NCBI GenBank assembly: GCA_049324495.1
Contig: JBMOOP010000128.1
Coordinates: 10,797 to 74,796 of the forward strand
Length of the DNA: 64,000 bases
Source of the DNA: Pseudomonadota bacterium
Lineage (GTDB): Bacteria; Pseudomonadota; Gammaproteobacteria; Pseudomonadales; JADFDG01
Reading direction: 5' to 3'
Of this stretch, positions 1 to 64,000 are shown piece by piece. A program made the translations under genes and the position numbers. The notes beneath the pieces are model-generated. The model was given only the letters and a program-made list of their open reading frames with translations, did not search any database and was not told where the DNA came from. Numbering within the stretch: the stretch's first letter is position 1; each line of letters begins with the position of its first letter.

Positions 1-323
1 GTACATTCGCGCAGGTCGGCGGCGGTCGTGCCGTCGCGTTCGCCGCGCCTGATCCGGCCCTGGGCGATGTAGCCGGTGTCGGCAAGCGCAACGTCGCCGA
101 AATTGGCGAACAGATCCTCAGGCACCGGCGCTGCATCGATCCGTACCGCGTAACGATCACGATGCAGATAGTAGTTGTCGAGGCCGAGATCAACGATGGT
201 TTGGCAGACGGCCTGGCAACCCGGGCAGCATGTCTGCTGTTCTGCGTCACGTACCCGCACCGGCCAGGATTTGCCGGCCGGCAGTTTCTCACCGCAGTGG
301 TAGCAGCCTGATGCCGGTGTCAT
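1..323 (-). CDS. ccoI: Copper-translocating P-type ATPase CcoI/FixI, N-terminal fragment (gene continues left of the window)
   Basis: Not in the ORF track because it runs off the window. My reverse-strand translation from the ATG at 323 reads MTPASGCYHCGEKLPAGKSWPVRVRDAEQQTCCPGCQAVCQTIVDLGLDNYYLHR... This Cys-rich metal-binding N-terminus is typical of CcoI, and the gene lies directly downstream of ccoH as in ccoGHIS operons. Confidence 0.8.
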   Translation of the reverse strand, partial: MTPASGCYHCGEKLPAGKSWPVRVRDAEQQTCCPGCQAVCQTIVDLGLDNYYLHRDRYAVRIDAAPVPEDLFANFGDVALADTGYIAQGRIRRGERDGTTAADLREC

Positions 324-340
324 GGATCAATCCCCATTGA

Positions 341-931
341 TCAACCCACGGGGTGCAAGGGTATCGGCGCGCCCTGGAAAATGATGTCACTCGCGCGCAG
401 GCGCCAACGATTTTTTGCCTCGCTGCCTGCTGCGGTATCAGCCGGCAGCGGCTCGAGCATGAGGTGATGCTTGCCGAGCGGCAATTGCGACAGGGTGCCC
501 GACCAGGAGCTGTCGGTGCGTCGATCGAGCAGTACCGTCATGTCCTGGCTGGCGATGGTGCTGTGCACCAGCGTCAATTGCAGGCGGGCCGGGAGCGACG
601 CTCCGTTGTTGATGCTTACGTGGATGACCAGCGCTGCCGGATCAAGTGTTGCCGCCGCGGAAAGATTCATGGCGCGGGCCAGATGCTCGGCGTCAAGATC
701 CTGATTGATCGCGCGGCCGGCCTTGTACCAGTCATCACGCACCAGATCATCCCTGTTTTCGACCGCAATCCTGACCATTATCAGGCTGGCGACCACGGAA
801 AGCAGCGGCAACCCCACCACCAGCCACATCCACGGATGGCGATACCAGGGCAAGGCGGACAGGTCGCTTTCGGGAAAATCCGGCATGTTTTTTTGCTCAG
901 CGGCTGACCGAAATAAAACGGCTCTCGACAC
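341..931 (-). CDS. ccoH: cbb3 oxidase assembly protein CcoH (FixH family)
   Basis: 196-aa ORF with a GTG at 931; an alternative ATG at 886 gives MPDFPE... It has one N-terminal TM helix (PWMWLVVGLPLLSVVASLIMV) followed by a soluble domain, and it sits between ccoG and ccoI. Confidence 0.75.
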   Translation of the reverse strand: MSRAVLFRSAAEQKNMPDFPESDLSALPWYRHPWMWLVVGLPLLSVVASLIMVRIAVENRDDLVRDDWYKAGRAINQDLDAEHLARAMNLSAAATLDPAALVIHVSINNGASLPARLQLTLVHSTIASQDMTVLLDRRTDSSWSGTLSQLPLGKHHLMLEPLPADTAAGSEAKNRWRLRASDIIFQGAPIPLHPVG

Positions 932-2330
932 GCCTGGTCAGTTGCGGATCGTCTTCGGCGGTGAGCAGGAAATACACATCCACGTTTAGCGGTTTTGTAT
1001 AGAGCGGATCAATGCTCAGACTGACCGGTACGGATTCCTTGCCGGCGGCCGGTAGCGTGACCATGGCGGGGCCGCGATAGCCAATGCCTTCAGGCGCTTC
1101 GATGGCAATCCGGAAGTCATGCCCCTGCTGCGACTTGTTGTAGATTTTCAGCGTGTAGACATTTTCGATCCGTCCATCGGCTGTTTCCTGAAACAGCGCG
1201 TTGCGATCACGGATGACATCGATGGCGATGGGTACGCGCATCAGCAGACCGGTGAGGAAAATAGTTGCCAGCGCACCGAATACAATCCCGTAACCGATGA
1301 GGCGCGGGCGAATGACCTGGGTTGGCGTACCCGTGAGCGCATGTTCGGTGGTGTAGCGGATCAGGCCGCGTGGTTTTTCGATGCTTTCCATGACGTCGTC
1401 ACAGGCGTCGATGCAGGCTGCACAGGCAATGCACTCGTACTGCAGGCCATCGCGAATATCGATGCCGGTAGGGCAGACCTGCACGCACAGGCCACAGTCG
1501 ATGCAATCGCCCAGATTTTTGCGCGCATCCGACGATTCGCGCCGCTTCTGGCCACGCCCGCGCGGTTCGCCACGGCCCGGGTCATAACTGACGACCAGGG
1601 TGTCGTTATCGAACATGACACTCTGGAAGCGGGCATAGGGGCACATGTAAAGACAAACCTGCTCGCGCATCCAGCCGGCATTGGCATAGGTTGCCGTGGT
1701 GAAGAAGAACAACCACCAGATTTCCCATCCGCCAAGGTCGAAGGTAAAGATGCGGGGGATCAGTTCGCGTATCGGCGAAAAATAACCGACGAAGGTTGTC
1801 GCGGTAAGCAGGGCAAGGAAAAGCCAACCGAGATGTTTTGCCGTGCGCCGTAACAGTTTATCGGCACTCATCGGCGCGTTGTCGAGTTTCAGCCGGGCAC
1901 CGCGATCACCCTCGGTCAAGCGCTCGATGCGCACGAAAAACCGGGTCCATACCGTTTGTGGACAGATGTAACCACAAAATACCCGGCCGAGCAGGTTGGT
2001 GAAAAACAACAGCCCGAATGCTGCGATTCCCAACAGCAGCGCCAGGAAGAAAAAATCTTCAGGGAAAAAGGTCATTCCAAAAATATCGAACCGACGGCCG
2101 GGCAGATCGAAGCGTACGAGCGGTTTGTCTTGCCAGTTCAACCATGGTGTGACGAGGTAGACGCCCATGGTCATCAGCACGGTTAAGTCGCGCAGCTTCT
2201 GGAAACGGCCTTCGATCCACTTGGGTTGGATCTTTTCCTGTTTTTTGTAGAAGTTGAACGGCTCAGGACTTTGGTCGCCGTTGCCGCCGTCTCTCGGGGT
2301 GACATCCTTGATCGGAATTTGCTTCGCCAT
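897..2330 (-). CDS. ccoG: cbb3 oxidase accessory protein CcoG (polyferredoxin-like, 4Fe-4S)
   Basis: 477 aa with several TM helices and two ferredoxin Cys clusters (CIDCGLCVQVCPTG and CIACAACIDACD). It follows ccoNOQP. Confidence 0.9.
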   Translation of the reverse strand: MAKQIPIKDVTPRDGGNGDQSPEPFNFYKKQEKIQPKWIEGRFQKLRDLTVLMTMGVYLVTPWLNWQDKPLVRFDLPGRRFDIFGMTFFPEDFFFLALLLGIAAFGLLFFTNLLGRVFCGYICPQTVWTRFFVRIERLTEGDRGARLKLDNAPMSADKLLRRTAKHLGWLFLALLTATTFVGYFSPIRELIPRIFTFDLGGWEIWWLFFFTTATYANAGWMREQVCLYMCPYARFQSVMFDNDTLVVSYDPGRGEPRGRGQKRRESSDARKNLGDCIDCGLCVQVCPTGIDIRDGLQYECIACAACIDACDDVMESIEKPRGLIRYTTEHALTGTPTQVIRPRLIGYGIVFGALATIFLTGLLMRVPIAIDVIRDRNALFQETADGRIENVYTLKIYNKSQQGHDFRIAIEAPEGIGYRGPAMVTLPAAGKESVPVSLSIDPLYTKPLNVDVYFLLTAEDDPQLTRRVESRFISVSR

Positions 2331-2474
2331 GGATCACCTCGCGGAACTGCACTCTGCACTCGGCAAACGGCCCGGGGTGCGCAAGTCACTCCGGGCCGTA
2401 TGGACTCTATTCCGGACAGGCGCGGGGAATGAGCCGCGCGCAGCCGTCAGCCTACGCCATTCTTTGTGCTGCGA

Positions 2475-3377
2475 CTATTTGTTGGCCGTCGACAGCCCGT
2501 ATACGTACGCCGCCAGCACGTGGATTTTCTCGGTTGACAAGCGCCCATGCTGCGCCGGCATCTGGCCATTGCGGCCGTAGTTGATGGTTTCCTTGATGGT
2601 CTCGATGCTGCCGCCGTAGAGCCAGATCCGGTCAGTCAGGTTGGGTGCGCCGAAGGCAAAGTTGCCTTTGGCGTCGGCGCCGTGGCACATCACGCAGGTG
2701 GCCTGGAAGCGGGTTTCCCCTGCGGCGACAAGTTCGGGCTTGTCTGCCCTCAGTTCGGGATGCGACAGGCTGGCAACATAGTGCGCCACTTCGTTCACGC
2801 CTTCGTCGCCGAGTACTGCGCCAAAAGCCGGCATACCTGCCTGACGGCCGTTGGTGATGGTTTCGGTGATCGCCGCCGGATCGCCACCGTACAGCCAGTC
2901 ACTGTCGGTCAGATTCGGGAAGCCACGCGCGCCGTGCGCGCTGGAGCCGTGGCAAACCGCACAGTTGGTCAGAAACAGGCGCTGGCCCAGCGCCCGCGCC
3001 TCGGGATCCTGAGCCAACTGTTCAACCGGCATGGCTGCGTACTGCTTGAAGATCGGCGCAATGCGCTCTTCGGTCTTCGCAACCTCAGCTTCGAACTGAT
3101 TCACTTCCGTCCACTTCAGCACACCGGGCCATTTGCCGTAGCCCGGATACAGCACCAGATAAATCACGGCAAATCCCAAGGTTGCCCAAAACAGCCCGAT
3201 CCACCATGCGGGCATCGGGTTATTGAGCTCCTCAACGCCGTCGAATGCGTGTCCCATGCTTTGGCCACTGGGCGGCTCGCCTGGAATCGGCTTGGCAACC
3301 CACCACAACAGGAAAGCACAACCGCCAAGATTGATGGTGACAATCGCAATAATCCAAAAACTCCAGAAATCGCTCAT
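2475..3377 (-). CDS. ccoP: cbb3-type cytochrome c oxidase subunit III CcoP (dihaem c)
   Basis: I use the internal ATG at 3377 (MSDFWSFWIIA...). The longer ORF to 3473 adds a Pro/Thr-rich extension that overlaps ccoQ. There is an N-terminal TM helix and two CxxCH motifs (CAVCH, CVMCH). Confidence 0.9.
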   Translation of the reverse strand: MSDFWSFWIIAIVTINLGGCAFLLWWVAKPIPGEPPSGQSMGHAFDGVEELNNPMPAWWIGLFWATLGFAVIYLVLYPGYGKWPGVLKWTEVNQFEAEVAKTEERIAPIFKQYAAMPVEQLAQDPEARALGQRLFLTNCAVCHGSSAHGARGFPNLTDSDWLYGGDPAAITETITNGRQAGMPAFGAVLGDEGVNEVAHYVASLSHPELRADKPELVAAGETRFQATCVMCHGADAKGNFAFGAPNLTDRIWLYGGSIETIKETINYGRNGQMPAQHGRLSTEKIHVLAAYVYGLSTANK

Positions 3378-3393
3378 GACAAGCTTTCTCCCC

Positions 3394-3573
3394 TTAATTC
3401 TGTCGACGGGATTCGTCGTTGGTGTCCCGGGCGGCGTCGGTATCGCTGAAAGGCAGTGATGCCGCATCATCATGGGTCTGCTTGTTGCGCGGCAGGTAGA
3501 CCCAGATGCCCAGGGCGATGAACGCCGACATGAAAATCAGCGTGTAGATGCCGTGGATGGTGCCGGTGTCCAT
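3394..3573 (-). CDS. ccoQ: cbb3-type oxidase subunit CcoQ
   Basis: Small single-TM protein (MDTGTIHGIYTLIFMSAFIALGIWVYLPRNK...) between ccoO and ccoP. The ATG at 3573 is preferred over the TTG at 3594. Confidence 0.7.
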   Translation of the reverse strand: MDTGTIHGIYTLIFMSAFIALGIWVYLPRNKQTHDDAASLPFSDTDAARDTNDESRRQN

Positions 3574-3590
3574 GTTGACGAGCCCTGTAA

Positions 3591-4232
3591 TCAATTGGCC
3601 GCTGTAGGTGCTGACGCCGTGGCGCCACGCCCGAGCAAGGTACCCAGTTGTTGCAGGTAGGCGATGACCGCCTCCTGCTCCGTTTTCCCGGCAACTTCAG
3701 CTTTGGCGCCGGTAATGTCTGCGTCCGTGTAGGGAACGCCGACAACGCGCAGGGCCTCCATCTTCCTGCCGGTGATCTCACCGTCGAGCACGTTTGTGGC
3801 CAGCCACGGGAAACCCGGCATATTTGATTCCGGAACAACATCGCGCGGATTGTTCAGGTGGACGCGATGCCAGTCATCCGAGTACTTGCCGCCGACCCGG
3901 GCGATGTCCGGGCCGGTGCGCTTGGAACCCCACAGGAACGGATGGTCGTACACCGATTCGCCGGCCACCGAGTAGTGGCCATAACGCTCAGTCTCCGCCC
4001 GGAACGGTCGGATCATCTGCGAGTGGCAGACGTTGCAGCCTTCGCGTATGTATACGTCGCGGCCTTCCAACTGCAGCGCAGTGAGCGGCTTCAACCCCTC
4101 GATCGGCGTGGTCGTTTCCTTCTGGAACATCAGCGGAACAATTTCGGCAAGCCCGCCGAAACTGCACGCAATCAGCGTCAGCACGATCAGCAGACCCAGG
4201 TTCTTCTCAACGACAGAGTGTTGCTGTGCCAC
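3591..4232 (-). CDS. ccoO: cbb3-type cytochrome c oxidase subunit II CcoO (monohaem c)
   Basis: 213 aa with an N-terminal TM helix, a CNVCH haem-c motif, and the conserved RPF..E..RYGHYS block. Confidence 0.95.
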
Positions 4233-4256
4233 GGTTCAGTACTCCTCTGTGGTTGT

Positions 4257-5690
4257 TCAGGCGTAGCGCGCCTGGGTTGTCGGAGACTTCTCGCCAGCCA
4301 TCTGGATGGTCTTCCAGGTGTTCCATGCCATCAGCAACATGCCGGTGACGTAAACCATGCCGCCGATCATCCGCATGACGTAGTAAGGCCAGTTGGCGCT
4401 CAATGACTCGACAAACGAGTAGGTGAGTGTGCCGTCGGGATTGACCGCACGCCACATCAGGCCCTGCTGGATGCCGGCAACCCACATCGCGGTGATATAG
4501 AGGATGGTGCCGATGGTGGCCAGCCAGAAGTGAGCATTGATCAGCTTGATGCTCCACATTTCCTTCACGCCCAGCGTGCGCGGCAGCACGATATAAAGTG
4601 CGCCGAAGGAAATCATCGCCACCCAGCCCAACGCACCGGAGTGCACATGACCGACAGTCCAGTCGGTGTAGTGTGACAGCGCGTTGACGGTTTTGATGGC
4701 CATCATCGGGCCTTCGAACGTTGACATGCCGTAGAAGGACAGGGCAACGACCATGAAGCGCAGGATGGGGTCGGTGCGCAGCTTATGCCAGGCGCCGGAC
4801 AACGTCATGATGCCGTTGATCATGCCGCCCCAGCTCGGTGCCAGCAGCACCAGCGAGAACGCCATGCCGACACTTTGCGTCCAGTCGGGCAGGGCGGTGT
4901 AGTGCAGGTGGTGGGAGCCGGCCCACATGTAGACGGAAATCAGTGCCCAGAAGTGAACGATGGAAAGCCGGTAGGAGTAAATCGGACGACCCGCCTGAAC
5001 CGGGACGAAGTAATACATCATGCCGAGGAAGCCGGCCGTGAGGAAAAAGCCGACGGCATTGTGACCATACCACCACTGCACCATCGCATCGACCGCGCCG
5101 GCATACACCGAATATGACTTGGTCAGCGTGACCGGGATCACCAGGCTGTTGACGATATGCAGCAGGGCCACGGCAATGATGAATGCGCCGTAGAACCAGT
5201 TTGCTACGTAAATATGCTCGGTCTTGCGCTTGGCGATCGTGGCGAAGAACACAATGGCATAGGAGATCCAGACAACGGCGATCAGCAGGTCGATCGGCCA
5301 CTCAAGTTCTGCGTATTCCTTGGAGCTGGTCATGCCCAGCGGCAGGGTGATGGCAGCGAGGACGATGACCAGTTGCCAGCCCCAGAAGGTAAACGCTGCC
5401 AACCACGGCAAGGCCAGCCGGGTGTGGCCGGTGCGCTGCACAACGTAATAGGACGTGGCAAACAGTGCGCAACCGCCAAAGGCGAAAATGACGGTATTGG
5501 TGTGCAACGGTCGCAGGCGGCCGAAGTGCGTCCAGGGCAGGTCAAAATTGAGGACCGGAAATGCCAGTTCGGCGGCAATCCAGACACCAAGGAGCATGCC
5601 GACGACACCCCAGACGACCGCCATGATGGCGAACCGCCGAACGACGGTGTAGTCGTATTCGGACTCGATAATGGGAACTGCGTGGCTCAT
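4257..5690 (-). CDS. ccoN: cbb3-type cytochrome c oxidase subunit I CcoN
   Basis: 477-aa polytopic membrane protein with haem-copper oxidase His-containing helices (e.g. [32 protein letters not shown]). It is the first gene of the ccoNOQP order. Confidence 0.95.
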
Positions 5691-5909
5691 GAGTATGGAT
5701 TTCCTGCATTACAGGGACGGGAACATCGAAAAGTACGGGAGGCAGGGAAGCCCCCTGCGTTGTCGCGGGCGCAGATGATACGGGCGCCCCCCCCACGGGG
5801 CAACCCTGCCTGGGTCGCGGTCGGGTATTTATCCCGGCGGTTCAAGTCCAGCCTCGGCGGGTCGCACCAGAATCTGTTGCGCAGTCTAAGGCGGATACGT
5901 CAGACGGCA

Positions 5910-5923
5910 TTGATCTGCATCAG
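5910..5923. promoter_or_regulatory. Candidate FNR/Anr box upstream of ccoN
   Basis: TTGAT-CTGC-ATCAG matches TTGAT-N4-ATCAA at 9 of 10 positions. It lies in the fabI-ccoN intergenic region about 225 nt upstream of the ccoN ATG. cbb3 operons are commonly Anr/FNR activated. Confidence 0.35.
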
Positions 5924-5937
5924 TACGGCGCTGCAGA

Positions 5938-6747
5938 TCAGTCGCTCTTGTTGCCCATGATCAGATCGAGATCGCCCATTGCCGTGGTGTTGAAGCCGCA
6001 GTCGACATAGGTGATTTCGCCGGTGATGCCGCTGGCCAGATCCGAGCAAAGGAAAGCAGCGACGTTGCCGACTTCGTCGATCGTCACGTTGCGGCGCAGC
6101 GGTGTACATTTTTCGTTGTAGTCGAGCATCTTGCGAAAATGCTTGATGCCGGACGCAGCGAGCGTGCGGATCGGACCGGCGGAGATGGCATTGACGCGCG
6201 TACCTTCGGGCCCGACGGCGGCAGCCAGGTAACGTACCCCGGCTTCGAGCGAGGCCTTGGCCATGCCCATGACATTGTAGTTCGGTACGGTCTGCAGGGA
6301 GGCATGATAAGTGAGTGTGAGCATGGCACCCTTGCGGCCCTTCATCAGCGGGCCTGCGGCCCTGGCCATCGCCACGAAACTGTAGGCGCTGATATCGTGG
6401 GCGATGCGGAAGCCTTCCCGCGTGGTGACTTCGACGAAATTACCTTCGAGTTGGTCGCCCGGTGCGTAGCCGATGGCATGCACGAAACCATCAAGCCCAT
6501 CCCAGTGGCTGGCCAGGTTGGTGAATACTGCGGCGATTTCCTCGTCCTTTGCCACGTCGCAGGGCAGCACGATGGTCGAGCCGAACTCGGCGGCGAATTC
6601 CTCGACGCGCGACTGGAGCCGGTCGCCCTGATAGGTAAAGGCGAGAATGGCACCTTCACGGTGCATCGCTTTGGCGATGCCGTAGGCGATGGAGCGGTTG
6701 CTGGCGACGCCGGTCACCAGAATTTTTTTACCGGTCAGAAAACCCAT
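5938..6747 (-). CDS. fabI: Enoyl-ACP reductase FabI (NADH)
   Basis: The internal ATG at 6747 gives [33 protein letters not shown]..., a classic FabI N-terminus. The SDR fold carries the Y..M..AK catalytic region ([12 protein letters not shown]). Confidence 0.95.
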
Positions 6748-6877
6748 CGCGCTGCGCTCCTTGAGAAAGTCGTGCTTGAGAAAGTTGTACGCCTTATCGG
6801 GCCGGAGTATAGGCACCCGCTTGCAGGCAGGCGACCTGCCGTTTACCCGGTAATTGTCACGGGCTGTTACGCCGGCG

Positions 6878-8538
<1,661 letters not shown>

Positions 8539-8542
<4 letters not shown>

Positions 8543-9579
8543 CCTGAGTCTCCCGGTTGCTGCCTCGGATCGAAGGCATCGCGTAATGCCTCGCCGACGA
8601 ACACCAGCAGCGTCAACATCAACGACAACACCAGGAAGGCGGAGATGCCGAGCCAGGGTGCCTGCAGGTTGGTTTTCGCCTGCGCGGTGAGTTCACCGAG
8701 CGACGGTGAACCGGGCGGCAGCCCGAAGCCGAGAAAATCGAGCGCCGTCAGCGTGCTGATCGAGCCGGTCAGGATGAAGGGCGCAAAGGTGAAGGTGGAT
8801 ACCATCGCGTTCGGCAGAATGTGCCGCCACATGATGGTTCGATCCGGCACGCCGAGTGCGCGCGCCGCGCGCACGTATTCAAGGTTGCGTCCGCGCAGAA
8901 ACTCCGCACGAACGAGGTCTACCAGTGCGGTCCAGCTGAACAGCAGCATGATGCCGAGCAGCCACCAGAAATTGGGCGCCACGAAACTCGACAGGATGAT
9001 CAGCAGGAACAGCATGGGCAACCCGGACCAGATTTCGAGGATGCGCTGCCCGTAGAGATCGACGCGGCCGCCGTAGTAGCCCTGCAACGCGCCGACTGCA
9101 ACGCCGACGATGCTACTGGCGATGGTCAGGGTGAGGCCGAACAGCACCGAGATGCGAAAACCGTAGATCACCCGCGCCAGCACGTCACGGCCCTGGTCGT
9201 CGGTGCCGAGCAGGTTTTCACGCGTTGGCGGCGAGGGTGCCGGTTCGGTGAGTTGGTAATTGATGGTCTCGTAGGAAAAACGGATCGGCGGCCACAGGAC
9301 CCAGCCATTCGCCGCGATGAGTTGCTGGACATAATCGTCGCGATAGTCTGCGGCGGTCTCGAATTCGCCGCCGAAGACCTTTTCCGGGTAATCGTACAGC
9401 ACAGGAACGTACAGGCTGCCGGCATATGACACCAGCAGCGGCCGGTCGTTGGCGATCAGTTCCGCGAACAGTGACAGGCCAAACAACGCGAGGAAGATCC
9501 ACAGCGACCAGAAGCCCCGGCGATTGGCGCGGAACGTTTGCCAGCGGCGCTGGTTCAGCGGCGACCAGTGGTGGCGCAT
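8539..9579 (-). CDS. yejE: ABC transporter permease (YejE-like)
   Basis: 346-aa polytopic protein of the Opp/Dpp-type permease family. It overlaps yejF by 4 nt. Confidence 0.85.
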
Positions 9580-9580
9580 A

Positions 9581-10687
9581 TCAAAAATTCCGCTGCTCGA
9601 AATCGATGCGCGGGTCGATCAGCATGTAGGTCACATCGCTGACGATCTTCAACACCAGCCCGACCAGCGTGAAGATGTACATCGTGCCGAACATTACCGG
9701 GTAGTCACGGTTCATCACCGACTCGAAGCCGAGCAGGCCGAGGCCGTCGAGCGAGAACACGATCTCGATGAGGAAGGCGCCGGTAAACAGGATGCCGATC
9801 AGTGCCGCCGGAAAGCCCGACACCACGATCAGCATCGCGTTGCGGAACACATGTCCATAGAGGATGCGCCGCTCGGTGAGGCCTTTGGCGCGGGCGGTAA
9901 CCACATATTGCTTGTTGATTTCGTCGAGGAAGGCGTTTTTGGTCAGCAGCGTGAGGGTGGCGAAACTGCCGATGGTCAGTGCGGTAACCGGCAGGGCGAG
10001 GTGCCAGAAATAATCCCCCAGTTGTTGCCAGAACGTCATCTGGTCAAAATCCGGCGAGGTCAATCCGCGCAGCGGAAACCACTGGAAATAATTGCCACCG
10101 GCGAACAGCACGATCAGCAGGATAGCGAACAGGAATGCCGGGATCGCGTAACCGATGACGATGGCGGTGCTGGTCCAGATATCGAAGCGTGAGCCGTGAC
10201 GCACCGCCTTGGCAATACCGAGCGGAATCGAGATGAGGTAAACCAGCAGCGTCGACCACAGGCCCAGCGAGATCGAGACCGGCATTTTCTGGATCACCAG
10301 ATCGGTAACTTTGGCGTCGCGGAAAAAGCTGTCGCCAAAATCGAAATGCGCGTAGTTCACCACCATGGTGACGAAGCGTTCGGATGCGGGTTTGTCGAAG
10401 CCGTACAGCTGCTCAATTTCATTGATCAATTCGGGATCAAGGCCTTGTGCGCCGCGATACGCGCTTTGATTGTTGCTGGACGGTGGCGCCTGTTGGCCGA
10501 TCAACTCGCCGCCACCACTTGCGCCGATCTGTGCCATCACGCCGCCGGTGTCGCGGCCCTTGATCTGGGCAATCATGCGCTCGACCGGGCCGCCTGGGGC
10601 TGCCTGAACGATCAGGAAATTGATCAGCAGGATACCCAGCAGAGTCGGGATGATCAGCAGCAACCGGCGCGCGATGTAAGCAGTCAT
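9581..10687 (-). CDS. yejB: ABC transporter permease (YejB-like)
   Basis: 368 aa with an OppB/DppB-like N-terminus ([36 protein letters not shown]). Confidence 0.85.
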
Positions 10688-10705
10688 GGGTGTGCGGTGG
10701 CCAAC

Positions 10706-12553
10706 TCAGCGGTCCGATTTGCGGCTGCGGCGTGCGTCGAGGGCGGCGGATTTCGCGGCGTCGAACCACCAGTAGTCGGGACTCGGGCCCGAATCGGGGG
10801 AAATCGTCGGCATACCGAAGCGATCCCACCAGGCGACGCGTGCCTTGTTCAGGTGCCAGTGCGGTATGGTGTACCAGCCCCACAGCAGCACCCGGTCCAG
10901 CGCATGTGTGGCGTTCACGAGATCCTCGCGCGAGCGCGCGGTGATGACTTTTTCAATCAGGGCATCGACAACCGGGTCTGCTACGCCAGCGTAGTTGCTG
11001 CTGTCGTTGGTTTTTGCAGCGAGGCTCGACCAGTAGTCGCGCTGCTCGTTGCCAGGCGAATTGGATTGGCCGGCGCGGCCGATGACCATGTCGTAGTCGA
11101 AACTGCGCAGGCGATTTTCGTATTGCTGCGAGTCCGCCAGCAGGCGGATGCGTGCGTCGATGCCAAGACGTTTGAGGTTCTGCGCAAAGGATTGCGTGTG
11201 CGGCAGGAACAGCGGGTTGTCGACCAGAATTTCGAAGCCCATCTGTGTACCGGTTTTCGCGTTCACCCGTTTGCCCTCGCGCACCGGCCAGCCGGCCTCG
11301 GCCAGCAGGCGGGTGGCTTCGCGCAGGTTGTTGCGCGGGTTGCCTTTGCCATCGGTCTTCGGCAACACGAATGCTTTGCTGAATACTTCCGGCGGCAGCG
11401 ATTGCCTGAAGGGTGCCAGCAGTGCGAGTTCGGCACCGGTTGGCAGGCCCGAGGCAGCAAGGTCGGAATTCTCGAAGTAGCTGTCGGTGCGCGTGTAGGC
11501 GCCGTACATCAGGCTCTTGCTGGCCCACTCAAAATCAAAGGCGTAATTCAGCGCCTCGCGAATCTTGCGGTCGCGAAATGGATCGCGGCGGGTGTTGAAA
11601 AAGAACCCCTGCATGCCGGCAGGCATCTTCAGTGCGAATTCATTGCGGCGCAGCAGATGCTGCTGTACGGCCGGCACGTTGTAGGCAGTGGCCCAGTTCT
11701 TGGCTGAACTTTCCACGCGCTGATCGTACTCGCCGGCTTTCAGTGCCTCCAGAGCTACCGTGTCGTCGCGATAGTAGGCATACTCAATCTCGCTGAAGTT
11801 GTAGCGACCACGGTTGAGCGGCAGATCCTTGCCCCAGTAGTCTGCTACGCGTTCATAAACGATGCCGCGACCCTGCCGTACCGATTTCACGCGGTACGGG
11901 CCACTGCCCGGCGGGATGTCGAGGTTGGCGGCGGCGAAGTCGTGCTTTTCCCAGTAATGCTTGGGCAGCACCGGCATCTGGCCGACGATCAGCGCCAGCT
12001 CGCGGTTGTTGCCGTTGGCGAAGGTGAATTTGACGCGGTGCGCGTCCAGCGCTTCAACTTTCTTCACGTCGCGGTAGAAAAACTTCCAGCGCGGCGAGCC
12101 TTTGGTCGTCAATAGCGTGAATGTGTAGACAACATCGTCGGCAGTGACTGCCTTGCCGTCGTGGAAACGCGCTTGCGGGCGCAGGTAGAACGTGATCGAG
12201 GAACGATCCTCGGGCCATTCCATCTTTTCGGCGAGCAGACCATAAACACTGAACGGCTCGTCGAGTGTACCCTCCACCAGCGAATCATAGAGGCTGGTGA
12301 TGCCGGCCGCGGGAACGCCTTTGGAAATCCACGGGTTCAACGAATCAAAGCCACCGGGATTCACGGCGGCGAGGCGAATGCGACCGCCCTTGGGGGCATC
12401 CGGGTTTGCATAGTGCAGATGGGAAAAATTTGCCGGGTACTTCGGCGTGCCATGCATGGCAATGGCGTGGGCGACGTTAACCTTGCTGTCGGCCATCGCG
12501 AAAACGGACATCACGGCAAGTGCAGCGGCGAGGAGCAAGCGGGGCAGCAGCAT
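10706..12553 (-). CDS. yejA: Periplasmic substrate-binding protein, family 5 (YejA-like)
   Basis: The internal ATG at 12553 gives a signal peptide (MLLPRLLLAAALAVMSVFAMA). The roughly 615-aa size fits an SBP family 5 protein, and it is the first gene of the ABC operon. Confidence 0.85.
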   Translation of the reverse strand: MLLPRLLLAAALAVMSVFAMADSKVNVAHAIAMHGTPKYPANFSHLHYANPDAPKGGRIRLAAVNPGGFDSLNPWISKGVPAAGITSLYDSLVEGTLDEPFSVYGLLAEKMEWPEDRSSITFYLRPQARFHDGKAVTADDVVYTFTLLTTKGSPRWKFFYRDVKKVEALDAHRVKFTFANGNNRELALIVGQMPVLPKHYWEKHDFAAANLDIPPGSGPYRVKSVRQGRGIVYERVADYWGKDLPLNRGRYNFSEIEYAYYRDDTVALEALKAGEYDQRVESSAKNWATAYNVPAVQQHLLRRNEFALKMPAGMQGFFFNTRRDPFRDRKIREALNYAFDFEWASKSLMYGAYTRTDSYFENSDLAASGLPTGAELALLAPFRQSLPPEVFSKAFVLPKTDGKGNPRNNLREATRLLAEAGWPVREGKRVNAKTGTQMGFEILVDNPLFLPHTQSFAQNLKRLGIDARIRLLADSQQYENRLRSFDYDMVIGRAGQSNSPGNEQRDYWSSLAAKTNDSSNYAGVADPVVDALIEKVITARSREDLVNATHALDRVLLWGWYTIPHWHLNKARVAWWDRFGMPTISPDSGPSPDYWWFDAAKSAALDARRSRKSDR

Positions 12554-12557
12554 GGCG

Positions 12558-14162
12558 TCAGTCGAGATAAAGCTTGATGTTTTCGCCGGCGCGCAACTGC
12601 CGCGTCGGGCTGAAATCATTCCAGCGTGCGATGTCGTGCACCGATACCTTGAATTTGCGGGCCAGTGCACTGAGCGTCTCGCCAGGTTTTACCTTGTGGG
12701 CGGCGCGCTTCTGGGTGGTGTCGGTAGCGACCTTGCGCGCCGGTGCCTTGCCGTCGCCGCTGTTGATGGCAATACGCTGGCCGACGCGCAGTGGTTTGGT
12801 CATCGACATCCCGTTCCAGCGCGCCAGATCACGTAACCCGACCTTGTACTTGCGGGCGATTTTTGACAGCGTGTCGCCCCGGCGAACGGTGTACTCGACG
12901 CTGCGACTGGCACGCACGCCGCGCGCTTTCGAGCCATTGAGGGCAACGATGCGCGGCTCGTAGGTTGTGTCGTTGGCGGCGAGCATCAGCCTTGGTTGTG
13001 GGATAGACAGCGTTTCACCTGGGCTGACGCGGTTGCCGGCAAGGTTGTTCAGCATGCGGATTGAATCGACCGGAATGTTGTACTGCGTGGCGATCTTCTC
13101 GAGGGTTTCGTCGGCGGCCACTTCGTGTTGTACGGCAAGTACATATTCGGCTGGTGGCGTGCCGGCCAGCACCTCGCGAAAGGCATCGGCGAGTTCAACC
13201 GGTACGACCAGCGTGTGCGAGCCCTGCGGGTCGGTCACCCAGCGATTGTGGGCGGGGTTGTACAGATACAGTTCGGTCAGCGGCATGTCGGCGAGTTCCG
13301 CCGCGCGCGCCAGATCAATCTGGCGACCGACCTTGATCTCGGTGAAGCGTGGTTCATCGGGAACCGGGTTGAGCCGGATGCCGTATTTTTGCGGGTCCTG
13401 GACAATCTGGGCGAGCGCGATCAGTTTGGGTACATAGGCGCTGGTTTCGCGCGGCACTTTCAGAGACCAGTAATCGGTTTTCTTGCCGGCGCGAATATTG
13501 CGGGTGATCGCCCGCGAAACCGTGCCGGCTCCCGCGTTGTAGGAGGCGAGCGCCTTGTAGTAGTCGCCGTCGAAGCGCGCGGCAAGGCGCTCGAGGTAGT
13601 CGAGCGCGGCGCGCGTCGATGCCGGAATGTCGCGGCGGCCGTCATACCACCAGGTTTGTTTCAGGCCGTAGATCTTCCCGGTCGAGGGAATGAACTGCCA
13701 GGGGCCTGCCGCATCGGCCACTGAATAGGCATAAGGATCAAATGCACTTTCGACGATGGGCAGCAGGGCAAGCTCAAGCGGCATGTCGCGCGCTTCTGCT
13801 TCCCCGACAATGAAATACATGTAGCGCGCACCGCGGGCGATGACGCGATCGAGGTATTGCTGGTTGCGGATGTACCAGTTGCGCTCCGCCGCGATGCGTT
13901 CGTTGCTTTGGCTGAGATCGAAACGAAAACCCGCCCGCAGGCGCGCCCACAGGTCGGTGCGCAAACAGCAGGCACCGGGTTCTGCCGGGTCAAGAATTGT
14001 CGGGCGCGAAACGGGGGCTGGTTCGTCAGTGGCATCTTCTGCTTCGGCATCAATAATGCCGGGCTGGCTTTTGACTGCGGCAACATTGGTTTTTGCTGAT
14101 GGATGCGATTGACAGCCGGCAAGCGCAAGTACGCAGGCGAGCAGCAGGAGGCCTGACTGCAT
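12558..14162 (-). CDS. mltD: Membrane-bound lytic murein transglycosylase D (lipoprotein with three C-terminal LysM repeats)
   Basis: Starting at 14162 gives the lipobox MQSGLLLLACVLALAGC. There is an SLT domain (ESAFDPYAYSVADAAGPWQFIPSTG) and three LysM-like repeats (GDTLSKIARKYKV..., GETLSALARKFKV...). Confidence 0.9.
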   Translation of the reverse strand: MQSGLLLLACVLALAGCQSHPSAKTNVAAVKSQPGIIDAEAEDATDEPAPVSRPTILDPAEPGACCLRTDLWARLRAGFRFDLSQSNERIAAERNWYIRNQQYLDRVIARGARYMYFIVGEAEARDMPLELALLPIVESAFDPYAYSVADAAGPWQFIPSTGKIYGLKQTWWYDGRRDIPASTRAALDYLERLAARFDGDYYKALASYNAGAGTVSRAITRNIRAGKKTDYWSLKVPRETSAYVPKLIALAQIVQDPQKYGIRLNPVPDEPRFTEIKVGRQIDLARAAELADMPLTELYLYNPAHNRWVTDPQGSHTLVVPVELADAFREVLAGTPPAEYVLAVQHEVAADETLEKIATQYNIPVDSIRMLNNLAGNRVSPGETLSIPQPRLMLAANDTTYEPRIVALNGSKARGVRASRSVEYTVRRGDTLSKIARKYKVGLRDLARWNGMSMTKPLRVGQRIAINSGDGKAPARKVATDTTQKRAAHKVKPGETLSALARKFKVSVHDIARWNDFSPTRQLRAGENIKLYLD

Positions 14163-14284
14163 GCGACCAGGCTGAAGGCAAGCGCTTTGCGTTATGGCGC
14201 CCTGCCGGGAAAGACTGCGGAAGAGATGCATCAGGGGTCGCGGGGGAATTGTTGTGAACGATCGGGGCATTCTAGAAACCATGG

Positions 14285-15100
14285 TCAATGAAAGCCATCC
14301 TTCCAGCGCCGCAAGGCAGTGAAGATTGCCGTTGCATCCGCCAGCGGTTGCTCCGCATGGCGTTCAGCAGCCGCGATGACCGCCCGGCAGCTGGTGCGCA
14401 GGAAGGGATTGATGCCCAACTCCCGCGCCATGTCGCTCGGTAGCGTCGGCAACCCCGCAGTGCGTCGCTCCCGGGCCCAGGCTGTCACTGCGGCAATGGT
14501 GGGGTTCTCAGGTTCGACCGCAGCGGCAAAGCGAAGGTTGCCGAGCGTGTATTCGTGGGCGCAGCAGACCAGTGTGCTGACAGGCAGCCGGGCAAGACGC
14601 TGCAAAGAGGCATGCATTTCTTCCGGGGAGCCTTCAAACAGCCGGCCGCAGCCGGCGCTGAACAGCGTGTCGCCGCAAAACAGCAGCGGTTGTCGGTCAA
14701 TCTGGCCATGGAAGGCTATGTGTCCGGCGGTGTGTCCGGGCACATCAAAGACATCGAGCGCAATGTCGAGTTCGGGCAATAACACCCGATCACCATCACC
14801 AACCGGATAGTCGATGTGATTGATTGCCTCATGACGCGGACCAAATACCGGTATGCCGGGCGCGCGCAGGGCGACAACTCCGCCGATGTGATCAAGATGA
14901 TGGTGGGTGACCAGAATTGCCCGCAGGGCCACACCCTGTTGCTGCAGCCAGCGGTTGACTGCCGCGGAGTCGCCCGGATCGACGACCAGACACTGGCTGC
15001 CGCTGGCATCGCACAACGCCCAGATATAGTTGTCCGTGAAGGCGGGGATAGCCGCGAGCCGGGGGTGGGACAGCGCGGTGATCGGGGTATCGACGTTCAT
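14285..15100 (-). CDS. gloB: Hydroxyacylglutathione hydrolase (glyoxalase II)
   Basis: Metallo-beta-lactamase motif THHHLDHIGG. The length and its position next to mltD and rnhA are typical of gloB. Confidence 0.9.
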   Translation of the reverse strand: MNVDTPITALSHPRLAAIPAFTDNYIWALCDASGSQCLVVDPGDSAAVNRWLQQQGVALRAILVTHHHLDHIGGVVALRAPGIPVFGPRHEAINHIDYPVGDGDRVLLPELDIALDVFDVPGHTAGHIAFHGQIDRQPLLFCGDTLFSAGCGRLFEGSPEEMHASLQRLARLPVSTLVCCAHEYTLGNLRFAAAVEPENPTIAAVTAWARERRTAGLPTLPSDMARELGINPFLRTSCRAVIAAAERHAEQPLADATAIFTALRRWKDGFH

Positions 15101-15153
15101 GCCGTTTGTTCTGTAGCCTCGTCGGAAGATCATCAGGTGTTCGAGCCTTTGCC

Positions 15154-15942
15154 ATGGAGCTTCCGCGCCTCTTCCAGGATCCGTTTCGCCGTCTGCCGCC
15201 CAACTATCGGGCGCATCTGGGCCAGTGGTTCGACAGCCCGGCGGGCGAGCGCCTGCTGGCCGCGCAGGCGGGCTTGCTCAATCAGGTCACGCCGTGCATT
15301 TTCGGTTATCACGCCATCCAGTTGTGTGCGGTCAAGCCGGTGTCGTTGCTGGTGGAAAGCCGCATTCTGCATCGTGTACTGGTGAGTACCTTCGAGGAAA
15401 CCGCGCCGCCCGTCAATGTGTTGTGCGACCCGAAGGGTCTGCCGTTCGCCAGCGACAGTACCGACCTGCTTATCCTGCATCATGCGCTCGATTTCGAAGA
15501 CGATCCGTACACGGTGTTGCGCGAGGCAGCGCGGGTGGTAATTCCCGGCGGGGCGCTGGTGGTGGTCGGCTTCAATCCCTGGTCACTGTTCGGCTTCCTG
15601 CGCTGGTTTCGTTTTGGCGCACTTGAGGCGCCGTGGTTCGCGCGCTGCATCAGTGCCTATCGCGTCAGCGACTGGTTGCGGCTACTCGACTTTCGCGTCG
15701 ATGGTGTCGAAAGCAGTTACTATCTGCCGCCGCTGCAGGGCGAGCAGGCGGCACATAGGCTGGCGTGGCTCGATTACCTCGGTGCGCGCTGGTGGCCCCG
15801 GATGGGCATGTTTTATGTGTTGGTGGCACGCAAGTCGGTGGCGCCTTTGACGCCCGTGCGGCGCCCCGAGCGCCAGTCACGTTCGGTGTCGGTCGGCGTG
15901 CCGGTCGCCAGCCGCGTGACGCGTCACAATCGCAATGACTGA
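15154..15942 (+). CDS. Class I SAM-dependent methyltransferase (conserved gloB-rnhA neighbour)
   Basis: ATG at 15154 (MELPRLFQDPF...). It has a Methyltransf_11-like core (LLILHHALDFEDDPYTVLREAARVVIPGGALVVVGFNP). It is divergent from gloB and upstream of rnhA. Confidence 0.7.
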   Translation: MELPRLFQDPFRRLPPNYRAHLGQWFDSPAGERLLAAQAGLLNQVTPCIFGYHAIQLCAVKPVSLLVESRILHRVLVSTFEETAPPVNVLCDPKGLPFASDSTDLLILHHALDFEDDPYTVLREAARVVIPGGALVVVGFNPWSLFGFLRWFRFGALEAPWFARCISAYRVSDWLRLLDFRVDGVESSYYLPPLQGEQAAHRLAWLDYLGARWWPRMGMFYVLVARKSVAPLTPVRRPERQSRSVSVGVPVASRVTRHNRND

Positions 15943-15981
15943 GGCGCCATCATCGCTGCTCCCCTTTACATCTTCCAGTGA

Positions 15982-16470
15982 GTGCTCCTGCGCGTGACTG
16001 AGGAAATTGTCGAGCCTTTCACGGTTGAAGTGTTCACCGATGGCGCCTGCCGTGGCAATCCCGGCCCCGGTGGCTGGGGTGCCGTGTTGCGCTGCAGGGG
16101 CCGCGAGAAGCACCTGTGGGGCGGTGCATTACTCACCACCAACAACCGCATGGAACTGCAGGCCGCGATTGCCGCACTGGAATCGCTGACCCGCCCCTGC
16201 ACGGTTGCGCTGACCACCGATTCGGAATACGTGAAGAAAGGCATCACCGAATGGGTGCATGGCTGGAAAAAGCGTGGCTGGAAAACGGCCGACCGCAAGC
16301 CGGTCAAGAATATGGATCTGTGGCAGGCGCTCGATGCGGCCGTCGCGCGCCATCAAGTGAGCTGGCATTGGGTGCGTGGCCATACCGGCCATGTTGAAAA
16401 TGAATTGGCCGATCAGCTTGCCAATCGTGGCGTTGACGAGTTGATTGCGGCTGCTGCGGGTGAAGAGTAA
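15982..16470 (+). CDS. rnhA: Ribonuclease HI
   Basis: [22 protein letters not shown]...TNNRMEL...TDSEYV... covers the RNase H catalytic D-E-D-D blocks. The start is uncertain (GTG at 15982 or GTG at 15994). Confidence 0.95.
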
Positions 16471-16490
16471 GGGAATAGGAGTAAAGCGGG

Positions 16491-17240
16491 ATGCGCCAGG
16501 TTGTACTCGACACCGAAACCACCGGTCTTGAACCGCATCTCGATCATCGCATCATCGAGATCGGCTGCATCGAGATGGTCGATCGGCGGCCTACCGGGCG
16601 AGTCTTTCACCGCTATCTGAATCCGGAGCGGGAGATTGATGCCGGTGCCATCGAAGTGCACGGCATCACCAACGAGTTTCTCGCCGACAAGCCTCGCTTT
16701 GCCGACATCGTCGATGAGCTCATGGATTTTATCCGTGGCGCGCAGCTGATCATCCACAATGCGCCGTTTGATGTTGCCTTCCTGAATGCCGAACTCGCCC
16801 GGCTCGGTGGCCGCAGCCTCATCGCCGATCAGTGCGCAGTGCTTGATACGCTGGCGTTGGCACGTAGTTGTCACCCCGGGCAGCGTAACAGCCTGGATGC
16901 GCTCTGCAAGCGCTACATGGTCGACAACAGCCAGCGGACGCTGCACGGGGCATTGCTTGACGCGGAGATCCTGGCCGACGTTTATCTGGCAATGACCGGC
17001 GGCCAGACGGCGTTGCTGTTGGGCAGCGGTGCGGGGGGTGGACAGGGCGAGGAGGGGGTCCGGGCAGCGTCTGCCATCCGGCGGCTGCCAGCCGGTCGTG
17101 CAGCGTTGTCCGTGGTGTTGGCCTCGAGCGACGAGCTTGAGAGGCATCGGCGGCGTCTGGCAGCGCTCGAGAAGAGCAGCCAAGGGAGTTGCCTCTGGCT
17201 AGGGCAGGAGATTGCGAACAGCGCCTCGAACCCTGGTTGA
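16491..17240 (+). CDS. dnaQ: DNA polymerase III epsilon subunit (3'-5' proofreading exonuclease)
   Basis: MRQVVLDTETTGL is the ExoI motif. The protein also has IIHNAPFDVAFL (ExoII) and HGALLDAEILADVYL (ExoIII). Confidence 0.95.
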   Translation: MRQVVLDTETTGLEPHLDHRIIEIGCIEMVDRRPTGRVFHRYLNPEREIDAGAIEVHGITNEFLADKPRFADIVDELMDFIRGAQLIIHNAPFDVAFLNAELARLGGRSLIADQCAVLDTLALARSCHPGQRNSLDALCKRYMVDNSQRTLHGALLDAEILADVYLAMTGGQTALLLGSGAGGGQGEEGVRAASAIRRLPAGRAALSVVLASSDELERHRRRLAALEKSSQGSCLWLGQEIANSASNPG

Positions 17241-17358
17241 ATATCTTTTATATACAGGATGTTATGGCGTAAAGTTGACCTCTCGTCGCAGCTCGTGCCA
17301 CAGTGCCTTTGCATTCAAAAGCCCCGTTTTCAAATCACAACAAGGACATACCGAGTCC

Positions 17359-19062
17359 ATGGTAGCCATCCAGCGAACGACTTCGCTTAACCTTGTCAAG
17401 GATGAGCTGGATGCCACGCTGAAACAGGCGGAAACCGCTCTGGCGGCATTCGCCATCGCGCCCGGAAGTGCCGTGCGTCTGGACGAGTGTGTCGACTGCT
17501 TTCACCAGGTTTGGGGGGCTCTGCACATTCTTGAGATCGCTGGCGCAACAGATCTCGCCCTTGAGCTTGAGTACGTGGCCAGGCAGATCAAGGAAAGCGG
17601 CGAAGCGGTGCGCGACGGCCAGATCGCGGCGCTTGGCAACGGCATCATGGTGCTCGGCCGCTATCTCGACTATCTCCAGATCACTTCACGCAACCTGCCG
17701 CAATTGTTGGTGCCGGCACTCAATGTTTTGCGCTTGTCGACGGACAGGCAGTCGATACCGGAGAGCACTTTTTTCCGCTGTGACATCAGTGCGAAGCGTC
17801 CCGGTGAGGGTGGCGAGGCGTTGGAAAGTGATGCGGAAATCGGCCGCCTGGTACGTCGCCTGCGGCAGATGTATCAGGTTGGGCTGTTGGGCGTACTTCA
17901 GGGCGATAACGTTGGCACCAGCCTGCGGATGATGGATCGCGCCCTGGAGCGCATAGACAAGATTGGCGGCGGCACGCCCATGGGCCGTCTGTGGTGGGCT
18001 GCGCGCGGCGCGTTGCGTGCGCTTGGCCTACCAAATCTCGAGATTGATCGCAGCCGCAAGATTTATCTTGGCGGCATTGATCGCCAGCTCAAACAATTGG
18101 TCCAGGAGGGTGGCGCGCTGTTGCGCGCGGAGCCGCCGAAAGTATTGTTGCGCGAGAGCGTGTACCTGAGTGCGTTGTTGCCGCGCACCGATTCACTGGG
18201 CGCCAACATCCGCAAGGTATTCCGCGTCAGCGACGACAGCCCAACAGCGAGCCAGCTCGCCGAGGAGCAGGATCTGATGCTAGGTCCCGGCGGTTCGGTG
18301 ATCCGCACGGTTGCCGCACAGGTGCATGCTGATCTGGGTACGGTAAAGGACTTGCTCGATACTGCTGTGCGTGGCGCCGGTGCTGGCAACTATGCGCGTG
18401 TTGCCGAGGAGCTTGCGAAGATCGGCCAGACGTTGGTGATGCTCGGTCTGGTGCGTGACAGCCAGCTTGTCATGAAGCGGATCAACGTGCTGCGCGACTG
18501 GGATGATGGTCGCGTCGTAGATCCGCACAGCGCTGATTTCCAACAACTGATCGACGAGCTGCTCAGCATCGAAAACGACGTTGCCGGGGTCGAGAAACGC
18601 TTCACGATCGGCGAGTCTCCTGTCGCTGATGGTGAAACGCAGGTTCCTTTCTATCAGCTTGACGATGCCAAGCGAGTCGTCATTGCCGAGTGCCGCGCCG
18701 GCATTGCGCTTGCCAAGCGCAGCTTGACCTCCTACATCGAGGCAAATTTCGATCGCATGCACATCAGCAACATCCCCTCGACCCTCAAGGCGGTTGCCGG
18801 CGGCCTGCGTTTTCTCGATCTCGGGCGCGCCGTCGGCGTGCTTGACGCCTGCGTCGCCTACATTGAAGGTCGGCTGTTGAATGTCCACTTGCCGTCGCCG
18901 GGAGCCGGCGACATGGAAACGCTGGCAGACGCGATCACCGGCGTTGATTATTTCATTGAGAGCATGGAAGAACACAAACCAATCGGTGAGGGTGTACTGG
19001 AAGTTGCCGAGAGCAGCATGGAAGAGCTCGGTTGTCCGGTTACGAGGCGCGACACGCGTTGA
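17359..19062 (+). CDS. fimL: FimL-like scaffold protein (homologue of the ChpA N-terminal region)
   Basis: The ATG at 17359 gives MVAIQRTTSLNLVKDELDATLKQAETALAAF..., resembling the L.WVK.E.D.TL.QA..ALE N-terminus of ChpA/FimL. The roughly 567-aa size fits. It sits immediately upstream of nudC, as I recall for P. aeruginosa fimL. Confidence 0.6.
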   Translation: MVAIQRTTSLNLVKDELDATLKQAETALAAFAIAPGSAVRLDECVDCFHQVWGALHILEIAGATDLALELEYVARQIKESGEAVRDGQIAALGNGIMVLGRYLDYLQITSRNLPQLLVPALNVLRLSTDRQSIPESTFFRCDISAKRPGEGGEALESDAEIGRLVRRLRQMYQVGLLGVLQGDNVGTSLRMMDRALERIDKIGGGTPMGRLWWAARGALRALGLPNLEIDRSRKIYLGGIDRQLKQLVQEGGALLRAEPPKVLLRESVYLSALLPRTDSLGANIRKVFRVSDDSPTASQLAEEQDLMLGPGGSVIRTVAAQVHADLGTVKDLLDTAVRGAGAGNYARVAEELAKIGQTLVMLGLVRDSQLVMKRINVLRDWDDGRVVDPHSADFQQLIDELLSIENDVAGVEKRFTIGESPVADGETQVPFYQLDDAKRVVIAECRAGIALAKRSLTSYIEANFDRMHISNIPSTLKAVAGGLRFLDLGRAVGVLDACVAYIEGRLLNVHLPSPGAGDMETLADAITGVDYFIESMEEHKPIGEGVLEVAESSMEELGCPVTRRDTR

Positions 19063-19066
19063 TGGC

Positions 19067-19897
19067 ATGCAAACCGATCAACGGTTCCGGCCCGGTGTCG
19101 TACCGCCTGCCGCACTTTCCGGCGAACACTACTGGATTGCGGTCGATGCCGGCCGGGTGCTGCTGCTTGAAGATGGCAGCCGCCTGCCGTTGCCCGTGTT
19201 GCGCAATTTCGGCTTGACCGGTCTTGATGTCGCGCATCGGCATTACCTTGGTACGTTGGATGATCGCCATGTGTTTGCTGTGGCATTGCGCGAGCCTGGT
19301 GCCGCCCCACCGGGTATGTATTTCGAGGATTTGCGTCGCTTGCTGGTGGCCACAGACCCGGCCCTGTATGGGCTTGCCGCGCGCGCCCGGCAGGTGCTTG
19401 ATTGGGCGAGCGACCATCGTTTTTGCAGTCGCTGCGGCCAACCGGCAACAGCTCATAGCGCCGATCGCGCAATGGTCTGTACCGCCTGTGATTACACACA
19501 GTATCCTCGGATATCGCCTTGCGTGATCGTGCTGGTCACGCGGGGCGATGAGGTCTTGCTCGCGCGTTCAGCGCGCTTTCCGCGCGGCATGTTCAGCACC
19601 TTGGCCGGCTTCATCGAAGCCGGCGAGGATGTCGAGGAAGCGCTGGTGCGGGAAGTGCGTGAGGAGGTGGGCGTCGAGGTGACTGGCCTGCAATATCTGG
19701 GCAGCCAGGCTTGGCCGTTTCCGCACTCGCTGATGCTGGGATTTCATGCTGCCTGGGCTGGCGGTGAAATTGTTGTCGACGGCGAGGAAATTATTGAGGC
19801 ACGGTGGTTTGCGCTCAATGCGTTGCCGGCGATTCCACCGGTAGGGTCTATCGCACGCAGATTGATTGATGGCTACCTGGCCGGCCGCGGGCGCTGA
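19067..19897 (+). CDS. nudC: NAD(+) diphosphatase / NADH pyrophosphatase NudC
   Basis: Zinc ribbon CSRCG...CTAC followed by the Nudix box GFIEAGEDVEEALVREVREEVGV. ATG at 19067. Confidence 0.9.
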   Translation: MQTDQRFRPGVVPPAALSGEHYWIAVDAGRVLLLEDGSRLPLPVLRNFGLTGLDVAHRHYLGTLDDRHVFAVALREPGAAPPGMYFEDLRRLLVATDPALYGLAARARQVLDWASDHRFCSRCGQPATAHSADRAMVCTACDYTQYPRISPCVIVLVTRGDEVLLARSARFPRGMFSTLAGFIEAGEDVEEALVREVREEVGVEVTGLQYLGSQAWPFPHSLMLGFHAAWAGGEIVVDGEEIIEARWFALNALPAIPPVGSIARRLIDGYLAGRGR

Positions 19898-19923
19898 CCG
19901 CAGATGAACAGGGCAAGGAGGGG

Positions 19924-20583
19924 ATGACAATGGGCGTTGAATGGGTTGCGGGTTTATTGGTCGCGCTTGCGGTGATCTGTCTTGGCGGCGCCGCCATCCT
20001 GTTCTTCCGCGCGCGCTGGTTTTTGCAGTGGTTGCGCGGTACGGCTGGTTTCCTGTTGGCCGGCACCTCCTTGTATCTGGTGTTTATTGCCGCCAGTCTG
20101 TTTGGTTATCAGCAGACCAGGAGCGATGCGCCACTGGTGATCGTCAGTTTCGAGAAGACTGCCGAACAGTCTTGGAATGTCACGCTTGCCGAAACCAATG
20201 GCGACCGTCGCGTTTTCAAGTTGCAGGGCGATCTGTGGCAGCTTGATGTGCGCCTGCTTCGTTATAAGGGGCTCGCCGGGGTTTTTGGCACGCCGCCCTC
20301 TTTCCGGCTGGAGCGGTTGTCGGGTCGTTACCTGTCGATCGAGGACGCCGCGACGAAAGAGCACACTGAATTCGACCTGATGCCGAAGCCGTTCCTCGGC
20401 TTTGATATCTGGGAGCGTGCCAAGGCGCACGGGAGCCTGATTGTGACGGCGTCGCGCAGCAATGTGGCGTTTGTGCCGATTGCCGTCGGAGCAATTTATG
20501 AGGTGTGGCTTGGTGAGTCCGGGCTGGCGTTGCGTGCCGCGAACAGCGCAGCTGAAGATGCGTTTAAAAGCGTTGGCGAATAA
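19924..20583 (+). CDS. Hypothetical membrane protein
   Basis: 219 aa with two N-terminal TM helices and then a soluble domain. I recognise no motif. Coding is supported only by length, codon bias and its fit between neighbouring genes. Confidence 0.5.
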   Translation: MTMGVEWVAGLLVALAVICLGGAAILFFRARWFLQWLRGTAGFLLAGTSLYLVFIAASLFGYQQTRSDAPLVIVSFEKTAEQSWNVTLAETNGDRRVFKLQGDLWQLDVRLLRYKGLAGVFGTPPSFRLERLSGRYLSIEDAATKEHTEFDLMPKPFLGFDIWERAKAHGSLIVTASRSNVAFVPIAVGAIYEVWLGESGLALRAANSAAEDAFKSVGE

Positions 20584-20698
20584 ACTTCTTTGGATGAGCT
20601 GCATTCCGGCTGCGTGGCGTTGCAACCGGAATGTGCTGGTGGTCACCCTCTGCTAAGATGGCCGCCCCTGTGTGGCTCTCGTTTTGCTGGAGGTAGTA

Positions 20699-21730
20699 AT
20701 GGAATTCCTGGCCGATTACGGTCTGTTCCTGCTCAAGGCGTCGACCGTCGTCGTCGCCATCCTGTTCGTGTTTGGCGGCCTGGTTTCGCTTGTACAACGC
20801 AACAAGCGTCAGGCTGTGCATGGTGCGATTCAAATCGACAACCTCAGCCATCATTTCGATGACATGGCCCAGAGCATCCGTGAGGAGGTGCTTTCTGATG
20901 CTGTCCTGAAGCGCGAGGAAAAGGCGCGCAAGAAGCGCGAGAAAGTGCTTGAAAAGGAGGCAGAGGAAAATCCGCGCAGGCGGGTGTTCGTACTCGATTT
21001 CGAGGGCGATATCCGCGCTTCTGCCGTTGACGGGTTTCGCCACGAAATCACGGCGGTGCTTGCCGTTGCCAACGCGAAGGACGAGGTGGTGGTGCGTCTG
21101 GACAGCGGTGGTGGTCTGGTCACCAGTTACGGTTTGGCGTCATCCCAGCTTGAGCGTATCCGGCGCGCCGGGGTTCCACTGACCGTTTGCGTCGATGAAA
21201 TCGCCGCCAGTGGCGGTTACATGATGGCCTGCGTCGCCGATCGCATTCTTGCCGCACCGTTTGCGGTGCTCGGCTCGATTGGCGTGGTTGCCCAGATCCC
21301 GAACTTCAATCGGCTGCTACGCAAGCATGAGATCGATATCGAGCTGCATACGGCCGGCGAGTACAAACGCACGCTGACGATATTCGGCGAAAACACCGAC
21401 AAGGCACGCGAGAAGTTTCGTGAAGAACTCGATGACGTACACGCCTTGTTCAAGTCATTCGTGACGCAGTGGCGTCCGCAACTCGACACAGCTGTTGTCG
21501 CCACCGGAGAACACTGGTTTGCTGTGCGAGCGAAGGAGTTGAAACTGGTCGATGAGTTGATGACCAGCGATGAGTATCTGGTGAGTGCTGCGCAAAATGC
21601 CGATGTTTTTCATGTGCATTGGCAGCATCGCAAAACCTTCTCCGAGCGGATGGGTTTTGCCTTTGAGGGCGCAATCGACCGTGTTCTGCTGCGCTGGTGG
21701 GGGCGGCTCACCCGTCGTCAGGCCATCTAA
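20699..21730 (+). CDS. sohB: Protease SohB (peptidase S49 family)
   Basis: The ATG at 20699 is preceded by GGAGGT. There is an N-terminal TM helix (MEFLADYGLFLLKASTVVVAILFVF) and an S49/SppA-like core (VRLDSGGGLVTSYG..., AASGGYMMACVADRILAAPFAVLGSIGV). Confidence 0.85.
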   Translation: MEFLADYGLFLLKASTVVVAILFVFGGLVSLVQRNKRQAVHGAIQIDNLSHHFDDMAQSIREEVLSDAVLKREEKARKKREKVLEKEAEENPRRRVFVLDFEGDIRASAVDGFRHEITAVLAVANAKDEVVVRLDSGGGLVTSYGLASSQLERIRRAGVPLTVCVDEIAASGGYMMACVADRILAAPFAVLGSIGVVAQIPNFNRLLRKHEIDIELHTAGEYKRTLTIFGENTDKAREKFREELDDVHALFKSFVTQWRPQLDTAVVATGEHWFAVRAKELKLVDELMTSDEYLVSAAQNADVFHVHWQHRKTFSERMGFAFEGAIDRVLLRWWGRLTRRQAI

Positions 21731-21741
21731 AATACGAAGGT

Positions 21742-22902
21742 TCAATCCTTGCGTAACCGATCGCTAATGGCGATCGGCGATGGATAGCGGAAGACGACGA
21801 TATACGAGGCTGTCAGCATTGTGGCGATGCTGACAGCCTGGATCAGCAGCGAGGCACGTTCACCAAGCAACCCTGATGCGACAGCAATATAAGCCAGCAA
21901 CAATGAAAATTCGCTGCAGTGCCCAAGACGGAAGCCGATTTCCCAGCCGACCCGCCAGGGTTCGCGCGTGAGGCGCAGCAAAGCCGCAAATATTACCGGC
22001 TTGAGCATCAACATCAGCAGCGTCAACACCAGTGCCGGCAGCCAGATGGCTCCAAGCAGGCCGTGATTGAAGCCGGCACCCACCGAAAAGAAGAACATCA
22101 CCAGAAAAAAATCGCGCAGCGGTTTGAGTTGCTCGGCGATATAAAACGCGATCGGGCTGCTGGCAAGGGCAACCCCGGCGATGAACGCGCCGATTTCCCG
22201 CGATAGATCGAGCAGCTCGGCCAATTCGGCAATGCCCAGGCACCAGCCGATGGCCAACAGAAAAACATATTCCTTGAAGCGATCGAAACGCATCAGCAGC
22301 GATACCAGCAGCCAGCGTACGGTCACGCCGGCCAGTATTGCCAGCGCAGGAAGGGAAATCAGCGTGAGGCCGAGGTGGGAAAGGTTGCGGTCTTCAGGTT
22401 TGCCGGCCAGCAGAACCAGTGCGACGATTGCCAGCACGTCCTGCAGCAGCGTAATGCCGATGAGCAGCTCGCCGGTGTGCTTGTGATGCAGGGCGGTGGT
22501 CGGCAGCAGTTTCAGCGAAATGATCGTCGAGGAAAACATCATGGCTACGCCGATCACGATCGATTCGGTCGAGGTGAATCCGTAGGCGTACCCGATCAGG
22601 GCGCCGGCCAGCGCGAACACTAGGCTGCTGCCGAAGGCGACAAAGGCCATGCGACCGAACAGTCGCATCAGACTCTGTGGCTGCAGATCAAGGCCGAGCA
22701 GGAAGAGCAGGAACACGATGCCGATGCGGGAAATGGTTTCGAGAATCGCGGTATCGCTGACCGCAGAGAACCCATAGGGACCCAGCAGCGCGCCGAGCAG
22801 GATGTAGGCGACGATGATCGGCTGGCGCAACTGCAACGCCAGCGTCGCCAGCAGCGCGGCGCCTGTGAAAATCAGGAAGAAGGAAGACTCGATGCCAGAC
22901 AT
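21742..22902 (-). CDS. Cation:proton antiporter (CPA2/Kef-like membrane domain)
   Basis: 386 aa with roughly 11-12 TM helices and a Na/H-exchanger-like pattern. Confidence 0.8.
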   Translation of the reverse strand: MSGIESSFFLIFTGAALLATLALQLRQPIIVAYILLGALLGPYGFSAVSDTAILETISRIGIVFLLFLLGLDLQPQSLMRLFGRMAFVAFGSSLVFALAGALIGYAYGFTSTESIVIGVAMMFSSTIISLKLLPTTALHHKHTGELLIGITLLQDVLAIVALVLLAGKPEDRNLSHLGLTLISLPALAILAGVTVRWLLVSLLMRFDRFKEYVFLLAIGWCLGIAELAELLDLSREIGAFIAGVALASSPIAFYIAEQLKPLRDFFLVMFFFSVGAGFNHGLLGAIWLPALVLTLLMLMLKPVIFAALLRLTREPWRVGWEIGFRLGHCSEFSLLLAYIAVASGLLGERASLLIQAVSIATMLTASYIVVFRYPSPIAISDRLRKD

Positions 22903-22917
22903 GGCGGAAATTGTACG

Positions 22918-23403
22918 TCAGCTACGACGGTAAAGCGGTCGCGGATCGTAGACGTCGCCCTGGTAGCCGGTGGAGAAGTCATCAAGGCCGATGAGTGTCT
23001 CGACGATTGACGTGCCTTCCTTCACATCGAATGCATTGATGCCACAGCGATACATGCCGTGCACCTGGTCGCGCTTCACGTCGCCGACGGCACGAATCTC
23101 CCCGGCATAGCGGTGCCGCTCGCGTAATTCGCGGGCGTACGACAGGCCGCGGCCATCATGGAACGCCGGGAAATGCACTGCGACCAACGCAATATTTGCC
23201 AGGTGCGGTACCAGGTCGGCGACACCTTCCCCCGGTTCGATGCGCACCCCGATGCGATCGTCGCGCGCGAGCAGTGTTGCTGTATCGGCGAGGAAAGTGG
23301 CGAGCGGTACGACAATATCGGTGCCCACAGGCACCGGCTCGCCCGCGTTCAGGTAGATCCAGTGATCGTCGACCAGTTGCCGGTCACGAATGATCTTTCG
23401 CAT
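22918..23403 (-). CDS. DUF934-family protein associated with sulfite reductase
   Basis: The internal ATG at 23403 gives MRKIIRDRQLVDDHWIYL... (161 aa). The longer ORF to 23670 overlaps cysI out of frame. A small protein directly downstream of cysI is found in many pseudomonads. Confidence 0.65.
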   Translation of the reverse strand: MRKIIRDRQLVDDHWIYLNAGEPVPVGTDIVVPLATFLADTATLLARDDRIGVRIEPGEGVADLVPHLANIALVAVHFPAFHDGRGLSYARELRERHRYAGEIRAVGDVKRDQVHGMYRCGINAFDVKEGTSIVETLIGLDDFSTGYQGDVYDPRPLYRRS

Positions 23404-25048
23404 ACACACGCTCCCGGAACGATTCGATGCCGATGCGGCGGAAAGTTGCGATGAAGCGCTCGTCTTCATCCAGGCGCCGCTCCAGGTAGACGTCGATGAT
23501 CTTTTCGACGACATCAGCCACTTCATGGGCATAAAACGAGGGGCCAAGTACTTCACCGAGCGTGCCATCGTGACCCATGTTGCCACCAACCTGGATCTGG
23601 TAGAACTCTTCGCCTTTCTTGTCGACGCCCAGTACGCCGATGTGGCCGATGTGGTGGTGGCCGCAGGCATTCATGCAGCCGGAGATGTTGAGATCGATGT
23701 CGCCGATCTCATACAGGTAGTCGAGATCGTCGAAGCGACGTTGAATCTGCTCGGCGATCGGGATCGACTTGGCGTTTGCCAGCGAGCAGAAATCGCCGCC
23801 AGGGCAGGCAATGATGTCGGTGAGCTTGCCGATATTCGGGGTGGCAAAACCGAGCGTTTTCAATGCGTCCCACAGCGCCGGCAGGTCGGTGATTTTGACA
23901 TCGGCCAGCACCAGATTCTGGTCATGCGTCGTGCGAATTTCCCCGCCGCTGTAGAGATCGGCGAGATCGGCGATGGCATCGAGCTGTTCGTCGGTTACAT
24001 CCCCCGGCGCGATACCGGTAGCCTTCAGTGACAGCATGACCATCGCGTAACCGGGAACGCGGTGTGCAAACACATTGTTGCGATGCCAGAAGCGGAACGA
24101 CTGATTCTCGGCGATAAGTTTGTCGATAGTGGCGTCCTGCGCCGGCAGCGCTTCATAAGACGGGGCGGTGAAGCACGACGCCAGCCGGGCGATTTCTGTC
24201 GCCGGCACTTGCATCGGACCGTCCTTGATCCACTGCCATTCGTCCTCGACCATCTGCGCGAAGACGTCCGGGCCGAATGCCTTGACGATGATCTTGATGC
24301 GCGCCTTGTACTTGTTGTCGCGGCGGCCATGCTGGTTGTAAACGCGCAGCACCGCTTCGAGATAGGAGAGCAGGTCTGCGCCCGGCAGATCCTGTTTGAT
24401 GATCGTGCCGACCATCGGCGTGCGCCCGAGGCCGCCGCCCACAGCGACGCTGAAATACGTCTCGTCGCCCCTGATGCGATCAAGACGCACGCCAATATCG
24501 TTGAACAGCCAGGCGGAGCGGTCGTGCGCGGTGGCCGTGACCGCAATCTTGAATTTGCGCGGCAGCCAGTTGAACTCCGGATGAAACGTCGCCCATTGAC
24601 GGATCAGTTCGCACCAGGGGCGCGGGTCGGCGACTTCATCGGCAGCAACGCCGGCGAAATGGTCGGTGGTGATGTTGCGGATGCAGTTGCCGCTGGTCTG
24701 GATGGCGTGCATCTCGACTGTTGCCAGTTCGGCGAGAATTTCCGGCACCTCGGCAAGCTCCGGCCAGTTGTACTGGATGTTCTGGCGCGTGCTGACGTGT
24801 GCGTAGCCCTTGTCGTAGGCGCGGGCGATATGCGCGAGTTTGCGCACCTGGCGGCTGCTGAGCATGCCGTAGGGCACGGAAACCCGAAGCATCGGCGCAA
24901 AGCGTTGCACATACAGGCCGTTGCGCAGGCGCAGGTGACGGAATTCGTCGTCACTCAGATCGCCAGCCAGGTAGCGGCGGGTCTGGTCGCGAAACAGGGC
25001 GACGCGCTCGTCGAGCAGACGGTGATCGATGGCCGTATAAACGTACAT
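23384..25048 (-). CDS. cysI: Assimilatory sulfite reductase haemoprotein (nitrite/sulfite reductase family, 4Fe-4S/sirohaem)
   Basis: ATG at 25048 (MYVYTAIDHRLL...). The Cys cluster motifs CPGGDFCSLA and SGCMNACGHHHIGHIGV are present. Confidence 0.88.
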   Translation of the reverse strand: MYVYTAIDHRLLDERVALFRDQTRRYLAGDLSDDEFRHLRLRNGLYVQRFAPMLRVSVPYGMLSSRQVRKLAHIARAYDKGYAHVSTRQNIQYNWPELAEVPEILAELATVEMHAIQTSGNCIRNITTDHFAGVAADEVADPRPWCELIRQWATFHPEFNWLPRKFKIAVTATAHDRSAWLFNDIGVRLDRIRGDETYFSVAVGGGLGRTPMVGTIIKQDLPGADLLSYLEAVLRVYNQHGRRDNKYKARIKIIVKAFGPDVFAQMVEDEWQWIKDGPMQVPATEIARLASCFTAPSYEALPAQDATIDKLIAENQSFRFWHRNNVFAHRVPGYAMVMLSLKATGIAPGDVTDEQLDAIADLADLYSGGEIRTTHDQNLVLADVKITDLPALWDALKTLGFATPNIGKLTDIIACPGGDFCSLANAKSIPIAEQIQRRFDDLDYLYEIGDIDLNISGCMNACGHHHIGHIGVLGVDKKGEEFYQIQVGGNMGHDGTLGEVLGPSFYAHEVADVVEKIIDVYLERRLDEDERFIATFRRIGIESFRERVYAKDHS

Positions 25049-25194
25049 GAGAGTGTCCTGGCAATGCCCGCGCACCGGTGATGCACAGGGCGGCGAGCAT
25101 AGAAGGCTAGCAGGAGTGCCTTATACGTTAAAGCCAGTAATGGCTATAAGGATATGAGGCATTCGCCAATAAGCTTTCTTGATGGGGGCACGGC

Positions 25195-28100
25195 TCAGGC
25201 CGGGTCGTAGCCCAGTACCGGCGACAGCCAGCGCTCGGCCTGCGCGAGTGTCATGCCCTTGCGGGTGGCGTAGTCGATGACCTGGTCGCGGCCAATCTTG
25301 CCGACATTGAAATAACTGCTCAGTGGGTGCGCAAAGTAGAAGCCGCTCACGCTCGACGGCGGCCACATGGCGAAATTTTCGGTGAGCGTGATGTCGGTGG
25401 CTTTTGTCGCATCGAGCAGCTGGAAGAGCGTGCCCTTCTCGGTGTGGTCCGGGCAGGCGGGATAACCCGGTGCCGGGCGGATGCCGGCGTATTGCTCGTC
25501 GATCAGTTGCTGGTTGTCGAGCGATTCATCGGCGGCATATCCCCACAGCTCGCGTCGCACCCGTGCATGCAGATGTTCGGCGAAGGCTTCGGCAAAACGA
25601 TCGGCCAGCGCCTTTACCATGATCGCATTGTAGTCATCGCCTTTCGCTTGGTATTCCTTTGCGATTTCCTCGACGCCAAGGCCGGCAGTGACCGCGAAAG
25701 CCCCGAAGTAATCCGCGACCCCCGTTTCCTGTGGTGCAACGAAATCCGCCAGCGACCGCAGCGGCTTGCCTTCGACGGACACCTGCTGGCGCAGGAAATG
25801 AAAGCGGGTAAGTTCCTGCGTGCGCGAGTCGTCCGTATACAGCGCGACATCGTCAGCAGCGACGCGGTTGGCCGGCCAGAAGCCAAGCACTGCATTGGCC
25901 TGGATGCGCTTGTCTGCCAGCAGTTTCTTCAGCATCGCCTGCGCGTCCGCCCACAGATTGCGCGCTGCCTCACCGACTACCGCATCCTGAAGAATTTTCG
26001 GGTACTTTCCCATCAGATCCCAACTGGCAAAAAATGGCGTCCAGTCGATATAGGGGACAAGTGTATTTATGTCGTAGTTCGTGAAGATGCGCGTGCCGAG
26101 GAATGACGGCTTCTGCGGCGTAAACGCCTGCCAGTCAATCGTCGTACCGCGCGCTGGCGCGTCGGCGTAGGGCACTACCGTACCCTTCGGGGAACGATTC
26201 TTCGCGCGCTCGCGAATTTCAAGGTATTCCTGGTGACGATCCGCGATGAATGTCTCTTTCAGATCGCGCGAAAGTAGCGACGTGGCAACGCCGACTGCGC
26301 GCGATGCATCCGGCACGTACACCGTTACGCCGCGCTTGTAGCCTGGCTCTATTTTGATTGCCGTGTGTGCTTTCGATGTGGTGGCGCCACCGATCAGCAG
26401 CGGGATGTCGAAACCCTCGCGTTCCATTTCGCGCGCTACATGTACCATTTCATCAAGTGATGGCGTAATCAGGCCCGACAGGCCGATGATGTCGACCTTG
26501 TGTTCGCGTGCAGCCGCAAGAATTTTTTCGCAGGAGACCATCACGCCAAGATCGACCACGTCGTAGCCGTTGCAGGCCATCACTACGCCGACGATGTTCT
26601 TACCGATGTCGTGCACGTCGCCTTTTACCGTTGCCATTAACACCTTGCCCTTGCTTTGCGCGCCAGGGCCTTTTTCTGCTTCGATATAGGGAATCAGGTG
26701 GGCAACAGCCTGTTTCATCACGCGGGCAGATTTCACCACCTGCGGCAGAAACATCTTGCCGGCGCTGAACAGGTCGCCGACCACGTTCATGCCGGCCATC
26801 AACGGGCCCTCGATGACCTCGATCGGGCGCTGTACGGTCAGCCGCGCAGCTTCGGTGTCCTCGACGATCCATTGTGCGATGCCTTTCACCAACGCGTGTT
26901 CCAGGCGTTTGCCCACCGGAAGTTCGCGCCAGACGAGGTCTTCCACTTGTTTCTGGCCGGCATCGCCTTTGAACTGTTCGGCGATTTCAAGCAGCCGCTC
27001 AGTGCCGCCGTCCGTGCGGCGATTGAGAATCACATCCTCGATGCAATCACGCAATTCGCGCGGCACTTCCTCGTAGATTTCCAGTTGACCGGCATTGACG
27101 ATGCCCATGGAGAGGCCGGCACGGATGGCGTGGTACAGGAATACGGCATGGATCGCCTCGCGCACGCGGTTGTTGCCGCGGAACGAGAACGACACGTTGG
27201 AAACGCCACCGGAGGTCAGGGCGTGCGGCAGGTTGTCGCGGATCCAGGCGCACGCCTCAATGAAATCCAAACCATAGCGGTTGTGCTCGTCGATGCCGGT
27301 GGCAACGGCAAAAATATTCGGGTCGAAGATGATGTCGGCCGGATTGAAGCCGATGCCGGTCAGCAGATCGTACGAGCGCCTGCAGATCGATGTTTTGCGC
27401 TCGCAGGTATCGGCCTGACCGGTTTCGTCAAACGCCATCACCACCACGGCAGCACCGTAGCGTTGGCACAGTTTGGCCCTGGCCAGGAATTCCGCCTCGC
27501 CTTCCTTCATCGAAATGGAGTTGACGATGCACTTGCCCTGCACGCATTTCAGGCCGGCTTCGATTACTTCCCACTTTGAGGAATCGATCATCACCGGCAC
27601 GCGGGCGATATCCGGCTCGCTCATGCACAGATGCAGAAAGCGCACCATGGCGGCCTGCGAATCGAGCATGCCTTCGTCCATGTTGATGTCGATCACCTGA
27701 GCGCCGCTTTCCACCTGTTGGCGGGCAACGGCGAGGGCTTCGTCGTAGTTTTCCTGCAGAATCAGTTTGGCGAATTTTGCCGAGCCGGTAACGTTGGTGC
27801 GCTCGCCGACGTTCACAAACAGCGATTTGCCGCGCTCGATGACAAAGGGTTCAAGACCGGACAGACGGCAGGCCGGAGCGATCTGCGGAATTTTCCGTGG
27901 TGGATATTTTGCCACCGCTTCGGCAATGGCTCTGATGTGTGCCGGCGTGGTACCGCAGCAACCGCCGACGATATTCAAAAAACCGCGTTCGGCCCATTCG
28001 GCGACAACCGGCGCCATTTCTTCGGCAGCAAGATCGTAGCCACCGAAGGCATTGGGCAGGCCGGCATTCGGGTGCGCCGAAACCAGCGTATCCGCAACGC

Positions 28101-28908
28101 CGGCGAGTTCTGCAACATAGGCGCGCAGCTCCTTCGGGCCCAGCGCGCAGTTGAGACCAATGGACAGCGGTTTTGCATGTGCCAGCGAATACCAGAAAGC
28201 CGTTGCCGTCTGGCCGGAGAGGGTACGGCCGGAGGCATCGGTGATGGTGCCGGAAATCATGATCGGCAACGCCACATCTTCCCGGGAAAAATATTCCTGC
28301 ACCGCAAACACGGCGGCCTTCGCATTCAGCGTGTCGAATACGGTTTCGATCAGAATGATGTCGGCGCCGCCCATCACCAGGCCTGCGGTCGCCTCGATGT
28401 AGTTTTGCACCAATTCATCGAAGGTGACGTTGCGAAAGCCCGGATCATTGACGTTGGGCGACATCGACGCAGTGCGGCTGGTTGGCCCGAGTACACCAGC
28501 CACAAAGCGTGGTTTTCCCGGATTTTTTGCGGTGAATTCGTCAGCCGCTGCGCGCGCCAGCGCGGCCGCCGTCCGGTTCAACTCCGGAACGATGTCTTCG
28601 AGATGGTAATCGGCCTGTGATACCCGCGTTGAATTGAAACTGTTGGTTTCCAGGATGTCGGCGCCGGCTTCCAGATATTGGCGATGAATGTCGGTGATGA
28701 TGTCCGGCCGGGTGAGTACCAGCAGATCGTTGTTGCCCCTGAGATCGTGCGGATGCGCCCTGAAGCGCTCGCCCCGGTAATCCGCTTCCTGCAGGTTGTG
28801 CTGCTGGATCATCGTACCCATGGCGCCATCGAGGATCAAAATGCGGCCCGCGAGGGCGGCGTGCAGGGCGGCGGTACGGGTCTTGATGGATGTGGCGTGG
28901 TTGGTCAT
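25195..28908 (-). CDS. metH: Cobalamin-dependent methionine synthase
   Basis: 1237 aa. Hcy-binding, pterin-binding, B12-binding ([12 protein letters not shown]) and AdoMet-activation modules are all readable. Confidence 0.97.
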
Positions 28909-29029
28909 GGCGGAAAATTTCGCTTTGCCGGGCGGGCGCAGAGGGTGCGCGCGGGGACGCAGAAAGGGCCGGGCAGTCTAACAAACTATGCCGGGGGTGC
29001 TGACACCAGGTCTTGTGGGCAACGCAACA

Positions 29030-29058
29030 TTGATTCCACCCCAGATTATAGCTATAAT
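29030..29058 (+). promoter_or_regulatory. Sigma70-type promoter of the TA operon (TTGATT-N17-TATAAT), with a 14-bp perfect palindrome ATTATAGCTATAAT (29045-29058) overlapping the -10
   Basis: Read directly: TTGATT at 29030-29035 and TATAAT at 29053-29058. The palindrome is its own reverse complement. The antitoxin ATG lies only 6 nt after the -10. Confidence 0.5.
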
Positions 29059-29064
29059 AGCCAG

Positions 29065-29355
29065 ATGAAAAAAGCCTCTATATCGACTACAAAAAACCGG
29101 TTGAGCGCTCTGATTGAACAGGTGCGTCAGGGCGAGACCATCCTCATTACCGATCATGATCGCCCCGTTGCCCGTCTCGTTCCCGTTGCGGCGGAAAGCG
29201 GGCAGCACGGCGCCGATGAGCTGGCACTGCTGGAGCGCAAGGGCATTATCCGGCGGGGTCGCGGCAGAGCGCCCCGTCTGACGCCCCCCCCGGTACCGGC
29301 GCAACGGGCCAGCGCCCTGGCGGCACTGCTGGAAGAGCGCGAGACTGGCCGGTGA
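29065..29355 (+). CDS. Type II antitoxin (Phd/YefM-like, VapB-type partner)
   Basis: 96 aa: MKKASISTTKNRLSALIEQVRQGETILITDHDRPVARLVPV... This is the typical Phd/YefM N-terminal fold signature. Its stop overlaps the toxin GTG (GTGA). Confidence 0.75.
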   Translation: MKKASISTTKNRLSALIEQVRQGETILITDHDRPVARLVPVAAESGQHGADELALLERKGIIRRGRGRAPRLTPPPVPAQRASALAALLEERETGR

Positions 29356-29792
29356 AATTCTGGGACAGTTCCGCGATTCTGCCGCTGCTCGTTGCCGAAA
29401 CATGCAGCCCGGCCGCCATCGCCTGGTATCAAAAAAATCCGGAAGTCGTTGCCTGGTGGGCCACGCCGATCGAGTGCACATCGGCACTGACCAGACTGGA
29501 GCGCGAGGCAAGCCTCGATGCGGCCGGTGTTGCGCTGGCGCTGCGTCAGTTGGCGCTGCTGCAGGCAGCCTGGCATGAGGTACAGCCGCTGGACGTCGTG
29601 CGCCAGGTTGCCCAGCGCCTGCTGCGGCTCCACCCGCTGCGCGCTGCCGACTCACTGCAACTGGCGGCGGCGCTGGTAGCCTGCGAGCACCGGCCGCAAC
29701 ACTGGCAGTTCGTCTGCCTGGATGCCCGCCTGGGTTTGGCGGCAGAACGCGAGGGCTTCAGTGTGCTGCGCCAATTTGCGGAAATGAGATGA
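29352..29792 (+). CDS. vapC: PIN-domain ribonuclease toxin VapC
   Basis: 146 aa starting MKFWDSSAILPLL (first acidic PIN residue), with later D/E positions. It overlaps the antitoxin gene by 4 nt. Confidence 0.8.
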   Translation: MKFWDSSAILPLLVAETCSPAAIAWYQKNPEVVAWWATPIECTSALTRLEREASLDAAGVALALRQLALLQAAWHEVQPLDVVRQVAQRLLRLHPLRAADSLQLAAALVACEHRPQHWQFVCLDARLGLAAEREGFSVLRQFAEMR

Positions 29793-29901
29793 TCCTCCAA
29801 TGGATCCGCACCCGCCCCCTTAGGCTCATCTCAGCATTGGAAAGGACTGCGGGGACGAGCGGCGAGGGCAGGCAGGGCTGAGCGGAAGAACCGAATGGCG
29901 A

Positions 29902-29929
29902 TTGAACGGCAAAAAGGACGGCCTATAAT
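29902..29929 (+). promoter_or_regulatory. Candidate sigma70 promoter of nfuA (TTGAAC-N16-TATAAT)
   Basis: TTGAAC at 29902-29907 and TATAAT at 29924-29929, 44 nt upstream of the nfuA ATG. The -10 sits in the loop of an 8-bp inverted repeat (AAGGACGG/CCGTCCTT, 29914-29940). Confidence 0.45.
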
Positions 29930-29972
29930 GACCCGTCCTTAATCTGAGTAATTTAGTAGGATATTGCCGTTC

Positions 29973-30566
29973 ATGAGCGATCTTCTCGTCGATATCAAGC
30001 CGTCCGCCCAGGAATACCTGCGTGGCCTGCTGGCCAAGCAGGAGCAGCCGGGCATTGCGGTACGGATCTTCGTCGAGCGCCCGGGCACCCCGCACGCCGA
30101 GTGCTGCATGGCCTACTGCCTGCCGGGCGAGGAGGTCGAGGGCGACAAGCGCTTCGAGTACGAGGGCTTTGGCGCCTGGATCGAGGGCAAGAGCGAGCCC
30201 TACCTGGTCGACGCGGTGATCGACTACAAGAAGGACGCGCTCGGCGGCCAGTTGACCTTCCGCGCCCCGCGCTCCAAGGTGCCGGACCTGCACGCCGACG
30301 CCACCCTCGAAGAGAAGATCAACTACTACCTCTATTCCGAGATCAATCCGCAACTCGCCTCGCACAGCGGCAACGTGTCGTTGGTGGAAGTCGATGATGC
30401 CGCTGTTGCCACGCTGGAATTCGGCGGCGGCTGCCAGGGCTGCTCGGCGGTCGATGTCACGCTGAAGAGCGGCGTCGAGAAGACGCTGATGGAGCGTATC
30501 CCGGAACTGAAGGGCGTGCGCGACAAGACGGACCACACGGTGCGGGACAACGCGTATTACAAGTAA
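29973..30566 (+). CDS. nfuA: Fe-S cluster biogenesis protein NfuA
   Basis: MSDLLVDIKPSAQEYLRGLLAKQ... is an A-type-like N-domain. The C-terminal Nfu domain carries CQGC (GGGCQGCSAVDVTLK). Confidence 0.9.
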   Translation: MSDLLVDIKPSAQEYLRGLLAKQEQPGIAVRIFVERPGTPHAECCMAYCLPGEEVEGDKRFEYEGFGAWIEGKSEPYLVDAVIDYKKDALGGQLTFRAPRSKVPDLHADATLEEKINYYLYSEINPQLASHSGNVSLVEVDDAAVATLEFGGGCQGCSAVDVTLKSGVEKTLMERIPELKGVRDKTDHTVRDNAYYK

Positions 30567-30597
30567 CTTCGCCCGGTCATGGCCCGAGAGGTAAATG

Positions 30598-30631
30598 AAA
30601 AGGCCGCGGAGAAATCCGCGGCCTTTTTTTT
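30598..30631. terminator. Bidirectional rho-independent terminator between convergent nfuA and a methyltransferase gene
   Basis: AAAA-GGCCGCGGA-GAAA-TCCGCGGCC-TTTTTTTT: a perfect 9-bp GC stem, a GAAA loop, a T8 tail, and an A-run on the other side. Confidence 0.85.
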
Positions 30632-30711
30632 GCGAGTGGTAGCCGGGCTCACCTTTCCTGGGTGGAGCGCAAGGCCGGGCAGGCCCCCGCTGCCGGTAGT
30701 ACGCTGCGGAA

Positions 30712-31413
30712 TTACTGGCGGGTGATGGCCAGCAGGCTCGACGGCATCAGCATGGCGGTGCAGTGCGTGTCGAGGATGCCCAGGTGTTGCAGGCGCTCGT
30801 CCTGTACTGGCGGCAGCATCAGGTGACCGGGGGTCAGCGGCGCCAGTACCTGCAGGTTCACGACGCCTTTTTCCATGCCCTCGAAATCGTCCAGCAGGAT
30901 CACGGTCTCGCTGTGCATCAGGTCGCGTACCAGCGGCAGGTCTTCAGCCTGCAGCCGGCCATCAAGGGTCAGCAGGTCCGCCTTCACGCCGGCCTGCACG
31001 AGGCGGGAATACATCTGCGTCGATGTCTGCCCGGGATGCGGGTGGATGCGTACCGGGCCGATGGTGGCCGGCAGCGTGCACGGGTTGTCCTTGTCGACGG
31101 TGTACAGGTCCCGTTCCGCGCTGTCGTTCCAGCCGGCGCCGAGCGCCAGCGACGTCGTCGACTTGCCGAGGAAGGTGCCCAGTTCAACGGTGACCTTTGG
31201 CTTGAACGTGTTCGCCACCATGAACAGGAACACGCCGGCGGACAGCGAGATGCTGCCGGTGTTGTAGCCCATGCGGCTGCGGTGCGTTTCGAGTTCGCCG
31301 AATCGTGCGGTCAGTTCCGGTACGATGGTCGGCAGCATGTGGCCGTGCAGATCGATCATCCGTGCCTGCACGGCACGCGACAGGTTGGCGACATTCAGCG
31401 TGAACTTGTTCAT
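30712..31413 (-). CDS. Putative class I SAM-dependent methyltransferase (O-methyltransferase/Methyltransf_24-like)
   Basis: ATG at 31413 (MNKFTLNVANL...). It has a motif I-like VELGTFLGKSTTSLA, then DKD... and LLDDFEG blocks. The assignment is tentative. Confidence 0.55.
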   Translation of the reverse strand: MNKFTLNVANLSRAVQARMIDLHGHMLPTIVPELTARFGELETHRSRMGYNTGSISLSAGVFLFMVANTFKPKVTVELGTFLGKSTTSLALGAGWNDSAERDLYTVDKDNPCTLPATIGPVRIHPHPGQTSTQMYSRLVQAGVKADLLTLDGRLQAEDLPLVRDLMHSETVILLDDFEGMEKGVVNLQVLAPLTPGHLMLPPVQDERLQHLGILDTHCTAMLMPSSLLAITRQ

Positions 31414-31426
31414 GTTTTTCTTTTTT

Positions 31427-32200
31427 TCAGGGTTTCTGGATGACGTAGCACTGCTGGATGCCGAAGCCGCCACCGGAGAACTGGCGCTCGAGTTCGTAGA
31501 AAGCCTTGTTCACCGGGTTCGAATAGCCGGGCCAGTCCGCCGGGTTGGTAACCAGTTCGCGCAAGAAGCGGGAGCCGAGGTAGTAGACCGAGGAGAAATC
31601 GTCGCGGGTAAACTGCAGGCCCTTGCCGGCGAGGAAGGCGTCCATGCGCTCGATCTTGATGTAGCGGTTGAAGTCGTGCTCGACCAGCGATGGCAGCGAC
31701 TTCAGGGTCCGGATGGCATTGAGCAGGACCAGTGGTTCCCAGAATGCTTCGCACAGGATCACCTTGCCGCCCGGCCGGCATACCCGCAGGCATTCATCAA
31801 TGCCCTGTTGCTGCTCGGCCCAGGTCGGGAGATTGATCAGTACGCGGGTGGTGTAGACCACGTCGAAGGCGTTGTCCGGCAACTGGATGCTGCGCACGTC
31901 GCCCACCATCAGGCGCACGTTGCCGGGATTGCCCAGCTCCTTCAGCTTTGCCTGTGCCTGCTCGATCATCGGTGCGCTGAAATCGATGCCGGTAATCGTT
32001 GCTGGCCGGCGCTCCAGGTGATGGAACGTCGAGTAGCCGTTCGCGCAGCCGACGTCAAGGATCGCATCCCCTTCGCGGATATGCTTTCCGACGGACTCGA
32101 TCTCCAGGGCGATGGCGTACTTGTCACCCCAGCTGGCCGAGTGATCGGTCTGGAACTTTCGGGCCTGTGAATTCCAGAAGTCGAGAATGTGGTCTGACAT
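31427..32200 (-). CDS. Class I SAM-dependent methyltransferase
   Basis: ATG at 32200 (MSDHILDFWNSQ...). It has the clear motif I ILDVGCANGYST and post-I/II blocks (GIDFS, FDVVYTTRVL, CRPGGKVIL). Confidence 0.8.
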   Translation of the reverse strand: MSDHILDFWNSQARKFQTDHSASWGDKYAIALEIESVGKHIREGDAILDVGCANGYSTFHHLERRPATITGIDFSAPMIEQAQAKLKELGNPGNVRLMVGDVRSIQLPDNAFDVVYTTRVLINLPTWAEQQQGIDECLRVCRPGGKVILCEAFWEPLVLLNAIRTLKSLPSLVEHDFNRYIKIERMDAFLAGKGLQFTRDDFSSVYYLGSRFLRELVTNPADWPGYSNPVNKAFYELERQFSGGGFGIQQCYVIQKP

Positions 32201-32378
32201 GCGGGTCTCCGTCGATGCGCGAGGGCCGAAAGGTGACGATAAAAGCATGATCGCGCCACTCATGTCACCAGCATCTGCGCCGTGGTACTGTTCATTTCCT
32301 CACGCACTCCAGGGGCTGTGAAGTCGTCGACGACTCGCAAGTCCGGCAGGGGTCGGCCACCCGCAGGGTTGATCGCTC

Positions 32379-33536
32379 ATGGGCCAGAAAGGCAGTCAGG
32401 GTTCCCCCGTTCCGTTCAACCGGGTTCGCCTGACCGGGCGGGAGTTGTCGTATATCGAGCAGCTCATCCGTGGCGGTGGCACGCTGTCCGGTGATGGCCC
32501 CTATACCGCCCGCTGCAGCCGGCTGCTGGAGGCGATGACCACTTCCCCGCGCGCCCTGCTGACCCACTCCTGTACCGCGGCGCTGGAAATGGCGGCCCTC
32601 CTCGCCGAGCTGCAGCCCGGTGACGAGGTCATCATGCCCTCGTATACCTTCGTTTCGACGGCGAATGCTTTCGTGATGCGGGGTGCAGTACCGGTTTTTA
32701 TCGATGTGCGGCCGGACACGTTCAACCTTGACGAATCCTTGATCGAGGCGGCCATCACCCCGAGGACGCGCGCGATCTGTGCCGTGCATTACGCCGGTGT
32801 TGCCTGCGAGATGGACGCCATCATGGCGATCGCGCGGCGTCACGGGTTGCTGGTGATCGAGGATGCCGCGCAGGCGCTGGTCGCGCGTTACCGCGATCGT
32901 CCGCTCGGGTCGATCGGGGACTTCGGTTGCTTCAGTTTCCACGAAACGAAGAACCTGGTGTCGGGCGAGGGTGGGGCGCTGACGATCAATACGCCGGAAT
33001 TCACCGAGCGCGCGGAAATCATCCGCGAAAAGGGTACCAACCGCAGCCGGTTCTTTCGCGGCCAGGTCGACAAGTACACCTGGGTCGATATCGGCTCGTC
33101 CTACCTGCCGTCGGAACTCATTGCCGCATTTCTACTCGCCCAGCTGGAGGACGCATCGGCGCTCACCGCGGCCAGGCTGCAGGTATGGAATGCATGGCAC
33201 GAGGCGCTGGCGCCGCTGGAAGCCGACGGCCTGCTGCGCCGCCCGGTCATTCCGCCGCATTGCACGCACAACGGTCACATTTACTACGCCCTCGCCAGCA
33301 GCCTGGAAGCACGTGGTCAGGTCCTGGAAGCGCTGAAGGCCGGCGGCATTCACGCGGTATTCCACTACGTACCATTGCACTCGGCGCCGGCGGGGATGCG
33401 TTTTGGTCGGGTGCACGGCGACATGACGAATACGCTGGTTGCGGGTGACCGGTTGTTCCGGTTGCCGGTATGGGCCGGCCTCGACGCGGAAGTTGTGGGG
33501 CAGGGCGCCGACATCCTGCGCCGCGCGCTGGCCTGA
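32379..33536 (+). CDS. wecE: dTDP-4-amino-4,6-dideoxy-hexose transaminase (WecE/RffA-like, DegT/DnrJ/EryC1 family)
   Basis: It is collinear with the E. coli WecE sequence as I remember it: LLTHSCTAALEMAALLAELQPGDEVIMPSYTFVSTANAFV, VHYAGVACEMD, FSFHETKN (PLP lysine), EIIREKGTNRSRFFRGQVDKYTWVDIGSSYLPSEL, FHYVPLHSAPAG. Confidence 0.85.
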   Translation: MGQKGSQGSPVPFNRVRLTGRELSYIEQLIRGGGTLSGDGPYTARCSRLLEAMTTSPRALLTHSCTAALEMAALLAELQPGDEVIMPSYTFVSTANAFVMRGAVPVFIDVRPDTFNLDESLIEAAITPRTRAICAVHYAGVACEMDAIMAIARRHGLLVIEDAAQALVARYRDRPLGSIGDFGCFSFHETKNLVSGEGGALTINTPEFTERAEIIREKGTNRSRFFRGQVDKYTWVDIGSSYLPSELIAAFLLAQLEDASALTAARLQVWNAWHEALAPLEADGLLRRPVIPPHCTHNGHIYYALASSLEARGQVLEALKAGGIHAVFHYVPLHSAPAGMRFGRVHGDMTNTLVAGDRLFRLPVWAGLDAEVVGQGADILRRALA

Positions 33537-33552
33537 TTCGCCAGCATTTCCT

Positions 33553-35340
33553 TCAGGGATAACCCTGCGCGCGCCGCTCGGCGATAACGGCCATGAAGTG
33601 ATCGGCAAAATCGCGCGCTGACTGCGATGGATTGCTCATCATCGCTTCCATGAATCGCTGTTCCGCATCGCCGACGGCTTTTGCGTAATCGCTGTCGTGC
33701 AGCAGGCGAGTGGCCCTGGCCACGTAGTCCTCGCTGTCGGTCGCGTGCTGGAACAGGATCGAGCCGTCCTTGTCGGCGAGAATTCCACGTGCCAGCGCGG
33801 TGTCTTCCGCCGTGCCCGTTTTGCCGTCGATCATCGACCAGAGAATGCGGTCGTAGGACGGGTCCTCGGACTGCGGATCGGCGGCCATGAACACCACCGG
33901 CGTGCCGGCCGCCATGGTGTCCAGCACGGTGAAGCCGCAGCCGAACGGGAAGGTGTCGAGGAAGACGTCCAGCACCTGCGCGTAGACCTTGATGTTGACC
34001 CAGCCAAGGAACCGCGTCTGGTCGATGACGCCGGCATCTCGGAAACGGCTGCTGATGTCGGCGGCCTCCTCGCGGCCGGTCCACAGGAATATTGCATCCC
34101 GATTTCGCTGGAGTATGGCGATGACGGCATCGAGGAACCGCGGGCTGCGGATGAGTTCGTGGCGCGCCAGCGTGCCGAGGATCTTCGCCGGCCGGTATTG
34201 CGCGACGATGGCGTCCGCCTCGGGACGCAGCGACGGATCGTAGCGCCCGGCAACCTGCAGCCGGCCGGCACGCCATACCCGGCCCTGCTTGACCTCGGTG
34301 CGTGAAAACGAGCCACTGGTGACATAGCCGTCGATCTCGTCGAAGCCGAGGCCGTGGTACTTCATGGACCACCAGATCTGCACTGGCGCGACGCGCATGG
34401 CGAACGCCAGCGGCATCATGATGGCCAGGCTGACCCAGACGAGACAGTTCACGCCATCGGTATGCAGCCGTTCGCGGAGGCGGGTCAGGCGCGTATAAAA
34501 ACTGTCCTTCGTTTCCGGGTACTCCTTGTCGAGGAGGATCACCGGGACGCCGATCTGCCGGAAGCGCTGCTGCATCGCGGCATCTTCGCCGCCGAAGCAG
34601 TAGATGACCGGGTCGAATGGCTTGTCGGCAAGTTGCTGGTAGCCGTCGAGCACATTGATGAGTGCCTCGATGTGCGCGAGCGTGCTGGCGTTGTGAATGA
34701 AGAACCCGATGCGCTGGCGTCCGCCCTCGACGGGTGCCGGCAGCGGTGGCAGACGGATGCGCAGGCGGCGCCCGGCGGCCAGCATGTCCGGGACCCACTC
34801 GTTGAGCTTGTCGCGGAAATGATCTTCCGTTTCGCGCTGTTTCACGAAGTGCTCGTAGCACTGCACTTCCAGTGCCAGCGCGTGGTCGAAGGCCCCTTGG
34901 GCGAGCGACCAGCGCAGCATGGGCAGCGCGCAGCCATAATGGATGCGCTCGAGCGTCTCGTAATCGTTGCTCTTGTGGAATCCCAGCGCATTGAGCAGCG
35001 GGAATATCAGGGAAAGCGTGTCCCGCACGGAGCGTCGGTCCACCAGTTTCTGCTGCAGGAGACTGATCAGCCCGGCATCAATCCTTCCGCAGACCCGTGC
35101 TGCCGTCGCGATGTTGGTCAGCAGGCTCGGCGACATGTCGCCGCGTTCCAGTGCGGCGAGCAACAACGGCAGGCCTGCAGCGGCGTTGCCGAGTTGCGTG
35201 TTGGCAACGCCAAGCAGGTGCAGTGCCTGCGGGTATACCGGGCTGGCCGGGGAAATCTCCCGGGCGATCGCGATGCCATCCGCGTTGCGCCCGGACTGGA
35301 TGGCGTGCATGGCCTGCTGGATGCGCGCGGCGTCGTCCAT
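33553..35340 (-). CDS. TPR-repeat protein with a C-terminal GT41 (O-GlcNAc transferase/SPINDLY-like) glycosyltransferase domain
   Basis: ATG at 35340 (MDDAARIQQAMHAIQSGR...). N-terminal TPR-like helices are followed by blocks matching the GT41 pattern: RIGFFIHNAS..., APVQIWWSMKYHGLG..DGYV, RSPRFLDAVIAILQRNRDAIFLWTG, RFLGWV....Y..VLDVFLDTFPFGCGFTVLDTMAAGTPVV. The Arg-rich extension of the ORF up to 35661 was rejected. Confidence 0.75.
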   Translation of the reverse strand: MDDAARIQQAMHAIQSGRNADGIAIAREISPASPVYPQALHLLGVANTQLGNAAAGLPLLLAALERGDMSPSLLTNIATAARVCGRIDAGLISLLQQKLVDRRSVRDTLSLIFPLLNALGFHKSNDYETLERIHYGCALPMLRWSLAQGAFDHALALEVQCYEHFVKQRETEDHFRDKLNEWVPDMLAAGRRLRIRLPPLPAPVEGGRQRIGFFIHNASTLAHIEALINVLDGYQQLADKPFDPVIYCFGGEDAAMQQRFRQIGVPVILLDKEYPETKDSFYTRLTRLRERLHTDGVNCLVWVSLAIMMPLAFAMRVAPVQIWWSMKYHGLGFDEIDGYVTSGSFSRTEVKQGRVWRAGRLQVAGRYDPSLRPEADAIVAQYRPAKILGTLARHELIRSPRFLDAVIAILQRNRDAIFLWTGREEAADISSRFRDAGVIDQTRFLGWVNIKVYAQVLDVFLDTFPFGCGFTVLDTMAAGTPVVFMAADPQSEDPSYDRILWSMIDGKTGTAEDTALARGILADKDGSILFQHATDSEDYVARATRLLHDSDYAKAVGDAEQRFMEAMMSNPSQSARDFADHFMAVIAERRAQGYP

Positions 35341-35381
35341 CGGGCTGGATTCCGTGACTGCGTTCGAACGAGGGTGCGGGT

Positions 35382-36074
35382 TCAGGACTGGAGCTTTCGC
35401 TCTTCCATGAACAGCAGGTGGTCGCGCTCGTCGGTCCAGACCTTCGCGTAGCCGCAATCCTGGTACGCGCTGTAGTACGGGCCGCCAAGCGTGTAGTGCA
35501 GGTTGGAAACCTGGTCGAGCGGGATTTCCGGGTCGTAGTCGACGAGGTGGTTCCAGCGGTGCGGGATCTCGCCGATCTCGTGGTCGCCGGCCAGCCACTT
35601 GAACTGGTGCAGTTCGAGGCCGCTGGCCTTGCTGACGTATTCCGGGGTGAGCGCGGTGCACTTCGCGCAGTTGAACAGCATCGCGCTCGACCAGTTTTTC
35701 TTTTCGTATTTTGTCTGCACTTCGCCCAGAAACTTGGTGCCTTCTTTTGGCTGATGCTGATGCTTGACAACCTGCACTGCATAGCGGTCATCACGCAGTG
35801 CCCAGAGTTTGGCGATGTCGTCGAGCATGACCATGTCGTTGTCGAAGAACAGCGCCCAGCCTTCGAAGTTGCACAGGAAGGGTGTCAGAAATCTTGAAAA
35901 CGAAAATTCGGTGGATTGCAGCGGGTTGATTTCTCGCCGCAAAAACTGTGACACGTACTCAATGTACAGTGGCGTGAAGGCAACCGGCTGCGAACTGCGG
36001 CGCATGATGCTGTGGGCGAACACGTCGTAGATCATGCCGGCGCGGCGGTCGTAGCCTATAAATACGCGGATCAT
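35382..36074 (-). CDS. Small GT-A fold glycosyltransferase (GT8-like, DxD motif)
   Basis: ATG at 36074 (MIRVFIGYDRR...), an ATGA overlap with the upstream gene. 230 aa with FDNDMVM (DxD) after a beta-strand-rich N-terminus, resembling small nucleotide-sugar transferases. Confidence 0.6.
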   Translation of the reverse strand: MIRVFIGYDRRAGMIYDVFAHSIMRRSSQPVAFTPLYIEYVSQFLRREINPLQSTEFSFSRFLTPFLCNFEGWALFFDNDMVMLDDIAKLWALRDDRYAVQVVKHQHQPKEGTKFLGEVQTKYEKKNWSSAMLFNCAKCTALTPEYVSKASGLELHQFKWLAGDHEIGEIPHRWNHLVDYDPEIPLDQVSNLHYTLGGPYYSAYQDCGYAKVWTDERDHLLFMEERKLQS

Positions 36075-37633
36075 GGGAATTTCCGTTGTTCTTGTTGTTC
36101 GTGGAACCTGCGATCGAACATCGAGAATACCCGAGGCTGCGGGTCCTTGGGCAGCCGTGCGGCGGCCTCGGCAATGACGGGCTCCCATTCGCCGCGCTGC
36201 CGGCAGCGCAGCAGGCGTGTACCCGGGTACCAGGGCACGGTTGCGCCCTCGTAACCCCAATACCAGGGCAGGCCCTTGTCGCGGTGCAGCAGCACCCAGA
36301 CCGGCCCGCCCAGGGCGCCGGCGAGATGCACGGTGCTGTTGCTGGTCGAGATCACCAGATCCAGCGCAGCGATTTGCGCAGCGAGCCCCTCGAGATCCCG
36401 GGTGGGATCAATGCCCGGGTCGCGGTAGATATCGATGCCGCTGCGTGCGCTGAAGGCATCGATCTCGGCGGCAGTGTCCCCGTACTGCAAGCTGAAAAAC
36501 TGCACGCCGGGCACCGATAACAGCGGCAGCAACCGATCCAGGGCCAGTGATTTGGCTTCACCGGTGGACGGATTGGCGCTGCGCCAGGAGATGCCAACCC
36601 GCAGCTTTCGGCCGAAGCGTTGCGCGTAATCCTGCGCCAGCGCCTCGCACCGTGCCGGATCGGGACGCAACCAGCCGGCCCGGATCGGGAAATCGCCGAT
36701 GCTGCGGCGGAACAGCCTTGGCAGATCGCCCATCAGGCACTGGCGCGCATAGCCGGCGCGGCGCGGGTCGTCTTCCGGGGTATCGCGCGGCACGAAGGCC
36801 AGCCCGGGCAGCGAGCGGGAAAACAGCGGCAGCAAACGCGCATCGCAATCGATCACGCTGTCGGCATGGCGCTGCTGCAGGTCGGCCAGCAAGCTGGAGT
36901 AAAGGAGTTCGTCGCCGATGCCCTGTTCTGCACGCACCAGCAGCTTGCCTTCGAACGGCTGGCCATCCCATAACCGGTCTTTCGGCAGGATCACCGGGCC
37001 GGGCACGAAGCGGGTGTTCCAGCGCGCACCGAAGCTGTCGAAGCCGGCAGCGAAATCGCCCGACTTCAGCCGGTGTTCCATCTGCATGTAACGCAACTCG
37101 GCATTGTCGGGAAATGCCGTGAGAGCCCTGGCGAGCGCAGCATCCGCACCTTCCCGATCGCCGCCATTGATCAGTAACGTAATCAACGATTCCCAGCTCT
37201 TGGGCAAATCGGGCCGGATCCGGATTGCCTTGCGCAGTGTGCGGATCGCGTCCTCGTCCTGCCCGAGCTGCGTGTGACAATACGCGAGATTGATCATGCT
37301 GAGCACATCGTTCGGCGCCCGCAGTTGATAGTGCTCCAGAATCGGCAGCGCGTCGGTGTAACGTGCCTGTTGCAGCAGGGCAAGCCCGATGTGATCGCCG
37401 AACAGTCGCTCAGGTGCGGCCTGCGCGGCGGCACGCCAGATATTTTCAGCGGCGCGCCAGTCACCCAGTTCCTCGGCGAGGCGCGCGTAGTCGATAAGCA
37501 ATTCAGGGGATGTCGCCAGCACCCGCAGTGCTTTGCGGTACAGCGGCTCGGCATCGCGCAGCATGCCCGCCTGGTGCAGTGATTTCGCGCGCTGCCACGC
37601 AGCGAGTGCAGCCTGCAGTGCGATCGGATTCAT
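36071..37633 (-). CDS. TPR + GT9-like (heptosyltransferase-fold) glycosyltransferase, paralogue A
   Basis: ATG at 37633 (MNPIALQAALAAWQRAK...), 520 aa. Shared blocks: WDGQPFEGKLLVRAEQGIGDE, VGISWRS, LQYGD, DLEGLAAQIAALDLVISTSNSTVHLAGALGGPVWVLL, WYWGYEGATVPWYPG. Confidence 0.7.
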   Translation of the reverse strand: MNPIALQAALAAWQRAKSLHQAGMLRDAEPLYRKALRVLATSPELLIDYARLAEELGDWRAAENIWRAAAQAAPERLFGDHIGLALLQQARYTDALPILEHYQLRAPNDVLSMINLAYCHTQLGQDEDAIRTLRKAIRIRPDLPKSWESLITLLINGGDREGADAALARALTAFPDNAELRYMQMEHRLKSGDFAAGFDSFGARWNTRFVPGPVILPKDRLWDGQPFEGKLLVRAEQGIGDELLYSSLLADLQQRHADSVIDCDARLLPLFSRSLPGLAFVPRDTPEDDPRRAGYARQCLMGDLPRLFRRSIGDFPIRAGWLRPDPARCEALAQDYAQRFGRKLRVGISWRSANPSTGEAKSLALDRLLPLLSVPGVQFFSLQYGDTAAEIDAFSARSGIDIYRDPGIDPTRDLEGLAAQIAALDLVISTSNSTVHLAGALGGPVWVLLHRDKGLPWYWGYEGATVPWYPGTRLLRCRQRGEWEPVIAEAAARLPKDPQPRVFSMFDRRFHEQQEQRKFP

Positions 37634-39147
37634 GGCCTGATCGCGAGTGTACGGGTGAGATCTGCGGCAACGTCGCCGGCCAATGCCCGCCAGTCGCGGC
37701 GCGGCGGCCCGCGAAACAGTCGCAGCGAACGGTACCAGGGCGCGCGCTCGCCGTCGTGGCCCCAGTACCAGAGCACGTAACGGCTGCCCGGGATCATCAC
37801 CCGGGTGGGACTGCCGAGGCCTCCAGCAAGATGCGCGGTGGTATTGCTGCAGGTGACAACGGCGTCGAGCGCGGCGATCAGCGCGCACAGGCCGTCGATA
37901 TCCTCGGTGCAGTCGAGGCCGGGTGCCACCTGCAGCACGAGGCCGGCGGCACCCAGTTGCGAGAGATCCGGCGCGATGTCGCCGTATTGCAGCGACACGC
38001 AGACGAAATCGTCATGCGAGAGCAGTGGCGCCAGGTCGGTCACCGGGATGCTCTTGCTGTCGCCGAGCAATGCACGGGCGCTGCGCCAGGACACCCCGAT
38101 CGCGCGGCGGCCGGGGAAATTCGTCGCCAGCCAGTCGCGCCAGTGCGCCACTTGCTGCGGGTCGGCGACCAGCCAGCTGATGCGCTCCGGCATGCGATCG
38201 ATGTCGCGGCGGAAATAGCGGCCGAGTTCCAGCCCGTCGATCTTGCGCGCGGCGGGATCGCGCGCGGCCCGCTCCAGCGCATCGGACTTGCGATCGGCAA
38301 ACTGCAGTGACGGGAACGAGCGACGATACAGCGGCAACAGTCGCGCATCGCAGTCGATCAGCGCGGGCTGGCCGATGCGCACCAGTTCCTCGTAAACGGA
38401 GGAGGCGAGCACCTGGTCGCCGAGGCCCTGCTCGGCGGTGACCAGCAGCGTGCCGTCGAAGCGCCGGCCATCCCAGGCCGGGCAGGGAAGCTGGGCGCCC
38501 TTGGGTTTTTCCAGCGACAGCGCCCAGCGGTGATGCATGTACTCGAAGCCGGTGGCGTAGTCGCCGGAGAGAAAACCGTGCTCGGAGCGGCCGGCGAGCA
38601 GCTGCGCATTCTGCGGCCAGTCGGCAAGCAGTTTCGGCATCCATTCGTCCAGTTCCCGGCGGCGACCGAGCCGCAGCAGTACCGACATCAGCAGCACGGC
38701 ATTCCGTTCAGATTTCGTGCCCTGGTAGATCTGGGTCATCAGGCGGACGGAACGGTCCTGCTGGCCGCACTTTTCCAGGCACCTCGACCAGGCCAGTGCG
38801 CAGTTCTCGTCGATATTGCCATCGGCACCGATCTGTTCGAGCAGCGGCAGTGCGTCGGCGTAGCGTTGCTGATTGAAGATGGCGAGTGCGAGCCGGGCAC
38901 GATGCCGGCCTGCATAAAGGGTGTCCGCGCGCCGCAGGATGCGCTCGGCGGCTACCCAATCGGCTGCTTCCATGGCCAGTTGCCCAAGCGCAGCCAAAAC
39001 CGGTTCGCTGTCGGGCGCAAGCGCGGCGGCCTGCTGGAATGCTTCCAGTGCGGTGACGAGATTGTGTGCGGCCAGTGCGGCCTGTCCCTGTGCCAGATGT
39101 TGTTGCGCGGCGGGAGACAGCGTTGTATTGGCGTTTTTTTCGCTCAC
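37630..39147 (-). CDS. TPR + GT9-like glycosyltransferase, paralogue B
   Basis: 505 aa. Shared blocks: WDGRRFDGTLLVTAEQGLGDQ, IGVSWRS, LQYGD, DIDGLCALIAALDAVVTCSNTTAHLAGGLGSP, WYWGHDGERAPWYRS. ATGA overlaps at both ends. Confidence 0.7.
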   Translation of the reverse strand: MSEKNANTTLSPAAQQHLAQGQAALAAHNLVTALEAFQQAAALAPDSEPVLAALGQLAMEAADWVAAERILRRADTLYAGRHRARLALAIFNQQRYADALPLLEQIGADGNIDENCALAWSRCLEKCGQQDRSVRLMTQIYQGTKSERNAVLLMSVLLRLGRRRELDEWMPKLLADWPQNAQLLAGRSEHGFLSGDYATGFEYMHHRWALSLEKPKGAQLPCPAWDGRRFDGTLLVTAEQGLGDQVLASSVYEELVRIGQPALIDCDARLLPLYRRSFPSLQFADRKSDALERAARDPAARKIDGLELGRYFRRDIDRMPERISWLVADPQQVAHWRDWLATNFPGRRAIGVSWRSARALLGDSKSIPVTDLAPLLSHDDFVCVSLQYGDIAPDLSQLGAAGLVLQVAPGLDCTEDIDGLCALIAALDAVVTCSNTTAHLAGGLGSPTRVMIPGSRYVLWYWGHDGERAPWYRSLRLFRGPPRRDWRALAGDVAADLTRTLAIRP

Positions 39148-40652
39148 GGCAGAAAAACTCCCGATGCATCACGGAGGCGTATTGCCAACGCCGTCCAGTC
39201 ATTGTCCGGCCCGTTGCGCCACAGGCGCAATGAGGGATACCAAGGCGTGCGCTCCACGTCATAACCCCAATACCAAAATATCGGCCGTGCATGTGGTAAC
39301 AGAACCTGGCAGGGCACTCCGCTCGCACCCGCGAGATGAACGGTGCTGTTGCTCACCGATACCAGGCCGTCGAGCGCACCCAGTTGCGCGAGTAAACCAT
39401 CGAGATCCTGGTACGCGTCGATGCTGTCATCGGTGACGGGTATCGGCAGGCCGGCACGGGCGAGCTCTGTGAGGTCATCGGACCTTTCACCATACTGCAC
39501 GTTGATGAATACCGTATTTTGTCGTGCCAGCAGTGGTGCCAGCGCGAGGACAGGGATCGATTTGCCTGGCCCATCGCTGAAGACCCGGTTACTGTGCCAG
39601 CTCAGGCCGACGATCTGGCGGCCGGGCCAGCGCAACCGGTAATCCTGGCGTATGCGGGCGACGCGTTCGGCGTCCGGTAACAACCAGGGTGCTTGAGGCG
39701 GCATGCGATCCTGGCACCGCAGGAAGCAGGCCAGATCCAACGACTTGATCCGCCGGAAGACAATGCCGCTGGCTGCGATACGGTCAAAATGGCCTTCCCA
39801 GCGCGGCAGAAAATCAATCTCTGGAAATGAGCGGCGAAACGCCGGAATCAGGCGCGGTTCGCATTCGACCAGGGTGCGCTGGCCCATGACGATGAGATCG
39901 CGGAACATGCACGAAGCGAGAATTTCTTCGCCGAGTCCCTGCTCCCCGGCGACCAGTAATGTGCCATCGAATTGCTTGCCGTCCCAATGGTGCGCTGGCA
40001 GTTTGCGGAAATCGGGGTGGTCATGGTCGTACCGGTGGCGTATCGCACGTTGAAAAGCGAAACCGCGTCCGAATGCGCCGCGTTTCAACAGATGTACGCC
40101 ACACAGCGACAACACGTCGGGGTTGTCGCTGTGGCGGACAATGGCGCTCTCGACGAGGGTATCGAGCTCTTCGCCGCGGCCGAGATTGAACAGGCTGTTG
40201 AGAACGATCTCCATGGACTTCGCATCCGGTGCGACTGACTCGAGACGGCGGCCGCAGGCCAGGGCGTCCTGCCAGTTTTTCAAGGCGCACGACACCAGAC
40301 CGAGAGCGAGAAGCACACCGCTATCGTCCGGTTGCCGCCTGAGATGGGCGTGAAAAAAAGGAACCGCTTCTGCGAAGCGCGCCTGCTTGAACAGTGCATA
40401 ACCCAGCCGCGCCTCGACGCCTGCGTCGGGACGCAACCCTATGATTTGGCGATAGAGCTTCTCGGTGGCCTGCCAATCATGCACCTGCTCGGCAAGGCGT
40501 GCGTATTCGGCAAGGATGGCGACATGATCCGGCAGCAATAAAAGTGCCTGCCGGTAGGATTCCGCTGCCAGTGCCAGTTCACCGCGTTCGTGCTGTTGCT
40601 GCGCTTGTTGGAAACGCCGCAATCCCCTCGCCACGCTCTGGGGGTTATTCAT
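39144..40652 (-). CDS. TPR + GT9-like glycosyltransferase, paralogue C
   Basis: 502 aa. Shared blocks: WDGKQFDGTLLVAGEQGLGEE, VGLSWHS, VQYGE, DLDGLLAQLGALDGLVSVSNSTVHLAGASGVP, WYWGYDVERTPWYPS. Confidence 0.7.
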   Translation of the reverse strand: MNNPQSVARGLRRFQQAQQQHERGELALAAESYRQALLLLPDHVAILAEYARLAEQVHDWQATEKLYRQIIGLRPDAGVEARLGYALFKQARFAEAVPFFHAHLRRQPDDSGVLLALGLVSCALKNWQDALACGRRLESVAPDAKSMEIVLNSLFNLGRGEELDTLVESAIVRHSDNPDVLSLCGVHLLKRGAFGRGFAFQRAIRHRYDHDHPDFRKLPAHHWDGKQFDGTLLVAGEQGLGEEILASCMFRDLIVMGQRTLVECEPRLIPAFRRSFPEIDFLPRWEGHFDRIAASGIVFRRIKSLDLACFLRCQDRMPPQAPWLLPDAERVARIRQDYRLRWPGRQIVGLSWHSNRVFSDGPGKSIPVLALAPLLARQNTVFINVQYGERSDDLTELARAGLPIPVTDDSIDAYQDLDGLLAQLGALDGLVSVSNSTVHLAGASGVPCQVLLPHARPIFWYWGYDVERTPWYPSLRLWRNGPDNDWTALAIRLRDASGVFLP

Positions 40653-42178
40653 GGGCGCAGGGTGACGAAATCGGCAAGGCGCGCGGCAGCGGTGTTCATC
40701 AGGACGCGCCAGTCGTCGTCGCAGGTGTTGCGCAGCAATTCCAGCGACGGATACCAGGGCGTACTGGTTCCCTGGTATCCCCAGTACCAGAGCACGGGCC
40801 GTATTTTTGGCAGTAGCACCAAACAGGTTATGCCCAGTGCGCCAGCGATATGAACCGTCGTGTTGCTGGTAGAAACGATGAGATCGAGCGCTGCAATCTG
40901 GGCGAACAGGCCATCGAGATCGTTGGTGGCATCGATCCGCGCATCGACGAAGATATCGCCCATGCCTGCCGCCCGTAGGCGGTTGATATCGTCTGCCACA
41001 TCGCCATACTGCACGTTGATGAACGCGGTGTTTGCAGTGCCCAGCAGAGGTTCGAAATTCTCAAGCCGGACATTTTTCATCGCGCCGCCTTCCATCACGC
41101 GCGTACTTTTCCAGCTCAGACCGATCAGCCGTCTGCCTGGCCAGCATTGCCGGTAATCGGCCCGTAGCGTGGCCGTGCGTTCGGCATCCGGCAGCAGCCA
41201 GGCGTGCCGATCCGGAAATTTTTCTTTGCCGTTGCGAAAAAAACCGACGAGATCGAGGCCGTTGATCCTGCGAAAGGAGCCGCCCTGGTTGAATGCCTCG
41301 ACCAGCTTCTTTTGGTGGCGTGGCACAAAGCGCAGACTCGGGAATGAGCGTGCGTAAACCGGAATCAGCCGCGTGTCGCATTCGACGATCGCAGCCTGAC
41401 CGAGGGCAACGAGGTCGGCAAATACCGACGAGACCATGATCTCGTCACCGAGCCCCTGCTCGGCGGTAACCAGCAGCGTACCGTCGAACGGTTTGCCATT
41501 CCATGGCTCACCGGGTGTGCCGGCATCCGGCGGTGTTTTGAGATTATGGCGCCAACGAAAATCGGCAAAATATGCAAAACCGTTTTCATAGTCGCCGGCT
41601 TTGAGCTTGTGCAGCGCATACATGGAACGAATTTCCGGACTTTCGGGGAAACGCCGCAGCGCATCGTTGATCAGCGCCTCAAGTTCGTCGGCGCGCGCCA
41701 GGTGAAAAAGCGCATTCAATACGGCATCGAGTACTTTTGCTTCGGGCTTTAATGCGTAGGCACGCCGGGCACAGGCGAGGCCGTCCTCCCAGCGTCCGCT
41801 GGCGCAATAACAGTTGCCGAGCGCATGGATGACATCGGCATCGGCAGGATTGCGCGCGATGTGTTTTTCCAGCCAGTCAATCGCTTCGCTGAAACGTTCC
41901 AGCCGAAACAGTGCGTGGCCGACATGGCCCTCGAAATTGGAATTCGGGCGCAGCGCGCCGATCCTGCGGAAAATTTTTTCCGCAGCCTGCCAGTCGGCAA
42001 CGTCTTCCGCAAGCCTGCCGTACTCGGCGAGCACGGCAGGATGATCCGGCATCAGCCCAAGAGCCTGCTGGTAGAGCGCCGCTGCTTTCGCGTGACTGCT
42101 GGCAGCGTGCTGTTGCCGGGCAGCTTCGAAAAGTTGCAGGCCTTTTATGATTGCCTGCGAATTATTGTTGTTCTGCAT
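40649..42178 (-). CDS. TPR + GT9-like glycosyltransferase, paralogue D
   Basis: 509 aa. Shared blocks: WNGKPFDGTLLVTAEQGLGDE, IGLSWKS, VQYGD, DLDGLFAQIAALDLIVSTSNTTVHIAGALGIT, WYWGYQGTSTPWYPS. It starts 27 nt after the aroG stop. Confidence 0.7.
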   Translation of the reverse strand: MQNNNNSQAIIKGLQLFEAARQQHAASSHAKAAALYQQALGLMPDHPAVLAEYGRLAEDVADWQAAEKIFRRIGALRPNSNFEGHVGHALFRLERFSEAIDWLEKHIARNPADADVIHALGNCYCASGRWEDGLACARRAYALKPEAKVLDAVLNALFHLARADELEALINDALRRFPESPEIRSMYALHKLKAGDYENGFAYFADFRWRHNLKTPPDAGTPGEPWNGKPFDGTLLVTAEQGLGDEIMVSSVFADLVALGQAAIVECDTRLIPVYARSFPSLRFVPRHQKKLVEAFNQGGSFRRINGLDLVGFFRNGKEKFPDRHAWLLPDAERTATLRADYRQCWPGRRLIGLSWKSTRVMEGGAMKNVRLENFEPLLGTANTAFINVQYGDVADDINRLRAAGMGDIFVDARIDATNDLDGLFAQIAALDLIVSTSNTTVHIAGALGITCLVLLPKIRPVLWYWGYQGTSTPWYPSLELLRNTCDDDWRVLMNTAAARLADFVTLRP

Positions 42179-42205
42179 TGTTCCGCGCTATTAAACGCGT
42201 CGTGT

Positions 42206-43285
42206 TCAGGCGGGTTTTCCACGACGAGGCAACACGCTGCGCAGCTTGGTCGCCATGCTGCGTACCGCATCTTCCGTCATCGCCCAATCGATACAGCCGT
42301 CGGTGACGCTCTTGCCGTACTCAAGTTGAGTGAGATCTTTCGGAATTTTCTGGCTGCCGAATTGAAGGTGGCTCTCAACCATCATGCCGATGATCGAGCG
42401 GTTGCCTTCGACGATCTGGTTCGCGACGTTATCCATAACCAAGGGTTGCAGCGCCGGATCCTTGTTGGAGTTGGCATGGCTGGCATCGACCATGATGTTA
42501 CCGCTGACTTTCGCTTTTGCCAGCGCCTGTTCGGCGAGCGCGACACTCACCGAATCGTAGTTCGGCTTGCCGTTGCCGCCGCGCAGCACGACGTGCGCGT
42601 ACTTGTTGCCGGTCGTATGCACGATGCTCACCTGACCGTCACCGTTGATGCCGAGAAAGCTGTGCGGATGCGCCACGGACTGTAGGGCATTGGTGGCAAC
42701 CTCGAGGCCGCCGTCGGTGCCGTTCTTGAAACCGACCGGCGTCGACAGGCCCGAACTCATCTCGCGGTGGGTCTGCGATTCGGTGGTGCGCGCACCGATC
42801 GCGCTCCAGCTGATCAGATCCTGCAAGTACTGCGGGCTGATCGGATCGAGTGCCTCCGTGGCGGCGGGCAGGCCGAGCTCGGCGATGTCCAGCAGCAGGC
42901 GGCGGGAAATGTGCAGGCCGTCCTGGATGCGGAACGTGTCGTTCATGTACGGGTCGTTGATCAGCCCCTTCCAGCCGACCGTGGTGCGCGGCTTCTCGAA
43001 ATAAACACGCAGCACCAGATACAGCGTGTCCTGCACTTCTGCGGCCAGCGTCTTGAGCTTGCCGGCATATTCGAGCGCGGCTTTGGTATCGTGAATCGAG
43101 CAGGGGCCGATGACGATGAACAGACGCGGGTCACGACGATCGAGGATTGCCTTGATGGTTTCGCGACCGTTGTCGACGGTCTCGCGGGCTGGCGCCGAGA
43201 GTGGCAGCTCGTTGTGCAGTTGGCGCGGTGTGACCAGGGGTTCGATGGCGCGAACGTTGGCATTTTCGATCGGCTGCGTGGACAT
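42206..43285 (-). CDS. aroG: 3-deoxy-7-phosphoheptulonate (DAHP) synthase, class I
   Basis: 359 aa with conserved class I blocks (IVIGPCSIHD, RVYFEKPRTTVGWKGLINDP, GARTTESQ.HRE, KNGTDG, VMVESH). The isozyme (G/F/H) cannot be told from sequence alone. Confidence 0.92.
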   Translation of the reverse strand: MSTQPIENANVRAIEPLVTPRQLHNELPLSAPARETVDNGRETIKAILDRRDPRLFIVIGPCSIHDTKAALEYAGKLKTLAAEVQDTLYLVLRVYFEKPRTTVGWKGLINDPYMNDTFRIQDGLHISRRLLLDIAELGLPAATEALDPISPQYLQDLISWSAIGARTTESQTHREMSSGLSTPVGFKNGTDGGLEVATNALQSVAHPHSFLGINGDGQVSIVHTTGNKYAHVVLRGGNGKPNYDSVSVALAEQALAKAKVSGNIMVDASHANSNKDPALQPLVMDNVANQIVEGNRSIIGMMVESHLQFGSQKIPKDLTQLEYGKSVTDGCIDWAMTEDAVRSMATKLRSVLPRRGKPA

Positions 43286-43415
43286 CGTAATTCAGGCTTT
43301 TGGCGGCAGGGAGGGGTCTGAGAGTGTACCGCATGGTCCTGCGCACCGAACAGCGACATCACTGGCCGAATGGTATCGGTCGCAGCGTGCATTCCTGGCG
43401 TGCCTTGCGGCGGAA

Positions 43416-44147
43416 TCACGGCTCATCTCGCTTTGCCGCCGGCGCCATCCGCTGTCCATCGATGCTGATGTCGGTCAGCAGCAGGCTGCCGCGTGCTGCC
43501 GGATTTTCCACATGCTCGAAACGCACCATGAACCAGTCCAGGGCCGGCGCCACCCAAACCCGGGTGCGCTTGAAGCGCTGTGGATAGCGCCGCTCGATGA
43601 CCCAGGTATCGAAGGTGCCGAGCGGGGTTTCGATTGTTTCCTGGCCTGTGACTGTGAAGTGCAGATTTTTGCGTTCGCCGCGATACAGGATGGGAAAGTC
43701 GAGGCTGCGGGCACCGTCGCGCAACCGGCAGCGTGCCAGCATCGCCATATTGAGGCCATCGAAAATTTCGCCGTCCAGCCTGATCTCGCGCTTCTGGTTG
43801 CCACGTGCCTCAATTGCCACGTGCCGCTGCCAGTCGAAAGTGATCGCGCTTTGCCGGTCGATGCCGAGACCGTGGAACTCATGCTGGTACTCATGCGCGA
43901 CGACCTTACAGTTCCGCCAGTCGAACCGCGATATTTCGCGATTTTTCAGAAATCGATTTTCAACCTGAAAATCGATTTCATGCTGCTCGCTACCGAGCGA
44001 ACGGATATTGACAGTGGCAGCCGTACCGGCCGGAATTCCGTTGACGACAATACGGTAACGCGCGTTCAGAGGCGAGAGTTCGGGCAGCGCGGCTCCTGCC
44101 GGTGCTGCCAGGAGCAGTATCAGCAGCAGGATGCAGCATGGCTTCAC
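43416..44147 (-). CDS. DUF3108-like secreted protein
   Basis: GTG start at 44147 (GTGA overlap with the upstream gene). It has a signal peptide (MKPCCILLLILLLAAPAGA). The beta-rich 243-aa protein resembles the DUF3108 family as I recall it. Confidence 0.55.
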   Translation of the reverse strand: MKPCCILLLILLLAAPAGAALPELSPLNARYRIVVNGIPAGTAATVNIRSLGSEQHEIDFQVENRFLKNREISRFDWRNCKVVAHEYQHEFHGLGIDRQSAITFDWQRHVAIEARGNQKREIRLDGEIFDGLNMAMLARCRLRDGARSLDFPILYRGERKNLHFTVTGQETIETPLGTFDTWVIERRYPQRFKRTRVWVAPALDWFMVRFEHVENPAARGSLLLTDISIDGQRMAPAAKRDEP

Positions 44148-45160
44148 ATATGCTCCTTGCGCTCACGGTAGTACGTGAACATTTCCTCAAGGCTGTAACG
44201 TGGTACGAAACCAAATGTTTTCCGGAACAGCGAACCGTCAATGACAACCGGAAATTTGAAGTAGTTTACCAGATACAGCGGGAACGATTTCCAGCCAAGC
44301 AGGCGGCTGATGGTTTTCGGGACATCGGTCGGGATCGAAGGAATCGGTATTTTGCGACAACCGCAGCGCGTCAGTGCCTGGCCGTAGGCTACCCAGTCGT
44401 CCGGAGAAACGTTGTAGATGCCAGGGCGATTCTTGCGGAATGCCACATCGACTGCGTCAGCCATGTCCTCCACATGCATGAACTGCATGATCGGCGAAAA
44501 TCCGATCAACCACGGCGCGTAATGGTTGCCGAGGATGCGACTCATCGTATTGTTGATGCCAGGGCCGATCACGTTGCACGGGCGCAAAATCGTCAAGTGC
44601 AGTTCGGGATGTTTCCACAGGAAAATGGTGGCGAGGTTTTCGAGTTCGACGGAATCGACAAGATCGCTGGCAATTTCTGTGGCCTTGAGCGGCGCGTTTT
44701 CTTCGATCAGCGCGGGGTTATAAGGGTGTGCGCCGTAAACATGATAGGTCGACATCACGATTACCTGGCCGACTCCGTATTTTACGCTCAGATCGAGCAG
44801 CTTCTGCGTACCGAGCACGTTTGCCGCATAGCGGCTGGCGCGATTGGCCTGCGAAGTGAGGATGCGGCCAAGATGGATCACGCCCATGGGACGATGGCGG
44901 CGGAATATATCTTCGAACTCGCGCCTGTTGAAATCGACCTTGTAGCCATGAACATCGCCACCGAGTTCCGGTTTGTGCCGAAAATCAACCGCGATCACCG
45001 TGTGGTCGCGGCGCAAACGGCGCACCACATGCTGGCCGAGCGCACCACCGGCACCGGTCACCATGACAGTCGGCCGCACTGTTTGATGCACGGCGGCGGG
45101 CGCAGTGCGGCGTGCCGACATGCTTTTCGGTGATTTCTCTCTGGATTTTTTGCTGTTCAT
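44144..45160 (-). CDS. NAD-dependent epimerase/dehydratase family protein (extended SDR)
   Basis: Rossmann motif VTGAGGALGQHVV after a basic N-terminal extension, plus a YGAHP/Y...K-like region. Confidence 0.8.
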   Translation of the reverse strand: MNSKKSREKSPKSMSARRTAPAAVHQTVRPTVMVTGAGGALGQHVVRRLRRDHTVIAVDFRHKPELGGDVHGYKVDFNRREFEDIFRRHRPMGVIHLGRILTSQANRASRYAANVLGTQKLLDLSVKYGVGQVIVMSTYHVYGAHPYNPALIEENAPLKATEIASDLVDSVELENLATIFLWKHPELHLTILRPCNVIGPGINNTMSRILGNHYAPWLIGFSPIMQFMHVEDMADAVDVAFRKNRPGIYNVSPDDWVAYGQALTRCGCRKIPIPSIPTDVPKTISRLLGWKSFPLYLVNYFKFPVVIDGSLFRKTFGFVPRYSLEEMFTYYRERKEHM

Positions 45161-45972
45161 CAGAAAATCGATTTCCGTTCGTCAAGTCCCTTGGTAATGA
45201 GTTCTTCGAGTGCTCTTTTCACTGCATCGACATTGGCGGTAATTTCTGCCTCGGAATTGGCATGGCCAAAATGCATGGGTGCGCCGAAATTCAGGATGAC
45301 CCGCGCCGGTAGCGGGAAGGGAAAGGCAATCGGGAGATAGGGCAGGCCAAGCATGCGTGCCAGCGGCGTGATGCTGCCCAGTGCCGGAATGGTTTCCTCA
45401 CAGCCGACGATGCCCACCGGGATGATCGGTGTGCGGTGGTCGATCGCCAGATGCATGAAGCCGTTGCCGAAGCGTTGCAACTGATAGCGTTTGCGATACG
45501 GTTTACCGGAACCGCGCACGCCTTCGGGAAACACGATGATGGCTTCGTCGCTTTCCAGCATCTTGCGGCAGTTGGCCGGCTCGCCGACCACGGCGCCAAC
45601 CTGGTTAAGTGCGTTGCCCAGAAAAGGTACGGACGGGAAAAAGCGCTCGATCATGGTGCGGGGAATGCGCGGCCCGAACGGATTGGTGGCCAGGGCATAA
45701 CCGACCAGGATGCCGTCGATGGGGAGTTGCCCGCTGTGGTTGCCAATGATCAGGCAGCGTCCCGATGCAGGCACATGCTCAAGCCCATGCGCCTTAACCC
45801 GGAAATATTTTTCGTAGATCAGCCGGAAGGCGCCAAATGCTGTTTTCGTCGCCTCGTAATTGAACCCCCAGGGGTCGTAATCGAGCGTTCCGGATGGCTT
45901 GGGCGCCGCATCAATGAGTTCCCCAAACTCCCGGCTGACGAACAGCTTGCTCCAGAGTCCGCGTTTGGCCAT
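45160..45972 (-). CDS. Lysophospholipid/1-acyl-glycerol-3-phosphate acyltransferase family protein
   Basis: The NHSGQLPID (HX4D-type) and VFPEGVRG blocks are characteristic of PlsC-family acyltransferases. Confidence 0.8.
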   Translation of the reverse strand: MAKRGLWSKLFVSREFGELIDAAPKPSGTLDYDPWGFNYEATKTAFGAFRLIYEKYFRVKAHGLEHVPASGRCLIIGNHSGQLPIDGILVGYALATNPFGPRIPRTMIERFFPSVPFLGNALNQVGAVVGEPANCRKMLESDEAIIVFPEGVRGSGKPYRKRYQLQRFGNGFMHLAIDHRTPIIPVGIVGCEETIPALGSITPLARMLGLPYLPIAFPFPLPARVILNFGAPMHFGHANSEAEITANVDAVKRALEELITKGLDERKSIF

Positions 45973-46106
45973 GAGTTTCCGTTGCCTTCCTTAGTTGTCA
46001 ACCGATCTGGCGCATGATAGCCGAGGCGTCCCTGATATGCGCTTGGCACGCACAAACGAAACGGCCCGCGTGCAGCGGGCCGTTCGATGGAAGATTGGGA
46101 GACGCC

Positions 46107-46667
46107 TCAGGTTGTCTTGCGGCGGGCGGTCGTCTTGGCCTGGGCTTTTGGCTTGGCAGCGGCTTTCGCGACCGGCTTGGCTTTGCGCGGCGCGGCTTTT
46201 TTCACGGTCTTGCGGGCGTTGCGCACGGCGGCTTTGCCGAGGCTGCGTTCAACCTGCGTCAGTTGCTTCTGAACCTGCTTTTCGTAGGTGGAAAGCACGC
46301 GGGCAACTTCCTGGGCCTGTTTGGTGGCGAATTGCAGGGCATTCAGTTCGGCCTTCAGCAGCGCGTGCGCGGCACGCGAATCGCGAAGCTGGTCGCCGGC
46401 ATCGACAACCGCCTTTTTAACGGTATCGGCGCCGCTGCGCAGGGCGTCCTCGGCTTTTTCTCGGTAGGTTTCCTGCAGATCCTTCAGCTTATCGACGTTA
46501 AGATTATCGAGGCGTGTACCCAGCATCTTGCGGGCTTTGTCGAGCTGCTCTTCCAGGCGGCCCAGTTGTTTCGCGCGTTCCTGACGTACACGGTCAGTGA
46601 GTTGCTCAACACGCTCGATGAGCTCGTTGAACGGGCTTTTGACTTTTGCAACTTTGGTGGTGGCCAT
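46107..46667 (-). CDS. Coiled-coil protein with a Lys/Ala/Pro-rich histone H1-like C-terminal tail (phasin/AlgP-like)
   Basis: ATG at 46667 (MATTKVAKVKSPFNELIERVEQL...). Heptad-like charged helices are followed by KKAAPRKAKPVAKAAAKPKAQAKTTARRKTT. Confidence 0.6.
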   Translation of the reverse strand: MATTKVAKVKSPFNELIERVEQLTDRVRQERAKQLGRLEEQLDKARKMLGTRLDNLNVDKLKDLQETYREKAEDALRSGADTVKKAVVDAGDQLRDSRAAHALLKAELNALQFATKQAQEVARVLSTYEKQVQKQLTQVERSLGKAAVRNARKTVKKAAPRKAKPVAKAAAKPKAQAKTTARRKTT

Positions 46668-46856
46668 GTCATCTTCCATAAAGGATGGGCTTGGCGCCTG
46701 ACTGTCGGACAGTCCTCGGCAGGAGGAGCGCATTTTCTGCGACGTCAGCATCAAGCGGGATCTGGGTTGTCCGACAATTTGTGCTTGCAGGAATTAATCG
46801 GATGAAAGGCAGGCATTGCCAGGAACGAACGAGCGGACAAAAAATATTCCTGCTAG

Positions 46857-47888
<1,032 letters not shown>

Positions 47889-47918
47889 ATTGTCGGGAGC
47901 AACCGCAACCAGCGGTTT

Positions 47919-48650
47919 TTACGACTCGATATTGGTGATGTGCAGCCCGCACTCTTTCTTTGTGGCTTCCTCCCACCACCAGCGGCCTTCGCGCTCGTGT
48001 TGGCCGGGCAACACGGGGCGGGTGCACGGGTCGCAGCCGATGCTGGTGAAACCGCGTTCATGCAGCGCGTTGTACGGCACGCTGTGCTCGCGGATGTAAC
48101 GCCACACCTGCGCGCCGGACCAGTTTGCCAGCGGGTTGAATTTCGTCAGGCGGTTGGTCGGCGTCGAGAAGCCGCCATCATGCTGGACCACCGGAATGAT
48201 GGCGCGCGTGCCGGGGCTCTGATCCTTGCGCTGACCGGTGACCCAGGCGTCAAGACCCGATAGTTTGCGGCGCAGCGGCCCGACTTTGCGGATCTGGCAG
48301 CATTCCTTGTGGTCGTCCTGATAGAAACTGAACAGCCCTTTTTCGCGCACCAGCGCCTCCACCTGCGCAGCCTCCGGGTACATTGCCTCAATCGCAATGC
48401 CGTAATGGGTGCGGATCTTCTCCAGGTATTCGTATGTTTCGCGGTGCAGGCGACCGGTATCCAGCGTGAAGACTTTTATGTCCTTGCGGATTTTTACCGC
48501 CATGTCGACCAGCACCACGTCTTCGGCGCCGCTGAACGAAATGGCAAGGTTGTCGAAGTGGGCGAGGGCGTGTGTGAGGATTTCCTGGGGGCTCCGCAGA
48601 TCCAGCTCGAGTGCCCAGGTCTTGATCTGGTCTTCGGTGTAGGTGGCCAT
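47919..48650 (-). CDS. cysH: Assimilatory APS/PAPS reductase (Fe-S type CysH)
   Basis: ATG at 48650 ([10 protein letters not shown]...). It has a PP-loop-like [10 protein letters not shown], Cys pairs (ECCQIRK and GCDPCT), and the C-terminal ECGLH motif. Confidence 0.9.
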
Positions 48651-48815
48651 GTGCGTTGCTCCGGGGGGCGGAAAGTGCGGCAGTGTAGCGGCTCGACTTT
48701 TTACTACCAAGAATATGTCGTTTTATTTTTATGCCCAAAAGGGAGGGGTTGGCGTCAGCCGGCCAACTTCCGCTAGAGTGCGCGGCCTGCCCCAGCCCCC
48801 AACTCCAGGTGCCCC

Positions 48816-49433
48816 GTGGAAATTCTTGCCCTTGACCTCGAAGGTGTTCTCGTCCCCGAGATATGGATCAATTTCGCGGAGCTGACGGGTATCCCCGAGC
48901 TGCGGGCCACCACCCGGGATATCCCCGACTACGACGTGCTGATGAAGCAGCGCCTGCGCATCCTTGCCGAGAAGAAGCTGGGCCTGCCGGATATCCAACA
49001 GGTCATCGACCGCATGGGGCCGCTGCCCGGCGCAGTCGAGTTCATGGATTGGGCACGGGATAACTTTCAGGTGGTCATCCTCTCGGACACCTTTTATGAA
49101 TTTGCCAAGCCGCTGATGCGCCAGCTCGGCCAGCCGACTCTGCTGTGCCACAGGCTGATCGTGGACGATCAGGGTTTCATCACCGATTACACCCTGCGCC
49201 AGAAGGATCCCAAGCGGCACTCGGTGAAGGCGTTCAAGTCGCTCAATTACCGCGTTATTGCCGCCGGCGACTCCTACAACGACACCACCATGCTCGCCGA
49301 AGCCGATACCGGCATCCTGTTTCATGCGCCAGAGAATGTGATTCGTGAGTTTCCGCAGTTTCCAGCTGTGCATACGTACGATGCGTTACGTACGATCATT
49401 GCCGCGTCAAGCAATCGTAATATATCCATTTAA
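48816..49433 (+). CDS. thrH: Phosphoserine phosphatase / homoserine phosphotransferase ThrH
   Basis: GTG start. (M)EILALDLEGVLVPEIWI...TTRDIPDYDVLMKQRLRIL...VVILSDTFYEF..PLMRQLG.PTLLCH...AAGDSYNDTTML...FHAPENVIREFPQFPAVHTY is near-collinear with P. aeruginosa ThrH as I recall it. Confidence 0.9.
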   Translation: MEILALDLEGVLVPEIWINFAELTGIPELRATTRDIPDYDVLMKQRLRILAEKKLGLPDIQQVIDRMGPLPGAVEFMDWARDNFQVVILSDTFYEFAKPLMRQLGQPTLLCHRLIVDDQGFITDYTLRQKDPKRHSVKAFKSLNYRVIAAGDSYNDTTMLAEADTGILFHAPENVIREFPQFPAVHTYDALRTIIAASSNRNISI

Positions 49434-49527
49434 AATAATGAGTTAGTGCAAAAATCCAATGTGAATCAGCATCTTGTTTTAAGGTTTTGATCATCTGAAT
49501 AAATAACCTTTCAACCTAAAACACATA

Positions 49528-50802
49528 TCATTCAAGGAAGTGGTCTTCAATTGCGTGCATAAGGGGAGCCAGTTTATCGAGGCATTCCTGATATTCGGTC
49601 GCCGGATCGGAGTCTGCAACGATGCCGGCGCCGGCCCAGCCGTGCAGCACGCCGTTGCAGGTAACGAAGGTTCGGATGGCAATGTTGGAGCCGAACTGGC
49701 CATCGGCAGTAGCCCAGAAAATCGTCCCGCAGTAGATCGCGCGCGGGTGTGGCTCCAGTTCGTTGATGATTTCCATGGCGCGACGCTTCGGTGCGCCGGT
49801 GATCGAGCCACCGGGGAAGCAGGCTGCCAGTAGCTGCTGCATACCAACACCGGCCGGCAGGGTGCCGGTAACGGTGCTGACCAGATGGTGAACATTGTGG
49901 AATGATTCAACCTGAAAGAGCTCCGGCGTGCGGATAGAACCCGGCGCACAGACTTTGCCAAGGTCATTGCGCAGCAGGTCGACAATCATCAGGTTTTCGG
50001 CGCGATCTTTCGGGTGTGTTACCAAATCGGCCGCCAGTGCCGCGTCCGCGGCGGGGTCGGCCCCTCGCGCGCGCGTCCCCTTGATCGGGCGGGTGGTGAC
50101 GCACCTGCCATCGACTTCCAGGAACGACTCCGGCGACAGGCACAGTACCTGCCAGTCGCCGAAATCCAGCCATGCCGCGTAGGGCGGCGTAAACCGTGCC
50201 CGCAGGAGATCGAACGCCACACGCGGATCGCCTTCATAGCCGGCAGTGAAACGCTGGGCGAGGTTGACCTGATAGGCGTCGCCCGCAACGAGGTAATCCT
50301 GCACTCGCCGAACGGCCGCCATGTAACCGTCGCGCGTCCAGTCGGGTATGAAACGCCTGGTCAGACGAAACGGATCCGAGTGCCCGGCGATGTTGGCCTC
50401 GTCGTCGGTCGGGCTGCCCGGCACGCTGCGGCGGAAATGATCGAAAAACGCCATCCTGGCCGGAAGCCTGACCTGCATCGCCCCCCCGTCGTCCGGATAG
50501 GGCAGCAGCCCCACCAGCAACCCGGCCGACCCGGACGCCACCAGTTCATCCACGGCGCCTGCCAACTGTCCGATCAGGCCGTCGGCGTTCCGGGCCTGCC
50601 ATTGCCGGGCCGGGCCCGAGGCGATCAGGGACATCGCCTGCCCGCTGCCGGGCAGGCGCGTGTCGATCCGGCAGCGGGGGTGGCGATCTGGCGGGGCGGG
50701 CGGTTGGTGCATGGGCTGACCGTTGGGCGGCCCGACGGGTGAAGGACCCCGGGGTTTCGTGAGGTGCTGTCGAGCCGTTATAGTATCAGGGCTTGTGGCC
50801 AT
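49528..50802 (-). CDS. pabB: Aminodeoxychorismate synthase component I (chorismate-binding enzyme)
   Basis: C-terminal chorismate-binding blocks (FPGGSITGAPKRRAMEIINELE, RAIYCGTI, NIAIRT, GAGIVADSDP). The start is uncertain: ATG at 50802, 50712 or 50634. Confidence 0.85.
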   Translation of the reverse strand: MATSPDTITARQHLTKPRGPSPVGPPNGQPMHQPPAPPDRHPRCRIDTRLPGSGQAMSLIASGPARQWQARNADGLIGQLAGAVDELVASGSAGLLVGLLPYPDDGGAMQVRLPARMAFFDHFRRSVPGSPTDDEANIAGHSDPFRLTRRFIPDWTRDGYMAAVRRVQDYLVAGDAYQVNLAQRFTAGYEGDPRVAFDLLRARFTPPYAAWLDFGDWQVLCLSPESFLEVDGRCVTTRPIKGTRARGADPAADAALAADLVTHPKDRAENLMIVDLLRNDLGKVCAPGSIRTPELFQVESFHNVHHLVSTVTGTLPAGVGMQQLLAACFPGGSITGAPKRRAMEIINELEPHPRAIYCGTIFWATADGQFGSNIAIRTFVTCNGVLHGWAGAGIVADSDPATEYQECLDKLAPLMHAIEDHFLE

Positions 50803-50890
50803 GGGTTTCGGGTGGGTGCGGTGTTTTCCGCCTCCCCGCAGGGACGCATCCGGGTTTCCGCCGGGAGCCTATAACGAGAACAACAATCGG

Positions 50891-53614
50891 ATGCACATGC
50901 TTACCGGACGTTTCCGTATTCATCGCTTGCTCCCTCTGCTCGGGGTCCCGGTGCTGTTTGCGCTTGCCTGTACCGAACTGCGTGCAGCAACGATTTTCGT
51001 GACCTCTGCCACCGACAGCTTTTCCACTGCGGATGGTTGCAGCATTCGCGAAGCCCTGATCAACGCCAATACCGACAGCAAATCCGGCTCGGTCGAATGC
51101 GCACGCGGCTCCGGCGCCGACCTTATTGTATTGCCGCCGCAAACCATCAACATGCAGGGGTCGGCCGCTGAAGAAGACGATCCGCGGGTGGGCGACCTGG
51201 ATGTCACCAGCGACATCACGTTTATCGGCGGTGGTGCGCAGTTCAGCCTGCTCGAAGCAGATTACGGTGGCCGTATTTTCGACGTCCAGGCCGGCGGCAC
51301 ATTGACGGTGCGCGGTCTGACGCTGCAACGCGGTATGGCTGCGCAGGAAGGCGGCGCGATCCGCGCCAACCTCGGCTCTACGCTCAACATCAACGACGTT
51401 GTGATTGGATCGGCGATCGTCTCTGCCAGTGCCGTTGGCGGCAGGGGCGGCGCGATCTACATCGGCCCTGGCGTTGCCGCCAACCTGTCGCGCATGCAGA
51501 TTGCCTACAACACCGCGCTGGGTTTGAACGGCGAGGGTGGTGGCATCTACTGTGACGGTTGCCAACTCGCGGTTACTGCCACGACATTCAACGACAACGA
51601 GGCCAGCGCGAGTGGCGGGGCGCTCTATGCGGCACCGGGAAGTTCCGTCGCGCTCTCGTTTGTCACCTTCGGCTACAACGGCGCGGCGGTGGGTGCGGGC
51701 ATGCATCTGCTGGGCGATGCAACACTCAGAGGCGTGCTGGCTGCCGACAACGGCAGCGGCCTGAGCGGTGACGACCTGCTCTGCACCGAGGGTACATTCT
51801 CGGCGACCTATTCGTTCGTTGAGTTTCCCGGCGCCGACTGCGTGCTCGGCACGTCCAATAAAACGCGCAGTGATGTCGCACCTGCGGTTGAGCCGGCCCT
51901 TCTTCAGGAAGCGCTCCTCCAGCGCTTCGACGGCCAGCCAAGCGGCGTGCTGCAGTGGCGTTATGGCGGTTTCTTTGCCGTGCCGGCAGCCCAATGTGCC
52001 GGGTATTCCGACCAGCATGGCCGCCGCGGCGCCGACATCGACGACTGCGACATCGGCGCCTTTTCGCGCCCCGTGCTTGGCGTCAATCCGATGGTCTCGC
52101 AGTCGAGCACCAACGGTGATCCCAGCCTCTTTGGTTTCGGACTGTTCCGCGTGCCGACGGTCGACACCCTCGTGCACCTGAACCCGATCGGCGGTATTGC
52201 CGAGCCTTGCAACGTATCGGTGCCGGACATCAGCATCCCGGCCAACTCCGTCAGCGCCCAGTTGCTGATCGATCCCGATACCCTGTTCAGTGCACCGGCA
52301 ATCGGGCGGCCGTTTCGCGTTTGCGAGTTCGAGCTGGTGGTGACCAGCGGCCCCTCGACGCTCGTGGGCGCACGCAGCGGTGTCCTGCGCATCAAACTGA
52401 ACGACACCTCGCTCGCCGCCGCCGCAGGCGTGTCCTCACCGCCGCCGGGCACTTACCTTGAATTTGGCAGCGTCCCGGTCGGCAGCGGCGGTACCGCCAA
52501 CCTCGTGTTTTTGCCTGCGGTTGCCGGCTGGGACATCACCGGCATCAGTTTCGGGGGTGCCGATCCGTCACGCTTCTCCTCGCCGGCGGCCGGCTTTCCG
52601 ATTCCGGTCCGAACCCGCGATGAGGGCGGCACCAGCCTACCCTTCCAGTGTGCAGGCGGCGTCCTGGGTGCCTACGATGCCTTGATTCAGGTGAACACCA
52701 ATAACCCGACGTTCCCGGTACTCGTCTACGCTGTTCGGTGTCGCGTGGTCCACCTGCTGTCATTGATTGCCAGTGGCAATCTCGTGTCGGAAGCGGGCGG
52801 TGGCGGCAGCGTCGAGTTCACCGTTGCCCTCGATTCGGCGAGCGTCCTGCCGGGCCCTCTCAGCGTCGATCTTGCCGAAGTGGCAGGCAGCGCCACGTCG
52901 CTCAGCGGCGATTACTCCGCTTTTGGCCAAACGATCACCTTCAACCCCGGCGAGCAGCAGCACAGCGTCAGTGTCAGCATCTTCGACGACACCCTGATCG
53001 AGGATACCGAGACATTCGGCGCGCGCCTGGTGCTTGCCCCGCAGGACGACGTTCAGCTTGTCGGTGCATCCGAAGCCACCGTCGTCATCGCCAACGATGA
53101 TTATCCGGTGCAGGCCATGACGCTGGCACTCGATGGCATTCCCGAGCGCACGGCAGCCGGTGTGCGCATCGCGGCGACTGCGGTTGTGACCAACACCGGT
53201 ACGGACCCCCTTCACGACCTGGGCGTCACCATCACGGTCGATGCGCCGGTACGGATCGTCAGTTTTGCCATTGCCTCTGCCGCCTGCGGCCTGAGCGGGA
53301 ATCAGCGTTCCGCCCAGTGCACCCTCGATGGCGATGTGCCGTCGGGCGAGTCCCGGACCTTTGCGGGAACGATTGAAATGGCTGAGATGAAAGACGCGCC
53401 CATGCTGGATCTGGACGGCGTCGTCGCGGTATCGGCCACCGCCACTGCGGCGACGATCCCGCTTGCCGTGACCGACGAAGCGAGCTACACGATCATTGGC
53501 CAGGGCATCAACCTCGGTTCTGTGACCAGCTTCTCATTACTGCCTTTGCTGCTCCTGGGGCTGCGGGGAATCGGGCGTTCCGCTGGTCGGATGACCCGTC
53601 GAATCGGTTGCTAG
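50891..53614 (+). CDS. Large secreted beta-helix surface protein: CSLREA motif N-terminus, Pmp-type GGA[IL]/FxxN repeats, Calx-beta domain, C-terminal hydrophobic-basic anchor-like tail
   Basis: ATG at 50891 gives the signal peptide MHMLTGRFRIHRLLPLLGVPVLFALACTELRAA. Other features are DGCSIREALINAN (CSLREA-type motif), GGAIRAN/GGAIYIG/GGGIYCD/GGALYAA with FNDN/FGYN, a Calx-beta-like GDYSAFGQTITFNPGEQQHSVSVSIFDDTLIEDTETF...VVIANDD, and the C-terminus GSVTSFSLLPLLLLGLRGIGRSAGRMTRRIGC. Confidence 0.75.
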   Translation: MHMLTGRFRIHRLLPLLGVPVLFALACTELRAATIFVTSATDSFSTADGCSIREALINANTDSKSGSVECARGSGADLIVLPPQTINMQGSAAEEDDPRVGDLDVTSDITFIGGGAQFSLLEADYGGRIFDVQAGGTLTVRGLTLQRGMAAQEGGAIRANLGSTLNINDVVIGSAIVSASAVGGRGGAIYIGPGVAANLSRMQIAYNTALGLNGEGGGIYCDGCQLAVTATTFNDNEASASGGALYAAPGSSVALSFVTFGYNGAAVGAGMHLLGDATLRGVLAADNGSGLSGDDLLCTEGTFSATYSFVEFPGADCVLGTSNKTRSDVAPAVEPALLQEALLQRFDGQPSGVLQWRYGGFFAVPAAQCAGYSDQHGRRGADIDDCDIGAFSRPVLGVNPMVSQSSTNGDPSLFGFGLFRVPTVDTLVHLNPIGGIAEPCNVSVPDISIPANSVSAQLLIDPDTLFSAPAIGRPFRVCEFELVVTSGPSTLVGARSGVLRIKLNDTSLAAAAGVSSPPPGTYLEFGSVPVGSGGTANLVFLPAVAGWDITGISFGGADPSRFSSPAAGFPIPVRTRDEGGTSLPFQCAGGVLGAYDALIQVNTNNPTFPVLVYAVRCRVVHLLSLIASGNLVSEAGGGGSVEFTVALDSASVLPGPLSVDLAEVAGSATSLSGDYSAFGQTITFNPGEQQHSVSVSIFDDTLIEDTETFGARLVLAPQDDVQLVGASEATVVIANDDYPVQAMTLALDGIPERTAAGVRIAATAVVTNTGTDPLHDLGVTITVDAPVRIVSFAIASAACGLSGNQRSAQCTLDGDVPSGESRTFAGTIEMAEMKDAPMLDLDGVVAVSATATAATIPLAVTDEASYTIIGQGINLGSVTSFSLLPLLLLGLRGIGRSAGRMTRRIGC

Positions 53615-53724
53615 TGTGCTTTTCACGGGAGTACCGTTAGCCGGGCTTTATCTCAGGATTTGGCCGTTTCCGACCTAAACCTCAAAAAACAACAGCTGCA
53701 GAAGAAAGAAATCGGAGAAAGACA

Positions 53725-54579
53725 ATGACCTTCAAAAAACTTACCCTAGTCACCGCGATCGCGGCGGCACCCTTCACGGCGTTCAGTGCCTTTGCGGCCG
53801 AGTCGCTCGATGACGCCGTGCTGAGTGGCGTTACCGGCCAGGATGGTATCGCCATCAACCTCGGTCTCAACGTCACCACCAACGCGATCGTTCACGACAC
53901 CGACGGTATCGACAATGTCTCGACGACGTACTCGTTCGACGGCGCGATCATCGTCACGGGCCTCAACATCAACACCCAGGGTAACGATATCCGGGTCGAG
54001 GTTGACGCCGGTGACAGCAGCACCGCTGCGGGCACGGCGCCGGTTCTGAACATCAATGTCGCTATCCCGACCGGCACCACGATCCAGACCGGCACGCTGC
54101 GGGTGGGTAACTCCAACCGTGACGATGCCAGCGGCTGGGGCTATGAGGCCGGCACCGTGTCGGGTGTGATCATGTCCAACGCCACGATCACTCTCGGCGC
54201 GACAACCGCCAACATCCAGTTGGGCAACGAAGCCCAGGGGAACATGATCCAGATCGATACCGTCATCACCGGCGGCGTCTCGATTGCGAACAGCACCCTG
54301 AACGACGCAGGCGGTGCGCTGACCGGCGGCACCATCGGTTCGTCCAACCTCCAGATACTCGACAACGGCGGTACGGACCTGACCGTGGATGTCGGCGTGG
54401 ACGTGACCGCAACCGACGGCTTGCTGATCACCCTGAATCAGGTGGGCGCTGCGGCCACGGGCTTTGACATGCGTATCGAGCGTCAGTACCTGGGCACCAC
54501 GACCCTGGGCTACATCGGGGATGTCGAGCTGACGGGCGTCAACCTGAACGGTTCGACGATCGGTATTTCGGGTAAATAA
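53725..54579 (+). CDS. filA: Putative fibre/pilus major subunit, FilA-like (DUF6160-type), paralogue 1
   Basis: Strong SD (GGAGAAAG). The Sec signal MTFKKLTLVTAIAAAPFTAFSAFA is followed by the conserved ESLDDAVLSGVTGQDGI motif. The mature part is Gly/Thr/Asn/Ile/Val-rich with alternating hydrophobic residues and no Cys, ending in ...GSTIGISGK. The symbol is given by analogy to the Acinetobacter fil locus from memory. Confidence 0.6.
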   Translation: MTFKKLTLVTAIAAAPFTAFSAFAAESLDDAVLSGVTGQDGIAINLGLNVTTNAIVHDTDGIDNVSTTYSFDGAIIVTGLNINTQGNDIRVEVDAGDSSTAAGTAPVLNINVAIPTGTTIQTGTLRVGNSNRDDASGWGYEAGTVSGVIMSNATITLGATTANIQLGNEAQGNMIQIDTVITGGVSIANSTLNDAGGALTGGTIGSSNLQILDNGGTDLTVDVGVDVTATDGLLITLNQVGAAATGFDMRIERQYLGTTTLGYIGDVELTGVNLNGSTIGISGK

Positions 54580-54586
54580 GGGCCCT

Positions 54587-54623
54587 GGGGGGCGGCGGGC
54601 GGGTCCTTCCGTCCGCCGCCCCT
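54587..54623 (+). terminator. GC-rich hairpin after filA paralogue 1 (attenuator or terminator)
   Basis: GGGGGGCGGCGGGCGGG-TCCTT-CCGTCCGCCGCCCC: a roughly 14-bp stem with one mismatch, starting 8 nt after the stop. There is no clear T-tract. Confidence 0.5.
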
Positions 54624-54782
54624 GTCATTCGTCGGCGGTTTGTCATTGTTCTGTACGTGAGTTAGGGGTTTCGTGTTAACTTCTGGTCGGGCAATGTCCT
54701 CGGGGCAGGGCCTCAATGAACAAAGAATGTGCATTTCAAAACAAAAAACGACAAGACCCCGCAAGGGGATAAGGAGAAGAAT

Positions 54783-55622
54783 ATGACCTTCAAGAAACTT
54801 GCGCTCGCCTCAGCCATCGCCCTGGTTCCGGTTTCCGGCTTCTCGCTGGAAGCGCTCGACGATTCCAGCCTCGGTGACGTCACCGGCCAGGACGGTATCG
54901 AGATCGACATCTCCACCGCGTCGCCGATTACGGCGGATTTCTATATTCACGACACAACCGGCTTGGGCAGCACGGCCGCCCCGACGGGCACCCATACCTT
55001 CGACGGCGCCATCGTCATCGATAACTTCTCGTTCAACGGCACGGTCAATATCGACATCGATGCTGGCGACAATGCCAACGCAGCACCATCGGCTCCGGTG
55101 TTGCAGATCAATGTCAGCGTCCCGACAGCGACGATCATCACCGGCGACCTCAGGGTGGCCAACTCGCAGCGTGACGACGCAACGTCTAACTGGGGCGTCA
55201 ACACCATCTCTGGTGTGCTGCTGAACACCATGACCATCGCCATGTCCGGCCTGACGCTCAACATACAACTCGGCAACGAGCCGCAGGGCAACATGATCCT
55301 GGTGAACTCGACGATCACCGGCGGCCTCTCGATCAACAGCTTTGCCCTCAACGACGCAAACTCAGGCGGTGCCGCAATCGGCGCGTCCAACATCTTGGTT
55401 CGGGATACGGCTGGCGGTGCCGACCTGAGTCTCAACGTCGGCGTGGATGCCAGCACGGCCGGGCTTGTCATTGACGTGAACAACATCGGTACGTTGGCGG
55501 GTGGTATGGATCTCCGCATTACCGATCTGTACCTTGGCACCACGGGTGCGGGCATAGTCGGCGATGTGACCGTCGTCGGCCTCAACCTTGCCGGTTCCAC
55601 GGTCACCATCTCCGGCAAATAA
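54783..55622 (+). CDS. filA: Putative fibre/pilus subunit, FilA-like (DUF6160-type), paralogue 2
   Basis: The ATG at 54783 follows AAGGAGA. MTFKKLALASAIALVPVSGFS is followed by LEALDDSSLGDVTGQDGI. It is collinear with paralogue 1 (roughly half of positions identical by eye) and has the same C-terminus ...GSTVTISGK. Confidence 0.6.
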   Translation: MTFKKLALASAIALVPVSGFSLEALDDSSLGDVTGQDGIEIDISTASPITADFYIHDTTGLGSTAAPTGTHTFDGAIVIDNFSFNGTVNIDIDAGDNANAAPSAPVLQINVSVPTATIITGDLRVANSQRDDATSNWGVNTISGVLLNTMTIAMSGLTLNIQLGNEPQGNMILVNSTITGGLSINSFALNDANSGGAAIGASNILVRDTAGGADLSLNVGVDASTAGLVIDVNNIGTLAGGMDLRITDLYLGTTGAGIVGDVTVVGLNLAGSTVTISGK

Positions 55623-55640
55623 TCCAACGCTTCACCGCTC

Positions 55641-55691
55641 CGCAGGAAGCCCGGCTCCGGCCGGGCTTCCTCGTTCCTGCGGGATATTTTT
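55641..55691 (+). terminator. Hairpin/likely terminator after filA paralogue 2
   Basis: A perfect 11-bp stem GGAAGCCCGGC-TCCG-GCCGGGCTTCC (55645-55670) is flanked by CGCAG/CTGCG and followed by a T-rich stretch (GATATTTTTCTCT). Confidence 0.6.
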
Positions 55692-55822
55692 CTCTGCATT
55701 ACAAAAGTCTACACGGGCCGGCTTGCGGCGCCGGGCACCGCATCGCTAACCTAGCGCCTCATAACAAGAATTCGGCTGTTTTGCCCGCCCGGGCAGACAG
55801 CCCCCAGGCTCTGGGGTAGTCG

Positions 55823-56632
55823 ATGTTGGCCGTTCTGGCAGGCGCCATTCTGATGCTCGTCGCTTTGAATAATGTCGCGGTGGTCGAAGACCAACCGGCG
55901 GGTATTGTTCAATACGAGCATCCGCAGCGCTTCGGCGCGATACGGGAGCGCGGGGTCACAGTCAAGCCGGACAGTGTCGTGAAATATCACGGTATCGTTC
56001 GTCAGGCCTATGACTACAGCTGCGGTTCTGCGGCGCTCACTACCTTGCTCAACGGCTACCTCGGCCGCCAGTTTCACGAACGACAGATCATGGAAGGCCT
56101 GCTGCGTTTCGGCGAAACGGACAAAATTGTCGAGCGGCGCGGCTTTTCGTTGCTCGACATGAAACGCCTGGTCACCGCGCTGGGCCATCCCAGCGGCGGT
56201 TTTCGCGCCACAACCCAAGACCTGGTCGTGCTCGACCACCCGGCAATCGCGCCGATCGGTTACGCTGGCTTCAAGCATTTTGTCGTGATCAAGGGCTTTC
56301 GCGACGGCCGCGTGTTCGTGGCCGATCCGGCACTGGGCAACATTTCGTTCTCGATCACCCGTTTCGAGGAAGTGTGGCTCGACAATGTGTTGTTCATCGT
56401 GTTCCCGAACGGCTTTGAACCGCAGAAGACGCTCGATATTGCGGACACCGATTTGCGCTATATCGATGAACAAACGATTCGGCGTCTGTCGTTCGCCCAG
56501 CCGGAAGTGTTCCTGCCGGCTCGCGAGATCGAGGCGGATCGCGCTGCTTCGCTCGTTCCGGTGTACATCGAGAATTCGAAAGGGAAACTTGAAATCATCA
56601 ACGTGCCGCTGCGGACGTATTTCGCGCGCTGA
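55823..56632 (+). CDS. filB: Stand-alone membrane-anchored C39-family cysteine peptidase (FilB-like)
   Basis: N-terminal TM/signal anchor MLAVLAGAILMLVALNNV. The C39 catalytic Cys context is QAYDYSCGSAALTTLLN. The His/Asp region is GFKHFVVIKGFRDGRVFVADPALG. No ABC transporter domain is fused. Confidence 0.7.
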   Translation: MLAVLAGAILMLVALNNVAVVEDQPAGIVQYEHPQRFGAIRERGVTVKPDSVVKYHGIVRQAYDYSCGSAALTTLLNGYLGRQFHERQIMEGLLRFGETDKIVERRGFSLLDMKRLVTALGHPSGGFRATTQDLVVLDHPAIAPIGYAGFKHFVVIKGFRDGRVFVADPALGNISFSITRFEEVWLDNVLFIVFPNGFEPQKTLDIADTDLRYIDEQTIRRLSFAQPEVFLPAREIEADRAASLVPVYIENSKGKLEIINVPLRTYFAR

Positions 56633-56654
56633 ACAACAAGAAGGACGAGTAGCG

Positions 56655-57782
56655 ATGCTGACATTTGCCCGTACCTCCTGGATTGCCGCTTTGGTGCTGC
56701 TCGCCATGGCGCCTCTCACTCATGCCGAGGATGTACCGGTATCGCCTGAGCCTGCCACTTCTGCACCCGAAGCCACTGCCGCTCCGGCAACGGCCGAACC
56801 TGCAGCGCCTGTGGCGACGGCTGCGCCGGCCGCTACGCCGCCGCCGGCCGATGCCGACAAAGCCCGTGAAGCCTTGACGGCAAAAGAGGGGGATGTCACC
56901 GCAGAGAAAAACCTGGAGGAAGTTTTCCAGGCGGCAGAGAAGCAGTACTCCTTGCTCAAGTCGGGCCAGATGGATATAGGGTATTCGTTCAATTACGGTT
57001 ATTTCCGCAACGATCGCATCGATATTGCCTTCAACGACGGCGGCAGCATCAGCCGGTTCCTGATCGAGCAGGACGCCCAGCATTCCTTTTCCAACTCTTT
57101 TTCGTTCGATTACGGCGTCTGGAACAACCTGACGATCAACGCGCAGTTGCCACTGCTTTTCAAGTATGACTCGGCCAAGGATATTTCCGGTGCAGCGTTG
57201 GGCGATGTGTCCTTGGGCCTGCGCTGGCAACCGTTCGCACTCAAGCGTGGCGCGCCGGTCAGCACCCTGTTTGCCACCTTCTCGACGGCCACCGGCGACA
57301 GCCCCTACAAGATCAATCCGAACACGGATCTGTCGTCCGGCAAGGGCTACTACGCCACGTCGTTCGGTGCCTCGGCCAGTAAGGTCATCGATCCGGCGGT
57401 CGTCTTCGGCAGCCTGAGTTACACCATGGGTTTCGATGCGACCGATCTGGATCAGGCACGCGGTGAGCGTATTCTGACCGAGTTTCACCCGGGTGATTCG
57501 GTCAGCTTCTCGATGGGCCTGGCCTACTCGCTGTCCTACGATTTATCGATCAGTGTGTCCTATCAGCAGAGCTATGCGTTCCAGAGCGAATACCTGTTCA
57601 GCAACGGCGATTTCGTCGGTTCCGAGGATTCCACCTCGGCTTCGCTCAGTTCGTCGGTGGGCGTGCGCATGTCGCCGAAGCGGATCGTCAATATAGGGCT
57701 TGGTTTTGGCCTGACCGAGGAAGCATCCGATGTCACGATCGGCATTTCCCTGCCGATCGATATCGCTGGCCTCAAGAAGTGA
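56655..57782 (+). CDS. filC: Outer-membrane beta-barrel 'transporter' (MetA-pathway/phenol-degradation-like family; FilC-like) with a Pro/Ala-rich N-terminal spacer
   Basis: The ATG at 56655 follows AAGGACGAG. It has the signal peptide MLTFARTSWIAALVLLAMAPLTHA, then a spacer of about 50 aa (PEPATSAPEATAAPATAEPAAPVATAAPAATPPPA), then alternating-pattern beta strands (GYSFNYGYF..., SFSFDYGVW..., LSISVSYQQSYAF). The family call is from memory of similar loci. Confidence 0.55.
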   Translation: MLTFARTSWIAALVLLAMAPLTHAEDVPVSPEPATSAPEATAAPATAEPAAPVATAAPAATPPPADADKAREALTAKEGDVTAEKNLEEVFQAAEKQYSLLKSGQMDIGYSFNYGYFRNDRIDIAFNDGGSISRFLIEQDAQHSFSNSFSFDYGVWNNLTINAQLPLLFKYDSAKDISGAALGDVSLGLRWQPFALKRGAPVSTLFATFSTATGDSPYKINPNTDLSSGKGYYATSFGASASKVIDPAVVFGSLSYTMGFDATDLDQARGERILTEFHPGDSVSFSMGLAYSLSYDLSISVSYQQSYAFQSEYLFSNGDFVGSEDSTSASLSSSVGVRMSPKRIVNIGLGFGLTEEASDVTIGISLPIDIAGLKK

Positions 57783-57827
57783 TCGTGCGTGCACGAATCA
57801 GCGGGGATGCATAGGACAGGGCCAAGC

Positions 57828-59489
57828 ATGACCAAGCTGCACGTGTTTTTCCGGTGGGCTACAGTGCTGGCGCTGTTTGCGTCACAGGCAGCTCCCGCCC
57901 AGGTGGCGACCAACATCGCGGTCGACGTTCGCGCGATGGCGCTGGGCAACGCAGTAACTGCCGATCCGCCGGGAATCAGTGCCATCCATTTCAATCCCGC
58001 CGGCCTTGCCAAGCTGGAAGGTCGGCGTATCGATCTGCAGTTCATTGCGGCTGATTTTGCACTCAATTCGAAATTCACCGCACCGCCGGGCTACGAGGTG
58101 TTTGGTTTTTCGGACGATCCGGTCGTCTGCGCCGATCCGGCCAACGACGGTGCCGATCAATGCCGCGAGTTCAAAACCGGTAACAGCAGTGTCGCCGGCG
58201 TTTCACTTTATCTGCCGGTGATCGATCAGGTCGTGGACTTGCCGCCGGGGCCCATCATGTTCGGTCCCCTGCCGGCCTTTTCCATCAGGCCGGCGGGTTC
58301 GAAAGTCACCTTTGCCAATGGTATCTATGCACCGCTGGTTGCCGGTTTTCACCGCAACGAAGACGATCCGGGCAACTTTCTGGGTAAACGCGTGGCGCTC
58401 GAACGCATCACTTATTTGTCACCGTCGTTGGGTTGGCAGGTCAATGATCATTGGGCCGTCGGTATGTCGGTCGGGCTCTCCTACCAGGCGGTTTCCTTGG
58501 AAACCGATTTCCGCTCGCCGAACGAACTGCTTGGTTTTGCGCGGGTGCTCGACGAAGATATTTGTGCGCCGTTTCGCGGTGAGTCGAACGTCGTGCTCGA
58601 CATTTTTCTGTTCGGTGCCTGTGGAGCGGAGGAGGGCCTCGATCCGTTTGAAAGCCTCGCCACCATGGACCTCAGCCTGGAGCAGCGCATGTCGCCGAGC
58701 TACAACCTCGGCGTGCTGTGGGAACCGAACGAAAAATTCTCCTGGGGCCTGGTCTGGCAATCCGAGGCCAACATGGACCTCAAGGGCAAGTACAAAATCA
58801 CCTACGAAAAACCGACACGCGACGTGTTGAATTCGGTCGGCAGTTCGCCAACCGGCGCCATTGCGCTCGCCGTGCTTGGCTTGCCCAGTTATGTCCCCCA
58901 GGAGGAAACGGGCCTGCTGTCCATGGGGCTCATCTATCCTGCGCACCTGCAAACCGGCATCAAATACGGTTTCCTGCCGCGCTGGCGGCTGAATATGGAT
59001 GTTGGTTGGGCGGATTACGGCAAGTGGGCGGCTTTCAACGTCAAATTTGACCGCAATATTGCTGCGCTGAGCCTGGCCCGGCTGCTCGCGCCCGGTGTCA
59101 CCCAGAGTTCGTTGTCGTTACCGCTGGGTTTTCAGAGCACATGGAGTATGGGGATAGGTGTCGAGTGGGATTTCACCGATCGCCTCACGTTGCGGATGGG
59201 TTATGAACCGCGTTCTTCCGCGATCCCGGAAAATAAGCGCAGCCCGCTCGTGCCAATCAACAAGGCGGTGCTGTACGGTTTGGGGCTGGGTTATAAATGG
59301 GACAAGGATTCGCAGGTAGACATTACCTTCGCCTACATGCACAGCAAGGACAGCATACCGGCGGACTCCAGTTGCGCAGCAAACTGCACGGGCCTGGACA
59401 ACATCATCTATAACCCGTACGCGGGCCTGGATATTCAGACGTCGGCCGAGATTCTTTATTTTGGCTTTGCCTATCGCACCACTTGGTAA
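57828..59489 (+). CDS. filD: Outer-membrane protein of the OmpP1/FadL/TodX family (FilD-like)
   Basis: ATG at 57828. It has the signal peptide MTKLHVFFRWATVLALFASQAAPAQ and a FadL-like N-terminal hatch (RAMALGNAVTADPPGISAIHFNPAGLA). The C-terminal beta-signal ...ILYFGFAYRTTW ends in an aromatic residue. Confidence 0.7.
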   Translation: MTKLHVFFRWATVLALFASQAAPAQVATNIAVDVRAMALGNAVTADPPGISAIHFNPAGLAKLEGRRIDLQFIAADFALNSKFTAPPGYEVFGFSDDPVVCADPANDGADQCREFKTGNSSVAGVSLYLPVIDQVVDLPPGPIMFGPLPAFSIRPAGSKVTFANGIYAPLVAGFHRNEDDPGNFLGKRVALERITYLSPSLGWQVNDHWAVGMSVGLSYQAVSLETDFRSPNELLGFARVLDEDICAPFRGESNVVLDIFLFGACGAEEGLDPFESLATMDLSLEQRMSPSYNLGVLWEPNEKFSWGLVWQSEANMDLKGKYKITYEKPTRDVLNSVGSSPTGAIALAVLGLPSYVPQEETGLLSMGLIYPAHLQTGIKYGFLPRWRLNMDVGWADYGKWAAFNVKFDRNIAALSLARLLAPGVTQSSLSLPLGFQSTWSMGIGVEWDFTDRLTLRMGYEPRSSAIPENKRSPLVPINKAVLYGLGLGYKWDKDSQVDITFAYMHSKDSIPADSSCAANCTGLDNIIYNPYAGLDIQTSAEILYFGFAYRTTW

Positions 59490-59490
59490 C

Positions 59491-60318
59491 GTGATTCTGC
59501 GTACGCTCCTCATTGGTTTGCTCGCTGCGCTGGCTGCCTGTCAGGGCGCTGCTCCCCGCAGCACAGCCGGCCAGCCGGGCGAAGTTGTGTTCGTGGACGC
59601 CGTCGGCAATCGCATGCATGTTGATGTCGCACATGAACCTGCCAGATCGCCGTCTGCCAGCGAATTCGGCGGCGAGCAATTCGTTGATGTCGATACCCTC
59701 GATCAGCAGGCAGATCAGCGCAGTCGCGATCGTTTCTACCCGATTCCGCAGCCCGGTGGCGAGCCCGGCATTGTCAGCGCCCGCGCCCTTGGCGTCGAGC
59801 CTGCCGGCAGCGCGATGCAGGCAGAACCTGCAAAGCAGATACCTGCCGAACTCAGGACCTGTTCGCAGGGGCCGGTCATCGAACACCTCCTGGTGCGCGA
59901 AACCCCGGCGCTGCATGTGGATCTGGTGTTCCCGGTCTATGGCGACTCGCTGGCGCCGTTACGACGTTATGCCGGCCATGCATTGCCGCTACCGGCTGGT
60001 GCTGTGGCAGTACGGTTGTGGGTAATCGTGCAGGGCACAACGGCGCCGGATCTGGTCGCGCTGCTTGTCGATCGCGATGGTCGCGTCACTTCGATCGTTA
60101 ACAACATTGCGACTGAATCGATACCGGAAAATCTGTTCCGCTACGGTAGAGTCGGCAGTGTGATTCCGTTACCGCGAGAGGCCGCCTCCGGGGAGCGTCT
60201 GGTGGTTATGGAGGGGCATTGGGCCCGCAAGATACTGCCGGTTGAGTGCCAGCCAGCCACATCGCTCGGCGCTGCAGTGGCTGGCCGCACCACACTTGAA
60301 TTTCTGATGGGCGAATGA
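59491..60318 (+). CDS. filE: Lipoprotein of unknown function (FilE-like by position)
   Basis: The GTG at 59491 gives (V)ILRTLLIGLLAALAAC (lipobox LAAC). I recognise no other motif. The start is uncertain (the ORF opens at 59461, overlapping filD). Confidence 0.5.
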   Translation: MILRTLLIGLLAALAACQGAAPRSTAGQPGEVVFVDAVGNRMHVDVAHEPARSPSASEFGGEQFVDVDTLDQQADQRSRDRFYPIPQPGGEPGIVSARALGVEPAGSAMQAEPAKQIPAELRTCSQGPVIEHLLVRETPALHVDLVFPVYGDSLAPLRRYAGHALPLPAGAVAVRLWVIVQGTTAPDLVALLVDRDGRVTSIVNNIATESIPENLFRYGRVGSVIPLPREAASGERLVVMEGHWARKILPVECQPATSLGAAVAGRTTLEFLMGE

Positions 60319-60326
60319 GGCAAGCG

Positions 60327-62138
60327 ATGAAGTTTCGCGCAGGGTGCAGGGTGCTCATGAGCGCCCTGTTGCTTGGTCTGGCCGGTTGCGACATTGCCCC
60401 TGATGCCAGACTGGGCGATCCGATCAACAGCGGTGCTGGTGGCGCTGATGGCAGTCAGCTTGATCCGAATGCAGACGGAAACATCGCCGTTTTTTTCTAT
60501 CTCGATCGGCCTGTGGTCGGCTTGCGTTTCAGTTGCACCAGTTCGGGAGCCCTGCCAATTATTACCGGGCAGACCGACGGTAACGGGCGTCTTGTTTGCC
60601 CGCGCAGGGCCAGACTCGCTTTTTTCATCGGCGATCCCGCTGAATTGAAACTGGGTGAGGTCGATCTCGGGATATTCGGCCGTGAAGGTGAGGCCGACGC
60701 GCGCAACTACGTCACGGTTACGCCGGCCACGCTCGCCGGAACCCTGGCTGACTCGAACAACGCTGTCGTGACCAATACCTTCAATCTGTTGACGACGCTC
60801 GATGCCGGAACAGGGGGTGGTCGGCAGGCCGTTATCCACATCACCGATGCCGTGCATACCGCCTTTTCGCCCCACGCAAACAGCCTTGCGCTCGATGCCC
60901 CGGTAATTGGTTTTGACTCCGCACTTGAGACAATCGCGCTCGCGATTCATGCAGAAACAGCCAATTCCCTGCGCAACGGCGGTCTTGCTCTGACCGATGT
61001 CCAGGCGCGGGTTCTGGCGGATACGTCCATTCTGCGTGCGCGCTCGGGTATGTACCGTTCGCTGGGCGGCATGAGTGACACCAATGATTTCATCACCAGC
61101 CTTGGTTTCAGCGGCAAGGTGATTTTCTCGGTTGCGCGCAGCGGACGAGTGGCGGGCATTGCCCAGTTCACGCGAATCGACAATGGCGTACAGCCGCCGG
61201 GGTTCGCGCTTGAGATAGGTCCACTGGTCGATGACTCGCGGCTGCTGCCGGACGGACGCCTGGTGCACGGTACCGCCGCAGCTGCAGGCTTGCGCTGGCT
61301 TTCGGCGGCAAACGACGATCTGCTGCTCACCGGCCGCCTGGTGAATGACTGGCTGTTTGGCAATATCGAGAATCTCGATCCGGAACAGAATCACCGCGTG
61401 CCGTCAAATTATGTGTTTTCGTCAACCGATCTGGGCTATTTCCGGGTGAACGGTAATCAGTTTGAAGGCGAGACGTCGGTCTACGCGAGTGCGCTCAACA
61501 CCCCCGGCATCGAGCTCGATGAGTTGCCGGCCGAATTTCTGCCGCGAACCATTGGCCTGAAGTACAGGGGCTATCCGGATGGCGAGAAGGTGACGGATGC
61601 ACAACGGGCCAGCTCCACTTATCTGAACGCTGAAACCGAGCACGAGTTATTTTTCCGTATCCTTGCCGACGGTGACATCGTCAGCGATGTCGACCGCGAC
61701 TGCGAAGACATCTCCCTGGTTGGCAATCAATTGCGGGATGCAAGTAGCACGCAGGAGTTTTACGTGGGCCACGTCGGCGCCATTTTCAAAGACGACGAGG
61801 GGAACCCGTACATCACGATGATCCTGGCGATCTATGAACCGGGTCATCCGCAATACGGGTTCACGCTGGGTGCCCCGGCTTTGGGTCGCAGCACCCTCGA
61901 TTCGGTGGTGTACGACGTAAATCGCGGGGAATTGCGCAGCAAGAACTGCGATCCGAAAGATGATCCCTGCACCGAGCCGGTCGAGTGGTTCGATGACGTT
62001 TTTTACATCAGGGAAGTGCTCAAACCGATCCTCGCACAGGGCATTACGGACGTGGAGGATGCCGATCTGTACTTCCGTGATCCGGGCTATTACGGCCAGA
62101 TCACGCTCAATGCCGACATCTGTACGGTCCCACCCTGA
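60327..62138 (+). CDS. filF: Large lipoprotein of unknown function (FilF-like by position)
   Basis: The ATG at 60327 follows GAGG (MKFRAGCRVLMSALLLGLAGC, lipobox LAGC). An alternative ATG at 60315 forms an ATGA overlap with filE. About 600 aa, with no recognisable enzymatic motif. Confidence 0.5.
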   Translation: MKFRAGCRVLMSALLLGLAGCDIAPDARLGDPINSGAGGADGSQLDPNADGNIAVFFYLDRPVVGLRFSCTSSGALPIITGQTDGNGRLVCPRRARLAFFIGDPAELKLGEVDLGIFGREGEADARNYVTVTPATLAGTLADSNNAVVTNTFNLLTTLDAGTGGGRQAVIHITDAVHTAFSPHANSLALDAPVIGFDSALETIALAIHAETANSLRNGGLALTDVQARVLADTSILRARSGMYRSLGGMSDTNDFITSLGFSGKVIFSVARSGRVAGIAQFTRIDNGVQPPGFALEIGPLVDDSRLLPDGRLVHGTAAAAGLRWLSAANDDLLLTGRLVNDWLFGNIENLDPEQNHRVPSNYVFSSTDLGYFRVNGNQFEGETSVYASALNTPGIELDELPAEFLPRTIGLKYRGYPDGEKVTDAQRASSTYLNAETEHELFFRILADGDIVSDVDRDCEDISLVGNQLRDASSTQEFYVGHVGAIFKDDEGNPYITMILAIYEPGHPQYGFTLGAPALGRSTLDSVVYDVNRGELRSKNCDPKDDPCTEPVEWFDDVFYIREVLKPILAQGITDVEDADLYFRDPGYYGQITLNADICTVPP

Positions 62139-62160
62139 GAGGGGAATTTTCCAAGGCTCG

Positions 62161-62172
62161 ATTGTCGACAAT
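62161..62172. promoter_or_regulatory. Perfect 12-bp palindrome ATTGTCGACAAT, candidate GntR-family operator 1
   Basis: Read directly. It contains the GT-N-AC core typical of GntR/FadR-type operators. An identical copy lies 63 bp downstream. Confidence 0.5.
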
Positions 62173-62223
62173 CAGGCTTGACCGCTTCCGTTCAGGCCAC
62201 TATGGTTAGGCCTCTTCGTTTCA

Positions 62224-62235
62224 ATTGTCGACAAT
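62224..62235. promoter_or_regulatory. Perfect 12-bp palindrome ATTGTCGACAAT, candidate GntR-family operator 2
   Basis: Identical to the 62161-62172 site. It ends 6 nt before the GTG start of the GntR gene. Confidence 0.5.
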
Positions 62236-62241
62236 CTGACC

Positions 62242-62925
62242 GTGTTTCCCCACCCAGATACAGACGAGAGCACCGCGCGCACCGCTGCTGACCGGGTCTT
62301 TGAAGCCCTGCAGGCAGCGATCATCCGTGGCGATATCCCGCCGGGCGCCCGGATCGGCGAGACCGAACTCGCAGAGCGTTTCGGTACCAGTCGCGGCCCG
62401 CTGCGCGAGGCACTGCGGCGGCTCGAATCGCGCCGGCTGGTCGAGCGCACCCCTCATGTCGGCATCCGCATTGCCTCACTTACCCACGGGGCCTTGATCG
62501 AGATTTATTACGTTCGTGAGGCCCTTGAGGGCATGGCCGCACGGCTGGCCGCCATGCACATGACGGCGGGTGAAGTTGTCGGGTTGCACCAGTTATTGGC
62601 TGAGCACCAGCGTGACGAGGCGCTGCAAGCCGACACCGCTTATTTCCAGCAGGAAGGCGACCTCGATTTCCACTATCGCATCATCAATGGCTCGCATAAT
62701 CGCGCGCTGACCGAACTGTTGATCGGCGAGCTGTACCATCGGGTGCGCATGTATCGCCAGCAGTTCAGTGCCTACGCCAATCGGCCGCAGAAGGCTTTCA
62801 GCGAACATCTGCGCATCGTCGAAGCAATCGAAGCCCGTGACGGGGATCTCGCCGAAATGCTGATGCGCCGTCACATCAGTGCTGCCCGCCAGAATATCGA
62901 ACGCCACTTAAAGGAGAGCGCATGA
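62242..62925 (+). CDS. GntR-family (FadR/FCD subfamily) transcriptional regulator of the methylcitrate (prp) operon
   Basis: Winged-helix block [36 protein letters not shown] followed by an FCD-like helical domain. There is an ATGA overlap with prpB. Confidence 0.85.
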
Positions 62926-63806
62926 CCAGAAAACTCACTGCCGGCGGCCATTTTCGCCTCGCCTTGCGCGAGGAAAAACCGCTGCAGGTAATCGGCACCG
63001 TCAATGCCTACGCGGCGATGATGGCCAAACGCACCGGCTACCGCGCCATTTATCTTTCCGGTGCCGGTGTTGCCAACTATTCTTACGGCCTGCCGGATCT
63101 TGGCATTACCTCGCTTGAGGATGTGTTGATCGACGTGCGCCGCATAACCGGCATGGTAGATACGCCGCTGCTGGTGGATATCGATACCGGTTGGGGCGGG
63201 GCGTTCAACATCGCCCGTACTGTCAGGCAGATGATTGCCGCCGGTGCTGCCGGCGCGCACATTGAGGATCAGGTTGCACAGAAGCGCTGTGGCCATCGTC
63301 CGGGCAAAGAAGTGGTCTCGCAGGAAGAGATGGTCGACCGCGTCAAGGCCGCCGTTGATGCCAAGACCGATCCTGATTTCGTGCTGATGGCACGTACCGA
63401 CGCGCTGCAGAGCGAAGGCCTGCAGGGCGTGATTGATCGTGCCTGTGCGTTTGTTGAGGCCGGTGCCGACGCCATTTTCGCTGAAGCGATGACCGACATC
63501 ACCATGTACAAAAAAGTGTGTGATGCCGTGAAGGTACCGGTGCTCGCCAATATCACTGAATTTGGCGCCACGCCGTACTACACGCGCGAGGAACTGGGAG
63601 CGCAGGGCATTGCCATGGTGCTTTATCCATTGTCCCCGACCCGGGCGATGCAGCGCGCTGCGCTGGCAGTGATGCAGGCCATCCGTGATGAAGGCACGCA
63701 GAAAAATGTGCTGGAGTTGATGCAGACGCGTGCCGAACTCTACGATTTTCTCGGCTATCACGCCTACGAAGACAAACTCGATCAGTTGTTCAGGAAGGGG
63801 AAGTGA
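62922..63806 (+). CDS. prpB: 2-methylisocitrate lyase
   Basis: 294 aa in the PEP mutase/isocitrate lyase family. Readable blocks are [48 protein letters not shown] and ARTDA. Confidence 0.93.
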
Positions 63807-63830
63807 AATGCCGGCCTCTTTTTCCGCAAT

Positions 63831-64000
63831 CGCGCTCCCTCTCCCCTGTGGAGTGAGGGGGGTGAGCGCAGGTAAAGCCCCTCTCCCCTGTGGAGTGAGG
63901 GGGGGTGAGCGCAGGTAAAGCCCCTCTCCCCTGTGGAGTGAGGGGGGGTGAGCGCAGGTAAAGCCCCTCTCCCCTGGCGGGAGAGGGGTTGGGGAGAGGG
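63831..64000. repeat. Tandem 42-43 bp repeat (at least 3.5 copies, continues past the window end) built from a CCCCTCTCCCC / GGGGAGAGGG-type REP-like palindromic element
   Basis: CTCCCCTG recurs at 63841, 63883, 63926 and 63969. The unit is about GCGCAGGTAAAGCCCCTCTCCCCTGTGGAGTGAGGGGGGTGA. The last copy changes into CCCCTCTCCCCTGGCGGGAGAGGGGTTGGGGAGAGGG. Confidence 0.85.

What the first reader, a model, noticed from the sequence alone, without database searches (positions are those of the whole stretch)
53725..56632. Double-glycine-leader-like motif right after the Sec signal of both subunits, paired with a periplasm-facing stand-alone C39 peptidase
After the predicted signal-peptidase sites, both subunits carry the same motif: ..AESLDDAVLSGVTGQ|DGI.. 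and ..SLEALDDSSLGDVTGQ|DGI... Counting back from the Q gives V at -4, L at -7, L at -12 and A or L at -15, with G at -2. This is the spacing of hydrophobic residues (-4, -7, -12, -15) and the small -2/-1 pair that C39 peptidase domains recognise in double-glycine bacteriocin and quorum-peptide leaders (consensus L.x.x.E.L.x.x.I.x.G.G). The next operon begins with a C39-family protein that keeps the catalytic Cys context (YDYSCGSAALTTLL) and a His/Asp region (KHFVVIKG...VADP). Instead of being fused to an ABC exporter, it has a single N-terminal TM anchor and so probably faces the periplasm. A Sec-exported substrate that is then trimmed by a periplasmic C39 enzyme would be an unusual, undescribed maturation route. 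The trimming might expose a new N-terminus for polymerisation or donor-strand exchange.
Basis: inference. Interest (0 to 1): 0.7.

Follow-up and report, generated by a model that had tools for sequence, protein, structure and literature searches.

The report
Fil fibre subunits with C39-leader-like motif
Two tandem surface-fibre subunit genes carry, just after their export signal, a highly conserved short motif that resembles the leader cut by C39 peptidases, and an intact membrane-anchored C39 peptidase lies next door; the gene system and periplasmic C39 enzymes are already known, and the proposed cut is plausible and testable but unproven.

Summary
The sequence features are real. The locus is a homologue of the Acinetobacter filABCDEF "putative pilus" operon, in an Alcanivoracaceae-like bacterium. 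It holds two FilA (DUF6160) subunits, then FilB (C39 peptidase), FilC (FapF-like barrel), FilD (FadL-like) and two lipoproteins.

FilB keeps Gln61, Cys67, His152 and Asp168. Its model superposes on ComA, PCAT1 and LahT peptidase domains, and it starts with a hydrophobic helix. Its closest named relative is FapD, the periplasmic C39 peptidase of Pseudomonas amyloid secretion. A periplasmic C39 acting on Sec-exported proteins is therefore not undescribed. FapD's substrate, however, is still unknown.

The motif (h-x-x-h-D-D-x-x-L-S-x-x-T-G-Q-D-G-I) begins right after the signal-peptidase site. It is the most conserved block of the FilA family and is modelled as a short helix plus a flexible linker ahead of the beta-rich body. 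Its hydrophobic positions -4, -7 and -12 and Gly -2 fit the requirements measured for LahT150.

Three points weigh against it:
- Position -1 is Gln, not Gly/Ala/Ser.
- Conservation continues past the proposed cut.
- The bare pattern arises in about 10% of random peptides of this composition.

Cleavage by FilB is the best single hypothesis (about 0.4). An uncleaved secretion signal is the main rival.

The parts
53725..54579 (+). filA1: FilA-family fibre subunit (284 aa) with a DUF6160 N-terminus
   Evidence: PF19657 at E 1.6e-11. NCBIfam pilus_FilA 211.5 bits against a cutoff of 220. 208 homologues at E<=0.001. AF2 model pLDDT 79, all-beta body from residue 42. No significant PDB fold match.
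53725..53796 (+). Sec signal peptide of FilA1 (aa 1-24, ...SAFA|AE)
   Evidence: Family-wide, Ala occupies the aligned -1 site in 126/139 sequences and the -3 site in 93. An MTFKK n-region is followed by a hydrophobic core.
53797..53850 (+). FilA1 leader-like motif AESLDDAVLSGVTGQ|DGI (aa 25-42). Candidate FilB docking and cleavage site at the G38-Q39-D40 junction.
   Evidence: Most conserved block of the family. Modelled as helix 30-37 with a low-confidence linker 35-39, ahead of strand 42-46.
54588..54623 (+). GC-rich hairpin directly after the filA1 stop codon (attenuator or terminator candidate)
   Evidence: MFE -41.5 kcal/mol for 54580-54650, z -3.1, 0/200 shuffles as stable.
54783..55622 (+). 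filA2: second FilA-family subunit (279 aa), 51% identical to FilA1
   Evidence: pilus_FilA 223.4 bits, above the 220 cutoff. DUF6160 at E 3.5e-13. AAGGAG ribosome-binding site before ATG 54783.
54846..54899 (+). FilA2 leader-like motif LEALDDSSLGDVTGQ|DGI (aa 22-39)
55641..55673 (+). GC-rich hairpin after the filA2 stop codon, followed by a T-rich stretch
   Evidence: MFE -37 kcal/mol for 55623-55700, z -4.8. A terminator-like site at 55670-55683.
55823..56632 (+). filB: stand-alone C39 cysteine peptidase (269 aa) of the FapD clade
   Evidence: PF03412 58.9 bits against a cutoff of 22. NCBIfam pilus_FilB 292 bits and C39_FapD 104 bits; the best ABC-fused C39 model scores only 37 bits. Foldseek to ComA PEP 3k8u (TM 0.77, rmsd 2.5), LahT 6mpz (0.72) and PCAT1 PEP 7n87 (0.69).
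55826..55876 (+). FilB N-terminal hydrophobic helix (aa 2-18): signal anchor or uncleaved signal
   Evidence: AF2 helix 2-18 (first 10-residue block pLDDT 85, second 58), followed by a disordered linker 17-64. No K/R before the helix and conserved E/D after it in all homologues.
55994..56398 (+). FilB C39 catalytic domain (aa 58-192), with Gln61 (56003-56005), Cys67 (56021-56023), His152 (56276-56278) and Asp168 (56324-56326)
   Evidence: Alignment to PCAT1. All four residues invariant in alignment A2. Numbering checked.
56655..57782 (+). filC: FapF-like outer-membrane beta-barrel with an Ala/Pro-rich linker and a conserved pre-barrel helix
   Evidence: pilus_FilC 387.5 bits and FapF model 64.8 bits. 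NLEEVFQAAEKQYSLL.SG conserved in 28 orthologues (27 of 28 identical; the Litoribrevibacter copy, L042, is divergent).
57828..59489 (+). filD: FadL/TodX-family outer-membrane protein
   Evidence: PF03349 at E 3.9e-63. pilus_FilD 798 bits, with a weak PorV-family hit.
59461..60318 (+). FilE-position lipoprotein
   Evidence: Lipobox LAACQ. Positional orthologues share a DAQGN-type (DUF4124/MalM-like) motif.
60315..62138 (+). FilF-position lipoprotein (607 aa)
   Evidence: Weak pilus_FilF hit at E 1.8e-4. Lipobox LAGC. Positional orthologues. [quoted passage not shown]

Best explanation
The region is the front end of a Fil-type surface-fibre operon. Two abundant subunits (FilA1, FilA2) are exported by Sec and lose a classical signal peptide at A-x-A.

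The next ~15 residues (h-E-x-h-D-D-x-x-L-S-x-x-T-G-Q) form a short amphipathic helix plus a flexible Thr-Gly-Gln linker in front of the beta-rich body. This element is the DUF6160 signature.

I propose that it works as a periplasmic pro-leader. It docks in the hydrophobic groove of the membrane-anchored C39 peptidase FilB through positions -4, -7, -12 and -15. FilB then cuts at the G38-Q39-D40 junction as the unfolded subunit is passed to the FapF-like barrel FilC, with FilD and the lipoproteins assisting.

Shown here:
- gene identities and gene order;
- an intact catalytic tetrad and a C39 fold in FilB;
- exceptional conservation and extra-domain position of the motif;
- physical linkage of filA and filB.

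Inferred:
- periplasmic orientation of FilB;
- binding of the motif by FilB;
- cleavage and its exact position;
- coupling to secretion.
For: 1. FilB is an intact C39 peptidase. Q61, C67, H152 and D168 are invariant and the fold matches ComA, LahT and PCAT1 peptidase domains.
2. FilB and FilC are homologues of FapD and FapF. FapD acts in the periplasm, and its active-site Cys is required for FapC secretion (PMC5557850).
3. The motif starts at the signal-peptidase site and is the most conserved 8-mer window of FilA in 140 representatives. 132 of 150 representatives carry [TS]GQxG in the first 90 residues, and about eight of the 18 that lack it are N-terminally truncated fragments.
4. Family-wide residues fit the LahT150 mutational map: L/M at -7, M/L/I/V at -12, T/V/A at -4 (a V-4T substrate was fully processed), with -3, -5 and -8 tolerant. 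In the LahT complex, -1 to -3 are extended and -4 to -11 are helical (PMC6363468). AF2 puts FilA1 residues -10 to -3 in a helix and -5 to -1 at pLDDT below 50, outside the fold.
5. FilB-adjacent DUF6160 proteins have very different bodies and lengths (271-512 aa, from Moraxellaceae, Thalassolituus, Litoribrevibacter and L064). They share only this N-terminal block and the extreme C-terminus.
6. All 26 Alcanivoracaceae-type filA loci with enough downstream sequence have filB-filC-filD directly after filA.
7. No other protein in the 64-kb window carries the motif in a real reading frame.
Against: 1. Position -1 is Gln (131/138; Arg/Lys in 6). Canonical C39 sites need Gly/Ala/Ser there. The alternative register (cut after Gly38) puts Thr at -2, where Gly is normally required.
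2. No curated double-glycine leader model in Pfam or NCBIfam matches the peptide, even at E<=10.
3. Conservation is equally strong after the proposed cut (D40 125/139, G41 139/139, I42). DG-hydrophobic recurs inside the body (HDTDGI, FDGAI). Part of the block is therefore structural.
4. In the homologous Fap system, MS peptides covered FapB and FapC throughout ('no processing'). The suspected FapD targets are FapE or FapF. The target was still unstated in 2018 and 2025 papers.
5. The bare spacing pattern appears in about 10% of random peptides of this composition.
6. Linkage is not universal. Marinobacter DUF6160 genes have no filBCD within 10 kb. Four of seven filB-centred loci have no adjacent DUF6160 gene.
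Confidence: 0.4

Rival explanations
1. The N-terminal block is an uncleaved outer-membrane secretion or targeting signal. It would be recognised by FilC (FapF-like) and/or FilD and kept in the mature subunit. This would parallel the first 22 mature residues of curli CsgA, which direct secretion through CsgG. FilB would cleave something else, or only gate the system.
For: - Conservation spans both sides of the proposed cut.
- The extreme C-terminus is conserved as well, as expected if both ends are handling or assembly signals.
- FapB and FapC show no N-terminal processing.
- filBCD and DUF6160 genes can be unlinked, like a secretion system with scattered substrates.
- The CsgA N22 precedent is from my own knowledge (Robinson et al. 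2006) and was not checked here.
Against: - This does not explain why the signal has exactly the helix-plus-Gly architecture of C39 substrates.
- It does not explain why an intact protease is the most conserved protein of the module.
- Nothing here shows FilC or FilD binding.
Confidence: 0.3
2. The block is a structural or assembly element of the finished fibre, such as a cap helix or inter-subunit contact, with TGQDG as the first turn of the beta-rich fold. It has no relation to FilB.
For: - DG-hydrophobic turn motifs recur through the body, and G41 is the most conserved residue of the motif block (139/139) and among the most conserved in the protein.
- The pattern match to double-glycine leaders is only p~0.1.
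Against: - AF2 does not pack residues 25-39 onto the body (pLDDT below 55).
- The hydrophobic spacing of 3-5-3 is helical, not the alternating pattern of donor strands.
- The block is kept on bodies of very different size and sequence.
Confidence: 0.15
3. FilB acts on the machinery rather than on the subunit. One example is cleavage of the disordered linker or pre-barrel helix region of FilC, as suggested for FapD and FapF. The FilA motif resemblance would then be coincidental.
For: - Rouse et al. raise cleavage of FapF at the junction between its periplasmic and barrel domains.
- FilC has a long Ala/Pro-rich linker and a conserved ...YSLL.SG[QE]M junction.
Against: - The FilC junction lacks the -4/-7/-12 register, and its residue after SG varies (Q/E/D/N/K).
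- No experimental support exists in either system.
Confidence: 0.1

Closest known systems
Acinetobacter filABCDEF 'putative type III / thick pilus' cluster (A1S_0690-0695; NCBIfam NF050077-NF050081)
   Same: - Same gene order: A (DUF6160 subunit), B (C39), C (barrel), D (FadL-like), then two lipoproteins.
- Same flanking synteny (pabB upstream, GntR/prp genes nearby) in a Moraxellaceae locus.
- The FilA motif AM(E/Q)x(L/M)DDxxLSxxTGQDGI is shared.
   Different: - Scores fall below the narrow NCBIfam cutoffs for B, C, D and F, so these are homologues, not equivalogs.
- There are two tandem filA genes, each with its own hairpin.
- An extra 906-aa Calx-beta protein lies upstream.
- FilE and FilF are strongly diverged.
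- The Acinetobacter literature held here only reports expression in pellicles and FilF as an antigen and type II secretion substrate. It says nothing on FilA maturation.
Pseudomonas Fap functional-amyloid secretion system (FapD periplasmic C39 peptidase, FapF trimeric barrel)
   Same: - A stand-alone C39 peptidase outside the cytoplasm, next to Sec-exported fibre subunits and a dedicated barrel.
- FilB hits the FapD model at 104 bits and FilC hits the FapF model at 65 bits.
- FapD's active-site Cys is required for secretion.
   Different: - FilA is not an Asn/Gln-rich repeat amyloid protein and has no FapA/FapE counterparts.
- Fil adds a FadL-like protein and lipoproteins.
- FapD has a cleavable Sec signal, whereas FilB has an N-terminal hydrophobic helix with no n-region.
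- No recognition motif is known for FapD, and FapB/FapC appear unprocessed.
Double-glycine leader peptides cut by C39 domains of ABC exporters (ComA, PCAT1, LahT/AMS)
   Same: - Same peptidase fold and catalytic residues.
- The substrate element is a two-turn amphipathic helix with hydrophobic -4/-7/-12(/-15), then an extended linker with Gly at -2.
   Different: - The leader follows a Sec signal instead of being the extreme N-terminus.
- The enzyme is not fused to an ABC transporter and faces the periplasm.
- Position -1 is Gln, not Gly/Ala/Ser.
- The prime side is conserved.
- The cargo is a ~26-kDa beta-rich fibre subunit, not a small peptide.
Curli CsgA N-terminal 22-residue secretion signal (from my own knowledge, not checked here)
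   Same: A short segment directly after the Sec signal peptide of a fibre subunit is needed for passage through a dedicated outer-membrane channel.
   Different: It is not cleaved, no protease is in the system, and there is no sequence similarity.

Membership tests
Fil (FilABCDEF) putative pilus system | FilA subunit with a DUF6160 N-terminus | tested here: met
   PF19657 above cutoff for both proteins. pilus_FilA 223.4 bits (above the 220 cutoff) for FilA2 and 211.5 bits (just below) for FilA1.
Fil (FilABCDEF) putative pilus system | filB (C39), filC and filD directly downstream in that order | tested here: met
   Best NCBIfam hits are FilB 292, FilC 387.5 and FilD 798 bits. All are below the narrow equivalog-type cutoffs (475, 630, 970) but full length. 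The same order is seen in 26 related loci and in a Moraxellaceae locus.
Fil (FilABCDEF) putative pilus system | FilE and FilF lipoproteins | tested here: inconclusive
   Two lipoproteins sit in the right positions. FilF matches only at E 1.8e-4 and FilE has no model hit.
Fil (FilABCDEF) putative pilus system | Produces a surface filament | not testable with these tools
   No experimental paper on Fil filament structure or FilA maturation was found in the held library. Gohl et al. 2006 is not held.
Peptidase C39 | Pfam PF03412 match above the gathering score | tested here: met
   58.9 bits against 22.
Peptidase C39 | Catalytic Cys/His/Asp plus oxyanion Gln | tested here: met
   Q61, C67, H152 and D168 align to PCAT1 and are invariant in 22 homologues.
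Peptidase C39 | Papain-like C39 fold | tested here: met
   Foldseek to 3k8u (TM 0.77), 6mpz (0.72) and 7n87 (0.69), with rmsd 2.3-2.6 A. The model core has pLDDT 70-90.
Peptidase C39 | Fusion to an ABC exporter (bacteriocin-type members) | tested here: not met
   A 269-aa stand-alone protein, and no ABC transporter in the operon.
Double-glycine leader peptide | Gly at -2 | tested here: met
   G 135/138 and A 3/138, if Gln39 is taken as -1.
Double-glycine leader peptide | Gly/Ala/Ser at -1 | tested here: not met
   Q 131, R 4, K 2 and A 1 of 138. In the alternative register (cut after Gly38), -1 is met but -2 is Thr.
Double-glycine leader peptide | Hydrophobic residues at -4, -7 and -12 on a short helix | tested here: met
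   -7 is L/M in 138/138. -12 is M/L/I/V in 138/140. -4 is T56/V44/A25 (Thr is tolerated by LahT150). AF2 gives a helix at 30-37, at low confidence.
Double-glycine leader peptide | Leader is the extreme N-terminus of a precursor without a Sec signal | tested here: not met
   The motif follows a classical Sec signal peptide with an A-x-A site.
Double-glycine leader peptide | Match to curated leader models | tested here: not met
   Only DUF6160 and FilA models hit the 22-48-aa peptides at E<=10. HMMER's filters limit sensitivity for such short peptides.
Double-glycine leader peptide | Removed by the cognate C39 peptidase | not testable with these tools
   Needs N-terminal sequencing or MS, or an in-vitro assay.
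Fap functional-amyloid system | FapD and FapF equivalogs | tested here: not met
   FapD model 104 bits against a cutoff of 330. FapF model 64.8 bits against 700. These are homologues, not members.
Fap functional-amyloid system | Asn/Gln-rich imperfect-repeat amyloid subunit (FapC/FapB) | tested here: not met
   FilA matches no Fap model. Its sequence is Gly/Thr/Asp/Ile-rich and lacks the FapC repeat quoted.

The most novel reading that the evidence does not exclude
The DUF6160 N-terminal block is a second, periplasmic leader: Sec signal first, then a C39-type pro-leader. FilB-clade peptidases would remove it at a Gly-Gln(-Asp) site. This would be the first defined substrate motif for the stand-alone periplasmic C39 peptidases, the FapD/FilB clade whose target has been unknown since 2017. 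It would also define a widespread two-step maturation route for surface-fibre subunits in marine Gammaproteobacteria and Acinetobacter. The newly exposed Asp-Gly-Ile (or pyroGlu-Asp-Gly-Ile) end would license secretion through the FapF-like barrel or polymerisation.
Probability: 0.3. Interest if true: 0.75.

Novelty: new variant of a known kind. Interest (0 to 1): 0.5.

Why it matters
Stand-alone periplasmic C39 peptidases are required for fibre secretion in Pseudomonas (FapD), but nobody has identified what they cut or how they recognise it. The Fil cluster is conserved in Acinetobacter baumannii, where it is highly expressed in pellicles, and in oil-degrading marine bacteria (Alcanivorax, Thalassolituus). 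It has no described mechanism.

If the DUF6160 block is the FilB recognition site, it gives three things:
- a concrete, mutable 15-residue substrate for biochemical study;
- a way to predict the system's cargo genome-wide, since DUF6160 proteins are scattered in some genomes;
- an example of C39 specificity that departs from Gly-Gly.

If it is not cleaved, it is still a candidate outer-membrane secretion signal for a FapF-type channel.

Tried and rejected
1. Curated leader models. The motif peptides were scanned against Pfam and NCBIfam at E<=10 and only DUF6160/FilA matched.
2. Fold of FilA. Foldseek against the PDB gave nothing significant (best E 0.077), and sequence against the PDB gave nothing.
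3. A second FilB site in FilC. The SGQM at the FilC barrel junction looked similar, but the residue after SG varies (Q/E/D/N/K) and the hydrophobic register differs. Rejected as weak.
4. Motifs in FilE and FilF. The AGQPG in the window's FilE and the NGG after the FilF lipobox are either not conserved or part of the lipobox context. Rejected.
5. Other carriers in the window. Only the two filA genes have the motif; a third core hit lies in a non-coding frame inside pabB.
6. Whether Marinobacter, which has orphan DUF6160 genes, encodes FilB elsewhere. This could not be resolved.
7. Literature. No paper on FilA maturation, on DUF6160 function, or linking Fil to Fap was found. Gohl et al. 2006 on Acinetobacter pili is not held.

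Full report
WHAT IS THERE

The interval 53725-56632 holds three + strand genes.
- filA1 (53725-54579, 284 aa) and filA2 (true start ATG 54783 with an AAGGAG ribosome-binding site, to 55622, 279 aa) are 51% identical paralogues. Both match Pfam DUF6160 and the NCBIfam model 'putative pilus system protein FilA'.
- The third gene (55823-56632, 269 aa) matches Peptidase_C39 above threshold. Its best NCBIfam hits are 'putative pilus system C39 family peptidase FilB' (292 bits) and 'fibril amyloid maturation endopeptidase FapD' (104 bits). ABC-fused bacteriocin peptidases score only 37 bits.
- Downstream lie a FilC/FapF-like barrel (56655-57782), a FadL-family FilD (57828-59489) and two lipoproteins in the FilE and FilF positions.

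The locus is therefore a homologue of the Acinetobacter filABCDEF cluster. Its closest relatives are uncultured marine Gammaproteobacteria and Alcanivoracaceae.

THE OBSERVATION

Both motifs are exactly as quoted: AESLDDAVLSGVTGQDGI (aa 25-42) and LEALDDSSLGDVTGQDGI (aa 22-39). With Gln as -1, the positions are G -2, V -4, L -7, L -12 and A/L -15. The FilB strings are present.

FilB Gln61, Cys67, His152 and Asp168 align with the PCAT1 oxyanion and catalytic residues. They are invariant in 22 homologues spanning Alcanivoracaceae, Moraxellaceae, Litoribrevibacter, Bermanella, Thalassolituus, Oleiphilus and Hahellaceae. An AF2 model of FilB has a core pLDDT of 70-90. It superposes on the ComA, LahT150 and PCAT1 peptidase domains with TM 0.69-0.77 and rmsd 2.3-2.6 A.

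IS IT MORE THAN CHANCE?

The two paralogues are not independent. The loose spacing pattern occurs in 10-11% of random or shuffled 30-mers of FilA composition. The resemblance to a double-glycine leader is not significant on its own.

The conservation is what stands out.
- An exhaustive HMMER search of 1.84 billion cluster representatives found 261 relatives.
- 132 of the 150 best carry [TS]GQxG within the first 90 residues. About eight of the other 18 are N-terminally truncated fragments. The rest show conservative variants (TGRDG, TGKDG, AAQDG, AGQDG).
- In a 140-sequence alignment, the most conserved 8-residue window of the whole protein is residues 37-44, TGQDGIxI (3.5 bits against a mean of 2.03).

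Family-wide frequencies, numbered from Gln39 as -1:

| Position | Residues |
|---|---|
| -16 | Ala 126/139 (signal-peptidase -1 site) |
| -15 | M/L/V |
| -12 | M65 / L60 / I8 / V5 |
| -11 | D98 |
| -10 | D120 / E17 |
| -7 | L108 / M30 |
| -6 | S/A/G |
| -4 | T56 / V44 / A25 |
| -3 | T128 |
| -2 | G135 / A3 |
| -1 | Q131 / R4 / K2 |
| +1 | D125 |
| +2 | G139 (of 139) |
| +3 | I/L/V |

The motif begins immediately after the Sec cleavage site and is about 15 residues long.

STRUCTURE AND PLACEMENT

The AF2 model of FilA1 (pLDDT 79) gives a beta-rich body starting at residue 42. Residues 30-37 are a low-confidence helix, and residues 35-39 have pLDDT below 50 and are not packed on the body. The body has no significant match in the PDB.

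In the LahT150-leader complex, residues -1 to -3 are extended and -4 to -11 form a two-turn helix. [quoted passage not shown] Mutagenesis showed that -4 tolerates Thr but not Lys or Asp, that -7 and -12 are important, and that -3, -5 and -8 are not (PMC6363468). The family-wide FilA pattern fits this map at every position except -1.

TOPOLOGY OF FilB

All homologues start with about 18 hydrophobic residues. There is no basic residue before them and conserved Glu/Asp after them. AF2 models a helix at 2-18 followed by a disordered linker. By the charge-difference rule this orients the catalytic domain to the periplasm; this is an inference. FapD, the closest characterised relative, works when exported with an OmpA signal, and its active-site Cys is required for FapC secretion (PMC5557850).

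GENOMIC ASSOCIATION

All 26 Alcanivoracaceae-type filA loci with enough downstream sequence carry filB-filC-filD. filB-adjacent DUF6160 proteins also occur in a Moraxellaceae genome (271 aa), Thalassolituus (341 aa), an unnamed 4.8-Mb genome (512 aa) and Litoribrevibacter (370 and 377 aa). Their bodies differ greatly. They keep the N-terminal block, with TGQ(S/A)G, and a conserved extreme C-terminus...(S/Y)(G/A)(K/H).

Linkage is not universal.
- Bermanella, Alkalimarinus, a Hahellaceae contig and another genome have filBCD with no adjacent DUF6160 gene.
- Marinobacter DUF6160 genes have no filBCD within 10 kb.

This looks like a secretion module with cargo genes that are sometimes scattered. 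I could not establish whether Marinobacter has filB elsewhere.

WHAT IS KNOWN

NCBIfam already names FilA to FilF. The Acinetobacter literature in the held library calls A1S_0690-0695 a putative type III pilus that is highly expressed in pellicles. [quoted passage not shown] It gives no mechanism for FilA maturation. DUF6160 occurs in a single, unrelated paper.

The Fap system is the mechanistic precedent. [quoted passage not shown] MS showed no processing of FapB or FapC, and FapE or FapF are the suspects. The target is still open in 2018 and 2025 papers.

A defined recognition motif for this peptidase clade, however, would be new as far as I could find.

MOST LIKELY MECHANISM (confidence about 0.4)

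After Sec export and signal-peptidase cleavage, the amphipathic helix of the 15-residue pro-leader docks on membrane-anchored FilB. FilB cuts at the G38-Q39-D40 junction, and the unfolded subunit passes to FilC.

Two scissile bonds are possible.
- A cut after Gln39 keeps the canonical hydrophobic register and Gly at -2, but needs an S1 pocket that accepts Gln, Arg or Lys.
- A cut after Gly38 gives a canonical small P1 (G135/A3) and an N-terminal Gln that could cyclise. It puts Thr at P2 and shifts the register by one.

I cannot choose between them.

MAIN RIVAL (about 0.3)

The block is an uncleaved targeting signal for the FilC/FilD outer-membrane step, as for the N-terminal 22 residues of curli CsgA (my own knowledge). 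Three findings favour this: conservation continues across the proposed cut, the C-terminus is also conserved, and FapB/FapC are unprocessed.

Lesser rivals are a purely structural element of the fibre (0.15) and FilB acting on FilC or another component (0.1). A FilC SG(Q/E)M junction was examined and found unconvincing.

VERDICT

- The system is a known kind, a Fil cluster with Fap-like FilB/FilC. The proposed Sec-then-C39 pro-leader is an untested and apparently unpublished variant.
- It would make the open question of what periplasmic C39 peptidases cut directly testable with one peptide and one point mutant.

Noticed in passing
window 50894-53614 (+): A 906-aa exported protein with a Calx-beta domain lies directly upstream of filA1. 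It ends in a hydrophobic helix plus a basic tail (SLLPLLLLGLRGIGRSAGRMTRRIGC), which looks like a C-terminal sorting signal. It is syntenic only in the four closest loci (L001-L004).
   Followed up: partly
window 54588-54623 and 55641-55673 (+): Very stable GC-rich hairpins sit immediately after the stop codons of filA1 and filA2 (z -3.1 and -4.8 against shuffles). They would fit attenuation that sets a high subunit-to-machinery ratio. No + strand promoter-like site was found before filB.
   Followed up: partly
window 49528-50802 (-) and 62242-63806 (+); L047, L058, L060, L062, L064: The neighbourhood pabB | fil cluster | GntR-prpB is conserved in whole or in part from Moraxellaceae to Thalassolituus and the window (pabB upstream in L060 and L062; GntR-prpB downstream in L064). 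Marinobacter keeps only an orphan DUF6160 gene at the pabB slot. Bermanella keeps only filBCD there.
   Followed up: partly
window 54520-54576 and 55563-55619; L031-L057, L062, L064: The FilA superfamily also has a conserved extreme C-terminus: IGDVxLxGLNLxGxTIxISGK in the window, and ...(V/I)Y(G/A)H in the Marinobacter and Thalassolituus types. This is a second terminal signal of unknown role.
   Followed up: partly
window 56880-56950 (FilC aa ~76-98): FilC orthologues share a near-invariant NLEEVFQAAEKQYSLL.SG segment just before the barrel (identical in 27 of 28; the Litoribrevibacter copy, L042, is divergent). It is probably the counterpart of the FapF plug helix. It follows an Ala/Pro-rich disordered linker.
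   Followed up: partly
window 59461-60318; L007-L025, L058-L064: Proteins in the FilE position share a GG(L/F)Y.Y.DAQGN(L/M)VT motif (DUF4124-like), and in several genomes a MalM-like C-terminal domain. This suggests the core module is FilB-FilC-FilD plus a MalM-like protein.
   Followed up: no
L061 3844-5656: In a Hahellaceae contig, two 257-aa PEP-CTERM proteins, not DUF6160 proteins, lie upstream of filBCD. They lack the TGQxG motif.
   Followed up: partly
window 56398-56632 (FilB aa 193-269): FilB has a ~75-residue extension beyond the C39 domain. It is variable in length across the family but ends in a conserved basic-aromatic tail (...R.Y(F/Y).R(K/N)). Its function is unknown; it may contact FilC or the membrane.
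   Followed up: no
window 54729-54782: The mechanical ORF start for filA2 (GTG 54729) is 54 nt upstream of the real ATG 54783, which has an AAGGAG ribosome-binding site. Homologues all start at MTFKK.
   Followed up: yes
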